Origin: Chiloscyllium plagiosum
Taxonomy: Eukaryota
Length of the DNA stretch: 64,000 bases
Direction: 5' to 3'
NCBI RefSeq assembly: GCF_004010195.1
Contig: NC_057734.1
Coordinates: forward strand, 44,229,606 to 44,293,605
Below are positions 1 through 64,000 of the stretch, piece after piece. The position numbers and the translations under genes are program-made. Position 1 is the stretch's first letter. The number at the start of each line of letters is the position of its first letter. A model generated the notes under the pieces. That model was not told the origin of the DNA. It did not search any database and saw nothing but the letters and a program-made list of their open reading frames with translations.

Positions 1-194
1 TTGCTCGCAAGACAAGACAAAGTTTTGTTCACTGTGTCTCAGTACACGTGACAATAAATTAAAATTAATTCAATTCAGTTAATCTATATTGATTTGTTAA
101 CAGCATATTGTGTTTAACTGAAATGTTGGATTATTCTTTTGAAGAGGCAACAAAAAGGTGTTTTTAATTTTAAAAAATGCATTTACATGATAAA

Positions 195-470
195 GGTTTC
201 ACTGGCTCGGCCAGCGTCTATTGTCCACTGTTAATTGCCCAGAGGGCAGTTAAGTGGAAATCATATTGCTATGGATGCATACGTAAGTCAGGCCATGTAA
301 TTAATGAACCAAGTGGGCTTTTTCTGAGAATCAACAATGGATTCATAGTCAACATTAAACCCTTTATTCTAGATTTTTATTGAATTCTAACTCAACCAGT
401 TGCCATGGCAAATTTGAACTCAGATCCCCAGAACATTTCCTGAGTAATACCACTCAGCCATCACCTTCCC
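195..470 (-). mobile_element. Degenerate SINE, probably SacSINE/Deu-type
   Basis: Similar to copies at ~18580-18910 (-), ~51540-51890 (+), ~62170-62430 (+); family assignment from memory. Confidence 0.5.
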
Positions 471-800
471 TAAAGGCGATGTAGATAGTGCTGTTAATGT
501 GGTGTACATGAACTTCCAAAAAAAAAAACCTTTGATACAATGGCACACAACAGACTCTTCAGCAAGGTTAGAGTTCATCGAAAAATCAAGACAGCAGCAT
601 CATGTATACAAAATTGGCTGAGTGATAGGTTAACACATGGATTTGGGATTGGACTAAGGTTTGTAGTGAAGTTCACCAGATGTCAATATTTGGACCCTGT
701 CCCTTCCTGACGATATTAATGACCTTGGTATTAATATGCAGGGTGTATTTCAATGTTTGAGAATAATACAAAATATGGAAGATTTGTGAATTGTTAGAAA
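470..800 (+). mobile_element. Old CR1 LINE RT fragment
   Basis: Decayed VVYMNFQK..FD and INDL-type RT segments. Confidence 0.6.
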
Positions 801-1039
801 TACACAATTCTACATTTGCAGACATATAACATCATGACAATGTTGGCAGCAGGGATCACAGCACAGTCCTTATGGAGATGAAGTCCCATTATGATGAATA
901 CACATCATGTTGTGAGGTATTACCATGATATCAATCTAGAGTTATTTAGAATAGTGCTATCAATTCAACACTGGATAATAAAGCAGTGTTATGAAGAAAT
1001 TCCACTAGCTGAATTATATTCCACGAGAATATGTGACCT

Positions 1040-2520
1040 CATGGCCCTGCAAATATATATATTTACTAATATCATCAAACCAGGGTACCAGCACTGTTCA
1101 AATTAGGTGAATAACGTAGGGACATGATGAAGCATCTAAAAATAATGCATTGTGATTCTTCAAGACGACATTATGTTGCATGTCAAACAATGCATAGATC
1201 ATGTTAAATGCAGGGATAAGCAATCTTACAGCCAGTAGATCAAATCACAGCTCTGAAGCTTGTTATATCAAGTCATAAACAGCTTGTTGAGGGCAAGAGT
1301 GGGCTTTCAAATATTTCAACATGCATGATGCTGGTTGGAATGGTAAGGGGAGTATGTTTTTGCAATCACTTTCAACCAGAGGTTTCAAGTGATTGATTCA
1401 ACTCAGATTTTCCTGCTGAACTCCTTGGAATTATAAACAGTTGGCTTCAGACAATTTGAATCACTACAGATAATATCAAGAAATGCTGAGTATACTGGAT
1501 ACAATCCCAAGAAAATTCTGGTTGCAGTTCCAAGGAATGAAGTCCAAGAATTAGTGTTTCCTATTTAAAATGTCCCACTGTAGCTGCAGCACTGACCTCT
1601 GTTAGACAAAACACAATATTATCGAGGTATGCAGGGCAATTCCAATTCAGCCCATTTCATCCTATCATTGATGGAAACGTCACCTAGAGTGCTATCAGTT
1701 GTTGCTCATTATTATAGAATCCCTACAATGTGAAAACAGGCCCTTCGGCCCATCAACTCCACACCAACCCTCTGAAGAGTATTCCACTCAAACCCATTTC
1801 TCTACAATTACCGCTGACCAATGCACCTAACCTACACATCCCTGAACACTATGGGTAATTTAGCACGGCCAATTCACCTAAGCTTCCCATCTTTGAACTG
1901 TGGGAGGAAACTGGAGCACCCAGAGGAAAGCGGAGACACAGGGAGAATATGCAAACTTCACGCAGAGAGCCGCCCTAGACTGGAATCGAACCTGGATCCC
2001 TGGTGCTGTGAGTCGGCAGTGCTGACCACTGAGCCACCATGCAGCCAAATTATTCACGCCTAATTTGCTCACTTATGCTCAGTTTATGTTCCAGCAGACT
2101 TGCTCGTCTCCAGATCTCATTACAGCCATCATCCAAACATGGACAACATCTTTTTCAAATCACCTCAGTACAAGTACAACACTGGCATTGACTTGACTAT
2201 GTGGAGTATTGTGCAGGTATGTCCGTTCACAAGAAGGAAGGACAATTCCAATTTAGTCAATTACAATCTGTCTGCCTTGAATCAGCAAAGTGATGGAAGG
2301 TGTCTTCAATAATGCTATCAAGTGACACACACACAGCTATAGCCTACTCACTGATCGTCAGTTTAGATTCTGCAAAGTACACTCAGCTCCTGACCTCATT
2401 GAAGTCAAAATCAAATCATGGATAAAAGATCTGAAGTCAAAAAGTTTATGAAATTTGCTACCCTTGGGATGTTAGAGCTGAGAATGCTAAGGCAAAGAGC
2501 CCTTATCCTCAATATCAAAG
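1040..2520 (+). mobile_element. Very decayed non-LTR retrotransposon fragment (family of 16430-18560), interrupted by a SINE
   Basis: Colinear similarity to 53050-53900 and to the reverse complement of 17000-17700. Confidence 0.45.
1714..2043 (-). mobile_element. HE1-type shark SINE
   Basis: tRNA-like head (ggtggctcagtggtcagcactg on the - strand), central ggaggaaactggagcacccagagg, CR1-derived tail. Confidence 0.9.
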
Positions 2521-3410
2521 TGTGCCCACTATGTAGAAGTCAGAACGTAGGGAGTGTTTTGAACTGTACATTGGAAAATGAAATGGAGACCGCGTGACCA
2601 TTCTGCCAAACATCTACGTTCTGTCCATAAAAATGATCCTGAATTTCGATTTATTGTGACTGCTTGCTGACACCAGGTGATGAATTCTGCAGGCAATAAT
2701 AACTGCTTCTAATGAGCTGTTCGCACTTGTAATTGCTTTGTCATATTTCCACAAGAGAATATTGTATCTGAAACCAGCTGCAAATTGAAAATTGAATCAA
2801 CTAGCTAAGTACACGTGCATAAACCAAAAAAGACAACATATAGAGAACATTGTTAAAAAACATTTTCCGGGTATGTTTTGTCTTCCAACTTACAGTGGAT
2901 GGAGTTACAGTTTTCCCTAACAGGGTATGACATGCAGTGTGGGATGCATTCAGTTGTATTGTGCCCAGTGTAATTGGAGTTCTCATACATTCTTGGTTAA
3001 ATAATCCAACATCATTTGCAACTCTTGGAATGCTGTGAATTCAGATTCGTTTTAAGCAATCTCTGATCGCAGTCTATTGCTTGCTCTGTGTGCTAACTTA
3101 AATAATCCACAAAAAAGGATCCCTTGATGCATGTCTATTAATTAATGATGTGACGATATCATGGCTTTAAGAGAGAGGTAAGTTATTCTATCTTTTGTTG
3201 TATTTTAAGTACAGCATATGAATAAAGTGTATTTTGCTTCACGACTGGTGGTTTGACCCATCCAGTCGTATTCAGAATACAAAACCTGACATCTGCCTTT
3301 AAAATAAGAAGAAGGTGGAATCTAGGCTTTCTTTGTAATACGTTTTGAGGGACTTTGGTCCAGTCCATTATACTGATAACTGCCTGAAGACTAGATGTAA
3401 GAATTACTCA

Positions 3411-4665
3411 CATAGAATCAGAGTCATGCAGCACAAAAGCAGACCCTTCAGTCTAACTCGTCCATGCCAATCAACTTTCCCAAACTAAAGTAGTTCCGCA
3501 TGCCTGCTTTTGTCCGATATGCCTCTAAACATTTCCTATTCATGTACCTATTCAAATGTCTATTAAATGTTATAACTGTACCGACATCTATCATTTTCTC
3601 TGGCACTTCATTTCACACATGGGTCACACTCTTTGTGAAAACATTGCCCCTCAGGTCCCTTTTAAATCTTTTGCCCCTCATCTTAAAATATGTACCATAG
3701 TCTTGAACTCACCCATCCCCTGAGGAAAAAGAATCCTTTGCTATTCGCCTTATAAATGCTGTAATGATTTTATGAATCTCTATAAAGTCACCACTCTTCC
3801 TCTTACGCTGCTGTGAGCAAAGATCCAGTTTGTCCTTAAAACACAAACCCTCCAGTCCTGACAATATCCTGGGACATCTTCTTTGAACTCTCTCCACTTT
3901 AGTAATACCTTTCCTATAGCAGGCTGGTCAGAACTACAACTGTAACTTCACCAACACCCTAGACAACCTCAGCATGATGTTCCAAATCCTTTAATCAATG
4001 GTCTGAGCAACGAAGGCAAGCATGCCTTTGTAACCATCTTGTCTACCTGTGATGTAACCTGTTTGCTTGACCAAAATGCAATATGTCACATTTATTCAAA
4101 TTAAGCTCTATTTACCACCCATTGGCCCAATTGATCAAGGTTTCTTTGTAATCTTACATAACCTTTTCCAGTGTCCACTATAATCACCAATTTTGGTGTC
4201 ATGTATAAACGTACTAACTGCGCCTCCTAAATTCTCATCCAAATCATTTATATGAATTACAAACAAAAGTGGACCCAGCACCGATCCCTATGGAACACCA
4301 CTGGATAAAGGCCTGCAGTCCAGAAAACAAGCCTCCATCAGCACCCTCTGTCTCCTACTATTAAGTCAATTTTGTATCCAATTGGCAAGCTCTCCCTGAA
4401 ATCCATGTGATCTAACTCTTCTAATTAGTCCACCATGTGGAACTTTGTCAATGCTTTTACTAAAATTCATGTAGACAATGCCCACCTGCGTGCCTTCATC
4501 AGTCTTTTTTTTTGGTTATGTCCTCAAAAAACTCATTGAAATTTGTGAGACATAATTTCCCATGCATGAAGCCATGCTGATTATCGCTAATCAGTCCTTT
4601 CCTCTCCAAAAGCATGAAAATCCTATCTCTCAGATTCTTCTCAAACAACTTACCATCACTGATAT
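3411..4665 (-). mobile_element. CR1/HER1 LINE 3' part
   Basis: Minus-strand peptides QHGFMHGKLCLTN and ERVQRR..RIL.GLEGL; CR1 3' tail. Confidence 0.9.
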
Positions 4666-4699
4666 TAAATTTACGTTTGTATCTCCTCAGTTGGATGGC

Positions 4700-6583
4700 A
4701 ACCTTGAAACTAGTGATGGAAAAGGATAGACCAGATCTAAAAGTTGAAGTTCTAAATTGGAGAAAGGCCAATTTTGACGGTATTAGACAAGAACTTTCAA
4801 AAGCAGATTGGAGGCAGATGTTTGCAGGTAAAGGGATGGCTGGAAAATGGGAAGCCTTCAGAAATGAGATAACAAGAATCCAGAGAAAGTATATTCCTGT
4901 CAGGGTGAAAAGGAAGGCTGGTAACTATAGGGAATGCTGGATGACTAAAGAAATTGAGGGTTTNNNNNNNNNNNNNNNNNNNNNNNNNNNNNNNNNNNNN
5001 NNNNNNNNNNNNNNNNNNNNNNNNNNNNCATCAGTAGTTACTGTGGAAAAGAATATGAAAGATATAGACTGTAGGGAAATAGATGGTGACATCTTGCAAA
5101 ATGTCCAGATTACAGAGGGGGAAGTGCTGGATGTCTTGAAATGGTTAAAGGTGGATAAATCCCCAGCACCTGATCAGGTGTACGGAGAACTCTGTGGGAA
5201 GCTAGAGAAGTGATTGCTGGGCCTCTTGCTGAGATACTTGTATCATCAATAGTCACAGGTGAGGCGCAGGAAGACTGGAGGTTGGCAAACGTGGTGCCAC
5301 TGCTTAAGAAGGGCGGTAAGGACAAGCCAGGGAACTATAGACCAGTGAGCCTGACCTCGGTGGTGGGCAAGTTGTTGGAGGGAATCAGTAACAAAGAAGA
5401 TCGATGAGAGCAGAGCAGTAGATGTGATCTATATGGACTTCAGTAAGGCGTTCAACAAGGTTCCCCATGGGAGACTCATTAGCAAGGTTAGGTCTCATGG
5501 AATACAGGAAGAACTAGCCATTTGGATACAGAACTGGCTCAAAGGTAGAAGACAGAGGGTGGTGGAGGAAGGTTGTATTTCAGACTGGAGGCCTGTGACC
5601 AGTGGAGTGCCACTAGGATCGGTCCTCTACTTTATGTCATTTACATAAATGATTTGGATGCGAGCATAAGAGGTACAGCTAGTAAGTTTGCAGATGATAC
5701 GAAAATTGGAGGTGTAGTGGACAGCAAAGAGGATTACCTCAGATTACAACAGGATCTTGACCAGATAGGCCAATGGGCTGAGAAGTGGCGGATGGAGTTT
5801 AATTCAGATAAATGAGAGGTGCTGCACTTTGGGAAAGCAATACTTAGCAGGATTTATACACTCAATGGTAAGGTCCTAGGGAGTGTTGCTGAACAAAGTG
5901 TCCTTGGAGTGCAGGTTCATAGCTCCTTGAAAGTGGAGTCGCAGGTAGGTAGGATAGTGAAGAAGGCGTTTGGTATGCTTTCCTTTATTGGGAGGTCATG
6001 TTGCGGCTGTGCAGGACATTGGTTAGGCCACTGTTGGAATATTGCGTGCAATTCTGTTCTCCTTCCTATCGGAAAGATGTTGTGAAACTTGAAAGGATTC
6101 AGAAACGATTTACAAGGATGTTGCCAGGGTTGGAGGATCTGAGGTACAGGGAGAGGCTGAACAGGCTGGAGCTGATTTCCCTGGACCATCGGAGGCGAAG
6201 GGGTGACCTTATAGAGGTTTAAAAAATTATGAGGGGCATGGATAGGATAAATAGACAAAGTATTTTCCCTGGGGTTGGGGAGTCCAGAACTAGAGGGCAT
6301 AGGTTTAGGGTGAGAGGGGAAAGATATAAAAAAGACCTAAGGGGCAACTTTTTCACGCAGAGGGTGGTACGTTATGGAATGAACTGCCAGAGGATGTGGT
6401 GGAGGCTGGTACATTTGCAACATTTAACAGGCATTTGGATGGGTCTATGAATAGGAAGGGTTTGGAGGGATATGGGCCGGGTGCTGGCAGGTGGGACTAG
6501 ATTGGGTTGGGTTTTCTGGTCGGCATGGACGGGTTGTACCGAAGAGTCTGTTTCCATGCTGTACATCTCTATGACTCTATGAC
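4700..6583 (+). mobile_element. CR1/HER1 LINE ORF2 fragment, broken
   Basis: PGNYRPVSLTS, YMDFSKAFNKVPH, KFADDTK motifs; ctatgactctatga tail. Confidence 0.93.
4964..5028. other. Assembly gap (65 N) inside a CR1 copy
   Basis: Run of n. Confidence 1.
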
Positions 6584-6677
6584 ACGCCTGTTTTTGGAAA
6601 ATTCCCTGGTATCTAAACATCTGATGAGCAGTTTCAAAGCCAAGCCAGGTAGCCTAATTCAAATATACTCGTTCTAA

Positions 6678-6778
6678 GGATTCTTGTGGAGCAGTGGTAG
6701 TGTCCCTACTTCTGAGTCAGGAGGCCTGGGTTCAAGTCCCACCTTCTCCAAGGATGTGTAATGTTCTGTCTGAGCGTA
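6678..6778 (+). mobile_element. Short tRNA-derived SINE (similar copies near 19200, 21190, 27660, 37885, 53630, 61860)
   Basis: A-box-like tggagcagtggt and B-box-like ggttcaagtccc with a shared non-tRNA 3' part. Confidence 0.6.
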
Positions 6779-8499
6779 CCAATGAGAATTCACCAAAGCC
6801 GGCGATTTCACCCTGTGTCATACATCAGTATACCACCAGATGGCAATGTTTCACCACATAGCTTGTTCCACAGCGAAATAAACGCCCTCTCAGCAGAAAT
6901 TTCTAATCGGAAAGTTCCGCAGTTAAATAAAGCACATTTCAATCGAAATATTAACAACTAGAGACTTTTATTTTCAAATTAACCATAGTTATTCACACAA
7001 GATCTTAGAAGCTTAATTCTTTTATAATGCTTGTTTCTTTTGCTTATTTGTCTTGTAAATTCTTATAGAGATAATCTACATCCTTCGGTTTCCTCAAAAA
7101 TCCTCCATTTTGTCCGCCACGCTGTTTTAGCTTTATGACCGTGCCCTAATCGGAGGAAGGAGGTCAGCAGCGAATGCAGCCTCGGCCCACCTGCGCCTCT
7201 GCCCTCCCTCGCCTGCATCCGTGTTTTCTCCATGACCAGCTACGCGCCCATATAGTTTCCAGTGTTCCTGTTCTCTCCGTGTTCCCATTCTTTCCAGATT
7301 TGCTCTGTCTATGTTTCGCTCTCTCCTGCTCCATCTCACTGATATTAGTAGTTGAATATTTGTCTTTAAAATATGACTAAAACAATCTTAGCACGCAGTA
7401 CTCTGAGCATTAGACAACGCCATAGCCCAGACAAAAGGTAATTTTCGAAAAGAGGAAGCAGAATGTATAGAAGGAGGAAAAATAAGGAGCGAGTATTTGT
7501 CTACGATGGCAAATACATTGGCTAACAGATGGTGAAGGAACATTTTGTAATAAGTTTGAAAATACAATATCAAATACCTGAACGTGGGAAATGGGAGGAA
7601 ATTGATGAAGGGAAGAGTTGGGTCTCTAACTGGATAGTTCTTTGACAGAACTGATATGTGGAAGAAGGGCAAATTCGGCTCCCTCTGTCCAACATCGTTG
7701 CATGATCAAATGTCCTTATGAGAAAATATCCTTTTCAACGATGGTCGTAGGTTCAGTAGCACGTCTCTGCAATGATAATGCAATACATTCCATAAGAATG
7801 GTTAATCTGGCACTTTTAGGGGACACAGTAATTCAGAAGTTAACTCTCAGCAATCATCTGACTCTTGCTGACGAACTCTCTCCAGAAAAGTAGACCGGCT
7901 AGCGTGTTATTTCAGCATTAGTCAGAAAGGGAGACATTTGGCATTCCATTAACACTTGGTCAACAGAATGGGAGCTCCCAAAAGTGTAGGCTTTCTAAGC
8001 TTCTGAGACAGCCAGGAGACCAAAAGGAACTGTCAGCATGTTTTACTTTACTCTCTGCAGCAATGATTCAATAAAGTTATCACAGCACCTATTTTAAATT
8101 TTGATCTGTATCACACAGGGTGCATTGCATCTTTTACTCAGAACTCCAAGAAGAACTGTGAGAGACACCACCGGGGCGAGAGCTGGATCTCAACAGGGAA
8201 TTGGAGGAAGGCAATCCAATGAAAGGACTGTTGCACTGAATCAGGCTATGAACAAGCACAACCTGCTATGCTAAAAATCAAGATTAAAGAGCCTGCACTC
8301 AATCCCAAAAAGTGTTCTCCTCAGTGCACAAACGAGATGCACAAATTTGCTGTCCGCAGAACATGCATCAGACATGCCCATTGTGGTTATCATAGACTGA
8401 ATATTTCACTCTTCTTCTCCATGCCTTTCGGTTTGACGATGGAAATGTTACTTCTTTCAATTGTTTGTTAACATCTATATTCGTGTAAATTGAGCATTG

Positions 8500-9480
8500 T
8501 GGGGTCATAAGATAATATGAATTAGAAACAGTCAATTCAAACTCCATCAATCCTATTCTGGACTCTGTAGAAGAATCCAAATGGTCACATTCCCCTATCC
8601 TAGCTCCCTTGCCCTGCAAGTCTCTGATTCTCTGGCGCATCGCTAAATTCTTTTGAAGGTATTGATTGTCTCCATTCCCAGCCCTGCAGTGGCATGATCA
8701 CTTGCAGATTTAAAAAACTCTTTAATCACATCTTCACTCTAGATCTTGCCGCAATATCTTAAGTTGTGTTTTCTCCTTTTACAACCATCAATTAATGTCA
8801 GCAGTCTTCATTTGTCTACTTTATCTAAACTTGCCAGTATTCTGTACATTTTCCTGGGCAAATCCATCTCTTCTCAGTTTTTGAACTTGATACTTCTATT
8901 TATGAAACCCAATCTTCCATCTGTTTGTCTGGGGATGGACACCAAATGCCGGTATTGTCATCGATACCTACATCACAAAGCACAATAAGGAAAAAGCTTT
9001 AACGCCCTTCTATATTTAAAAAAATCAATTCATCTAACCCGCCCAACCTGGTTCCTTTGTCCCTGCACAATCTTTAGAACTGTGCCATTAGTACATGTTG
9101 CTTCTCCCTAACCACCCTGCCAAAACACTCAAACTCACACTACCCTGTTTTGAATTCTATCTTCCATTTGTCCATTCATTTCCCAAGCTTGTGTGTGTCC
9201 TGATTGGTCTCAACCTCACTGTTTGCCACTACTCCGATTTTCTTACCATCGACAACTTTGAACTCTCACCCTGTATTCTAATACACACATGAATTCCATG
9301 TATCAATTGGTCCTAGCACTGATACCTCGGGATCAATATTCTTTTCTATCCTCCAGTATGAAACGCTATAGCTTTCTGTTTTCAAAGCATTTTTAATATT
9401 TAAGCCGGCAGTAACCCACCTATTCCATGAGCCTCAATGCTGTTACCCGCCTTTTTATGCTAATTTATTAAATACCCTCT
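8500..9480 (-). mobile_element. Old decayed CR1-like LINE fragment
   Basis: Reverse-complement similarity to CR1 RT and 3' region. Confidence 0.45.
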
Positions 9481-10988
9481 CTATAATTGAATAAACAACT
9501 ATAAGAAACAATGTTGCAACGGTTTGTCCAATTTTATAAATGCCAAACATTACAAACACCACTACTAGTTGGCTGCAAAACTCTTTTGTTTGGAGAGTGG
9601 TATAAAATGAAGGCAAAACCCGGTCGAAGATTCGAGGAGATTTCAGTTTTCCGCTGTCATCATCTTTAAGTAAGCTCCGGCTGTTGCACGGAGATTATAA
9701 AGCTGTGCAGTTGGTGGCTTGAGAAACTCGTCAGACTATTCGGACAGAAACTGTCCAAATTAAAGGTCAAGTTGACTTCATTGGTTCCCAGGCGAAATTC
9801 GCAGACGGTAATAATTTATTAAACCGCCAGGGGGCAGATCAGGGACTTCTAAAGCACTTCGGCAGAGTTGGCAGTGCACAGCAATATCACAAACAATTTA
9901 CGGCAGGGTTACTTCCTAACTCTAGAATAGCAAAGAATGATAACCTTTCTATATTTTAATCATTAATTAATAACAAATTATCAAATCTATCAAGTGTTTG
10001 ACAATGTCATGAGACATGAACCTCTGACAGTGCGGTCTCAACCCATCCTAAATCCACCGGCTGATATTTCGTGGTTACTATCATAGGAACATTTGTTTGT
10101 AAAAATAGAGAATTCGGAACGAACTCACATTAGTGTAACGCCAACCACGACCTCAGGTAATCTGAGCACGCGTCACAGGTGAACGCGTGCATTCTTTTTT
10201 AAGGGAAGTCATCATGGCGACGGAGGAAACATGGAAGCTTTTGTTTCTCCCTTAGCAAGCTCCACAACACGATGACCAGGTAAGCTGACTAAAGCGATGT
10301 TGAGTGAGGGAATGTCAGGTAGTTTGCATTACAGGCATTTGAGGCCTCCATCGTGGTATTATTTCACAATAGAGATGCAGTTAGTTTCAGGCAATTGTTT
10401 TCTGTTTAGTTACCAGATGGGACACTGTGATCCCCACCACGTTCCCAAGCAGTGCATTGTGAATACGCTAGAACAGTCTTCTGACGGTTCACACAATGAA
10501 TTGCAGTTAAGTGAGGAGGACTGGGAATGCTGAGGAAAATCTCGTGGAGGCGAGCAAAACAGCAAAATGGGTCAGACAGAAATGCAACTATTAGGCCAAT
10601 TTATAACACTGTCGTGAATCAAATAATTTTGACTTAAATATTGCAGGGTTTTCTATCAGTATTAGTTTATATCAAATTCCAATTTATTGTTTGCTACCTT
10701 TCTTTAAACAGTTGAAATTTTACCGCAGTTGCTTCAATTTCCTCTTCAGAATATGCATGTGTGCCTCACTTTGTAGAAAGTGGGAATACCCTCTCAGGTT
10801 ATAACTTTTTAGCACCGTCAGCCACAATAGTTGCACTGTGGATCCCAATGTGGCTTCGTTCAACTAAATTTCTCAAAGCTTTCTAGAGCGGAGTACAATT
10901 TTCAAATATTTGAAAATGTGAAACATCGATTCCGATATACATGCTACTTAATAATCGGAACCCCTTCTATTGATTTCTCTTTTTTCAG

Positions 10989-11129
10989 ATCCGCGCGTCT
11001 CTTCGGTTTCCTTCCTTCCGTCTTCATCGGTTCAAATGACGGAAAAGAACATGGCGACCCTGGTGTATTTGGTGAGCAGTTTTAACCCGGGCGCAGTGGA
11101 GATTGACTGTACGGTAGATGGCAGTGTCA
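10989..11129 (+). pseudogene. Truncated IgL constant exon (5' part only)
   Basis: Acceptor ttttcAG|at; DPRVSSVSFLPSSSVQMTEKNMATLVYLVSSFNPGAVEIDCTVDGSV then breaks; Cys->Tyr and Trp->Cys; upstream ~9500-10988 is paralogous to the intron ~24850-26625; no leader or V found. Confidence 0.92.
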
Positions 11130-11859
11130 CCCCACCCCCTCTCTTGCACCCTCCCCCCCATTGAATGAGAGTAGAATTTGACTGCATAATTCATGCCAGT
11201 TCAACATCATGGCATAAATTTCCTCCATTCATTTACCCCTCTATAGCTTCACAGTTGTGCCCCAGTCAGGTTGGCTTAATATGTTCGTTGCAGCTTTAGC
11301 ACTGTAAATTTCATACCCACCTTCATTGCCTGTGGTATTAGAGTTAACAGAAGTCTTCAGTCGAGACTTGTCGAAGCAAATTTCATTTAACTGCATTTAC
11401 CCTCTACTCTTACTAGAGGAAATGAAAGATTATCAGGGCTCGCTGACACCTGGGTGAGGATTCCAGGATTATAGTAACCACCTCTAATAAGGTGTTCCCT
11501 CTTGTAATTGCTTCATCATACTTCCACAGGAGAATTCTATATGAGGAACTAGCCACAAGATGGAAACTGAATTAACCAGTTAAATGCATGTACACAAACG
11601 AAATGAAGACCATACATACAGAAGATTGCAAAAAAAACCAAACTTGCATATTTGTTTTGTCCTAGTTACAGCGGGCATAGTTATGGGCGTCTCAACAGGG
11701 TGTGACATGCGCCGGCGGACGTGTCTAATTCCATTGCACTCAGTGTAATTTGTGTTCTCATGTTTTCGTTGTTAAATTTTGCTCTTTCTGGTTGTCTCTT
11801 TGCACAAAGGCTAAAACAGTCTAGGAGCGCCTGAAATATTTGGAATACCATGAATTCAA

Positions 11860-12084
11860 AAACAAAAACAGAAATTGCTGGAAAAACTCAGCAGGTCGGC
11901 CAGCATCTGTGGAGAGAAATCAGAGTTAACGTTTCGGGTCTAGTGACCCTTCCTCAGAACTTTTACGGACCAGAATCGTTAACTCTGGTTTCTCTCCACA
12001 GATACTGCCCGACCTGCTGAGTTTTTCTCAGCAACTATTGTTTTTGTTTCTGATTCCCAGCATCCGCAGTTCTTTCGGATTTTT
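11860..12084. mobile_element. Fold-back Penelope-terminus-derived element with ~16-bp target duplication
   Basis: Inverted arms 11860-11940 / 11968-12049; flanks aataccatgaattcaa (11844-11859) and aatgtcgtgaattcaa (12085-12100); empty site in the paralog near 3030-3050. Confidence 0.8.
11924..11961 (-). ncRNA. Minimal hammerhead ribozyme motif
   Basis: Minus strand agtt-CTGAGGA-agggtc-acta-gaccc-GAAA-cGTT-aact: intact core, stem II, palindromic stem III, 4-bp stem I. Confidence 0.65.
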
Positions 12085-12889
12085 AATGTCGTGAATTCAA
12101 GTTCGTTTTAAGTAACTTCTAAACACAGTCTCTAAGTTGCTCTGGGTGCTAATTTAAATGACCCACACGGAAAAAAATCTTTGAAATTCCTGGAAATACT
12201 CAGCTCAGGCAGTGGTCATGGTGATCGAAACTAAATTAATATTTCAGGTCGACGCCCTTTTATCATTATTTAGGAATGATCAACAGTTTGATAGTTTCCA
12301 CTGTTCCCAGACGCTTCATTCGTCTTCGGTGATGAACGACGTGGGAAGATTACAGGGGAGACAACAGGACAAACGATTTTGTAAAGTCTTACTACGAAAG
12401 TTCTGGTGTTAGTCTCACCGAAGATCCAGCTTTAAAGCTACGCAACACAGTTTGAGTTTCTGTGTGCTGTAACTTTCGAATCCCGCTTTTCTATGGCTAC
12501 AAAAGATTGGCATTCATTGCATTAATTCTCGCTCAGTCACAAATTTTTTAAACGTACTCTGTCAGCTCGTCCGCACAAATCGACTTCCGTCTCAATGGTG
12601 CCACCAAGAAACTTTCCTGTATTCCATTTAGTTTTCATTTAGCAACGGGCGCTGTGCATTATAATGCATTATAATATCCGCACATGTTAAATATTGGAAC
12701 TCAATAGATTATTGAGAAAAAGATAATGGCACGCATGGGCTGAATTCCAGATGATGTCCACACAAATGGCCACATAAATTTTTTGCTAGGTGCAGTATAT
12801 AAAATACATGCAGCAGAAAAAAACAGATCATTTTGTTCCGCTAATTTCAATCAGCAGGTCACGCGTGCATAGAATAACGCGTGTAAAAT

Positions 12890-13530
12890 AACTTTGGCAG
12901 ATAAGGCTACGGAGAATCCAAAGAAATTCTACAAGTGTAATAAGAGGAAAGAAAAATAGATGAGAACAGAATGGACGTTAACACAGCCTTTGACAAGGTC
13001 CCACCTGCTAGATTGGTTAGTAAGGTTAGATCACATGAGAGCTAGCCAATTAGATACAGAATTGGCTTGAAGGTAGGAGACAGCGAGTGGTGGTTCAGGA
13101 TTGTTGCTCAGACTGGAGTCCTGTGACCAGTGCTATGCCACAAGAATCATTTCTGGGTCCACTGCTATTCATCATTATTTAAACGATTTGCATGTGAATA
13201 TGGAGGCATAGTTAATAAATTTGCAGATGTCATTAAAGTTATGGTAGAGTGGACAGTGCCGAAGATAATCTAAGAGTACAATGGGATCTTGACCAAATGA
13301 GCCAAGGAATGACTGATGGAGTTTAATTTTGATAAATGCAATATGTTGTGTTTTGGAAAGAGAAACCAATGCAAGACTTAAACAGTTAATGGCAGGGCCC
13401 CGGCAATGTTGTCAAGTAGAGAGACCCATGGATTCAGGTACATATTCCTTTGAAATGTATCCTGTGTAGACATGGTGGTGAAGAAGGCGTTTGACACTCT
13501 TGTCTTCATCGCACTCCTGACTTGAGCTTT
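12890..13530 (+). mobile_element. CR1 LINE fragment with internal deletion
   Basis: AFDKVP, WIQNWL-like and KFAD segments. Confidence 0.8.
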
Positions 13531-13544
13531 GAGGATGATAAAAA

Positions 13545-16420
13545 TGCTTTGAGGAATCAAGAGATACAGTAATCAGAAATAGCAAGTGAAGAGACAGATC
13601 AGGCTGGAACACAACAGAGAGCAAGGAATGCCTGTTTGATTAAATTGCATTTATTTCAATGCAAGAGGGCTGACAGGTAATGCCGATGAACTCAGGGAGT
13701 GGTTAGTTACGTGGGAGATTATAGGCATGACAGAAACATGGCTTGGGGAGGGACAGAACTGGCAGCCTAATGTGCCAGAGTACTAGTGCTTTTCACAGGA
13801 CAGAGGTGGTGGAAAGAGGGGATGAAGAGATGAGTTTTTGATTAAGGCAGGTATCACAGCAATAGTCAGAGATGAAACAACTTAAGGATCATCCAGTGAG
13901 GTTTGTGGGTGGAGCTAAGAAATAAGAGGGGGATGGTGATATTACTGGGGTTGTATTATCGACCATGAAACAGTCAGCGGGAATTAGAGGAACAAATATG
14001 CAGGGAGACTGGGCAGACTTGCAAGTGTAGGTGATTTTAATTTTCCAAACATAGACTGGGACTGCCAGAGTGTTAAGGGCTTAGATGGGGTGGAATTTGT
14101 TAAATGCATTCAGGAAGGTTTCCTCAAGCAGTATATGGTGGGTCCTACTCGGGAAGGGACAAAACTCGACCTACTCTTGGGAAACAGGGCAGATGGATGA
14201 TGGAGGTGACAGTGTGGGAGCACTTTAGATACAGTAACCATAGTTCAATTAATTTTAAATTAGTTATGGAAAGAGACAAAACTGGTCCACAGTTTCAAGT
14301 TTTAAACTGGGGCAAGGCAAATTTTGATGGCATTATAGGAGCTTGTAGCCGTTGATTGGAGTAGTTTGTTTGCAGGCAAAGGGACCTCTGGAAAATGGAA
14401 GAACTTTAAACTGAGATAGCTAGAGTTCAAGGTCGATATGTTTCTGTGAGGATGAAGACAGAGGTTGGCAGTAATAGGGAACCCTGGATGAGAAAGGATA
14501 TTGAGGCTTTGACCAGAAAAAAGGAGGTGTAGTTGAGGTATAGGCAACTGGTATCACAGAATCCCTGGAGGTATGCAGGGAATGCAGGTGTTTACTGAAG
14601 ACATAAATCATGAGGCCGAAAGGGGCATGAGACAGTCTGGACTGGGAAGATTATGGTGAATCCAGCCAGGTATTTTAGTATATTAAAGGAAAAAAGAATC
14701 AGTAGAGACTGAAAAGGGTCTCTGAAGCACCAGATTGGACCTGTATATGTAGAATTGCAGGAGATGGACTAGGTTCCCAATGAGGGTTTCTTCTCTGTGT
14801 TTACAATGGAGGAAGACGTGAAGACTTGGGAACTTGAGAAAGTTAGTGGTGATATCTTGGGGATAGTCTGTATCACAGTAGAGGAAGTGCTGGATGTATT
14901 AGAATATATGAAGGTGGATAAATCACTTGGTCCTGACCAAATATATCCAGGAACACTACAAGAGGCTAGAAAAAAGTTATGGAGGCCCTGGCATCATTGT
15001 TAGCCACGGGTGATGTCCCAGAAGATGGGGGATAGCGCATGTCATTCCATTATTCAAGAAAGGCTGCAAAGAAAATCCTGGGACCAGTAAGCTTAATATA
15101 TGTGCTAGGTAAGTAACTTGAGAAGATTCTGAGGTGTAAGATATGCATGCATTTGGAAAAACAGGGTTTTGATTAGGAGTAGTCAGCATGGTTTTCAGAC
15201 TGAGAGATTATGCCTCACAAATTTGTTAGAGTTCTTTGATGAAGTGACCAGGAAGGTTGATGAGAGTAGGACGGTAGCCATAGTCTTTATGGATTTCAGT
15301 AAGGCCTTTGAAAAGGTTCCACATGGTAGACGGCTCTGGAAGGTTAGGTCGCATGGAATCCAGGGAGAGCTGGAAAACTGGATACACAATTGGCTTGATG
15401 ATAGGGAGCAGAGAGTAATAGTGGAAGGGTGCTTGTCAAACTGGAGGTCTGTGACAAGTGGAGTGCCTCAAGGGTCGGTGCTGGGCCCATTACTGTTTGT
15501 ATCTATATCAATGATTTCGGTGAGGGGCATAATTTGGTACAAGACATGATTGGTAAGTTTGCAGATAATATTAAAAGGTGGTGTTGTGGAACGTGAGGAA
15601 GGTTATCAGAAATTGCAGCAGGATCTTGATCAGCTAGGGAGGTGGGCCAAGAAATGATAAATGGACTTTAATATACATAAGTGGTGAATGGGCGGGCCTT
15701 GAGATGTGTAGTAGAACAGAGGGATCTTGGAGTTCAGGTTCACAGTTCTCTGAATTGCAGTCACAAGTAGGCATGGCAGTGAAGAAGGTTTTTGGCACAT
15801 TGGCCTTCGTCAATCAGGGCATTGAGTATGGAAATTGGGAAATTATGTTGCAATTGTACGGGATGTTGTTGCGTTCACACTTGCAGTATTATGTTCAGTT
15901 TTGGTCACCTTACCAAAGGATGGATGTTATTAAACCAGAAATAATGCAGAAGATATTTACAAGAACGTTGCCTGGACTCAATGGTCTGAGTTTTGGGGAG
16001 AGTTAGAACAAACTAAGACCTTTTTTAGTTAGAGCACATGAGACTAAGATGGGCCCTTGTTGAGGTGTATAAGATCATGAGAGGCATGGATAGAGTGAAT
16101 GCACTCAGTAGTTTTGCCAGGGTTGGGGAATCAAGGACTATAGGGCATCAATTTATGATTAGAGGGGAAAGAATAAAAAGGAACCTGAGGTGCGACTGTT
16201 TTTATACAAAGAGTGATGTGCATATGGAAGTGGTTGAGCCAGGCACTTTAACAACTTTTAAAAGGCATTTGGACGAATAAATGAATATCAAAGATTTAGA
16301 AGAACATGGACCAAGTGCAGGGAAATGGGGTTAACGTGGATGGACAATTTGGTCGGCATGGACCACATGAGCCCAAAGGACCTGTCTCCGTGCTGAAGGT
16401 CTCTGTGATTCTGTTACTCT
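13545..16420 (+). mobile_element. CR1 LINE, most of ORF2 (endonuclease + RT), broken
   Basis: LNCIYFNARGL start; QHGF, MDFSKAFEKVPH, SGVPQGSVLGPLLF; 3' tail. Confidence 0.92.
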
Positions 16421-16429
16421 ATGAGATAC

Positions 16430-18560
16430 TTGTTGCAATATTCCTAGCTTTTGACCTACTGTTGGAGCTGACTGTATTTATGTGGTGAGTCAAGTTTAGT
16501 TTCTGGTCAGTGGTTATCTAAAGGAAGTTGAGGGCAGTGAATCACTGATGGTCTTACCATGAATATCAAGATGTTTTTGTTAGATTGTCTCTTATTGGAG
16601 ATGGCCATGACCTGGTATTTGTGTGGCATGAACCTTACTTGCCATTTGTCAGCCCAAGTCTAAGTATTGTCCAGATCTTGTTACATTTAAACATAGACTG
16701 TTCCACATCTGAGAAGTCGTGAATGGTGCTGAACATTGTTCAACTATCAGTGAACATTCCCAATTCTGTCCTCGTGATGGAAAGTAGTTTATTGTTGAGG
16801 AAGCTGAAAATAGTTGGATCTAGGAAACCACACTGACGAGCTTCTGTAGAGATGTTCTGGAGCTGAGATGACTGACCAACAACTAAAACCATCTCCCTAC
16901 GTGTCAGGTATGTTTTCAACAGCAGAGTTTGCCACCTGATACCCATTGATTCCAATTTTGCTCGGGCTTCTTGAAGTTAGACTTTGTTGAGGGTGGCATT
17001 GGTGTCACTCTCAGCTCATCATAATCTTGAAATTCAGCTCATTTCAGTCCACATTTGAACTGTAATGAGATCAGAAACTGAGTGGCCCTGGTGGAACCCA
17101 GACTGTTTATCACTGAACAGTTTATCACTGACCAGTGCAGCTTGATAGCACTGTCGTTGACTTCTTCCATCACTTTACTGATGATTGAGTGTAGACTGAT
17201 GAAACGGTAATTGTCCTGCTTTTTGTGCAGAGGACATACCTGGTCAATTCTGTACATTGTCAGATGCTAGTGTTGCAATCGTACTGGAAGAGCTTGGCTA
17301 GTGAGACAGCAAGTTGTCAAGTACTTTTGCCAGAATGTTTTCAGGACCCACAACCTTTGCAGAATCTTGTGCCACCAACAGTTTCTTCATATCACGTAGA
17401 GTGAATCAAATTCATTGAAACTATTCACTATTTGTGAAACTGGGGACTCCTGCAGGATGCAACAATGGACTTTCCACTCAACACTTCTGACTGAAGATTG
17501 CTGTGAATGCTTCAACTTTATCTTTTAAACTAATGTATTGGAGTTTTCGATCATTGGAGCTGGGAATATCGAAGATGAAGAGCCTTCTCCTCCTGTGAGT
17601 TGTTTAATTGTTCATCACCAATCATGACTGGATGTAGCAGGACTGCAGAGGTTAGATATGATCCATTGGTTGTGGCTCACTTAATTCTACATGAATGTGG
17701 TCATGTTTAGTAACTTCACCGGGTTGGCATCTCATTTTTAGGTATGCCTGTTGCTGCTCCTGCCATGTTCTACTGCACATTCCATTGAACCAAGTTGTTT
17801 CCCTGGCTTTATGATAATGGTTGAGTGGGAGATATGTTGATTTGTGAATTTGTAGATTGCACTGGATGCTGTTGATGGCCCATGGCATCTGATGCCCAGT
17901 CTTAAGTTGTTAGGTCTGTTCAAAGTCTGTCCCATTTAGCACTGTCATGTGCCACACAATATGAGAGATGGGTTTTGAAATGTGAAAGCAAAGTGTGGGG
18001 TTACTCCTATCGCTGCTGTCATGAAAAGATGCATCTGCAGTGGGCAAATTGATAAGGGCGAGGTTAAGTATATTTTTTCCCTCTTGTTGATCCGTCACCA
18101 TATACCACTGACAGAATCTAGTAGCTATGCCCTTTTGCATCCAACCAGTTGGATCAGGAGTGCTACTGATGAGCCACTGTTAGTGGTGGCCATCGAAATC
18201 TCCACCCTTAGAACATTATGTGTTGTTCAACTTGGAGAAGTACTGATTTTGTCAGAGGGGAAAAGTTGGTATGTGCGGACCAGCAGGAAGTTTCCTAAAG
18301 CCATGACAGTTTGGGGGATCTGGAGTCAATGCTGATGATACTGAGGACAACTCCCTCCTGCATGTATATTACTGCGGCACCACCTCTGCTGGGTCTGTCC
18401 TACCAGTGGGATGGTGATATTTGGGACATTGTCCAGAAGGTATGAGCATGACTATGTCAGGCTTTTGCTTGACTAGTTTGTGAGGCAGCTCTTCAAAACT
18501 TGGCATGAGTCCCCAGATGTTCATAATGATGACTTTGCAGAATCAATCAGGCTCTTTTGC
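16430..18560 (-). mobile_element. Non-LTR retrotransposon (CR1/L2-group family distinct from HER1), decayed
   Basis: Minus-strand KQDNYRFISLHSIISKVME and LDPTIFS...GMFTD RT motifs. Confidence 0.8.
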
Positions 18561-19353
18561 CAGTGTCTAGGTGAATGTCAGTGGCGAGACTTCTTAGTGC
18601 TTGCTGCAGCTGAGTGGCTTGCTAGGCCATTTCAGAGGGCAGTTCAGAGTCAACCACACTGTTGTGATTCTGGAGACGCATGTAGACCAGACCAGGTGAG
18701 GGTGACAGATTTCCTTCTTTTGAGGGACCTTAGTCAGTTAGATTGCTTTTTTCTTTGACAATCGACGATGGTTTCATTACCATGAGTAGACTTTTAATTC
18801 CAGGTATATGTATAGAATTCAAATTGCACGAATACCAAACACTGTTCCCCAGAAAAATATCTAGTTCTCTGGATTAATAGTCTAGTGATAATACCATTAA
18901 GCTTCCACATTTCCAATATCAGGTAGCTATTATTGTCGATACTTTCAGTTTGCAAAAGGATGCTAGAAAATATTAAACAGTGCTTTATTAAATGAATGTT
19001 TATTAATTAATGTTACCTATCTAAGAATTACATGCAAGAATTGCTCACATGTAATTTACGCACTGGCGAAATATGAGTTTCGATCACAGGAGAGATCATA
19101 ACCCTGAGGTTATCAATAAAGTTCACTGATATATAACTATCTGATAGACAATTTCGCTGAGAGACATCGGGAGACCTAATTCGGTTTGGTTAGCCATAGG
19201 GTTGTTATGACACAGTAGTATTGTCACTACCTCTGAGTCAGGAGGCTTACTTTCACCCTCCTACTGCTCTAGAGGAGTGTAATAACATCTCTGAACATGT
19301 TGATGAAAAAATATCGGAGGCGACTATTTCAGCTTGTGTCATATATTACCACA

Positions 19354-19545
19354 TTAAAAATCACACAACACCAGGCTATAGTCCAACAGGTTTATTTGGA
19401 AGTACTAGCTTTCAGAGCACTGTTCCTTCATCACAGCTACCTGATGAAGAAGCAGCGCTCAGAAAGCTAGCACTTCCAAATAAACCCGTTGGATTATAAC
19501 CTGGAGTTGTGTGATTTTTATCTTGGTCCACCTCCATACTACACC
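19354..19545. mobile_element. Palindromic Penelope-terminus-like element
   Basis: Arms 19354-19433 / 19442-19520 are inverted repeats; partial copy at 61638-61750. Confidence 0.75.
19438..19473 (+). ncRNA. Minimal hammerhead-like motif (decayed stem II)
   Basis: CTGATGA-agaagcagcgctca-GAAA-gcTA. Confidence 0.5.
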
Positions 19546-21767
19546 AACAGATGGCAACGTTGCACCGCATACATTTTCCACAGCGAAATGAACCACCTCT
19601 CTTGGGAGATATTTCTCATCAGAGCATTCGGCGGTTAAATAATGTACGTTTCAAGCAAACTATTTTCAAGTAAGGGTTTTATTTCCAAATTAACTGTAAT
19701 TGTTTGAACAAGTCCTCAGATACATCAATTTTAAGTGCACACTCTGTTTGTTTATTAGTTGTAAAATCCCAAGGAGATAATCTACAACGCTGGACATGCT
19801 CAAGCATCTTACATCCGGTCCGCCACGCTCCTGCAACTTCGTGTCCGCACCTCGTTCGGAAGGACGGTCAACCTCCAGTTCAGACCTCCCTCATCTCCAC
19901 TTGTGCATTTCTCCGTGACCTGTTACCGCCGCGATACATTTCTCCCTGCATTGCGTTCTCTCCGTGCTCCTATTTTCTCCAGGTTTGCTCTCTCTCCCTC
20001 TCTGTTTTGCTCCATCTGGGTTCCTGTCAAGGATAAGCAGTGAAAACAGGCAATCCCATCTCACTGACATCAGTAGTTGAATACCTGTCTTTTTAAAAGA
20101 GTTATTAAAACAATATTAGTACGCAGTACTCTGAACATCAAATAGTATTATCATTTAAACGTAGTTCAATTATTCCTAATCCATTTGGAAAAGGGTCGTT
20201 CATTGGAAAATACACTTATGTGCGAAACTGGGGCTGTGTTCCCCACAGCAGAGCACGTTAAAGGGAGGTTTGATCGAGGTGCTGTTGGAAGAGTTTGTTC
20301 GAGCAAATGAGGAAAGACGGATTCCATTGGACGAAGGTTCAACAACCACAGATTTAAGGTAATGTGCAAAAAGAAAAAGCAGAACCAATCGGAGGAGGTA
20401 AATAAGGAGAAAGTCTTTTTTTAATGATTGGAAATGCATTGATTGACAGATGGTGAAGTAGCTTTCCATAAAAACTTAGGATAATAGCAAAAGGCCTAAA
20501 CATGGGAAATGTGCGAGGCAATAAGTAAAGAGAAGAGCTGGTTGTCTTAACTGGACAGTTGCTTCATACAGGGCGAAAATGAATACTGCGGATACAGGAG
20601 ATTAGAGTCAAGAGCTCCCTCTACCGCCAGTGGCATACGAGTTCAGGTAAGCAAAGGAGCATAGAGAAAATAAACACCAGAAAAGAGAAAAGAGAAGAGA
20701 AAAGCAGTAGTGGCAGATGGGCCCTGGCTCATGAGCCATTGCTTGCTGTCATTTTGGACCAGGTTGAGTATGGAGTGGTAAGAAAAAAATACATACAGAA
20801 CACAACAATTTCTTTTTTTTTCTATTAAGGAGCTTTTGATTTTAGAATGTGTAGTTTCATTTTAAATTTGACGATAAAGATGGAGACAACCGAACTCTGT
20901 TCAAAACGTCTCAGGATTTTTACACAGTGACTCTTTAAAATCTAAATTCTATGTCGGCTTAATCTTAGTTAACATCGAGACGTGTACAGATATTTAAAAC
21001 CCACAAGACCATTGCAGTCAACAATTCAGCGAGTATGCAATAATATAGTCCACTTGAAGTGCCTATAACATGCATGGCAAACTTCAGCATCATAATCGTT
21101 GTCCCCTGTAAAGTTTGTAAATAATGTACAACATGCAAACTTACAGCAAATCAGATTACTATAATAGCTGAATTAATTATATAGTTGAGCTCTAGCGGTG
21201 TGGTGACTGTATCCCTACTTCTGGGCCAGAACATTCAAGCTTGGGTACCAACAGCTCCAGAGGTGTGTCAGATCATGCCTGAACAGGTTGATTAAAAATG
21301 TCTACAAAGGATTCATAGAATTAAACTTGTCGTGGGCAAAATATGGTACAGTGCTAAGAATCGAATATGGAAAGATGCAGTGTCTGGAGTTAGGAGTAAG
21401 TGTTAAAAAATCGCCTTTCTCTACAATAAACATTTATAACAGATAAAGAAATGTTAAAATTGAAGACTCTCCACAGAGAGAATGAAACATGCGAATATGT
21501 GATGGGGCTACTAAACTGTTTTTTGCAGTGCTGTACTAACAGAAAACAACAGAGCAGACATGAATAATATCATTCTGCCTTATCAACCCACTAATTCTTA
21601 TAGCCATTCTATTTATAAACCAAACGTTTTACTCTGCATCATCATCAGAAAACACAACATAGTTTCCACATGCATGCTTTTGGTAACCATAACTCAACGC
21701 CATGATTTAATCTGTCAATACTTTCTCTACATTCATTGCTGGCAAGCAGACATGTCCTTCAATCAGC

Positions 21768-21897
21768 AAAAGTGAGGACTGCAGATGCTAGAAACCAGAG
21801 TTTAGGTCAGAGTGGTGCTGGAAAACCACAGCAGGTCAGGCAGCATCCGAGGAGCAGGAAAATCGACGTTTCAGGCAAAAGCCCTTCATCAGGAATA
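21768..21897 (-). mobile_element. Solo Penelope-like terminal repeat with hammerhead core
   Basis: Matches the ends of the Penelope-like copies at 28379 and 35630; minus strand CTGATGA-agggc-tttt-gcct-GAAA-cGTC. Confidence 0.8.
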
Positions 21898-22370
21898 ACA
21901 ACCACTGAATAACTCGCTAGATTTTCAAAATGCACTTAAGAATCTCGCACGTAGCAGATTGTCTTCCATAAAGTACGTCAGTGAACAAGATGGGCTTTTC
22001 CTGACCATCAGCAGTGAAGTCCAGTGAAAACACCACAGTCTCCTCGCTCGTATTGAAATAATTTATCCAATAGGCTCACTTCTAAACATATCTTCAATTA
22101 GTTTCAATGGTTAACTCAAGATCTATTTCTCAGCATAAATTCTGTTCCCAAATTCAAACGGTCCAATGGATATGCTTAAGCTGCTCTATTGACGTTTAGT
22201 TGTGATTTTTCTAATCAAATTGCACTTCCCGTATTGGACCATTATGTTAAAAGTCTTGCTGTAATGAATTCAAATTGTCATTTCTTTGCAAAAGGCATTG
22301 AAACAGTTTCAATTTCGCATTCCCAGATGACAATAAATGTTCTTTCATGCCTTTGTTTATTCCTTTTCAG

Positions 22371-22579
22371 ATTTACCAGTTCCGTCAACATCTGTAATTC
22401 TATCTCCATCCAATTAAATTATGGTGACCCTGGTCCGTTTTGGTGAATTGGCTTCATCCTGCAGACTGAGTGGACTGCAGATAGCAACGCTGCAAGGACA
22501 ATTTGACCAGTCAGATTCGGGAGGACATTGTCAACATCTTCAGTGTGAGCACTGTCTGAGTCTCTCAGCAACTGAGTGG
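22371..22579 (+). pseudogene. Highly decayed IgL constant exon
   Basis: Acceptor ccttttcAG|at; nucleotide blocks atggtgaccctggtccgttttggtga, gagtggac, gaccagtcagat, ttcagtgtgagca, ctgagtctctcagcaactgagtgg align with the other C exons; stop and frameshifts present. Confidence 0.8.
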
Positions 22580-22797
22580 GCACCAGGCCAGCTTCACTAT
22601 TGTGATAAAAGCTTATTGTTTGTTTTATCTCTCTTCACGCCCTCTTTGAACTCATCATCTCTATGAGACTTCCCTTCCGTTCCCTTGATTCTGTTCCCAT
22701 TAAACTACTGATTATCCAACCCCTCTTCATTACCTTCAAGGTGAGCTGACATTCCAAACAATTCGTCTCAGGAGTTGTCCCTCTTTCATTTAAATGA

Positions 22798-23110
22798 TTA
22801 GATTTGATTCCCTACAGTGTGGAAACAGGCCCTTAGGTCCAACCAGTCCACACCGACCCTCCGAAGAGTAACCCACCCAGTCCCACTTCCCTCTAACTAA
22901 TGCACCTAACACAATGGGCAATTTAGCATGGCCAATTCACCTGGCCTGCACATCTTTGGATTGTGGAAACCGGAGCACCCGGAGGAAACCCACGGAGACA
23001 CAGGGAGAATGTGCAAACTCCACACCGACAGTCGCCCAAGGCTGGAATCGATCCTGGGTCCCTGGTGCTGTGAAACAGCAGTGCTAACCACTGAGCCACC
23101 ATGCCACCCC
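22798..23110 (-). mobile_element. HE1-type SINE
   Basis: Near-complete match to the other copies. Confidence 0.92.
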
Positions 23111-23884
23111 TAAATATGTTGTCATTACACCTCTTAGGAAAATAAACATTTTTTCTGTGAGCTATTATCCCATTTCCAGCCTCTATTTCTTTAAATTTCG
23201 TGCATGTATTATAATGCTTAACAATACCTTATCTTTAGGACTTCACGACAAAATATAACAGGTATCACAGTGGCTGATTGAGTCGGTGCTGTGGGTGATC
23301 AGGGTGTGCAAAGAATAATGAATTGTATAAGCTGCATGGATTGTGTGGTCACAGAAATTGCTGTAAATGATTTACACAAAAATACATTTCCCAGACCCTG
23401 CCTAATTAGAATATAATTTGATTTCAGAATTCACATGAGTCAGCTGATCATTGCCGAATCTTGTTCCATTCATTACCTCTTCTATAGATTCACATTTGTA
23501 CACCAGTGAGACTGGTTTAAGTTGTTCCCCATAGCTCTCGCGCTTTATATTTCACATCCATTTTCGTTTTCTGCGGCATTTAAATTTAACCAAAGGCAGA
23601 TATTGTTGAATATTGGGACTAAAACACATATAGAAGTCCTCAGCTGGAAACTGTAGAAGTAAACTTGATTAAACTGTATCTACACTTCCAGTTTTCCTTT
23701 TAGATAAGATAATGTTAAACGACAGAGAAATTTTCATTTTCTTCTACTATGGGGTGAGTGAGTTGCCAAAAGGCTGAAGTCTTGAGAAGCCTTGATGAGT
23801 TAAATGTGAGAAAAAATTTGGCATTCTGCCTCAAATCACACATTGATCTTTTCTATATTGTCAATTTCCACTCTAATCTTACCT

Positions 23885-23917
23885 TATCGATCGATCGATC
23901 GATCGATCGATCGATTG

Positions 23918-23980
<63 letters not shown>
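23885..23980. repeat. Compound microsatellite (ATCG)n(ATCT)n
   Basis: Direct reading. Confidence 0.97.
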
Positions 23981-24259
23981 CACTGATGCTAAAAGGGAAG
24001 TATTCAATCTCCTCTACCTCTCGCTGTCAACAAATTAAATATTCATTCAGGCTCCTGGGAACTCAAAACAATTAATCAAATTTACCACCCTCAGCTTTTC
24101 TCCTCTATTGAAATGTCCGCCATTCTACAAGTCAAAATTCGCTCGTTTAATTCCGGCTATGTCAACGACTATTTTACTTTGGGTTATTTCATCTTACTCG
24201 TGATGTATTTAATGCCTTTGTTGTTCCGTTTCTAGCTAAAAATGGCTGGCACACGCCCT

Positions 24260-24446
24260 ATGCAAATATAAATATACGCAGTTTGCTGAATCCAACGACA
24301 AGCTTTATGTGAACAGAGATTTGCATGCATTTTGAATATTCAATACGTTGTCAGGGCTAACACTTCTTAAGGGGAGATTTGAAAGAGTCCAAAAACACGT
24401 TGTATGAAGAAGTATTTTCCTTCTAATTTTTTATTGAATCTTTACC
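24260..24446 (+). promoter_or_regulatory. IgL promoter of V-deleted cluster: ATGCAAAT 24260-24267 and ATTTGCAT 24319-24326
   Basis: Both octamers are perfect; downstream blocks (cttaa, gatt.gaaaga, aacacgtt, accATG) align with the 55757-55870 promoter. Confidence 0.82.
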
Positions 24447-24495
24447 ATGGCTGATTGGGTTCGTGCACTCTCCGCTCTGCTGTTCTTTCTCCACA
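24447..24495 (+). CDS. IgL leader exon (MADWVRALSALLFFLH), intact, of V-deleted cluster
   Basis: Homologous to 55868-55916, same length, phase-1 donor cac a|GTAAGT. Confidence 0.88.
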
Positions 24496-24626
24496 GTAAG
24501 TATGGGTGTTTGCACTATCGCGGCTGATTACATTGTTATTTAAAAATCTGGCTAAACAGCGGTGAACTACAAGCGATATTCAAAATTGCAGAATGTGACT
24601 TATTGATATTTTCACTATTACACCAG

Positions 24627-24730
24627 GTGCAAATATAAATATACGCAGTTTGCTGAATCCAACGACAAGCTTTATGTGAACAGAGACTCAACCAAGATCC
24701 ATCTCAACATCCCCAGGGGAAACTGTGATC
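24627..24730 (+). pseudogene. IgL V exon remnant (FR1 only: TQPRSISTSPGETV) with insertion carrying in-frame TGA; rest of V and all of J deleted
   Basis: Acceptor caccAG|gt as in the intact gene; 24685-24728 aligns to about 56081-56124; TGA at 24677-24679; no Cys, WY, YYC or FGxG follows. Confidence 0.9.
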
Positions 24731-26004
24731 AGTGTTACAGCAGTAAAATTATAGAATATACGAGTTCGGTTTTGATAGTTCAAATTGTCTTTTCGGTGAC
24801 ATTGCGTGAAATGCAACAAGTTCAGATAGGGAACAGAAAATATCCTGTTATTTTTCAGCTGTTCCTCTAATAATGCAAACGCCAAATTTTACAAACGCCA
24901 CGATAAATTTGTTTGCGGCAAAACATTTATTTGGACAGTTATGTAAAATAAAGGCAAAAACCTGCTCCACTGTCATAATGTTCAACTGAACTCCGGCTGT
25001 TGCATGGCGTTACTGTTAGCCGTTTGTGATACTTGACAGACTACACAGAGAGTCACTTTCCAAATTGAAATGTCAAGAAGACTTTGCCGCCTCCCAAGTG
25101 GAACTATGAGAGCGGCACAATTTTGTTAAACTGGCAGGGGGCAGATCTGAGCCTGCTGAAGCGCTTTGAATAAGCTGACAGAGAACAACTATGTCACAGT
25201 TTTAAGTAGGCCGATCTCTACTTTTCCAAATAAGCAAACTAATAACATTTTTACATTTTCTTCGCTGCTTTACATGAAACGATCAAATGTTTAGAGTGAT
25301 TGGCATTGGCAACAGAAGCCTGTAGAGCTAGAGGCAGAGGCAGGAGACTCTGACAGTTCAGTCTCAACACATGCTATTTCATTGAGTGATATTTCATGCT
25401 CACTATCCTGGAACGTTTCTTACTGAAAATAAACATGGGAACTAACTTGCATTGATATAGCGCCGACCACGATCTGAGGACAACTAATAACACTTTAAAG
25501 CTGATTCCGCAGTTACAAATTACAAATAGAAATGCTCGGTAGTAACGGAAGAAAGATGGAAAGTTTCGTTTCGCGCACTATACAAGGTTCCACATAACTA
25601 ATGGAGCCGTCTGAAGTGATTTTGGGTGAGAGGTAAATATTGGTCAGGCCACGCGGTTTCAGTTACAGGCAGTTTGAGGCTAATTTTGTAATAAAGTTGG
25701 TTCCTACAGAACCACTGTTTGTTAGTTACAGAGTTCTCTTTACTGTAGTTAGGAGACATGACACCGTGATCCCAACAATGTTCCCAAACAGCGTATATTG
25801 TTGTACTGTATGTGTACGAACTGTCTTTTGATGGTTTACACATTAAATTTCAGGGCGCGAGGACTGGGAACATCAAGGGGAATCTCGTGGATAGTAGGAA
25901 AGCAGCAAATTCAGTTGTACAGAAATGCAACGATCAGGCCAATATGAGCACTACCGTGCACCGAATGTTTTGCGTTAAATGTTGCAGCGTTTTTCTTCGG
26001 TTAG

Positions 26005-26284
26005 CATTAGATTAAATTAGATTGGATTCTCTACAGTGTGGAAATAGGCCCTTCGGCCCACCAAGTCCACACCGACCCTCTGAATGCACCTAACACTATG
26101 GGCAATTTAGCATGGCCAATTCACCTGACCTGCACACCTTTGGACTGTGGGAGGAAACCGGAGTACCCGGAGGAAACCCACACAGACACAGGGGGAATGT
26201 GCAAACTCCACACAGACAGTCGTCCAAGGCTGAACCTGGGACCCTGGTGCTGCAGTGCTAACCACTGAGCCACCGTGCCGCCCC
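26005..26284 (-). mobile_element. HE1-type SINE in the intron of the V-deleted cluster
   Basis: Absent from the paralogous intron near 10660, so inserted after duplication. Confidence 0.92.
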
Positions 26285-26625
26285 AATTACTCGCAATTCC
26301 AATTTGTTGTGTTTTACCTTTTCTGTAACTACTCACAGTATTAATCGCCCTTGTATTTCACATTGTTTCAATTTCCTCCTCAGAATATCCTTACGCGCCT
26401 TGGCATGTAGAAAGTGGGAAGATCATCTCAGATCATAGCTTTTTGACACCGTCCGTTAATGGTTGCTCGGTTAAACCCAACGATGCTCCGGTCAACTAAA
26501 TTCCTCAGAGTTTTCCAGACTGAAATTTTCTGAAATTTTCAAATATTTAATAAACGTGAAACATTTATTCCGACAGATATGCTAATTAATAATCCGATAC
26601 TCTTCGACTTATTTCTATTTTTCAG

Positions 26626-26948
26626 AACCACGAGTCCCTTCCGTTTCCCTCCTTCCGGCTTCATCGGTTCAAATCACGGAAAAGAACATGGCAACCCTGG
26701 TGTGTTTGGTGAGCAGGTTTAACCCGGGTGCTGTGGAGATTGAGTGGACGGTCGATGGCAGTGTGAGAGGGAATGGCGTAGAGACCAGTCGGGTACAGCA
26801 GGAAACGGACAACACGTTCAGTGTGAGCAGCTATCTGACCCTGTCAGTCTCAGAGTGGAACTCACACGAATTTTACTCCTGTGGGGTTAAACATGAGACT
26901 CTAACAACCCCACTTCAAAAAAGTATCGCGAAATCTAGTTGTATTTGA
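26626..26948 (+). CDS. IGLC: IgL constant exon, open reading frame intact (orphaned from V)
   Basis: Acceptor tttttcAG|aa; 323 nt like the functional C; both domain Cys, Trp and terminal Cys kept; 18 of 106 aa differ from the 59160 copy by manual count. Confidence 0.9.
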
Positions 26949-27115
26949 TTCAAAGATCTTATGTATTAATTTGTTATGCTAGCGGCAAGTTTTGTGTAAC
27001 ATCAAACAAGCTCTGTATAATCGACAATTTCAAGTCATAACAGGTTGCAGTTTATCAGTGGAGTCTCTGTATTTTACAGCGGGTCAAAGTATCAACATGC
27101 AAATACTCGCAGTAT

Positions 27116-27121
27116 AATAAA
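27116..27121 (+). terminator. Polyadenylation signal after orphan C exon
   Basis: AATAAA in context homologous to 59708. Confidence 0.6.
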
Positions 27122-28378
27122 AATGACCATTCATTAACTGAAACGTTGTTACTATTTTTATCCATTACAAATGAAGTGATTCAAAGCATGTGCCTAATTG
27201 CGATGACTCCTGAAGTTTAATTTAAATCTACACATTTTATGATGTCATTGACATCAAGCAGAATAATGTGATTACTTTCAATAGATTTTCAAAGGTAGAG
27301 CTAATTGGTATTATGTGTGCGGCAATCGTCTTCCAACATTTGGTTTCAAGTCCGACCTGCTCCAGAGGTTGTAATAACACCTTTGAACACCTGAAAATAT
27401 CTGCTGAAAAGTCGACCTCAGGGAGGGTGGTTTTGTAGTGATATCACTAGAGTAGAAATCCTGACTGAATGCTTTGTGAAGATAGATTCAAATCCTACAC
27501 TGGCAGATGGAGAAATTTGAATTCAATCGAAATAAATCAAAGTGATTCATAAGGGGACTTTTGTAGTGCAGTGATAGAGTCAGTTCCTTCAAGTCTCAAA
27601 GCCTTTGATATGAGCTATATATGCTGATGGAAAATCAGAACCTCCAAGATAGACGCAGGGCTCTTGTGGTATAGTGGTAGATTCCCTAACTCTGGACAGA
27701 TGAAATGCCTCGAAGGTAGTTCTGAACGAATCTTGTCGTTATGGGAATGGGGCTAAAACCTTTGTCCCTGCTTAAGCTTAGTACCTTTGTCCCTGCTCAA
27801 TACTTCAATGTGCTAAGCATCAGTGCTTGCAAAGCATCTGGTTCTACAATTTCAAGTTAACTATTGTAACTGCCTCTGCTTTGGACTTCAGGGACCATTG
27901 GTCATTGTAGTTTCTGGTATAGCAGTCTTCTTTCTTTCAAAATTATCCAACAACTTTGATTAATCAGTTTTTTTCCCCATTTCCATCAAATGTTAAACCG
28001 ACTAATTCTGTATGGCCTTTGATGGGAAAAGGATGAGATAAAAGTCACGATTTTAAATAAAAATCAACTTCACACTCACCGTGAAGCCAGTATGGAAGAT
28101 TTCCCATTCACTGTCAATATTCAGTCTGAAACACAACTGCAGCAGATAAATTGTTGCATGTGGAAGCGGGAGTTATTCTCGGTCAGAAAGAATGCATATA
28201 AAATATTCGCCGATTTCTGGCGGGTGCAGTGGAATTGGTGTTGATTGAGAGAAATTTCTTTTCAGTTATAGAACATTTTGCTTCATCTTGGACTGCATAA
28301 CAGAAAATAAATCGACTTCAAATGACTGAGATGAGCACACATGTCTTCACTTATTCTTTAAAAACCTACGCCTCATCG

Positions 28379-29548
28379 AAAATGAGGACTGCAGATGCTG
28401 GGGATCAGAGTTGAGAGTGTGGTGCTGGAAAAGCACAGCAGGTCAGGCAGCATCCGAGGAGCAGGAGAAATGACATTCTGGGCATAAACCCTTTATCAGG
28501 AATGAGGCTTGTGCGTCGGGACTGAGAGATAAATGGGAGGGGCTGGGGCTGGGGCTGGTGCTGGGGGAAGGTAGCTCAGAAAGCGATAGGTGGATGAAGG
28601 TGAGGGAGAAGGTGATAGGTCAGATGGGGGACTGAAGGACAGGTGCAAAGGGTGGTGCTGAGTTGGAGGCTTGGGACGAGGATAATGTGGGGGGAGGGGA
28701 AACGAGGAAGCAGTTGAACACCATATTTTCCCTGTGTGGTTGCACGGTCCCAAGGTGGAATATGAGGCATTCCCCCTTCAGGCGTCAGGTGGTAATGGTT
28801 TGGCGGTGGAGGAGGCCCAGGATCTGTATGTTCTTGTTGGGGTGGGAGGGAGAGTTGAAGTGTTCAGCCACGGGGAGGTGGGGTTGGTGGGTGCAGGTGT
28901 CCCAGAGATGTTCACTGAAATGATCCACAAGCAGGCTTCCTGTCTCCCCGATGTAGAGGGGACCAGACCAGGTGCAACTGACGCAGTAGATGACATTGGG
29001 AGAGGTACATGTAAATTTCTGATGAATGTGGACCGACTCCTTGGGGCCTTAGATGGAGGTGAGGGGAGTGGTGTGGGCACAGGTTTTGCACTTCCTGTGA
29101 TGGCAGGGAAAGGTGCCAGGAGTAGGGTGTAGGCTGGTGAGGGGTATGGACCTGATGAAGGAGTCTCGCAGGAAATGGTCTTTTCGAAATGCTGAAAGTG
29201 GTGTGGAGGGAAATCTGTCTCTGGTGTTGGGGTCCGATTGGAGATGGCAGACGTGATGGAGGATGATGTGTTGTATGCGGAGGATTGTGGGTGGAAGGTG
29301 TGGACCAAGGGAGCTCTGTCCTTGTTGCATTGGGAGAGGTGGGGTTCAAGGGCAGTGGTGCGTGAAGTGGAGGAAGTGCACTGGAAGGCATCGTCAACCA
29401 CGAGGGAAAGGATATTGCAATCGTGGAAGAAGGAGGCCATCTATAACTTTCTGAGGTGGAATCCTGGGAACAGATGCAGTGGAGGCAGAAGAATTGGGAA
29501 TAAGGGATGGCGTTTTTGCAGAGGTATGTTGGGAGGAGGTGTCGTCTA
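28379..29548 (-). mobile_element. Penelope-like element, inverted 3' arm (GIY-YIG region + terminus)
   Basis: Reverse complement of ~29880-30997; PLVxTFHP, CHHRKCKTC, LYIGETG-like motifs. Confidence 0.88.
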
Positions 29549-29556
29549 GGAAGGGA

Positions 29557-30997
29557 TCCAAACCAAAGGGGTAGCCATGGGTATGCACATGAGACCCAGC
29601 TATGCCTGCCTGTTTGTTGAGTATGTGGAACTGTCCATCTTCTGCAGTTACACCAGAACCACCTGTTCCTCTGTTACATCGATGACTGTATCGGCGCTGC
29701 CTCGTGCTCCCACGAGGAGGTTGAACAGTTCATCAATTTTACCAACACCTTCCACCCAACTTCAAATTCACCCAACTCAAAAACCTCCCCCCCCCCTTCC
29801 TGGACCTCTCCATCAACGTTTCTGGTACAGACTAACCACAGACATATACTACAAGCCCACTGACTGCCACAGTTACCTAGACTACAACTCTTCCCACCCT
29901 ACCTACTGCAAAAACGCCATCTCTTATACCCAACTCCTCTGCCTCCATCATTTTCCCAGGATGAGCAATTCCAACTCAGAAAGTCCCAGATGACCCCCTT
30001 CTTCTATGATCGCACCTTCACTTCCCACATGGTTGACGATGCCCTCCAGTGTATCTCCTCCACTTCACGCACCACCACTCTTGAACCCCACCCCTCCGAA
30101 CACAACAAGGACAAAATCTCCTTGGTCCTCACCTTCCACCCCACAAACCTCCGCATACAATGAATCATCATCCACTACTTCAGCCACCTCCAAACGGACC
30201 CCACCATCAAAGGCATACTACCCTCCCCACCACTATCAGAGTTCTAAAAAGACCATTCCCTCTGCAACTTCCTCATCAGGTCCACACCCCCCACCACCGC
30301 ACACTCTACTCCTGGCAACTTTTTCTGCCACAGCAGGAAGTGCAAAACCTGCGCCCATACCACTTCTCTCACCTCCGTCCAAGGTCCAAGGGTCCTTCCA
30401 CATCCATCAGAAATTTACCTGAACCTCTCCCAATTTCATGTTCTGCATCTGTTGTACCTGGTGTGATCCCCTCTACATCAGGGAGACAGGACACCTTCTT
30501 GCAGATCATTTCAGCAAACATCTCTGGGACACTTGCAATCCACCCCCATGGCTGACATGAACTCTTCCTCCCACTCCATCAGGGATACATAGGTCCTGGC
30601 CTCCTCTACCACCAATCCATTACCACCCAACGCCTGGAGGAGGAATGCTTCATATTCCGCCTTGGGACCCTGCAACCACATAGGATAAATGTGGATTTCA
30701 AAAGCTTTCGGATTTCCCCTCCCCCCAACTTATCCCAGTCCCAAGCCTCCAACTTGGCACCTCCAGACCTGTCCATCACTCCCCCCCCCACGCCCCGATC
30801 TATCACCTTCTCCCTCACCTTCATCTACCTATCGCTTTCTGAGCTACCTTCCCCCAGCCCCACCCCCTCTCATTTATCTCCCAGCCCCGACCCACAAGCT
30901 TCATTCCTGATAAAGTGCCTATGCCCAAAACGTCGATTCACCTGCTCTTCGGATACTACCTGACCCGCTGTGATTTTCCAGCACCAAACTCTCAACT
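29557..30997 (+). mobile_element. Penelope-like element, RT C-terminus + GIY-YIG, broken
   Basis: KGVAMG...PSYACLFV, YIDD, TDIYYKPTD.HSYLDY, YIRETG motifs. Confidence 0.9.
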
Positions 30998-31549
30998 TCA
31001 TTAATTATTTATTCCGTCTCAGTGAAAGAAATCTCCCACTTTAGCCAGCAGTGTCGCTGTGGAGAGAACCCAATCAAACCATAAAGATAATTTCCCAAAT
31101 ATAGAAGCCGTAGCGCAGGATAACACTGGCTAAAATTAACTCAATGTGTAAATGGTAAAGCAGGCAAACCAATGTGAGGTGAAAAAGAAAGACAATTATC
31201 AACATCTTGCGCATTGAAATGGGAAATTACAACAATCAGAAGAAAACTACTTTGTAGGAATGGTTTATGTCAATTCCAAGATATTTATCTTTTCGAGAGG
31301 CAGGCAGAAATCAGTTTCTGTATTTGCCAATTTATGAGACAAAAATTAGGATTATTTACTGCTCATGTCTGTCAATATTAATTTGGATGATTCTTTTCCA
31401 CGGAATGCTTATTCTTTAATATTAAGACATTCCGAATAGTAAAGGCTATGCAGTGGTCACAGTTTAATTTCTTTTCTCACATGACAATTGCATCCATCAT
31501 ATGTTTTCCTGTTCATTTTCTAAAAAGCAGAAATGAAATGACGAATATA

Positions 31550-33780
31550 TAGACTACATAGCAATAGCTACTCAGCAGTCCTATCTTACTGTCGCCGTAG
31601 CAAAAGCCATTGTTCTTGCTGCGTCCTGGATCCACCGTCAGTGTTATGCATCACCACATGCACAGTCTCCCACTCTCTCTCTATCAGCACTATCTCACAC
31701 AGTTTCAGATCTGTCCTGTCTCTCAGTTTTACCTCATTCTGTGGCTCGTTCGATGTTTGAACCTTTCTTCTATTCAGGCTTTAAGGAGAGCACGCTCGGA
31801 GATACCATACCTCTCTGCAACCTTCTGCCTTTGCCGTTTTCTGTCCTCATCTTTTTGCCTCATCCCACAATTTATTGATTATTTATTACCTCTACTGACA
31901 TTCCTATACCTGATGCTGAACTTTCTGTACTCAGCAAAGGACATAGTGTTATTTATTTGCCCAAATCAATGAATGAATTTCAGGTATGAAATGTTGTTGA
32001 GCTCTGACGCCTCCATCTCCATAACATTTCGCTGGACAGGAGTCTTCTGCCTATTCAACACATCCTTTCACCCACCTCCAACACTGTCATTCCATCTGGC
32101 CTTTTACCTCCGCTCAACCTATTTATTGAGAACTGTTGACATGACATAATTTGCCTTCATTTCCCTGCCCCCTCCCCATTCAAACTTATACCCTCTGAAC
32201 TGACTGCACTCTGTGCTGTCCCATTCAAACTTCAGTTTGAAATTATGCCTGCCTACAAGGGTGATGCTGTTCTTGTTGGGCATACCGAATCCTACATTGT
32301 GGAGCCTGAACATGAGTCGTCAGACATGACCACATCAAGCACCATGCTACAGTATCCACGGTGGTCACTAATCTCATTTAATTATTAAATGCTCCCCAAA
32401 ACTCTCATTAGCCTCCAAGCTCACAGTACCCCAACCCCAGACAGCCCGTTTCCAACTTCTTTCCAAAATCCACAAGACTGCCAACGCAGACCCATTGCTT
32501 CTCCTTTGCCTGCCCATAGAATGTATTTCTTCTTACCTTGTTGCGAATTTTCTCCCATCCTATTGTTTCTTCCCACTTACATCCGTAACTCCTCTAATCA
32601 GTTTCAAAATTTCCAATATGCAAGCACTAGCAGCTTCCATTTCACAACTTTCATTCAATAACCCTACACATGCACTCCCATCAGGATGGGTTTGAGTTTT
32701 CTCTGCTTCTTCCTGGAAAGAAAGCCTGAACAATCCCCATTTACCACCACCCCCCTCTGCCTGCTTGAGTTCGTCCGTACTTTGATCAACTTCCCCTTTA
32801 ACTACCTTCACTTTCTTTAGATCAAAGGTGTGATGAAGTGTAACTGCATGGGTCACAGTTATGCTTGCCTCTTTGTTGGATATGTGGAACATTACTTCTC
32901 CCAATATTGTTTGGGTCCTTCCATGCAACTGTTTTTCTGGTACATCAGTGCGGATTTCCTCTCACATTGAGATTTCAAAAAATTGATCATCTCCAATTTT
33001 CACTCTGTTCTCACTTTCACCATGTCCATCTTTGACTCCACTGTTCCCTTCCTTCGCATCTCTGTTTCCATGTCTAGGAATACACTGGCCACCAATATCC
33101 ACTGTCAACCTAACGCCTCCCACATTTACCTGGACTATATATCTACACTCCTTGTTTGTTGTAGTGATTTCATTCTAATCTTCCCGTTTCTCCATCTCTA
33201 TTGCATCTGTTTCGAGTATAGCACATACTGCATGTAGCCTCAAGAATTCCCATATTTTTTTCCTGAACAGGGACTTGCCTGCCACTATGGTTGACAGAAC
33301 ATTTAGCAGGGCCCGTCCCATTCCCACACTTCTGCCCCGAACTCTTCTCTTTCTCCTCACAATACAGATAGTCTGGTCCAGCACTTAGATCCAAAGAATT
33401 AGAAGCCTGCATTTCAGCTACTTTCAGCAGTATGCCATTACCAGACGCATTACCCTTCCTCTCCCGTCAGTGCATTGCTCAGGTAGTTCTGTCCAGGACA
33501 CCGTGGTTCACTCCTCCTCTCTCAATAACTCCACACATCCCCATAGTAACCTCCCATGCAATTTATAAGGTGCAACAGTTGGGCATTTACTGCGCTCGCC
33601 TGACTCTTTAAGGTTTCAGACATAACTTCCAGGTGAAGCAACAATTTACGCACACTTCACTTTTTCTAGTTTGCAGTACTCACTGCGCATAATGTGGTCT
33701 CCTCTTCATCGGGAACATAAAACATAAAGTGGGTGACAGCTTTGTGAACCATCTGCATTTTGCTCCCCTCCTCACTCATT
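31550..33780 (+). mobile_element. Older decayed Penelope-like element
   Basis: MGHSYACLFVGYVE and LATNIH...HIYLDY remnants. Confidence 0.75.
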
Positions 33781-34329
33781 AGCATCTAATCCAACTTATC
33801 CCAGCTGCTACGGAGATCAGGAGGAGTTAGAGAGCATAGCAGAAAGTAGTCTATCCAAAGTTCCCGAGCACCTTTCAAGAAATACATTTTTAATATCAAT
33901 GACCCATACAAGAAAGCTGTGAATGCTGAAACAATTGAAAACATTATCAGGCTCTCTTCCCCTTTGTATTTTCTATTCATTATTCCACTGGCAACTAGGT
34001 TGGAGAAATAAGCCCCAGTGTGATCTGCAATGGGACGAATCTTTTGACCACATCTGTCCTGCTTCCAGAACTCTCACCTCCAATAACAAGTCACCAAGTT
34101 TGCAAGTGCTTGCCACTCATTTCCCTTCCGTTAGCTCACTTGCATAAACGCTTCTCTGCATCTCTGCGTGGTTTCTTTGCAAGGATGAGTGGATACATCC
34201 TAAGTGGACTGCCCTTATCTTTGAATATCTATCCCTTATGTCATGCATGAAGTGGTAATAGCTGTGTCAAGTTAGGTGGCTAAACCATGTATGTACCAAG
34301 GCAGCATTCGGGAACTGTGCACATGCTTG

Positions 34330-34760
34330 AAATATCCTTCCGGGTGGTCATAGAACTGCAATCGCCACTTGCATTCATTCGATCATACCTTCATGTGGAG
34401 GAGTCCAGAGATGACTCTGAAACCCATGACTCAAATAGCTTGATTGTTCAGATTACTGTGCAAATTTGCATAATTCTTGGCCCTCTTGAACAGGACATTT
34501 GTCAACAGCATGTTGCATCTCTGCGCCACAGATTGTCAGATCCCAGACATTATCAAGCGAATCACAGAAAATGTCGATAGGCACAGACGTTCTGTGTCAC
34601 GTGGACGTTCAACTCACTGGCAAATGTTAACTGCTGTTTTCCATAGGGCTTCTCCTGTCCTCCAACAAAGTACACAAATCATTGATGACCTCAGTGGCGA
34701 GGCCGAATCTTCAGAAACTTGCTTGTTGAACACTGGACTCTGCTTTAGGGAATATCTTTC
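34330..34760 (-). mobile_element. PIF/Harbinger transposase (HARBI1-like) relic
   Basis: Minus strand RFGLATEVINDLCTLLED...LPV...SGI*QSVAQRC..LTNVLFKRAKNY...GFRVISG...GMIE*MQVAI resembles the Harbinger N-terminus up to the GxIDCTHVAI motif. Confidence 0.7.
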
Positions 34761-35629
34761 TGAAGACTAACTATTTTGCCACACTCTGTGCCCTTTTCGC
34801 ACACTAAAGAACATCTCCCTGTTGAGCCTGACATGACTCATTTCCTAATGCTATTACTTTCACTTCTGTCTCTCTATGCTGCTTCTTCTCTTTGCCAAAG
34901 GCCTAAGCTTGGCTAAATAAAGCATATGGCAAGTGTCTATTTCAGTTTGCAAGACCTCTTCTCCAAAAGAGCCTTGCTACAGTAGTATCCATTCCTATAC
35001 AATACTATACTATCCATTCCTATAGTATACATAGGGTAGTGTACATACCTATACTACCAAGGCATTGCTACAGCTCAAGTGCCAGTGGACTAGAAAGTAA
35101 TATTGGTAGCACTATCTTGAAGTGCAGGCATATTTCCACACTTTCTACCTTTGTTTCCAGTGCCTAGACCTAACTTCAAAATTGCACTGACTCTCATGAT
35201 GTATGCCAGTTGAAACTGCGATTGAATGTTCACTTGCTTTGCTCTTCTTTACTTGGAAGGCCCTGAGACTCTGTAGATCCCTTGTATTATTATAGGAGGT
35301 TCAAAACTCTTTCACAATTTAGGAATATTGGTAGATCTAGTAGTGGTGTTAACTTTTCTTTTCTGGGGATTATGCATAATCTTTGACGCCCTCCAGAAGA
35401 GTTTGGGGCCATATGGGGTCCCAGGTTTAGATGTGGTTAAAATTTGAAGCTCATGTTGTAGAGTGTGTGATTCAGCTCAGGCATTAGTCACTGAGGAGGA
35501 TGGAATCTATTTCCATGCATGTTAAGGGGCTGAAGACAAAGGCCCCATTCTCCCAAATGTTTAACTGGAGAATATTTCTGCTTGCCAGTAATTAATATAT
35601 TGACACCAGACAGATGATGGACAGAAGAA

Positions 35630-37625
35630 CGTGAGGACTGCAGTTGCTGGAGATCAGGGTCAAAACATGTGGAGCTGGAAAAGCACAGGCAGTCAGGCAG
35701 AATCCAAGGAACAGGAGAGTCAAAGTTTCAAGCATGAGCTGTTCATCAGGATTGGTGGGGAGCAAGGAGGCTGAGAGATAAATGGAGGCAGTGGGGCAAG
35801 GGGAAGGTAGCTGAAAACACGATAGGTAGATGAAGGTGGGGGGATGGTAATAGGTCAGAGGATGGAGCAGATAGGTGGGCAGGAAGATGGGCAGGTGGGA
35901 CAGTTAAAGATGGCGATGCTGAGTTTGATGGTTGGATCTGGGATAAGGTGGGGCCAGGGAAGATGAGGAAACTGGCAATGTTGACAATGATCCTGTGTGG
36001 TTGGAAGGTACCAAGGCAGAAGATGAAGCATTCTTCCTCCAGGTGTCGAGTGGCTAGAATTTGGTGGTGGATGAGGCCCAGGACTTGCATGTTGTTGGTG
36101 TAGTGGGAGGGGGAGTTCAAGTGTTCGGTCACAGGGCAGTGGGGTTGTTTAGTGTGTGTCTCCCAGAGATGTTCTTTCAAATGTTCTGCAAGTTGGCATC
36201 TTGTTTCCCCAATGTAGATGAGATCACATCAGGAGCAATGGACATAGTAGATGACAACTGTGAAGGTGCAGGAAAATCTTTGTCGGATGTGGAAAGATCT
36301 CTTGGGGCCATGGATGGAGGTGAGGGGGGTGGTGTGGGCATAGGTTTTAGACCTCTTGCGGTGACCAAAATATAGGCCTCACATTTATCTATATTAAACT
36401 CCATCTGCCACACTTTGGCTCGTCATCTCACCTGATCAAGGTCCTGTTGTATTCTGAAATAACCTTATTTGTTATCCACTGCACCACTAATTTGGCAACT
36501 TCTGTAAACTTACTAACTATACCTCCAATCTTCAAGTAAAAACCCTTTATATAAAAGACAAAAAGAACCGAGTGAGGGTGGGTTGGGGGGGAGATTGTTG
36601 GTGTAGTGGGAGGGTCCTGTTGTATTCTGAAATAACCTTATTTGTTGTCCACTGCACCACTAATTTGGCAACTTCTGTAAACTTACTAACTATACCTCCA
36701 ATCGTCACGTAAAAACCCTTTATATAAAAGACAAAAAGAACCGAGTGAGGGTGGGTTGGGGGGGAGAAGGGTGAACCGAATTAAGGAGTTATAGACAGAA
36801 TGGTCTCTGCCGAATGCAGATAGGGGTGGAGAGGGAAATATATCCCTGGTAGTGGGATCTCTTTGTAGGTGGCAAAAAAAGCAGAGGATGATATGTTGGA
36901 TCCAGAGGTTGGTGGAGTAGAAGGTGAGGACCAGGGGAGTTATGTTCTGGTTGCGATTGATGGGGTGGGGTTGAAGGGGTGGTGGTGCGGGACGTGGAAG
37001 AGATGTGTTGGAGGGGATCATTGACCATGTTGGGGGCAGGGCGGTGGAGGAAATTGTGATCCATGAAGAAGGAGACCCTTTGGGATAACCTGAGGTGGAC
37101 TTGATCCTCTTGGGAGCAGATGGAGTGAAGGTGGAAGAATTAGGAGTAAGGGATAGCGCTTTTACTAGAGGTGGCGTTGGCTGAGGTGTAATCCAGGTAG
37201 ATGTGGTAGTCAGTGGGTTTGAAGTAAATGTCTGTGTTGAGTCGGTCACCAGAAAGGGAGATGGAGAGTTCCAGGAAAGGGAGGAAGGTGTCTGAGATGG
37301 TCCAGGTGAACTTGAAGTCAGGGTGGAAGGTGTTCATGAAGTTGATGAACCATTCAACTTTCTTGTGGGAGCACAAGATAGCGCCGATACATGCATCGAT
37401 GTAGCAGAGAAAAAGGTGCAGAACGGTGCTGGTGTAACTGCGGAAGATTGACTTTTACACACGTCCAATGAAGAGGCAGGCACAGCTGGGGCCTATGCGG
37501 GTGCCCATGGCTACCCCTTTGGTCTGGAGGGAGTGGGAGGATATGAAATATAAATTCCTGAGGATGAGAATCAGTTCAGACAATCAAATGAGTGTGTTGG
37601 TGGAAGGGCAGGAGAGGAAGAAATA
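35630..37625 (-). mobile_element. Penelope-like element, interrupted at 36364-36767
   Basis: KGVAMGTRIGPSCACLF, TDIYFKPTDYHIYLDY, GIY-YIG region and terminus. Confidence 0.88.
36440..36767. repeat. Tandem duplication of ~155 bp (36440-36594 / 36613-36767)
   Basis: Near-identical copies separated by a short spacer. Confidence 0.92.
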
Positions 37626-38119
37626 TAGGGCTTGAAGGTAGCATTCCCACCTCCGGCTTCAAGTCTGACGTGGTCTAGAGGCGTGTGATGATATCCCTGA
37701 ACAGATTACTTAGAAAATATCTCCTTAAAGTTAAACTTAAGGGTTGTACTCGTTTAGTGGTATTGTCATTAGATTAGTAATCTTGACCAAATATTCTGGG
37801 AATGTAGATTGAAACTCTACCCTGATAGATAATGAAATTTGAATTCAATCACAATACAAATCACAAATGGACATAAGGGGGCCATCATAGAGCAGTAGTA
37901 GAGTCCATTCCTTTGAGCCAGCAGGCCTGAATTTAAGTTACACCTGCCGTTACCTGTGATGTGATGTCTGAACAGGTTGATGAAAAATAGTTGCTTCCAA
38001 CATAAACCTGAGTGCTATTGTGATGTTGCAGTCGAGTCCCTAACTCTAGATGTTCAGAATAGGTATCTCAAAGATAGAATCATAGAATTCCTGAAGTGCT
38101 GACAGAGGCCATTGATAAC

Positions 38120-39500
38120 CATGGATGAGGTTCCAGAAGACTGGAGGTTGGCTAAAGTGGTGCCATTATGTAAAAATTGTGGTAAGGAAAAACCAATGAA
38201 CTACAGAGTAGTGAGCCTGCAATCAGTGGTGGGCACTGCATTCTGAGGGATAGAATTTGCATAACTTGGAAAGGCAAGGACTGATGAGGGATAGTGACCA
38301 TGGTTTTGTGCGCAGGAAATTGTATCTCACAGACTTGATTGAGTTTTTTGAAGAAGTAACAAAGATTGTTAATGAAGGCAGAACGTTAGCCTGCATGGAC
38401 TTCACTAGGTTTCGAGGAGGTTCTGCATGGTAGACTAGTTAACAAGGTTGGAGCAGGGAGAACTAGCCATGTGGATAAAAAGAAAAGCTCAAAGGTAAGA
38501 GGCAGAGAGGGGTGGTGGAGCGTTGCTTTTTGGAATGGGAGCTTTGACTAGTGTTATGCCATAAAGATCAGTTCTTTTTGTCTTTTATATAAAGGGTTTT
38601 TTAATGTGAACATTGGAGATATAGTTAGTAAGTTTGCAGAAGTTACCAAATTAGTAGTGCAGTGGACAACAAACAAGAATATTTCAGAGTACAACAGGAC
38701 CTTGATCAGATGGGATGACGAGCGAAAGTGTGGCAGATGAGTTTAATATAGATAAATGTGAGGTCTATATTTTGGTAGGGAACATCAGGACATGACTTAA
38801 ACTCTTAATGGTAAGGTCCTGGGAAGTGTTGCCAAACAAAGAGATCTTAGAGTGCAGGTTCATAATTCAATGAAAGTGGAATGGGGGATAGACAGGTAGT
38901 GGTATTGGTCAGTGCATTGAAGATAGGTATTGGGGGGTCATGTTGTGGCTGTATAGGACATTGGTTAGCCAACTTTTGGAATACTGCTTACAATTCTGGT
39001 CTCCCTGCTATAGGAAAGATGTTGTTAAACTTGAAATCGTTTAGAAACGATTGACAAGAATGTTGCCAGGGTTGGAGGGTTTGAGCTACAGAAGAGGCTG
39101 AGTAGGCTCTGGGTACTTACCCTGGTGCATCAGAGGCAGGGGAGTGATCTTATGGAACTTTACAAAATTATGAGGAGCCTGGATGCAGTGTGTAGTCAAG
39201 GTCTTTTCCCCAGGTAGGAAAGTCAAAATCTAGAGGACACAGGTATAAGGTGACAGGGGCAAAATTTAAAAGGACATAGAGGGTGGTACATAAATGGAAT
39301 GATCTTCCAGAGGATGTAATGGAGGCTGGTACAATTGCAATACTTGAAAGTTATATGACATGGTATATGAATAGAAAAGGTTTAAAGGGATATGGGCCAT
39401 TTTCTGGCAGAGTGGACTAGATTAATTTAGGATATCTGTTTGGCATGGATGAATGAGACTGAACAATCTGTTTCCGTGCTGTGTGTTTCTATAATTCTAT
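38120..39500 (+). mobile_element. CR1/HER1 LINE 3' fragment
   Basis: VPEDWRLA, RT remnants and 3' tail. Confidence 0.88.
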
Positions 39501-39829
39501 TATCCTATTCGGCCAGTGAGTCTGTGCTCACCCTCGGAGGAAGATCCCAGCCAGATTATCTGTGTAAATCCGCATTTACTATGGCTATCAACCTAACCTC
39601 CACATCCCCAGATACTACGCGACACTACAAGATATAAATTTCAAAGATTAATCTTGACATTATGAGAATAGTACTGAACCCTTTGTCCACGTTAATGGCA
39701 AAATTCATAACTCTTAGTTTCAGGAGTTCTAAACCATCTTTTTCTGAATTTCAGGTTAGATCTTGCCACTATCTCTGCTCTGGGCATCAGAGACCACAGT
39801 CGGTGCAGTTTCTGGCACTACAAATCTTT

Positions 39830-42800
39830 TCTCTCAAAATTATCTGAAGACTTTAATTGTCAAAATCAGAATGATGCATTGCCTCCCTGATGCCAGGATC
39901 AAGGATATCTCAGAGGGGGTGCAGAATGTTCTTAAGGTGGAGAGGGCCCAGCAGGACGTCATTGTACTCATTAGAACCAGTGACATAGGTAGGAAAGCGG
40001 ATGAGATCCTGCAGGGAGAATATAGAGGGTTAGGCCGGAATTTAAAAAGGAGGTGGTCGAGGGTAGTAATATCTGGATTACTCCCAGTGCTATGAGTTAG
40101 TGAGAGTAGGAATAGAGCCGATGAATGCATAGCTGGGGAACTGGTGCAGGGGAGAAGGGTTCACATTTTTGGATCATTGGAATCTATTCGGGTGCAGAAG
40201 GGATTTGTACAAGAAGAATGGATTATACCTGAATTAGAAGGGGTTTAATATACTGGCTGGGAGATTTGCTTGAGCAGGTCGGTGGATTTAAACGTGGGGG
40301 TGGGGCGGGAAAGGGGAGAGGTACATGGAAAGAGATTAATCTGAGATTGGTACTGTTGAGAAAAGAAGAGAGTCAAACAGTCAGGGCAGGCAGGGACAAA
40401 ACAGAGAACAAGGTAGGACTGATAAATTAAACTGCATTTATTTCAATGTAAGATGCCTAACAGGGAAAGCAGATGAACTCGGGGCATGGTTAGGAACATG
40501 GGACTGGGATGTCATAGCAATTACAGAAAGATGGCTCAGGGATGGACAGGACTGGAAACTTAATGTTCCAGGATACAAATACTATCGGAAGGACAGAAAG
40601 GGAGGCAAGAGAGATGGGGGACTGGCATTTTTGATAAGAGATAGCTTTACAGCTATACTTATGGAAAACTTTCCAGGAAATACATCCAGGGAAGTTATTT
40701 GGGTGGAACTGAGAAGTAAGAATGAGATGATTACTTTATTGGGATTGTATTATAGACCCTCTAATAGTCAGTGGGAAATTGAGAAATAAATTTGTAAGGA
40801 GATCTCAGTTATCTGCAAGAATAATAGGTTGGTTATGGTAGGGGATTTTAACTTTCCAAACATAGACTGGGAGTGCCATTGTTTTAAGGGTTTAGAAGGA
40901 AAATAATTTGTTAAGTGTGTGTAAGAAAATTTTCTGATTAGGTATGTGGATATATCGATTAAAGAAGGTGCAAAACCTGACTCACTCTTGGGAAATAAGG
41001 CAGGTCAGGTGACTGAGGTGTCACTGGGGAACACTTCGGGGCCAGCGACCATAATTCCATTAGTTTTGAAATAGTAATGGAAAAGGATAGACCATTTCTA
41101 AAAGTTGAAGTTCCAAATTGGAGGAAGGCTAATAGTAGGCAAGAACTTTCAAATGCTGATTGGGGGCAGGTGTTCACAAGTAAAGAGACGGCTGGAAAAG
41201 GGGAAGCCTTCAGAAATGAGGTAAGAAGACTCCAGAGACAGTATATTCCTGTTAGGGTGAAAGAAAAGGCTGGTAGGTATAGGAAATGTTGGATGACTAA
41301 AGAAATAGAGGGTTTGGTTAAGAAAAAGGATGCACATATCAGGTATAGACAGGATATATCGAGTGAATCCTTACAAGAGTATAAAGGCAGTAGCAGTATA
41401 CTAAAGAGGGAAACCAGGAGGACAAAAAGAGGATATGAGATAGCTTTAGCAATTAGGGTTAAGGAGAATCCGAATGGTTTTTACAAATACAAAAAGGACA
41501 AAAGGGTAAATAGGGAGAGAAGGTAACTAGGACCCCTCAAAGATCAGCAAGGCAGCCTTTCTGTGGAGACGCAGGAAATGGGAGAGATACCAAATGAGTA
41601 TTTTGCATCAAAGTTTAATGAGGAGAAGGATATGGAAGATAGAGAATGTAGGGAATTGATGGTGACAACTTGAAAAATGTCCATATTACAGAGGAGGAAG
41701 TGCTGGATGTCTGGAAATGCATAAAAGTGGTGAAATATCCAGGACCTGATCAGGTGTACCTGAGAGTTGTGTGGGAAGCCGGAGAAATGATTGCTGGGCC
41801 CCTTGCTGATAGATTAGTATCATTGACAGTCACAGATGAGGTGCCAGAAGACGACGTTGGCCAACGTGGTGTCACTATTTCAGAAGGTTGGTAAGGACAA
41901 GCCAGGGAACTATAGACCGGTGAACCTGACGTTAGTGGTGCGCATGTTGTTGGAAGGAATCCTAAGGCACATGATGTCCATGCATTTGGAAAGGCAAGGA
42001 CTGATTAGGTATAGTCAACATGGCTTTCAGCATAGGAAATCATGTTTAACGAACTTGATTGAGGTTTTTGAAAAAGTAACAAAGAGGATTGATGAGGGGC
42101 GAGTGGTGGACATGATCCAAATGGACTTCAGTAAGGCGTTCGACAAGGTTCTCCATGGGAGACTGGCTAGCAAGGTTGAACCTCATGGAGTACAAGGAGA
42201 ACTAGCCATTTGGATACAGAACTGGTTCGAAGGTAGAAGGCAGAGTTTGATGGTCGAGGTTTGCTTTTCAGACTGGAGGCCTGTGACCAGTGGAGTGCCA
42301 CAAGGATCGGTACTGGGACCACTAATTTTCATCATTTATATAAATGATTTGGATTTGAGCATAGAAGGCATAATTAGTACGTTTACAGATGACAGCAAAA
42401 TTGGAAGTGTAGTGGACAGTGAAGATGGTTACCTCAGATTACAACGGGATCTTGATCAGATGGGCCAATGGGCTGAGAAGTGGCAGATGGAGTTTAATTT
42501 AGATAAATGTGAGCTGCTGTATTTTGGGAAAGTAAATCTTGCTGCATTTTGGGAAAGGACTTATACACTTAACGCTAACTTCCTGGGGAGTGTTGCTGAA
42601 CAAATAGACCTTGGAGTGCAGGTTCCTAGCTCCTTGAATGCAGAGTCACAGGTAGATAGGATCGTGAAGAAGGTGTTTGGTATGCTTTCCTTTATTGGTC
42701 AGAATATTGAGTACAGGTGTTAGGATGTCATGTTGTAGCTGTACAGGACATTGATTAGACCATCTTTGGAATATTACATGAAATTCTGGTCTACTTACTA

Positions 42801-43312
42801 TAGGAAAGATGTTGTGAAACTTGCAAGGGTTCAGAAAAGATTTACAAAGATTTTGTCAGGGTTGGAGGATTTGAGTTATAGGAAGACATTGAATAGGCTT
42901 GAGCTGCTTTCCCTGAAGCATTGGAGGCTGAGCAGTTACCTTATGGAGGTTTATAAAATCATGAGGGGCATGGATAGCATAAATAGACATAGCCTTTCCC
43001 CTGTGGTGGGGGAGTCCAGAACCAGATGATATAGGTTTAGGGTGAGAGGAGAAAGATATAGAAGAGACCTAAGGGGCAACGTTTTCTTGCAAACGATTGT
43101 GCGTGTATGGAATGAGCTGCCAGAGGAAGTGGTGGAGGCTGGTACATTTGCAACATTTAAAAGGCATCTGGATAGGAATAGGAATAGGAGGGTTTTGGAG
43201 GGATATGGTGGGGGTGCTGGCAAGTAGGCTAGGTTTGGTTGGGATAGCTGGTCAGCATGGATGAGTTGGACTGCAGAGTCTGTTTCCGTGCTGTACATCT
43301 CTATGACTCTAT
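39830..43312 (+). mobile_element. Long CR1/HER1 LINE: ORF1 esterase region + ORF2 endonuclease/RT, broken
   Basis: CLPDARIKDI...VVISGLLPV (SGNH-like ORF1); KLNCIYFN; 295-aa RT piece 41836-42723 with QGSVLGP and FTDD; 3' tail. Confidence 0.95.
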
Positions 43313-44509
43313 CACCTTGCTTATTTTGCAGCAGGGTAAATCAAAAGCTCATGATGTCCAATTCTGTAAAGACTTTGATGAGAAAAAGCTTAAGTAGAAA
43401 CTATGCTATTAAAAAAAAAACTTCTTCACACTCAACGTGAATGTTGAATGGAATGTTTCCCATTCACAGCCGTCATTATTAAGTCTGATACAGGACTACA
43501 TCGGTAAACTGCTACAAGTAAGAATGGGAATTATAATGGTCAGAAACAGTGCAAATAAAATACTGGTTGATTTCTGGCAGAATCAAATACAACAACAGTG
43601 TGGAGTGGAGTCTGTTTAATAGGAAGAGATATGTTTCAGTGACAAAACACTGTGCTTGGACTCCAGAGTAAAAATAAAGCCGACATTAAGTGTCTGAGAT
43701 AAGGATAAATTTCTTCGCTTAGTCTTTCAAAAGGTACACTTGAGGAGGTAATGGATGTATCATTGTTGACATATAATTTCAGACATATAATTTCTGTTGT
43801 GAATGAAGAAATATGAGTTTAGGGCAGGGAATGGAATTGAGTTAGAACATCAGAGAGGTCATCGTTGAATTGTGAAACATGTTCCAGGCCCAAATTATGA
43901 TGTTAGTATTTTCTTAGGCTCTACATCTTGATTCCAATCAGTGTCATTGGGTGTCTGAGTCAAAAAAAATCTCCCACTTTGACCAGAAGTGCCTCAGTGG
44001 AGCAAACCTAAGCAAACCAAAATATTTGTTTCCCACATATAGAAGCATTGGAGCAAGATAACACAACTAAAGCTAATTTAATGTGTAAATGGTAAAGCAG
44101 ATAAAACAATGTGAAGGGAAAAAGAAAAACAGTTGTCTTTCGTCTAAAACCAAATGAACTGTGGATACTGGAAAGCAGAAGTACAAACAGAAATTGCTGG
44201 CTGGGGAATCTTTACAGTTTTGGCAGCTTGAGTGGACAGAAATCAGAATGAATGTTTTGGGTCCAATGACCGTTCCTCAGAATAGTTCTATCTTTGTTCT
44301 TAACCAACGTTCTGGGAGATTCAAAGTGGGGATTTATTTTCTCAAACGAGAATTTTTACCATCACAGGTTTCTCTATTCATTATTTCTATGATATAACTA
44401 TTACAAAATGAAGAATTGGTTGTATTATTCAACAAAATTTAATTCTGCAGTGGTCACAGATCAGATATACATTGATAAGCTCATCACGGTGACAGGCACA
44501 GATTTGTAA

Positions 44510-45440
44510 ATTGGAGCGCTGCAATGGCCACCTGTATTCAGTTGAACGAACTCTGCACCTCGAGAACTCCAGTGATAACCTTGAAACCCATAACTCATTT
44601 TACTTAACTGTCCAGATTCATGTGCAAATATACATATTTCTTGGTCCTCTTGAAGACAATACTTATCTTCATGTTGCATCTCTATGCGACAGTGTGAAAG
44701 ATCCCAGAGTTTGAATAGGGCTGAAGAGTACTTAAGATAAAGGCATCGTCCTTCCAAATGTTAACTGGAGGGTATCGCTGTTTGCCAGGAATGAGTGTGT
44801 TCACATCAGAGAAATAATGCATGGGTTAAATTCATGAAGCCGAATCTGGTAACTGATGTTGCGTTTTCTGATGATATTGAGGAAGGATATCATGCCACGA
44901 TCAATGGACAATTTCCCTAAAGAGCATTTCTTAAGTATGTCCACGAACAATTTCAAACAGAAATGACTTTTATACCACAGGGATGTTATTTTCAACCAGA
45001 CTGCCTTCTGATGTTCAATGGTAAGTTTATAGTCCAAGAGTGATATGAGCAATGTCTGAGAGCTGGCACTCGGCCACTACAATGTGGAGGTCAATGTGCC
45101 AGGCTTCAATTGCGCCACTTTGTCGTCAGTCTTGATTACAAAGTCAGGGTTGGAACTGAGAGCATGAAGCGCAGTTATTTGAGAGGAAGAGAGGTTTGAA
45201 TGGGTGAGGAGCATCGGAGAAATGAAGGAAATCAATGTATTTCAAGTGGACCATTGAAAATGCCCAGAGGCATGGATGTTCCGTTTCACGTGGACTGTCA
45301 GTGCCATTAACGCGGCATTTTGCATGGGCTCAGGCATGTCCTCCAGTAAGGTACACATATCATCGACTACCTCCCTGTAGAGGGGTCATCTTCGGAAACG
45401 CAGTTGATTAACTCAACTTTGGGGTATATCTTTTCTGGAG
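44510..45440 (-). mobile_element. Second copy of Harbinger transposase relic, split by ~520-bp insert (44715-45230)
   Basis: Aligns to 34330-34760; FRR*PLYREVVDDMCTLLED. Confidence 0.65.
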
Positions 45441-46734
45441 ACTATTTCATTGCTCTCTGTGTCCTTTTCGTTGTGTTCCCATATCAAGGCACTTCTCCCT
45501 ATTGGCTGTCAGGTAACTCATCTTCCAATGCCATTTCTTTGCGTTCTCTCTCTCTGCTGGTTCTTTTCTTTTTCAAAGGCCCAAAGCTTGGTTAAATGAG
45601 GCACATGACCGGTGATCTACCTTAGTCTCCAATTCCTCTTATTCAAATGACCTTGGATGCCTTTCCTCACTGTCCTGGTATTACTTCAGCTCATGTCCTA
45701 GTGCCCAAAAAGAATAATGGTGGCACTGTCTTCAATTACCAGCACATATTTCCTCAGCTTCTAACATTACTGCTTTGGAAAGCTACACTGACTCTCATGA
45801 TGTGTGTCATTTGAATCTGGCATTGAATTTTCATTTGTTTTGGTTCTCTTTCCATTTGGGAGGCCCGAGATTCTGTAGATTCCTTGAAATATCATAGGAT
45901 GCTCAAATCAGTTTCACTGATTTATAAACCATGGTAAATGTAGTTGTGGTCTTAAGTTTGCTTTCCAGGCGACTATTGATAATCTATGACTCCTTCCAGG
46001 AAAAGTCAGGGACATATAGAGACTGAGATTTAGATGAGCGTCTAATTAAAACAAAATTTGTAGACAGTAGGATTCAGCACAGAGGTTGGTCACTTGAGAG
46101 AATGAAATCCTTTTCCAAGCAGAGAAATTCGAGAGGGCTCAAGATAAAGGTATTATCTTTCCAAATGTTTAGTTGGAAGATATCTCTGTTTGCCAGGAAT
46201 ATGTGTGTTCACATCAGAGAAATAATGGACAGATTAAATTCATGAAGCTGAGTCTGGGAACTGATGTGTTTTCTGATGACGTTGAGGAAGGTCAGCATTT
46301 GGATAAGAAATAGAATGGGTATGATAATTATTATTCATGACTGTCTGTTGTTTTCTGTTTATACAGCATCACATATTGCCGTTTAACAACCCCTCACCAT
46401 ATTTGCATGTTTCAAGCAGACGTTCTTCATCTTATGCATTTAATCATCTCCTAGAGACATTTAGTGGAAAGGAAAACGATTATTTACATTGCTAAACTAA
46501 CTCCAGATCCCACACCTTCCCATTTTCGGTGTTAACCTCTATAGTACTTTGTGTCCTGGGAAAAGTTTAAGCCAATTCATACTCTCAGACATTTTAAATC
46601 CATCAGTTCAGGCATATTCTGATGCAACTCCAGAGCAGGTAGCTGTGAACCTGCAGCTTCTAGTCCTGCGCTGTCGCCAATGTATCAGAGCACTATCGCG
46701 CAGTTAATTCACATATTATTGTAACATGCCTTCA

Positions 46735-47003
46735 TAGAATCCCTACAGTGTGGAAACAGGCCCTTCCGCCCAACAAATTTGCACCGGCCTTCCGAAGAGT
46801 AACCCACCCCTCTAGCTTACTACTCTACATTTTGCCCCTGATTAATGCACGTATCATGGCCAATTTACCGAACCCACATATATTTGGATTATAGGAGGAA
46901 ACTACACAGAAACTGGGAGAATGTGCATACTCTACATTGCCCGAGGCTGGAATCGAACCTTGGCGCTGTGAGGCAGCAGTGTTAACTGCTGAGCCACCAT
47001 GTA
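46735..47003 (-). mobile_element. HE1-type SINE, decayed
   Basis: Matches the other copies. Confidence 0.85.
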
Positions 47004-50000
47004 CCATCCTAACAAAGAGTGTTGCTTGTTCTTCACTCTGTACACACTTTATAGGAGACAGGAGTTATGTTCCCAGAACTTACACTCTATTTCCTATGAT
47101 TTTCGAATGGATCTGATACTACCTATTTGCTGGATTGATCAATTGAACAAAATTGCCTTGAAAGTTTTAAATATCTGTAACAATTTTAATGGTTACTAAT
47201 ATTAAGCGGACAAAGAGTTCAGTCTTTAAGGTGCCACTGTGCAAACTCAGGAGGAAATCTAGACAGAATGCAATTGTCTGTAACTTTACCACCAAATTTA
47301 AAATAGAACAGCACAATGAATAAAAGTTCTGGTGAAAAGAAATCACTTTCTTCTGTGCCTAATATTTTGATCCTAGGTCAACCTTCAATCTCTACTTTCT
47401 ACAGACTTAATCCTCGTGGAGAGATGAGAGGTGCACTTCTTAAGGCTTTCTGTCTCCTTTGTGCCAACTTCTCTGCAAACTGAAGGAAGGCAATTCAAGT
47501 CAGTAAAATATCCGAGCAATATTCAGGAACTGCATCGAAGTACAGTATAGTGAAGGGCTATGCAACAGGCGTGTGAGCTCATTTCCATTGACTTTCAGTT
47601 ATTTTGTTGTATGCGATATAACAAACAGAGCGTTGTTTGCCGAAGTGCACCGCAGTTTCTGCCTAATGTTTAATTGCGCATTTTATCCTTGCTACACCAC
47701 AACCTTGCAAAATTCCAATTCCTTTCTTAAACCATATTTTTGGCATTATACCTTAGTGTTGTTACTCCTTTATATTTGCATATACTTCCTGTTGCCTTCC
47801 TTCCTTATTTTTTACTTTCTTATTCTGGTTTATAACTGCATTAAGAATGCAAGCAAAACTGGTAGCGCTGCTGTAGTACTTAGTTTACAACATACGTTTT
47901 TTTTCCATCTCGAGTGGACGATTCTGTTATCCGTCCACTGATCCTGACAATTGAGGATAAATTGGTCCTGCAGAATTTAAAGATTTGTCCCAATCTCAAT
48001 GTTAACTTATTCAAAGCCGACAAAGGATTCACACATTAAAGGGCATTTCGAGTTAATACTTCAAGGTTATGGTTACAAATCTCTTTAGCAATAAGTGTTA
48101 TCTCTGTAGCAACTGAACCAACTCACACAGTTGTCAGGGCTACCCTAGTATTTGTTTGCATATTTTCCAAATTCTACATTGTATTAGTTCCAGCTTCAAT
48201 TTGTCTTCCCAATTCCTCACAGTGGGGTTGACCAATGAGTGATTAGTCCAGGAATAGCTGGTCAGGTATCTACTACATAAGACCAGCTGGCTGTTTGAAA
48301 GCTGCTAGCTGACACTGTCACAGTAATCAAGCATAAACAAAACATGCGCCCCCCATCCCTCCATGTGTTGCAATGCGCGTAAAGATAGGGGAGGCAATGG
48401 CGCCTTGGTATTGCCTCTAGACACGTGATCCGAAAATCCAGGGAATGCTCTGTGAACCTGGTTTTGATAGCATGACAGATGGTGGACTTTTTAAAACTTT
48501 GGAGTTGAATACCGCATGATGACTGTTTGGATTTCTTAGGTAGGAATACTACCGTCCTTCTCTGCTTGATCTGCGCCCAGTTTCAGACAACGTAGATTTT
48601 CCTTTCATGGTTAATCAATAATGTTTGCTTTGAAGTAGGTGCTTTTAATGTCAACTCATTGATCAAAACGCTATATTTTTTTTATTTCAGAATATCTCAG
48701 ATATGAGCTGTACATTTGAAATTCACCTTGACACCAATAGAATCTCGATGTATTGTTAGTCCATGTTGCTTTCAGACTGATTTCCAAAAGAGTAATTGCT
48801 GCATTAATTTCTGCACTTCACAAAATCAGTGAAAGCGTTCAAAAAATTATAAAATGTAAAATGAAGGCAGACCTGTTCATGTCTAAAGGAGAATAATTCA
48901 AATACAGAAAGGTAATAGCAAACATATTTGAACGCTGAGTTAGCCCATTCTTGGAGTAATATGCATACAATTAACATTGGTCTTGAAACACGAAGCCGTA
49001 TGCAGCCTGTGTCAGGCACTGTTTTCCTGGAGTTTGTGTCGGGTTGTCAGCTTTTCAACGCCAGACACCGAAAAATAAGGGTTTGTCTCAACACCCTGAG
49101 CATGGCATTTCCTGTGAACATACCACTATATCCAGCTAACGATGTGAACAGTGAGAATGAATGCAATTAAAGTGAAACAGCCTCACGCCTCACATAAAAA
49201 GGTTGCAGCTTTGCAGCATATAATTCATATGCACCACTTTACCGACTGTTCTGCGTGTGTAAAAACTTTATCAAAGAAGCATTAAGTGATCTATGTGTAC
49301 AGGCAGATAGCCACGATCATTCACTGACAGAGGCTGTGTAGATAATCACCACCCTGAGGGTTCACATCATAGGATGATCCTCAGCATTCGGAATGTATCT
49401 ATAATATCAAGAGGTCATATTGCCGACTTTTTAAAATGCATTTTGTTATATTTAAGAAAACAGGCAAATAATTAATCTAACAATCAGACCAAACTTAAAG
49501 CAAGGCAGGGTCTTTAATTTTCCAGGGCTGTTGATTAGGCTGTGGATCCAGCGCCCCAAATGTTGCAATTGATCGCTTGCATGTTGCTTTGCAAACTCTG
49601 GCAAAAACCAAACCCTCAACGATATCAGCAGGTGGACCTTCCAAACTCAAAATGTTGGCATTAGAGATGTTCTACCCTTTTCTTCGGCAAGGCGAACGCT
49701 GTGTGGCGACTTGATAAAAGTTTTCAAAATCATGAGTTGTGCGGGCAGAACTAATAACGAGAAAGACGCTCACTTGCAAAAATATCGACAAACCACAGGG
49801 CACATCCTAAACCAGTCAAAGAAAATGATCTAACTATTCTCATCCCATTTCCCAGCATGCGGCCTGTAACCTTAAATGCCTTGGTATCTAAATACGTCTT
49901 AAATCTTGAGACGTTTTCAGTTTCTAGCACCCTCACAGGCAGTGAGTTCCAGACTCCCATCGCGCTCAGAATGAAAAAAATTTTCTCAGATTTCTCTAAA

Positions 50001-50403
50001 TCTCCTGCCTCTTACCATGTTTGAAGTGTACTGTCTGGATGTCTGCGGGAACAAGTTCGACTAAGACATTCAACAGGACATTATTAGATTATTTAAATAG
50101 AAGGACCGAGCAGGGAAAACGTGGTAAGGAAATGGCAAGCATGAAGTCAAAATGCCCAGACAGCCAAAGGCGGACACCATGGGTCGAATGGCTTCCTCCC
50201 GCACCATTCCTATGCTGCCAGTCTACAGTTTATGAAATATTATTTAGATAATTTCCATGTCAATACACAATATGGTGAAAATTGTTGCAATTCCTTCTTG
50301 ATTTTTGCAACCAGTCGCACACAACTCATTTATTCGTTACATTTGGCATTAGACATTTGAGTGACAAAGTCGCATGCATTCCTATTTTATTGTATCAAAA
50401 CCA

Positions 50404-51619
50404 GACAGAGTTATAACACCATTGATTTAACAATCCATTGGCCCAAGATAATTTTCTGCCAACAGGGTTCAAATCGTGGTGCTCTGCAGAAACTCCAAAG
50501 GTTCCAGCAATAGCATGTCCCAAGTCCATAGTGCTCTCATTAGAACAAAGAAAGAAGGAAAATCATCTGCAAGCTTTCCTCCAAGTGATTTCAGGGCTAC
50601 ACATGCAAGTTGTAGGGAAATGTGATAGTGATTGTGCAATGCTCTAAGTTCGACTTTCCTCGAAAATTATGCAAAAATAGCTGACCAATAAGTTGACCAA
50701 GAGCCACTCTAAGATGGCAGTGTTTTGGTGCCCGATGGTGTCTTGATTCCGCTGGTAAGGGCAGTGAGTGCCTTTTGGCAATCATGGGCAGTTCTATGTA
50801 AATCAAAATCAACAAGCAGTGAGTGTTACTTCCTTTTCAGTTGACAGTCCTATTCCACTGACATAAATGAATATTTTTGATGATGATCCTTGCACAAAAA
50901 TTAATATTTCTTTGCTTCCTTAATTCAGTGCTCGTGAAGTGGAATCAGAAGTCACAATTTGAAATACTATGTGTTTCTTTTGATCTTATGTGCTATCTTT
51001 TTTTTCTGCCGGCTGCTTAATGTGTTGTGGCAGTCAATTAGTTGTATCATGCATTGCCTTTTTACCTGGCTTCCTCTAGTATGATGCTGAAGTATAAAGT
51101 TTTAACTGTCTTTACAAAGTTCTACACTCTAATTTCTATCTGGCGTAGCATCATACACTGTTTTCATTGGATTCACATTGTTGATCACTCCTCTGCGCAC
51201 ATAGTGATCCAGGAAGCTCTCGTGCTCCGATCACCAGGAATTTCCTGGAGCTACCTTCAACTCCACATTTCTAAGGATGTTCAGAAGAAGCTGGACCACA
51301 ACGGATTAATATAATCCTGTCGGTTAAACACCATCATCGTGCAATTTATGGAAGAGTACTTAGGGCCCAGAGAAATTCACGCTCTACATTCCATAGTCTT
51401 GATAGGACGTCAATTCTGTTACTACAACTCCTATGCTCTTTCCCAATTTGATAATCATACACTTAATTAGCAGTGTCTGTACATTAACGCAAAAAAGCAG
51501 TACTTTCTAGATTACATATATTATGTCCATTATGCAGGGGCAACGGTGACAGAGTTATAACACCATTGATTTAACAATCCATAGGCCCAAGATAATTTTC
51601 TGCCAACAAGGCTCAAATC
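50404..51619. repeat. Dispersed 72-bp direct repeat (50404-50475 / 51548-51619)
   Basis: 3 mismatches in 72 nt. Confidence 0.92.
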
Positions 51620-51949
51620 CCAAAAAGGTATCTTGCTGTGGAATTCTAACTCAATTGGTAAAGTGTGGACTTGAAAATATCATTGATAATTGGTAATACA
51701 TATCTATTACAGTAATATCCTCCAGGGAAGGAAAACCTATCTGGGTTGATCTACTTGTGAAACCAGATCTATGGAAACGTAGTTAGCTCTCAGCAGCCAA
51801 ATGAAATAGCTGAGCAAACGATTAGGGATGGACAACAAATGTTTGCTTTGCTAGTGATGTTCTCTTCCCAATGAAAAATAAGTAAATAAGATGTACAAAA
51901 TTGTCATCAGGTTCACGATAGCCTTGAATGCCCGATCATTCATAGTTAA

Positions 51950-52140
51950 GGTTTCCTCCCACAGTCCAAAAATGTGCAGGTGAGGTGAATTGGCCATGCT
52001 AAATTGCCCGTAGTATTAGGTGAAGGGGTAAATGTAGGGGAATGGGTTTGGGTGGGTTGCGCTTCGGCGGGTCGGTGTGGATCTGTTGGGCCGAAGGACC
52101 TGTTTCCACACTGTAAATAATCTAATCTAATCTAATCTAA
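51950..52140 (+). mobile_element. 5'-truncated HE1-type SINE with (TCTAA)n tail
   Basis: Matches the 3' half of 60972-61285. Confidence 0.9.
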
Positions 52141-52799
52141 ACATCTGACTTGCATCTCAAACGTAGCAGCATGTCACCTCCTTATCTGTCAGCTGGAAGG
52201 CGGTGATGATGTCGATCTGTAATAAGCTATTCCGCCATTAGGTGGTGATATTGTATCACATATGTTTGTCAAGTAGGACTGTGTGAAAGACTCTTTGAAA
52301 TCCTGCTGCAAAATACATGACGTTCACAATATAAAAACCACTTAAATAGCACAATTATATTAAGATTATCTATAATTGTTTGCTTAAGTCCTTTGATATT
52401 TCACGAATTGTCCATAACTCCATTGCTTAAATTTGGTCCGTGAAATCTCAACGGCATCCAAAACGTGTGTTAGACCACATCACACTGAATCAATAAGATG
52501 AGACATTAGAACTATCTCGCGTATTTAACAATTTATAACTTTATATCGTAGTTTCCAGATTTTCGATGTTAAGCGCCCAATGTGACCGTTTCATCTCTAC
52601 GCATGCTCTCTCATCATTACTCCTTCATTAATGTGTGCAGTAATACGCTTTAATAGCAGCCAGCTGTTGGATTTTGATATTAAACATTGACCCATATTGC
52701 TGACTCTATCCACAGGCATCAGCCTACTTTTTAACGAGAACATATTGGACAACTGCACAGGGCAGAAACAGAGATCCAACTTCACATCAAGGATCCCTC

Positions 52800-54720
52800 C
52801 TCCGTGTTATGTGTACTACGACCTTGCTAAGTGGGATAGATAACTGAGCTAGTATGACTCATTATGAGTCAGTAGCAAAATTGTACTCAACCACCATCCT
52901 TAACTTCTAGTCCAGCATATCCCTAACTCAACCATTGCCAAAAATCCTGTTTGAATGCAGAATGCGGAAAACCATGCCCGGAGCAACACCATACAAATAT
53001 AAAATTTAATTAGCAGCCCAGCGAAGTTACAACACAGAAGTCCTTGCATACCAACCAGCAGAAACAGCATGCGATGAACCCACAATGGATCAGATCCAAG
53101 TTCTGCAGTCCTGCCAGAATCAATTGTGAATGGTAGTAGCTTCCCAGTGGGTGGGAAGCCTGGAAATATTCTCAATCTTATTGATGAAGGAGCCAGGCAC
53201 ATCTGTGTAAAAGACAAGGTTGAAGTATTTGCACCAGTCTTCAGTCAGAAGTGCCATGTTGATAATCTGCCATGGACTTCTTCAAAGGTTCCCAGCATCA
53301 CAGATCGCAGTCTTCAACCTCTTCAATTCACCCCACGTGATATTAAGAAATGATTGATTGTACTAGATACTGAAAAAGCTATTGGTCCTGACAACATTCC
53401 GGCGATAATACAGGAGACTTGTGCTCCAGGGCTAGCTTGCACTGACTCAAGCAAGGTGGAAAATCGCCTAACCCACAGGCAAATAACCATGATGAATCCA
53501 ACACAACCAAGCACCGCCGAAATAATCTACTCTCAGTCATCAGAAAAGTGGTAGAAAGAATAATCGACAGTATTAGCAAAGAATACCTGATTTGCATTAA
53601 GCTTCATATTGACTCTTGGTTTCTGTAGGATTCCTACAGCGCAATAGTGTCTCTACCTTTAAGCCAGGAGGCCTGGGTTTAAGTTCCATTTGCTCCAGAG
53701 ATATATAATAGCATCTATGGAGAGCTAAATTAGAAAATATTAAAAATTATTGGTTTCAGTTCATCAGGGCCACCTAGACACTGACCTTATTGCAGCCGAG
53801 TCATAAACATGACCAGAAGAGCTGGTCATGAGGGGAAGTCAGAATAAGTATCTCTGACATTGAGGCAACATTTTGTCCAGTCCTCCAATAAATATGGCGC
53901 CAGGCAGAAAACTCTTAGCAATCAATAATCTGAATTCCAGACATCTCTGCAGGAGTTCCTCAGAGTAGTGCTGTAGGCCCAACCATCCTCTATTACTTCA
54001 GTAATGACTTTACTTCCATTATGAAGCTGGAAGTGTGCAAGTTCAATGATAATTTTACAATGTTCAACACGCGATTCACGACTTGTCAAATACTGAAGTA
54101 ATAGGTGTCCATATGCAGCAAGATCCAAACGACAAGCAGCCAGGTGATAAGTGGCAAGTGACATCCACAGAACAGAAGTGACAGGAAGTGACATTTTCCA
54201 CTTAATCAGCAATCTGGCGAATGTCGTTGACTAGAAACTGAACTGGACAAACTGTGGCTATAAAAATAACTCAGAAACTTGGATTTTTGCACTAAATAAC
54301 TCATCTCCCAACTCCCAAAATCTGCCAATCATGGACAAAGTACGAGGCAGGTATTTATGGAATGCTGTCCATTAGTGTGGATAAATGAAGGCTAAATAAC
54401 ATTCCAGAAGCTCTACACCATCCAGGAAAAGCAACTTGCTTGACTGGCGTTTCATTCAGTATTTCCAACATGCACTCACCTCACCACAGATGATCAGGGA
54501 CAGCATTGTGCACTAACTGCAAGTTGCACTGCAGTAACTCAGTCCAGTGCAGTCAGCGCCTCGCACAACAGATATCTTGATCACATAGAAGGTTAAGGCC
54601 AGCATATGTATGAGCGTATCACCACTTGAAAGATTTCCTCTATGTCAAACCCAATCCTAACTTGGAATTACTTGCTGCTCTATAAAAATCCAGAACTCCC
54701 TTTCCAATAACACCATGATT
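52800..54720 (+). mobile_element. Decayed non-LTR retrotransposon (family of 16430-18560)
   Basis: LDTEKAIGPDNIPA; AGVPQSSAVGPTI segments. Confidence 0.75.
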
Positions 54721-54769
54721 ATAAAAATACACATGAAGAACTGCAGAAATGCAAACATTTTATCCCTGT

Positions 54770-55340
54770 TCAGTAAAACAAATGCACCTGACATCTACAG
54801 GTCAAAGAGCCAAACGTCAGGAAAACGTTTGGAGAGACCAATTTGACATAAAATTGTGAAATCCGGATTCATAGGTGAAATCCAGCAAGGATTCTTTAAA
54901 GGAAAATTATATTTAACAAACTTGATTCAGTGAAACGCTGAAGAAAATTTCTGAACAGTGAGTATTTGATGTTTTGAAACTGGAGTTATAAACATACCGA
55001 TTCATAGAACACTGCATATAAGCGTTAGCTAGGTTAACTCAATTGGATTACAGGGACGCTATTGAATATGTAACTAAGTGACAGAAATCAGAGAACAATA
55101 GCGAGTGGTTTTTCTCAGGTTTGCGTTAGTATGTGCTGCTCTAACTCCAGAAATAAGTGATGAGGCAGTTGTTCTCCTGTCCTAATGGACCGTTGACGTG
55201 GATGTGCAGGCATTTTAAAAGAAAATAGTTACAGACGACAATAAATCAGAATTATAGCAAATCTTGAGGAAAACGATCACACAGGATACAGACAAATGAT
55301 CAGGCACATGGCAAATGAAATTTAACAAGGTGAGGTGAGA
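54770..55340 (+). mobile_element. Old CR1 RT fragment
   Basis: Decayed QQGFFKGKLYLTNL and WQMKFN segments. Confidence 0.6.
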
Positions 55341-55701
55341 AGGACTTTTGATAGAAATTATGAAAAAATGAATGTAAATGTAACTGAATGACTTCCTTCC
55401 ATCTTTTAGGACGATCAGTCCTGAACCAACTTTGCTTTCCTGCATATGTATAATAAAACCTACTTAAGTAACTTGTTCCTCGCCTGGACCTCATTGCTAA
55501 TTTCTCAGTTAACACCCTCCATTTTTGCTTTCCTTTATGCTCTTTGGGGGCATCTGAACTACAAGCATAGCACCATCTAAACCTCATTTCCAGTTGTGCT
55601 GCAATTTTTGTTTCGCTGGATTCAATCATTCTTGTGCAATAGTCCATGATTTTGATGTATTATTTCTCTTTTTTAAAAAGAAAGCAGATTGCAATGCACT
55701 T

Positions 55702-55867
55702 ATGCAAATCCAATTTGAGCCTGGGGTTCCTGTTGGCCGATATCACGTGGTTATTGATTTGCATGAATCATTAAAATTCAGTAATTTCCCTGGTTTGCAG
55801 ATACTTAATTGAGGGATTGGAAAGATCCCAGCAACACGTTCTTGCCCCAAGCACTAGAACCTTCACC
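55702..55867 (+). promoter_or_regulatory. IgL promoter: ATGCAAAT 55702-55709, E-box CACGTG 55744-55749, decamer/octamer TGATTTGCAT 55755-55764
   Basis: Octamer in light-chain orientation 111 nt before ATG; the same layout recurs at 24260-24446. Confidence 0.85.
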
Positions 55868-55916
55868 ATGACTGAATGGGTTGGATTTCTCGCAGCACTG
55901 ATGTTCTGTCTCCACA
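55868..55916 (+). CDS. IGL: Ig light chain lambda/type II, exon 1 (leader MTEWVGFLAALMFCLH), intact gene
   Basis: Kozak-like ttcaccATG, hydrophobic signal peptide, phase-1 donor a|GTAAGT at 55917; downstream of an octamer promoter. Confidence 0.93.
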
Positions 55917-56058
55917 GTAAGTAAACACATTAATCGGCCCTATGGCTGCTTTTTACGTTGCTTCTTGTTTGTGTTGTTGCACTTGAGAATAACGGCCGTG
56001 AACGAAAAAAAAATTCGTTTTTCCAACGTGATTGACCTATGACGTGTTGCTTCACCAG

Positions 56059-56400
56059 GTACATACGGGGATCCTGCACTGACTCAACCAGGATCCATTT
56101 CAACATCCCCGGGGCAAACTGTGAAGATCACCTGCACCATGTCCGGAGGCAGCATCGGTAGCTACTACGCGAGCTGGTACTGGCAGAAACCCGGCAGTGC
56201 ACCGGTGTTGGTTTGGGACGAGACCCTCGAAACTGCCTCTGGAATCCCAGACCGATTTACCGGGTCTGTGGACTCATCGAGTAACAAGATGCATTTAACC
56301 ATCACCAACGTGCAATCGGACGACGCCGCCGACTATTACTGCGCGGTAGGAGGTAGCGGAATATTGACATTTGGAAAAGGAACCAAATTGAACCTGAGCG
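56059..56400 (+). CDS. IGLV: Ig light chain exon 2: germline-joined V-J ([25 protein letters not shown]...WYWQKPGS...[23 protein letters not shown])
   Basis: Acceptor caccAG|gt; canonical V-set Cys, Trp and DYYC motifs run directly into J motif FGKGTKL with no RSS or intervening DNA; phase-1 donor g|GTAAGT at 56401; resembles shark lambda-like light chains. Confidence 0.96.
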
Positions 56401-57272
56401 GTAAGTAAATTATCGGTCAACTCAACACTAGGAAAATCACCGAATCGAAAACTCCAGTGCCGAGTCTCGGCTGGTGATTGTATCTCGACAGTCAAAGCCC
56501 CGCTCCAAACATTCAGTACCGTAATTACAATTTTCGCGCGACGCCGTTTCCATTCCACTGAAAGCATCACCGCCATAGAAACGCCGTCCCCAGTGAGAGA
56601 CGGCGGAAGGGCAGTGTGGCGTTTTGCTGCAAAACCCTCTCATTTGTCTCGAAGCAGCGAAAGCCACACAGTCCAAGATTTTCAGTTCTAGCTTTCACAT
56701 TAATCCTGATAACTAGAGTGAGCGCATTTTTTTTTGCACTGGGCTCAGCAGGTTGATCAACTTTGATCCTTTTTCTGCGTTAACGCACACACAGGCAGGG
56801 TTCTTGTTTTCTTCGTAAATCATAGGACCAGTTGCGCCTGTTCGCTTAATTGTTCGGACATGTTTCAGAATGGGTTTTTCAGGTCATTATCCCTGTGTTT
56901 GCGCACGTGCTGCTGAATGTGTAGTTAGTTTCAGTGATGCGGTGTTAAAAACTGAAAATGCAGATATTCAAACGCTGTGTAATATCATTATTTAGCGGCA
57001 CAGGGTGAAATGGGCTTAGACGCAATATAAAAGAGAAAGGCGTCCTTTCGCTATACTTGTTCTTTCTTCAAACACATCTCAGGAGAAGGAATATTTACCG
57101 TAAAATACTTTGCGCTTTGAAAATGTTTTAGAAAACTGTTGAATAATCCCGCGTGACGCTGTCCGCTTCAGTGTCAGAATGTTCAACTATAGTCCAGATC
57201 GTCCAGGAGTTGTGGTAAAGGAACGTTTGACTGATTCCTCTCAATTTCAACGTGTACACTTTACCGTTGTAG

Positions 57273-57590
57273 AGGGCAGCACGGTAGCTCAGTGGTTAGC
57301 ACTGCTGCCTCACAGCACCGGGGTCCCAGGTTCGATTCCAATCTTGGGCAACTGTCGGTGTGGAGTTTGCACATTCTCCCCGTGTCTGCGTGGGTTTCCT
57401 CCGGGTGCTCTGGTTTCCTCCCACAGTCCAAAGATGTGCAGGTCAGGTGAATTGGCCATGCTAAATTGCCCATAGTGGTAGGTGCATTAGTTAGAGGGAA
57501 GTGGGACTGGGTGGGTTACTCTTCGGAGGGTTGGTGTGGACTTGTTGGGCCGAAGGGCCTGTTTCCACACTGTAGGAAATCTAAAAAAAA
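57273..57590 (+). mobile_element. HE1-type SINE in J-C intron
   Basis: gggcagcacggtagctcagtggttagcactgctgcctcacag head, full body. Confidence 0.93.
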
Positions 57591-58709
57591 GAATCTCTCA
57601 GAATGTGACTGGATTGTTTATTCGAGACGGGTAACTCTGGCGCTGGTTATACGCGCTGATGTGCTTAACTTTGGAACTCAGTGCCAGAACGTATTGGTTC
57701 AGATTCTAGGTCAAGAATTGGAATAAGAACTATTTTAATCTTCAGATTATATAAACTGTTTCACACCGTGTTTGCAGCTCACGCTAGTCGGCGCGGACGG
57801 TTAGTTAAAAATAGAAGAAATTGTAACAATCCTGCTTTGAGATTGTTACAACGAGGCTGCATTTTATTTATAGTACCATGAGAATAATTCTGTTTAATCA
57901 GAAGAAAGAGAATAAAGAAGTTGCTCAACATTACAAGATATACAAGCTTGAACGTAGGAGTGGTGTAGGGCTGGGGAGGCCGGAGAGGGATGGTGGGGGA
58001 GTGAAGGAGAGTGACGTAGTGATCAGATGAGCGCGGATGGTGCCCAAAGAGAGAGCAGCTCAAGGAATTAAGACTGGTACAGTATGTAACACAACCTCAG
58101 GCCAGGCCAGTGGCTGTCATTGCATACTGTTGAAGTGCAGTCATTTCTGTAGTTTAAAAACCGCGAGGCCATTCACCGGTAAATAGCCCTGTGATAACGA
58201 GCTGTTGTCTTTAGCGATATTGTTGGCCCGGGTCATTTGTGTTTGCATTTCGACGACAGTGATGGATTCTGGTTATTCAATAAGGACACAGTTGGTTACA
58301 ATGTTTTCAACTATTTGTTGGAAACGCATTCGTTTTGTTGAAACAGTATCTCCTAACACTCTGATGACACGGATGTCTCCGATTCTGGTATTTCGAATGC
58401 GATGGGAGAGCCCTCTGTGATTTTCCAATGTTGTCGCTGACAGGGGTAGGAGTGGGAAAGATGCAATCGATCTGAGCCGTAGGGTTAGTAACTATACAGA
58501 AATACAACTAACAACCTAAACATCCCACTCTCAACCACAGTCAAAAGCAAGAATTAAGAATAAGACCAGATTGGTGACAATGGCGTGTATGGAATACGTG
58601 TCCCAAAATGTTGTTTTGACAGCAGTGATTCCAGATTCTGTAACAAATTCTGATCTGCCGCTTTTATTTTGTGTCTAATCATCGGTTCCTGGGAGACTAT
58701 AGCAGGCTG

Positions 58710-58890
58710 CAAAAAAATTGCAGATGCAGAAAATCTGAGACAAAAAGCAGAGAGTGTTGGAGAAACTCAGCAGGTCTGGCATTTTCTATAAAGAGAAAAG
58801 CAGAATTGACGTTTGGAGTTCAATGACTTCGCGGGATTTTCTCTCTACAGACAATGTCAGACCTGCCGTGCTTCCCCAATGCTCTGTCGT
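58710..58890. mobile_element. Decayed fold-back Penelope-terminus-like element in J-C intron
   Basis: aaactcagcaggtctggca arm and inverted cagacctgccgtg arm, similar to 11860-12084. Confidence 0.55.
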
Positions 58891-59159
58891 GTCCACATTT
58901 ATATATTTTTCGTTTTAAATGTTCTCACTTTAGAGAATCTTCATTTGGTACCTCACAGTTGGCAAAAATACAAACATCATCTCGGGTTATAGCTTCCCGG
59001 GAGCTGCACATCTCAGGTTCCAGTTTAATTTACATCAAACTCCTCCATTCTATTAAACACCTCGTAGTTTTAAAGAGTGACATCGAATTTTAAGAGATTT
59101 TAGGAAAGTAAAATATTAATTCCAGTTTTATTACAATTTCATTTATTTCTACTTTACAG

Positions 59160-59482
59160 AGCCACGGAGACCCACAGTTTCTCTCCTTCCGCCTTCATCG
59201 GTTCAAATCACGGAAAAGAACACGGCGACCCTGGTGTGTTTGGTGAGCGGTTTTAACCCGGGAGCTGTGGAAATCGAGTGGTCGATAGATGGCAGTGTCA
59301 GGGGGGATAATGTTGAGACCAGTCGGATCCAACAGGAGACGGACAACACGTTCAGTGTGAGCAGTTATCTGACCCTGTCAGCCTCAGAATGGAACTTACA
59401 CGAACTTTACTCCTGTGGGGTTAAACACGAGACTCTGACAAATCCACTCCAGGGAACTATTGCGAGATCCAACTGCATCTGA
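59160..59482 (+). CDS. IGLC: Ig light chain exon 3: constant domain (EPRRPTVSLLPPSS...ATLVCLVSGFNPG...YSCGVKHE...SNCI*)
   Basis: Acceptor tttacAG|ag; C1-set Cys/Trp/YxCxVxH and penultimate interchain Cys; 49+342+323=714 nt gives an open 237-aa chain plus stop. Confidence 0.96.
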
Positions 59483-59707
59483 CAGAAGACTGTCAGAAGA
59501 TAAATGTTGTGCATTGATCCCTCTTATTAGAGAAGCTTCTTGAAAACTAAGTTCCCCAATTAGCTATTACATGTTCAATTTTAAATGGAACATTTCTAAC
59601 AAACGCAATAGTTCAAATTGTCGGCTGCGTCCTGCTTTCTGTAGTTTAAAGAGCGTTCACCCTGAAATCATCAAAGTTTCAATGTAACGTTGCAAATATA
59701 GCTTTGT

Positions 59708-59713
59708 AATAAA
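59708..59713 (+). terminator. Polyadenylation signal of intact IgL gene
   Basis: AATAAA about 225 nt after the stop; context resembles 27085-27121 of the other cluster. Confidence 0.7.
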
Positions 59714-60379
59714 ATTTGTGTACCATGATCTCAGATGCGGTTATTCATTTCTGTCCGACATCACTGAGGCCACTTATAACAACATGCTGAGAATGAAAAA
59801 AAGTCAAGTTTAATGGTTTTTGCTTATTTGGACACATACGGTAGGTTAGTTGGAATTTATGAAATTAATCATACAACATTTTTAAAAAATAGACTTCGCT
59901 AACTCATATCGGTATGGGAATGAGCGGCACTTCATGCGCATGCTAAAGTCAAAAGCACATTGTGAAAGTGCTAATGCATCTGGATTTTCTTTTGGGGACC
60001 TAATTCTGCAGTGCAGTTTCTGACGTTGCAGGACAGTTTCTTTTTTTCCGAAATAGTCCAACAACTTTAATCCTTGCTCATCATAATTATTTTGACATGG
60101 GTGCCAAAATATTTTGTGAAACATAGCTGCAGATTTCATGGGGCCTTTATCAGAAACCAACTCACTTAAGAAACACGCTTTTAAAATTCTACTTCAGAGT
60201 AATCTTGAACTCGGTGCAATATCTATTCCTCTATGTTGTCTTTCTTTGGACTGACTGAACAATTGAACATTATCATAAATATAGGAAGATAAGTTGCAAA
60301 AACGATCTGAAGTTTATTTTAGAAAGTATTGCTTACAACGAATATTTCATCAGATTGAATGCTTATGCGCCCATTTAAG

Positions 60380-61640
60380 GTACCATAAAACATAACTTAG
60401 AATAAGAACCTGGGAAGTGATAGACCTGGAACATCAAAAAATCAATCTGCACAATGGGTGGAGGCAGAGCGAGGCTGTTTAAATAAACTCCGCCATTTGC
60501 AGATATCTAAAGAAAGCAGTTGGCAAATGGTTGGGAGGCAGGAGAGGGCCAACAAAGAGTAAGGATTCATTTTCTCACCGCCTGGGTGGGGGAACTGGAT
60601 TCTGGGAGCAACAAGTTCCAGCGCAACCGCTTTTTATAACATATACTAATGACTTAGATGAAAGGGAAGGGAGATGTATATAAAAGTTTGCAGATGACAC
60701 AATACTAAGTGTCACATGACATCCTTAATGAAATCCGGTAGAGAACGTGAATGTCCAAAATACTGACAGCAAAATATCGCAGTGACAAATTATGCGTCCA
60801 CACTGAACTTGAGAGTAACAGAAACGGATATTTTACTCAATCTTCAGACGTTCGGCATTGTGGATTAGTGAACAGATTTAGGTGCTCATGTGAAAAAGGA
60901 CTGAAAACCAGAGCATTATTGTAATAAGACATGGAAAAGACACGTATAATACTTGCTACAAGAAGACTGGTGGGCGGCACGGTGGCACGGTGGTTAGCAC
61001 TGCTGCCTCACAGCGCCTGAGACCCGGGTTCAATTCCTGCCTCAGGCGACTGACTGTGTGGAGTTTGCACGTTCTCCCCGTGTCTGCGTGGGTTTCCTCC
61101 GGGTGCTCCGGTTTCCTCCCACAGTCCAAAGATGTGCAGGTCAGGTGAATTGGCCATGCTAAATTGCCCGTAGTGTTAGGTAAGGGGTAAATGCAGGGGC
61201 ATGGGCGTGTTGTGCTTCGGCTGGTCGGTGTGGACTTGTTGGGCCGAAGGGCCTGTTTCCACGCATTAATGTAATCTAATCTAATGTTTCTCCAGTACAG
61301 AGTCGTAGTCAGACCATATCTGTAGTGGTACGCTTAGTTTTTGGCACCAAAATGCGTAATAGATACATTGGCCTTTGAAGGGGTTGAATATAAATTCTTC
61401 AAGATGATCCCCTGATTTTAAACGTTTAATTGCCTTATCAAATTTCAGATATGTGTTTTGTATTCACTTAAATTTGAAGATGGAAAATTGGTCAGGTAAA
61501 GTTGTTGGAAACAATTAACAAAACACAGGTATAAACAAAAAAAACTGCTGCAGCACATGATGCAAAAGAAAACTAGCGCAGTTTTAAAATTTAACACGAT
61601 TACCAGTGAAATCAGGAAGAAACCCTTCACAAACTTGGTT
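60380..61640 (+). mobile_element. Old CR1 fragment hosting a SINE
   Basis: IYTNDLDE...KFADDT motif at ~60640-60700. Confidence 0.65.
60972..61285 (+). mobile_element. Full-length HE1-type SINE
   Basis: tRNA-like head, conserved body, taatctaatctaat tail. Confidence 0.95.
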
Positions 61641-61750
61641 AAAAATCAGGCAGCGTCTCGAAAGCTAGTGCTTTCAAATAAACCTATTGGACTGTAACTT
61701 GGTGTTGTGTGATTTTTAACTTGGTCCCCACCCCAGTCCAACACCGGCAC
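61638..61750 (+). mobile_element. Truncated copy of the 19354 palindromic element with ~17-bp target duplication
   Basis: gaaagctagtgctttcaaataaacc...gtgatttttaac; flanks aacccttcacaaacttg (61621-61637) / aaatcttcacaagcttg (61751-61767). Confidence 0.7.
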
Positions 61751-62785
61751 AAATCTTCACAAGCTTGCACATTGCTTTCAACAGTGATGCGTAATCTTCA
61801 AAGATAATCGGTAAATCGAAATTATCAAGATTGTCATTGCAATATCTTTGATAGGTAAGGGTAGCCAGAAGGCCCGAGTTCAACTTGCACCTGCTCCAGC
61901 AGTATGAAGAACACCTCTGAACAGATAAATGATAAAACGCCAGTCAGAAAACATAGAGCAAATATGAGCCAAGGAAGAAAAGCTACAGATTAAACATAAT
62001 CAATCGAATAACGAACGTTTGGTTTAATTGCTATAACAGGATAATGGTGCATTCTATATAGTGCCAATAATCTGTGTTGATCTGACTTGAAATGTGTGCG
62101 TCCTCGAAATGCGAATATTGCTTTCAATCACAACAAACTATATTGTATTAAAGCAATAGGCTGAGGTCATGGGCTCGAGTTCCACCGCTGCATATGGTGG
62201 AATTTGAATTCGATTAGTAATGAAAATCTGGAAATGAAAGCAGGCTAATCTAATGACATCAATGTAGTCGTCACCGATATTTTTTAAAAAATTACTTCAT
62301 TCATTAATGTCCTTTATGGATGGCAGCTCTGCTATCCTGAACAGGTCTGGGCCACATGTGATTCCACATCTACATAAATAGTTAACTTTTAAATGCCATC
62401 TAAAATGTTCTAATAAGCAATTCGGATGCAAATGATCCCTACAAAGTCTGCTAAAAGGAATGAAACTGGACTGAGCTCCCAGCAATTACCTAGGCACGAG
62501 AACCGGTAACAACGTACACCACAAAATTCCTTAATAATATGTTTTATTCATTCACGTGCATAGGCGTTGCTGATTGGGCCAGCATTCCTCGCCCATCCCT
62601 AGTGGCTCTCATAAAGGTCTTAATGAGCTGTCTTCTTGAACTGCTGTAGCCCATCAATTGTTTGTAGACCACGATGTTATTCGGGAGGGACTTCCAGGAT
62701 TTTGAACCAGTTACAGTGAATGAATAGCAGTGGTTTTCCAAGTCAGGTTTGTGGGTTACTTTGAGAAGAGCTTGCAGGTGGTGGT

Positions 62786-63014
62786 TGAAATGACTCCACT
62801 AAAGCCGATATCCTGTCACTAAGCCACCTTTTATTTATACGTACATGATACTGACCTAGCTAGCTCAAAGCCGGCACCAGGAGTAACCAGAACACTTGAC
62901 GCTCCTGTTAATATCTGTCAACCAGGATTCCCTGATTAGACTAGGATAACAGCCCCAGTCAGGGAACTCAAATTCTATGAGGTTCACCTGGCTTACCTCG
63001 TTCCAATCACTACA
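62786..63014 (-). mobile_element. Probable solo LTR (229 bp)
   Basis: TG...CA ends with imperfect terminal IR (tgaaatga / tgtagtga), flanks gtggt / atggt, minus-strand AATAAA; host sequence is contiguous across it. Confidence 0.6.
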
Positions 63015-63099
63015 ATGGTATTCTCATGCATTTGCAGTCCTTGTTCTTCTGAATGGAAGTGATAAAACCAGAAGTTGGACGAAAAGCCGTACAGGCCCA

Positions 63100-63236
63100 G
63101 GTTCTGAGGAAACGTCACCAGACCTGAGACGTTAACTCTGATTTCTCTTCACACATGCCGCCAGACCTGCTGAGCTTTTCCAGCAATTTCTGCTTTTGTT
63201 TCTGTTTTGCATCATCTGCAGTTCTTTTGGTTTTTA
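63100..63236 (+). mobile_element. Single-arm copy of the 11860 family (decayed hammerhead core CTGAGGA...GAGAcgtt)
   Basis: Matches arm sequence gttaactctgatttctc...gacctgctgagcttttccagcaatttctg; a further decayed copy lies at ~44185-44285 (-). Confidence 0.75.
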
Positions 63237-64000
63237 GATCCTGGATTTGGAAACTGCTGTCATAGGATCTTTGGCGAATTTGTCCAGTGCATCTTGTAGA
63301 TAGTGGACACTGCTGCTACTAATCGTTGGTTGTGGAGGGAATGTTGGTTTTGGACGTGGTACAAATCAATCGGATTGTTTTGATCTGGTTGGTATTAAGA
63401 CATTTGAATGTTGTTGGAGCTGCACTCGTCCAGGCAAATGTTAAGTACTTTTTATCACATTTCTGGTTTATACCTTGCAGAAGGTGAGCGTCAGGAGGCG
63501 AGTTCTGCCACGGTATTCCTGGACTCTGACCTTTTCTTACAACCATTGCATTTATATTACAACTCCAAATGTATTTCTGGTCAATAGTAACCACGAGGAT
63601 GTTGAAAGTGTGGGATTCTATGATGATAACGCCATTGAATGTTAAGGGGTGATGGTTGTAACTTCTCATTTTGGAGATGGTCACTGCCTACTACTTGCCA
63701 GCCAAGAATTAACAAAATTTTACAGCCAGTTTAATTATAGCTAACAAATATTTCCCCGGTCTTATTGCATTTGGACATGGAATGCTGCAATATCTGTAGA
63801 ACTGTAAATGGTGCTGAATGTTGTTTAATAGTCAGTGAACATTCTGACATCTGATTTTAATGAAGTGGGAGGATCATTGATGAAGCAGTTGAGAATGGTT
63901 AGGCCTCGGGCACTTCCCTAAATAACTCCTTCAGAGATGTCCCGGATATGTGATAAATGACCTTTAACAAACACAACCACTTTCCTGTGTGCTAGGTCAG

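Follow-up and report, generated by a model that had tools for sequence, protein, structure and literature searches.

Mammalian lambda5 (IGLL1) is homologous to the J-C part of a light chain, has at its N-terminus a charged unique region that contains a GPRC motif, and works together with VpreB; in the account that PMC9614664 gives of this gene, it has been found only in eutherians. In mouse, kappa chains that have lost the V domain by exon skipping cause ER stress and plasma-cell death, and the passages of PMC6941761 devoted to them treat them as toxic by-products. For sharks, the relevant part of PMC5192425 describes the lambda (type II) light-chain isotype as germline-joined in all species studied, and lists as an open question how heavy chains are tested in fish without lambda5 or VpreB. 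In the open-access literature, we found neither a shark light chain described as V-less nor any account of the locus treated here.

This locus is a light-chain unit of Chiloscyllium plagiosum, found at positions 24260-27121 of the 64,000-nucleotide window, the whole stretch of DNA analysed, to which all coordinates without the prefix C25 refer. The initial annotation considered it a V-less cluster that might encode a surrogate or free C-domain chain, with the caveat that a recently killed pseudogene was at least as likely. Our analysis backs the caveat, since the lesions of the unit are absent in a relative that is ~3.5% diverged. With a probability of roughly 0.87, this germline-joined lambda (type II) cluster is a non-functional pseudogene of recent origin, its VJ exon having been destroyed since the lineage of the unit and that of this relative diverged. 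The leader, promoter and C exon would still be intact because the lesion is young and too little time has passed for them to decay. Several characters nevertheless argue against a pseudogene, namely a leader and a C exon without stop codon or frameshift, the retention of the octamers and the poly(A) signal, and a C-exon dN/dS within the range of intact gene pairs.

A lambda (type II) cluster without a VJ exon

The features of the unit, and of two neighbours used for comparison, are as follows:

24260..24267, + strand: upstream promoter octamer; the same octamer pair is present in the intact units B and B2
24261..24319, + strand: promoter stretch, template of the copy in the V exon (59/59 identical, spacing 367)
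24319..24326, + strand: downstream promoter octamer, in opposite orientation
24447..24495, + strand: coding part of the leader exon, 49 nt, phase 1 (79% identity with the leader of unit B)
24496..24626, + strand: leader intron, with a GTAAGT donor at 24496 and an intact V acceptor
24628..24686, + strand: templated promoter copy, with 7-nt and 2-nt microhomology at its ends and an in-frame TGA at 24677-24679
24685..24728, + strand: V framework-1 remnant, 44 nt (91% identity with the V of intact unit B)
24726..24728, + strand: deletion junction with 3-nt microhomology, from comparison with the contigs of the close relative
24729..26625, + strand: remaining J-C intron, with an AATAAA at 24947; homologous to the introns of the dead siblings D and E and of one relic
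26626..26948, + strand: lambda (type II) constant exon, open
27116..27121, + strand: poly(A) signal AATAAA
9538..11128, + strand: sibling unit D, without an identified leader or V; its truncated C has lost the first Cys and the Trp
55868..59482, + strand: intact germline-joined paralog B (leader, VJ and C; 237 aa), used as control

The initial annotation had described octamers, leader, GTAAGT donor, C exon and AATAAA as intact around a destroyed VJ exon, and we located all of them again. Octamers, leader, V acceptor, framework-1 remnant and C follow one another in the order of a leader - VJ - C layout. The leader ATG at 24447 sits in an ACCATGG context, and the open C exon retains, as had been reported, both intradomain Cys residues, the Trp and the penultimate Cys, which bonds the heavy chain. 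The V exon now consists of 8 native bases, the 59-nt promoter copy and 44 nt of framework 1, whereas the deletion removed the remainder of V, J with its donor and the 5' end of the J-C intron. In contrast with a functional light-chain gene, which has an open VJ exon with a J donor, a stop codon lies at 24677, V ends at 24728 and the donor is gone, so that a normal chain is impossible. What had been seen as a stop-containing insertion indeed brings in this TGA and can be defined more closely as 59 nt of the gene's own promoter, copied without a mismatch (E 3e-24).

At E<=1e-20, 109 longer homologs of the C domain were retrieved; Hemiscyllium and Chiloscyllium proteins named lambda light chains head the list, which also includes sandbar shark lambda. 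Identity of the C domain with shark proteins that carry a lambda light-chain annotation is 80-86%. The leader, octamer pair and framework-1 remnant match unit B, an intact neighbour in which VJ forms a single open exon and V is almost identical to that of a model from Chiloscyllium punctatum. Given the names of these homologs and the match of the V of unit B, we identify the unit by its sequence as a lambda (type II) light-chain cluster of the bamboo shark. As the best of the 109 longer homologs is only 86% identical, no intact annotated ortholog was found among them.

All 13 C-exon matches in the genome fall on one scaffold. Across 460 kb, comprising the window and 40 further stretches, 18 units are recognisable (one of them an intron-only relic), eight of them intact and ten broken. 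VJ is germline-joined in all eight intact neighbours; it is deleted in the unit, and the J of the relative was not seen. The three units with a matching intron (D, E and the relic) are all dead: none has an intact C, and 8 kb of upstream sequence contain neither a leader nor a V.

Other features of the region were recorded alongside. A tetranucleotide microsatellite occupies window positions 23886-23981, ~280 nt upstream of the first octamer, and an inverted pair of ~1.15 kb and 79% identity (28409-29550 and 29876-30997), probably two copies of a mobile repeat, lies just downstream of the unit. At C25:44135000-44257000, one arrangement recurs three times with ~40-kb spacing, namely a cluster of a distant lambda subfamily on the minus strand and then a relic of the unit's subfamily on the plus strand; this is likely a tandemly duplicated block. 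The three clusters of another subfamily at C25:45200000-45251000 have GTGGGT as leader donor and GTGAGT as J donor, not GTAAGT. Two broken V units, at C25:44304221-44304557 and 44354966-44355325, have no C exon behind them in the stretch examined; the Chiloscyllium punctatum gene model P0112 fuses the ortholog of B to the first of them, which indicates the same gene order. Shark light-chain fragments are also filed as hypothetical proteins of Aeromonas veronii and Salmonella (P0001 and P0003, on contigs of 652 and 410 bases), likely through contamination or mislabelling.

Predicted transcript and product

Both the leader and the C exon are in phase 1, and translation agrees with the initial annotation that their joining yields an open product of 123 aa. 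This product would follow from skipping of the V remnant, but skipping is not forced, because the V acceptor at 24627, which the initial annotation did not mention, is intact (12/17 pyrimidines, versus 10/17 in the intact unit B). If the promoter fires, transcripts would likely take this acceptor and, as translation of the leader spliced to the V remnant indicates, stop after 33 codons. Alternatively, they might end at the intronic AATAAA (24947-24952), which lies 320 nt behind the V acceptor and could turn the V remnant into the last exon; this signal is missing from the relative, which has other letters at 24950 and 24951. They might also skip to C, as a by-product without a selected role. 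A unit of this structure might thus yield a short last exon, a spliced form prone to decay, or a product skipped to C.

The last of these outcomes corresponds to a transcribed pseudogene, a sub-case of the pseudogene reading in which skipping of the donor-less V remnant gives an unselected and probably degraded C fragment. We regard it as rather unlikely. The promoter and leader are still 97% like those of the relative (12 differences in 435), and in the 400 nt behind the V acceptor the highest-scoring donor reaches 5 of 9 (true donors, 7 of 9), so that skipping to C is plausible. The MPC 11 myeloma offers a parallel, since it reportedly produces a kappa constant-region fragment with the leader joined to C. 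V-exon skipping is also described for mouse kappa alleles that bear stop codons (PMC6941761, in its passages on such alleles). Against skipping, the V acceptor is intact and is followed not only by the intronic AATAAA but also, at 1006 nt, by a donor scoring 7 of 9; either would compete. The homolog search returned three candidates of 58-186 aa, none of which is a leader-C protein. Comparison of positions 24200-26000 with three sequencing runs besides that of the relative (X1, X7 and X8; about 2% and 6% of the last two were read), which brings the runs covered to 4 of 18 listed, produced 0 records and has no bearing on expression in either direction.

Age and origin of the lesion

DNA contigs from one of the four listed DNA runs of the relative (X3) were compared with the unit over positions 24200-26000, with 59 differences in 1710 aligned bases (3.5%). 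Contig 1 runs from 24634 to 24685 through 14 other letters, in frame, instead of the 50 of the unit, and therefore lacks the promoter copy. Contig 4 matches from 24726 onward and has ~1010 other letters before this position, so that the deletion junction is also absent, whereas contig 3 continues past 24728 into V-like sequence. As the relative has neither the promoter copy nor the deletion junction, both lesions are younger than the split, and the perfect identity of the copy with its template is in line with this age. The initial annotation had reasoned that an ortholog with intact VJ would speak against a V-less chain, and had suggested conservation of the layout in related sharks as a check. 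The first of these was found in large part, as a relative that carries neither lesion and continues into V-like sequence, although its J lies beyond what was seen; as to the second, the V-less layout is absent at 3.5% divergence.

Some decay of V may predate the deletion. In hand translation, contig 3 has Ser at the first V Cys and differs from the B-type V, and the V remnant of the unit has Arg where B has Gly. The assignment of contig 3 is likely rather than certain, since contig 1 and the B-type contig 2 both end at 24725.

All three lesion junctions bear microhomology (7, 2 and 3 nt). Such microhomology is a mark of template switching or microhomology-mediated repair, and the junctions thus point to a process of this kind. 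At the start of the V exon, synthesis would have switched by way of the 7-nt match to the promoter, 367 nt upstream, copied it and returned to V via the 2-nt match; 40 nt further on, the 3-nt match would have joined V framework 1 to the J-C intron. The route of damage was probably microhomology-guided repair or replication slippage. We also considered an RSS-mediated deletion and rejected it, since exact matching located no heptamer close to the junctions, and a nonamer was missing from the whole window.

An assembly error, or an allele private to the sequenced animal, would also account for lesions that are missing in the relative, and the assembly does comprise 101,977 contigs. Nevertheless, the scaffold that carries the unit is 54.6 Mb long and has no N in its vicinity, unit and relative are collinear outside the lesion, and junctions of 7, 2 and 3 nt are far below the overlap lengths on which assemblers join sequences. 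We consider this explanation improbable, and a private allele would still be a pseudogene allele.

The open leader-C frame and known V-less chains

The reading put forward initially, a selected V-less light chain, surrogate-like or a free C domain, that pairs with heavy-chain CH1 through the kept Cys, appears highly improbable. It is favoured by the open 123-aa frame with intact promoter, donor, acceptor and poly(A) signal, by the existence in sharks of IgW heavy-chain transcripts spliced from leader to C, and by the fact that, according to the passages of PMC5192425 on the subject, a surrogate light chain is not known from fish. The proposal itself, however, was built on the phase match and on an intact C exon, the latter expected for a young lesion. 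When the leader is joined to C in the intact clusters of the 460 kb, an open product of 122-125 aa results in 8/8, in keeping with the match of leader and C phases as a general property of Ig exons. The phase match is therefore uninformative on selection, and the open frame of the unit is no more than chance would give. In 4000 runs of a neutral simulation (half of the 3.5% substitutions, with the indel rate from contig 4 of the relative), leader and C stayed open in 0.45 of the runs when the lesion was dated to the split and in 0.68 when it was given half this age, so that, with a young lesion, their intactness is expected without selection.

The C exon itself does not alter this conclusion. 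Its dN/dS, suggested in the initial annotation as a check, is 0.19-0.22 against four intact close paralogs (intact pairs, 0.05-0.35), but it is confounded as a test of function, since the dS of 0.36-0.52 reflects the long time before the lesion when the gene worked. At columns conserved in at least 90% of 53 aligned shark homologs (of the 109), the unit has 5 changes, the intact B 6 and the intact B2 4, and 3/53 homologs have at least 5; we discarded this count as a mark of decay because the unit does not stand apart. The previously reported Pro to Ala and Gly to Arg changes at conserved sites are both present. The Ala replaces a Pro found in 53/53 of the aligned shark homologs (97 Pro, 1 Ser and 11 not parsed across all 109). 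A search of solved structures retrieved generic Ig C domains only, and this Pro is also present in human C-lambda. Neither the dN/dS nor the conserved-column counts support decay of C; the two results simply do not demonstrate selection after the lesion.

A product skipped to C would also lack the cleavage residues normally supplied by the V exon. By a simple rule, as opposed to a trained predictor, (-3,-1) cleavage sites free of Pro are confined to residues 24 and 30, both within the first C strand, which likewise argues against a selected chain, as does the death of mouse plasma cells through ER stress caused by V-less kappa chains (PMC6941761, in its part on these chains). In its fullest form, a germline V-less lambda chain, the first in fish, born within the last 2% of divergence, needing no rearrangement, spliced from leader to C in B cells and kept by selection as heavy-chain chaperone or surrogate, it would be relevant to the testing of heavy chains in fish in the absence of lambda5 and VpreB, but we find it very hard to credit.

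As a pseudogene, the unit represents ordinary birth-and-death turnover in the shark light-chain array. Its value lies in being a cleanly dated death of a germline-joined cluster, by a promoter-templated switch and a deletion with readable microhomologies, and in the natural experiment that it offers on leakage of V-less transcripts from clusters of this kind.

Like the unit, lambda5 is V-less, with a lambda-C-type domain that has the heavy-chain-bonding Cys. Lambda5, however, has a J-derived strand before C, whereas the leader of the unit joins C directly, J being deleted; it has a charged unique region with the GPRC motif, neither of which occurs in the 123-aa product; it has VpreB as a V-only partner, whereas both V units without C within the 460 kb are broken; and its V-less gene is conserved across species, in contrast with a layout that the close relative does not share. 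All these differences count against a selected chain, and the unit lacks every lambda5 hallmark that could be tested. The V-domain-less kappa chains of truncated-Ig exclusion have the leader joined to C after a V stop or donor loss, which is the product predicted for the unit, although they come from somatic non-productive alleles in mouse or human B cells, whereas the lesion of the unit is in the germline. Direct splicing of the leader to the first C exon would likewise be shared with V-less IgW of dogfish and nurse shark and with V-less secreted IgD of catfish; according to the part of PMC5192425 that treats them, these are heavy chains seen as cDNA, and the IgW form, whose function is open, arises by alternative splicing of intact genes.
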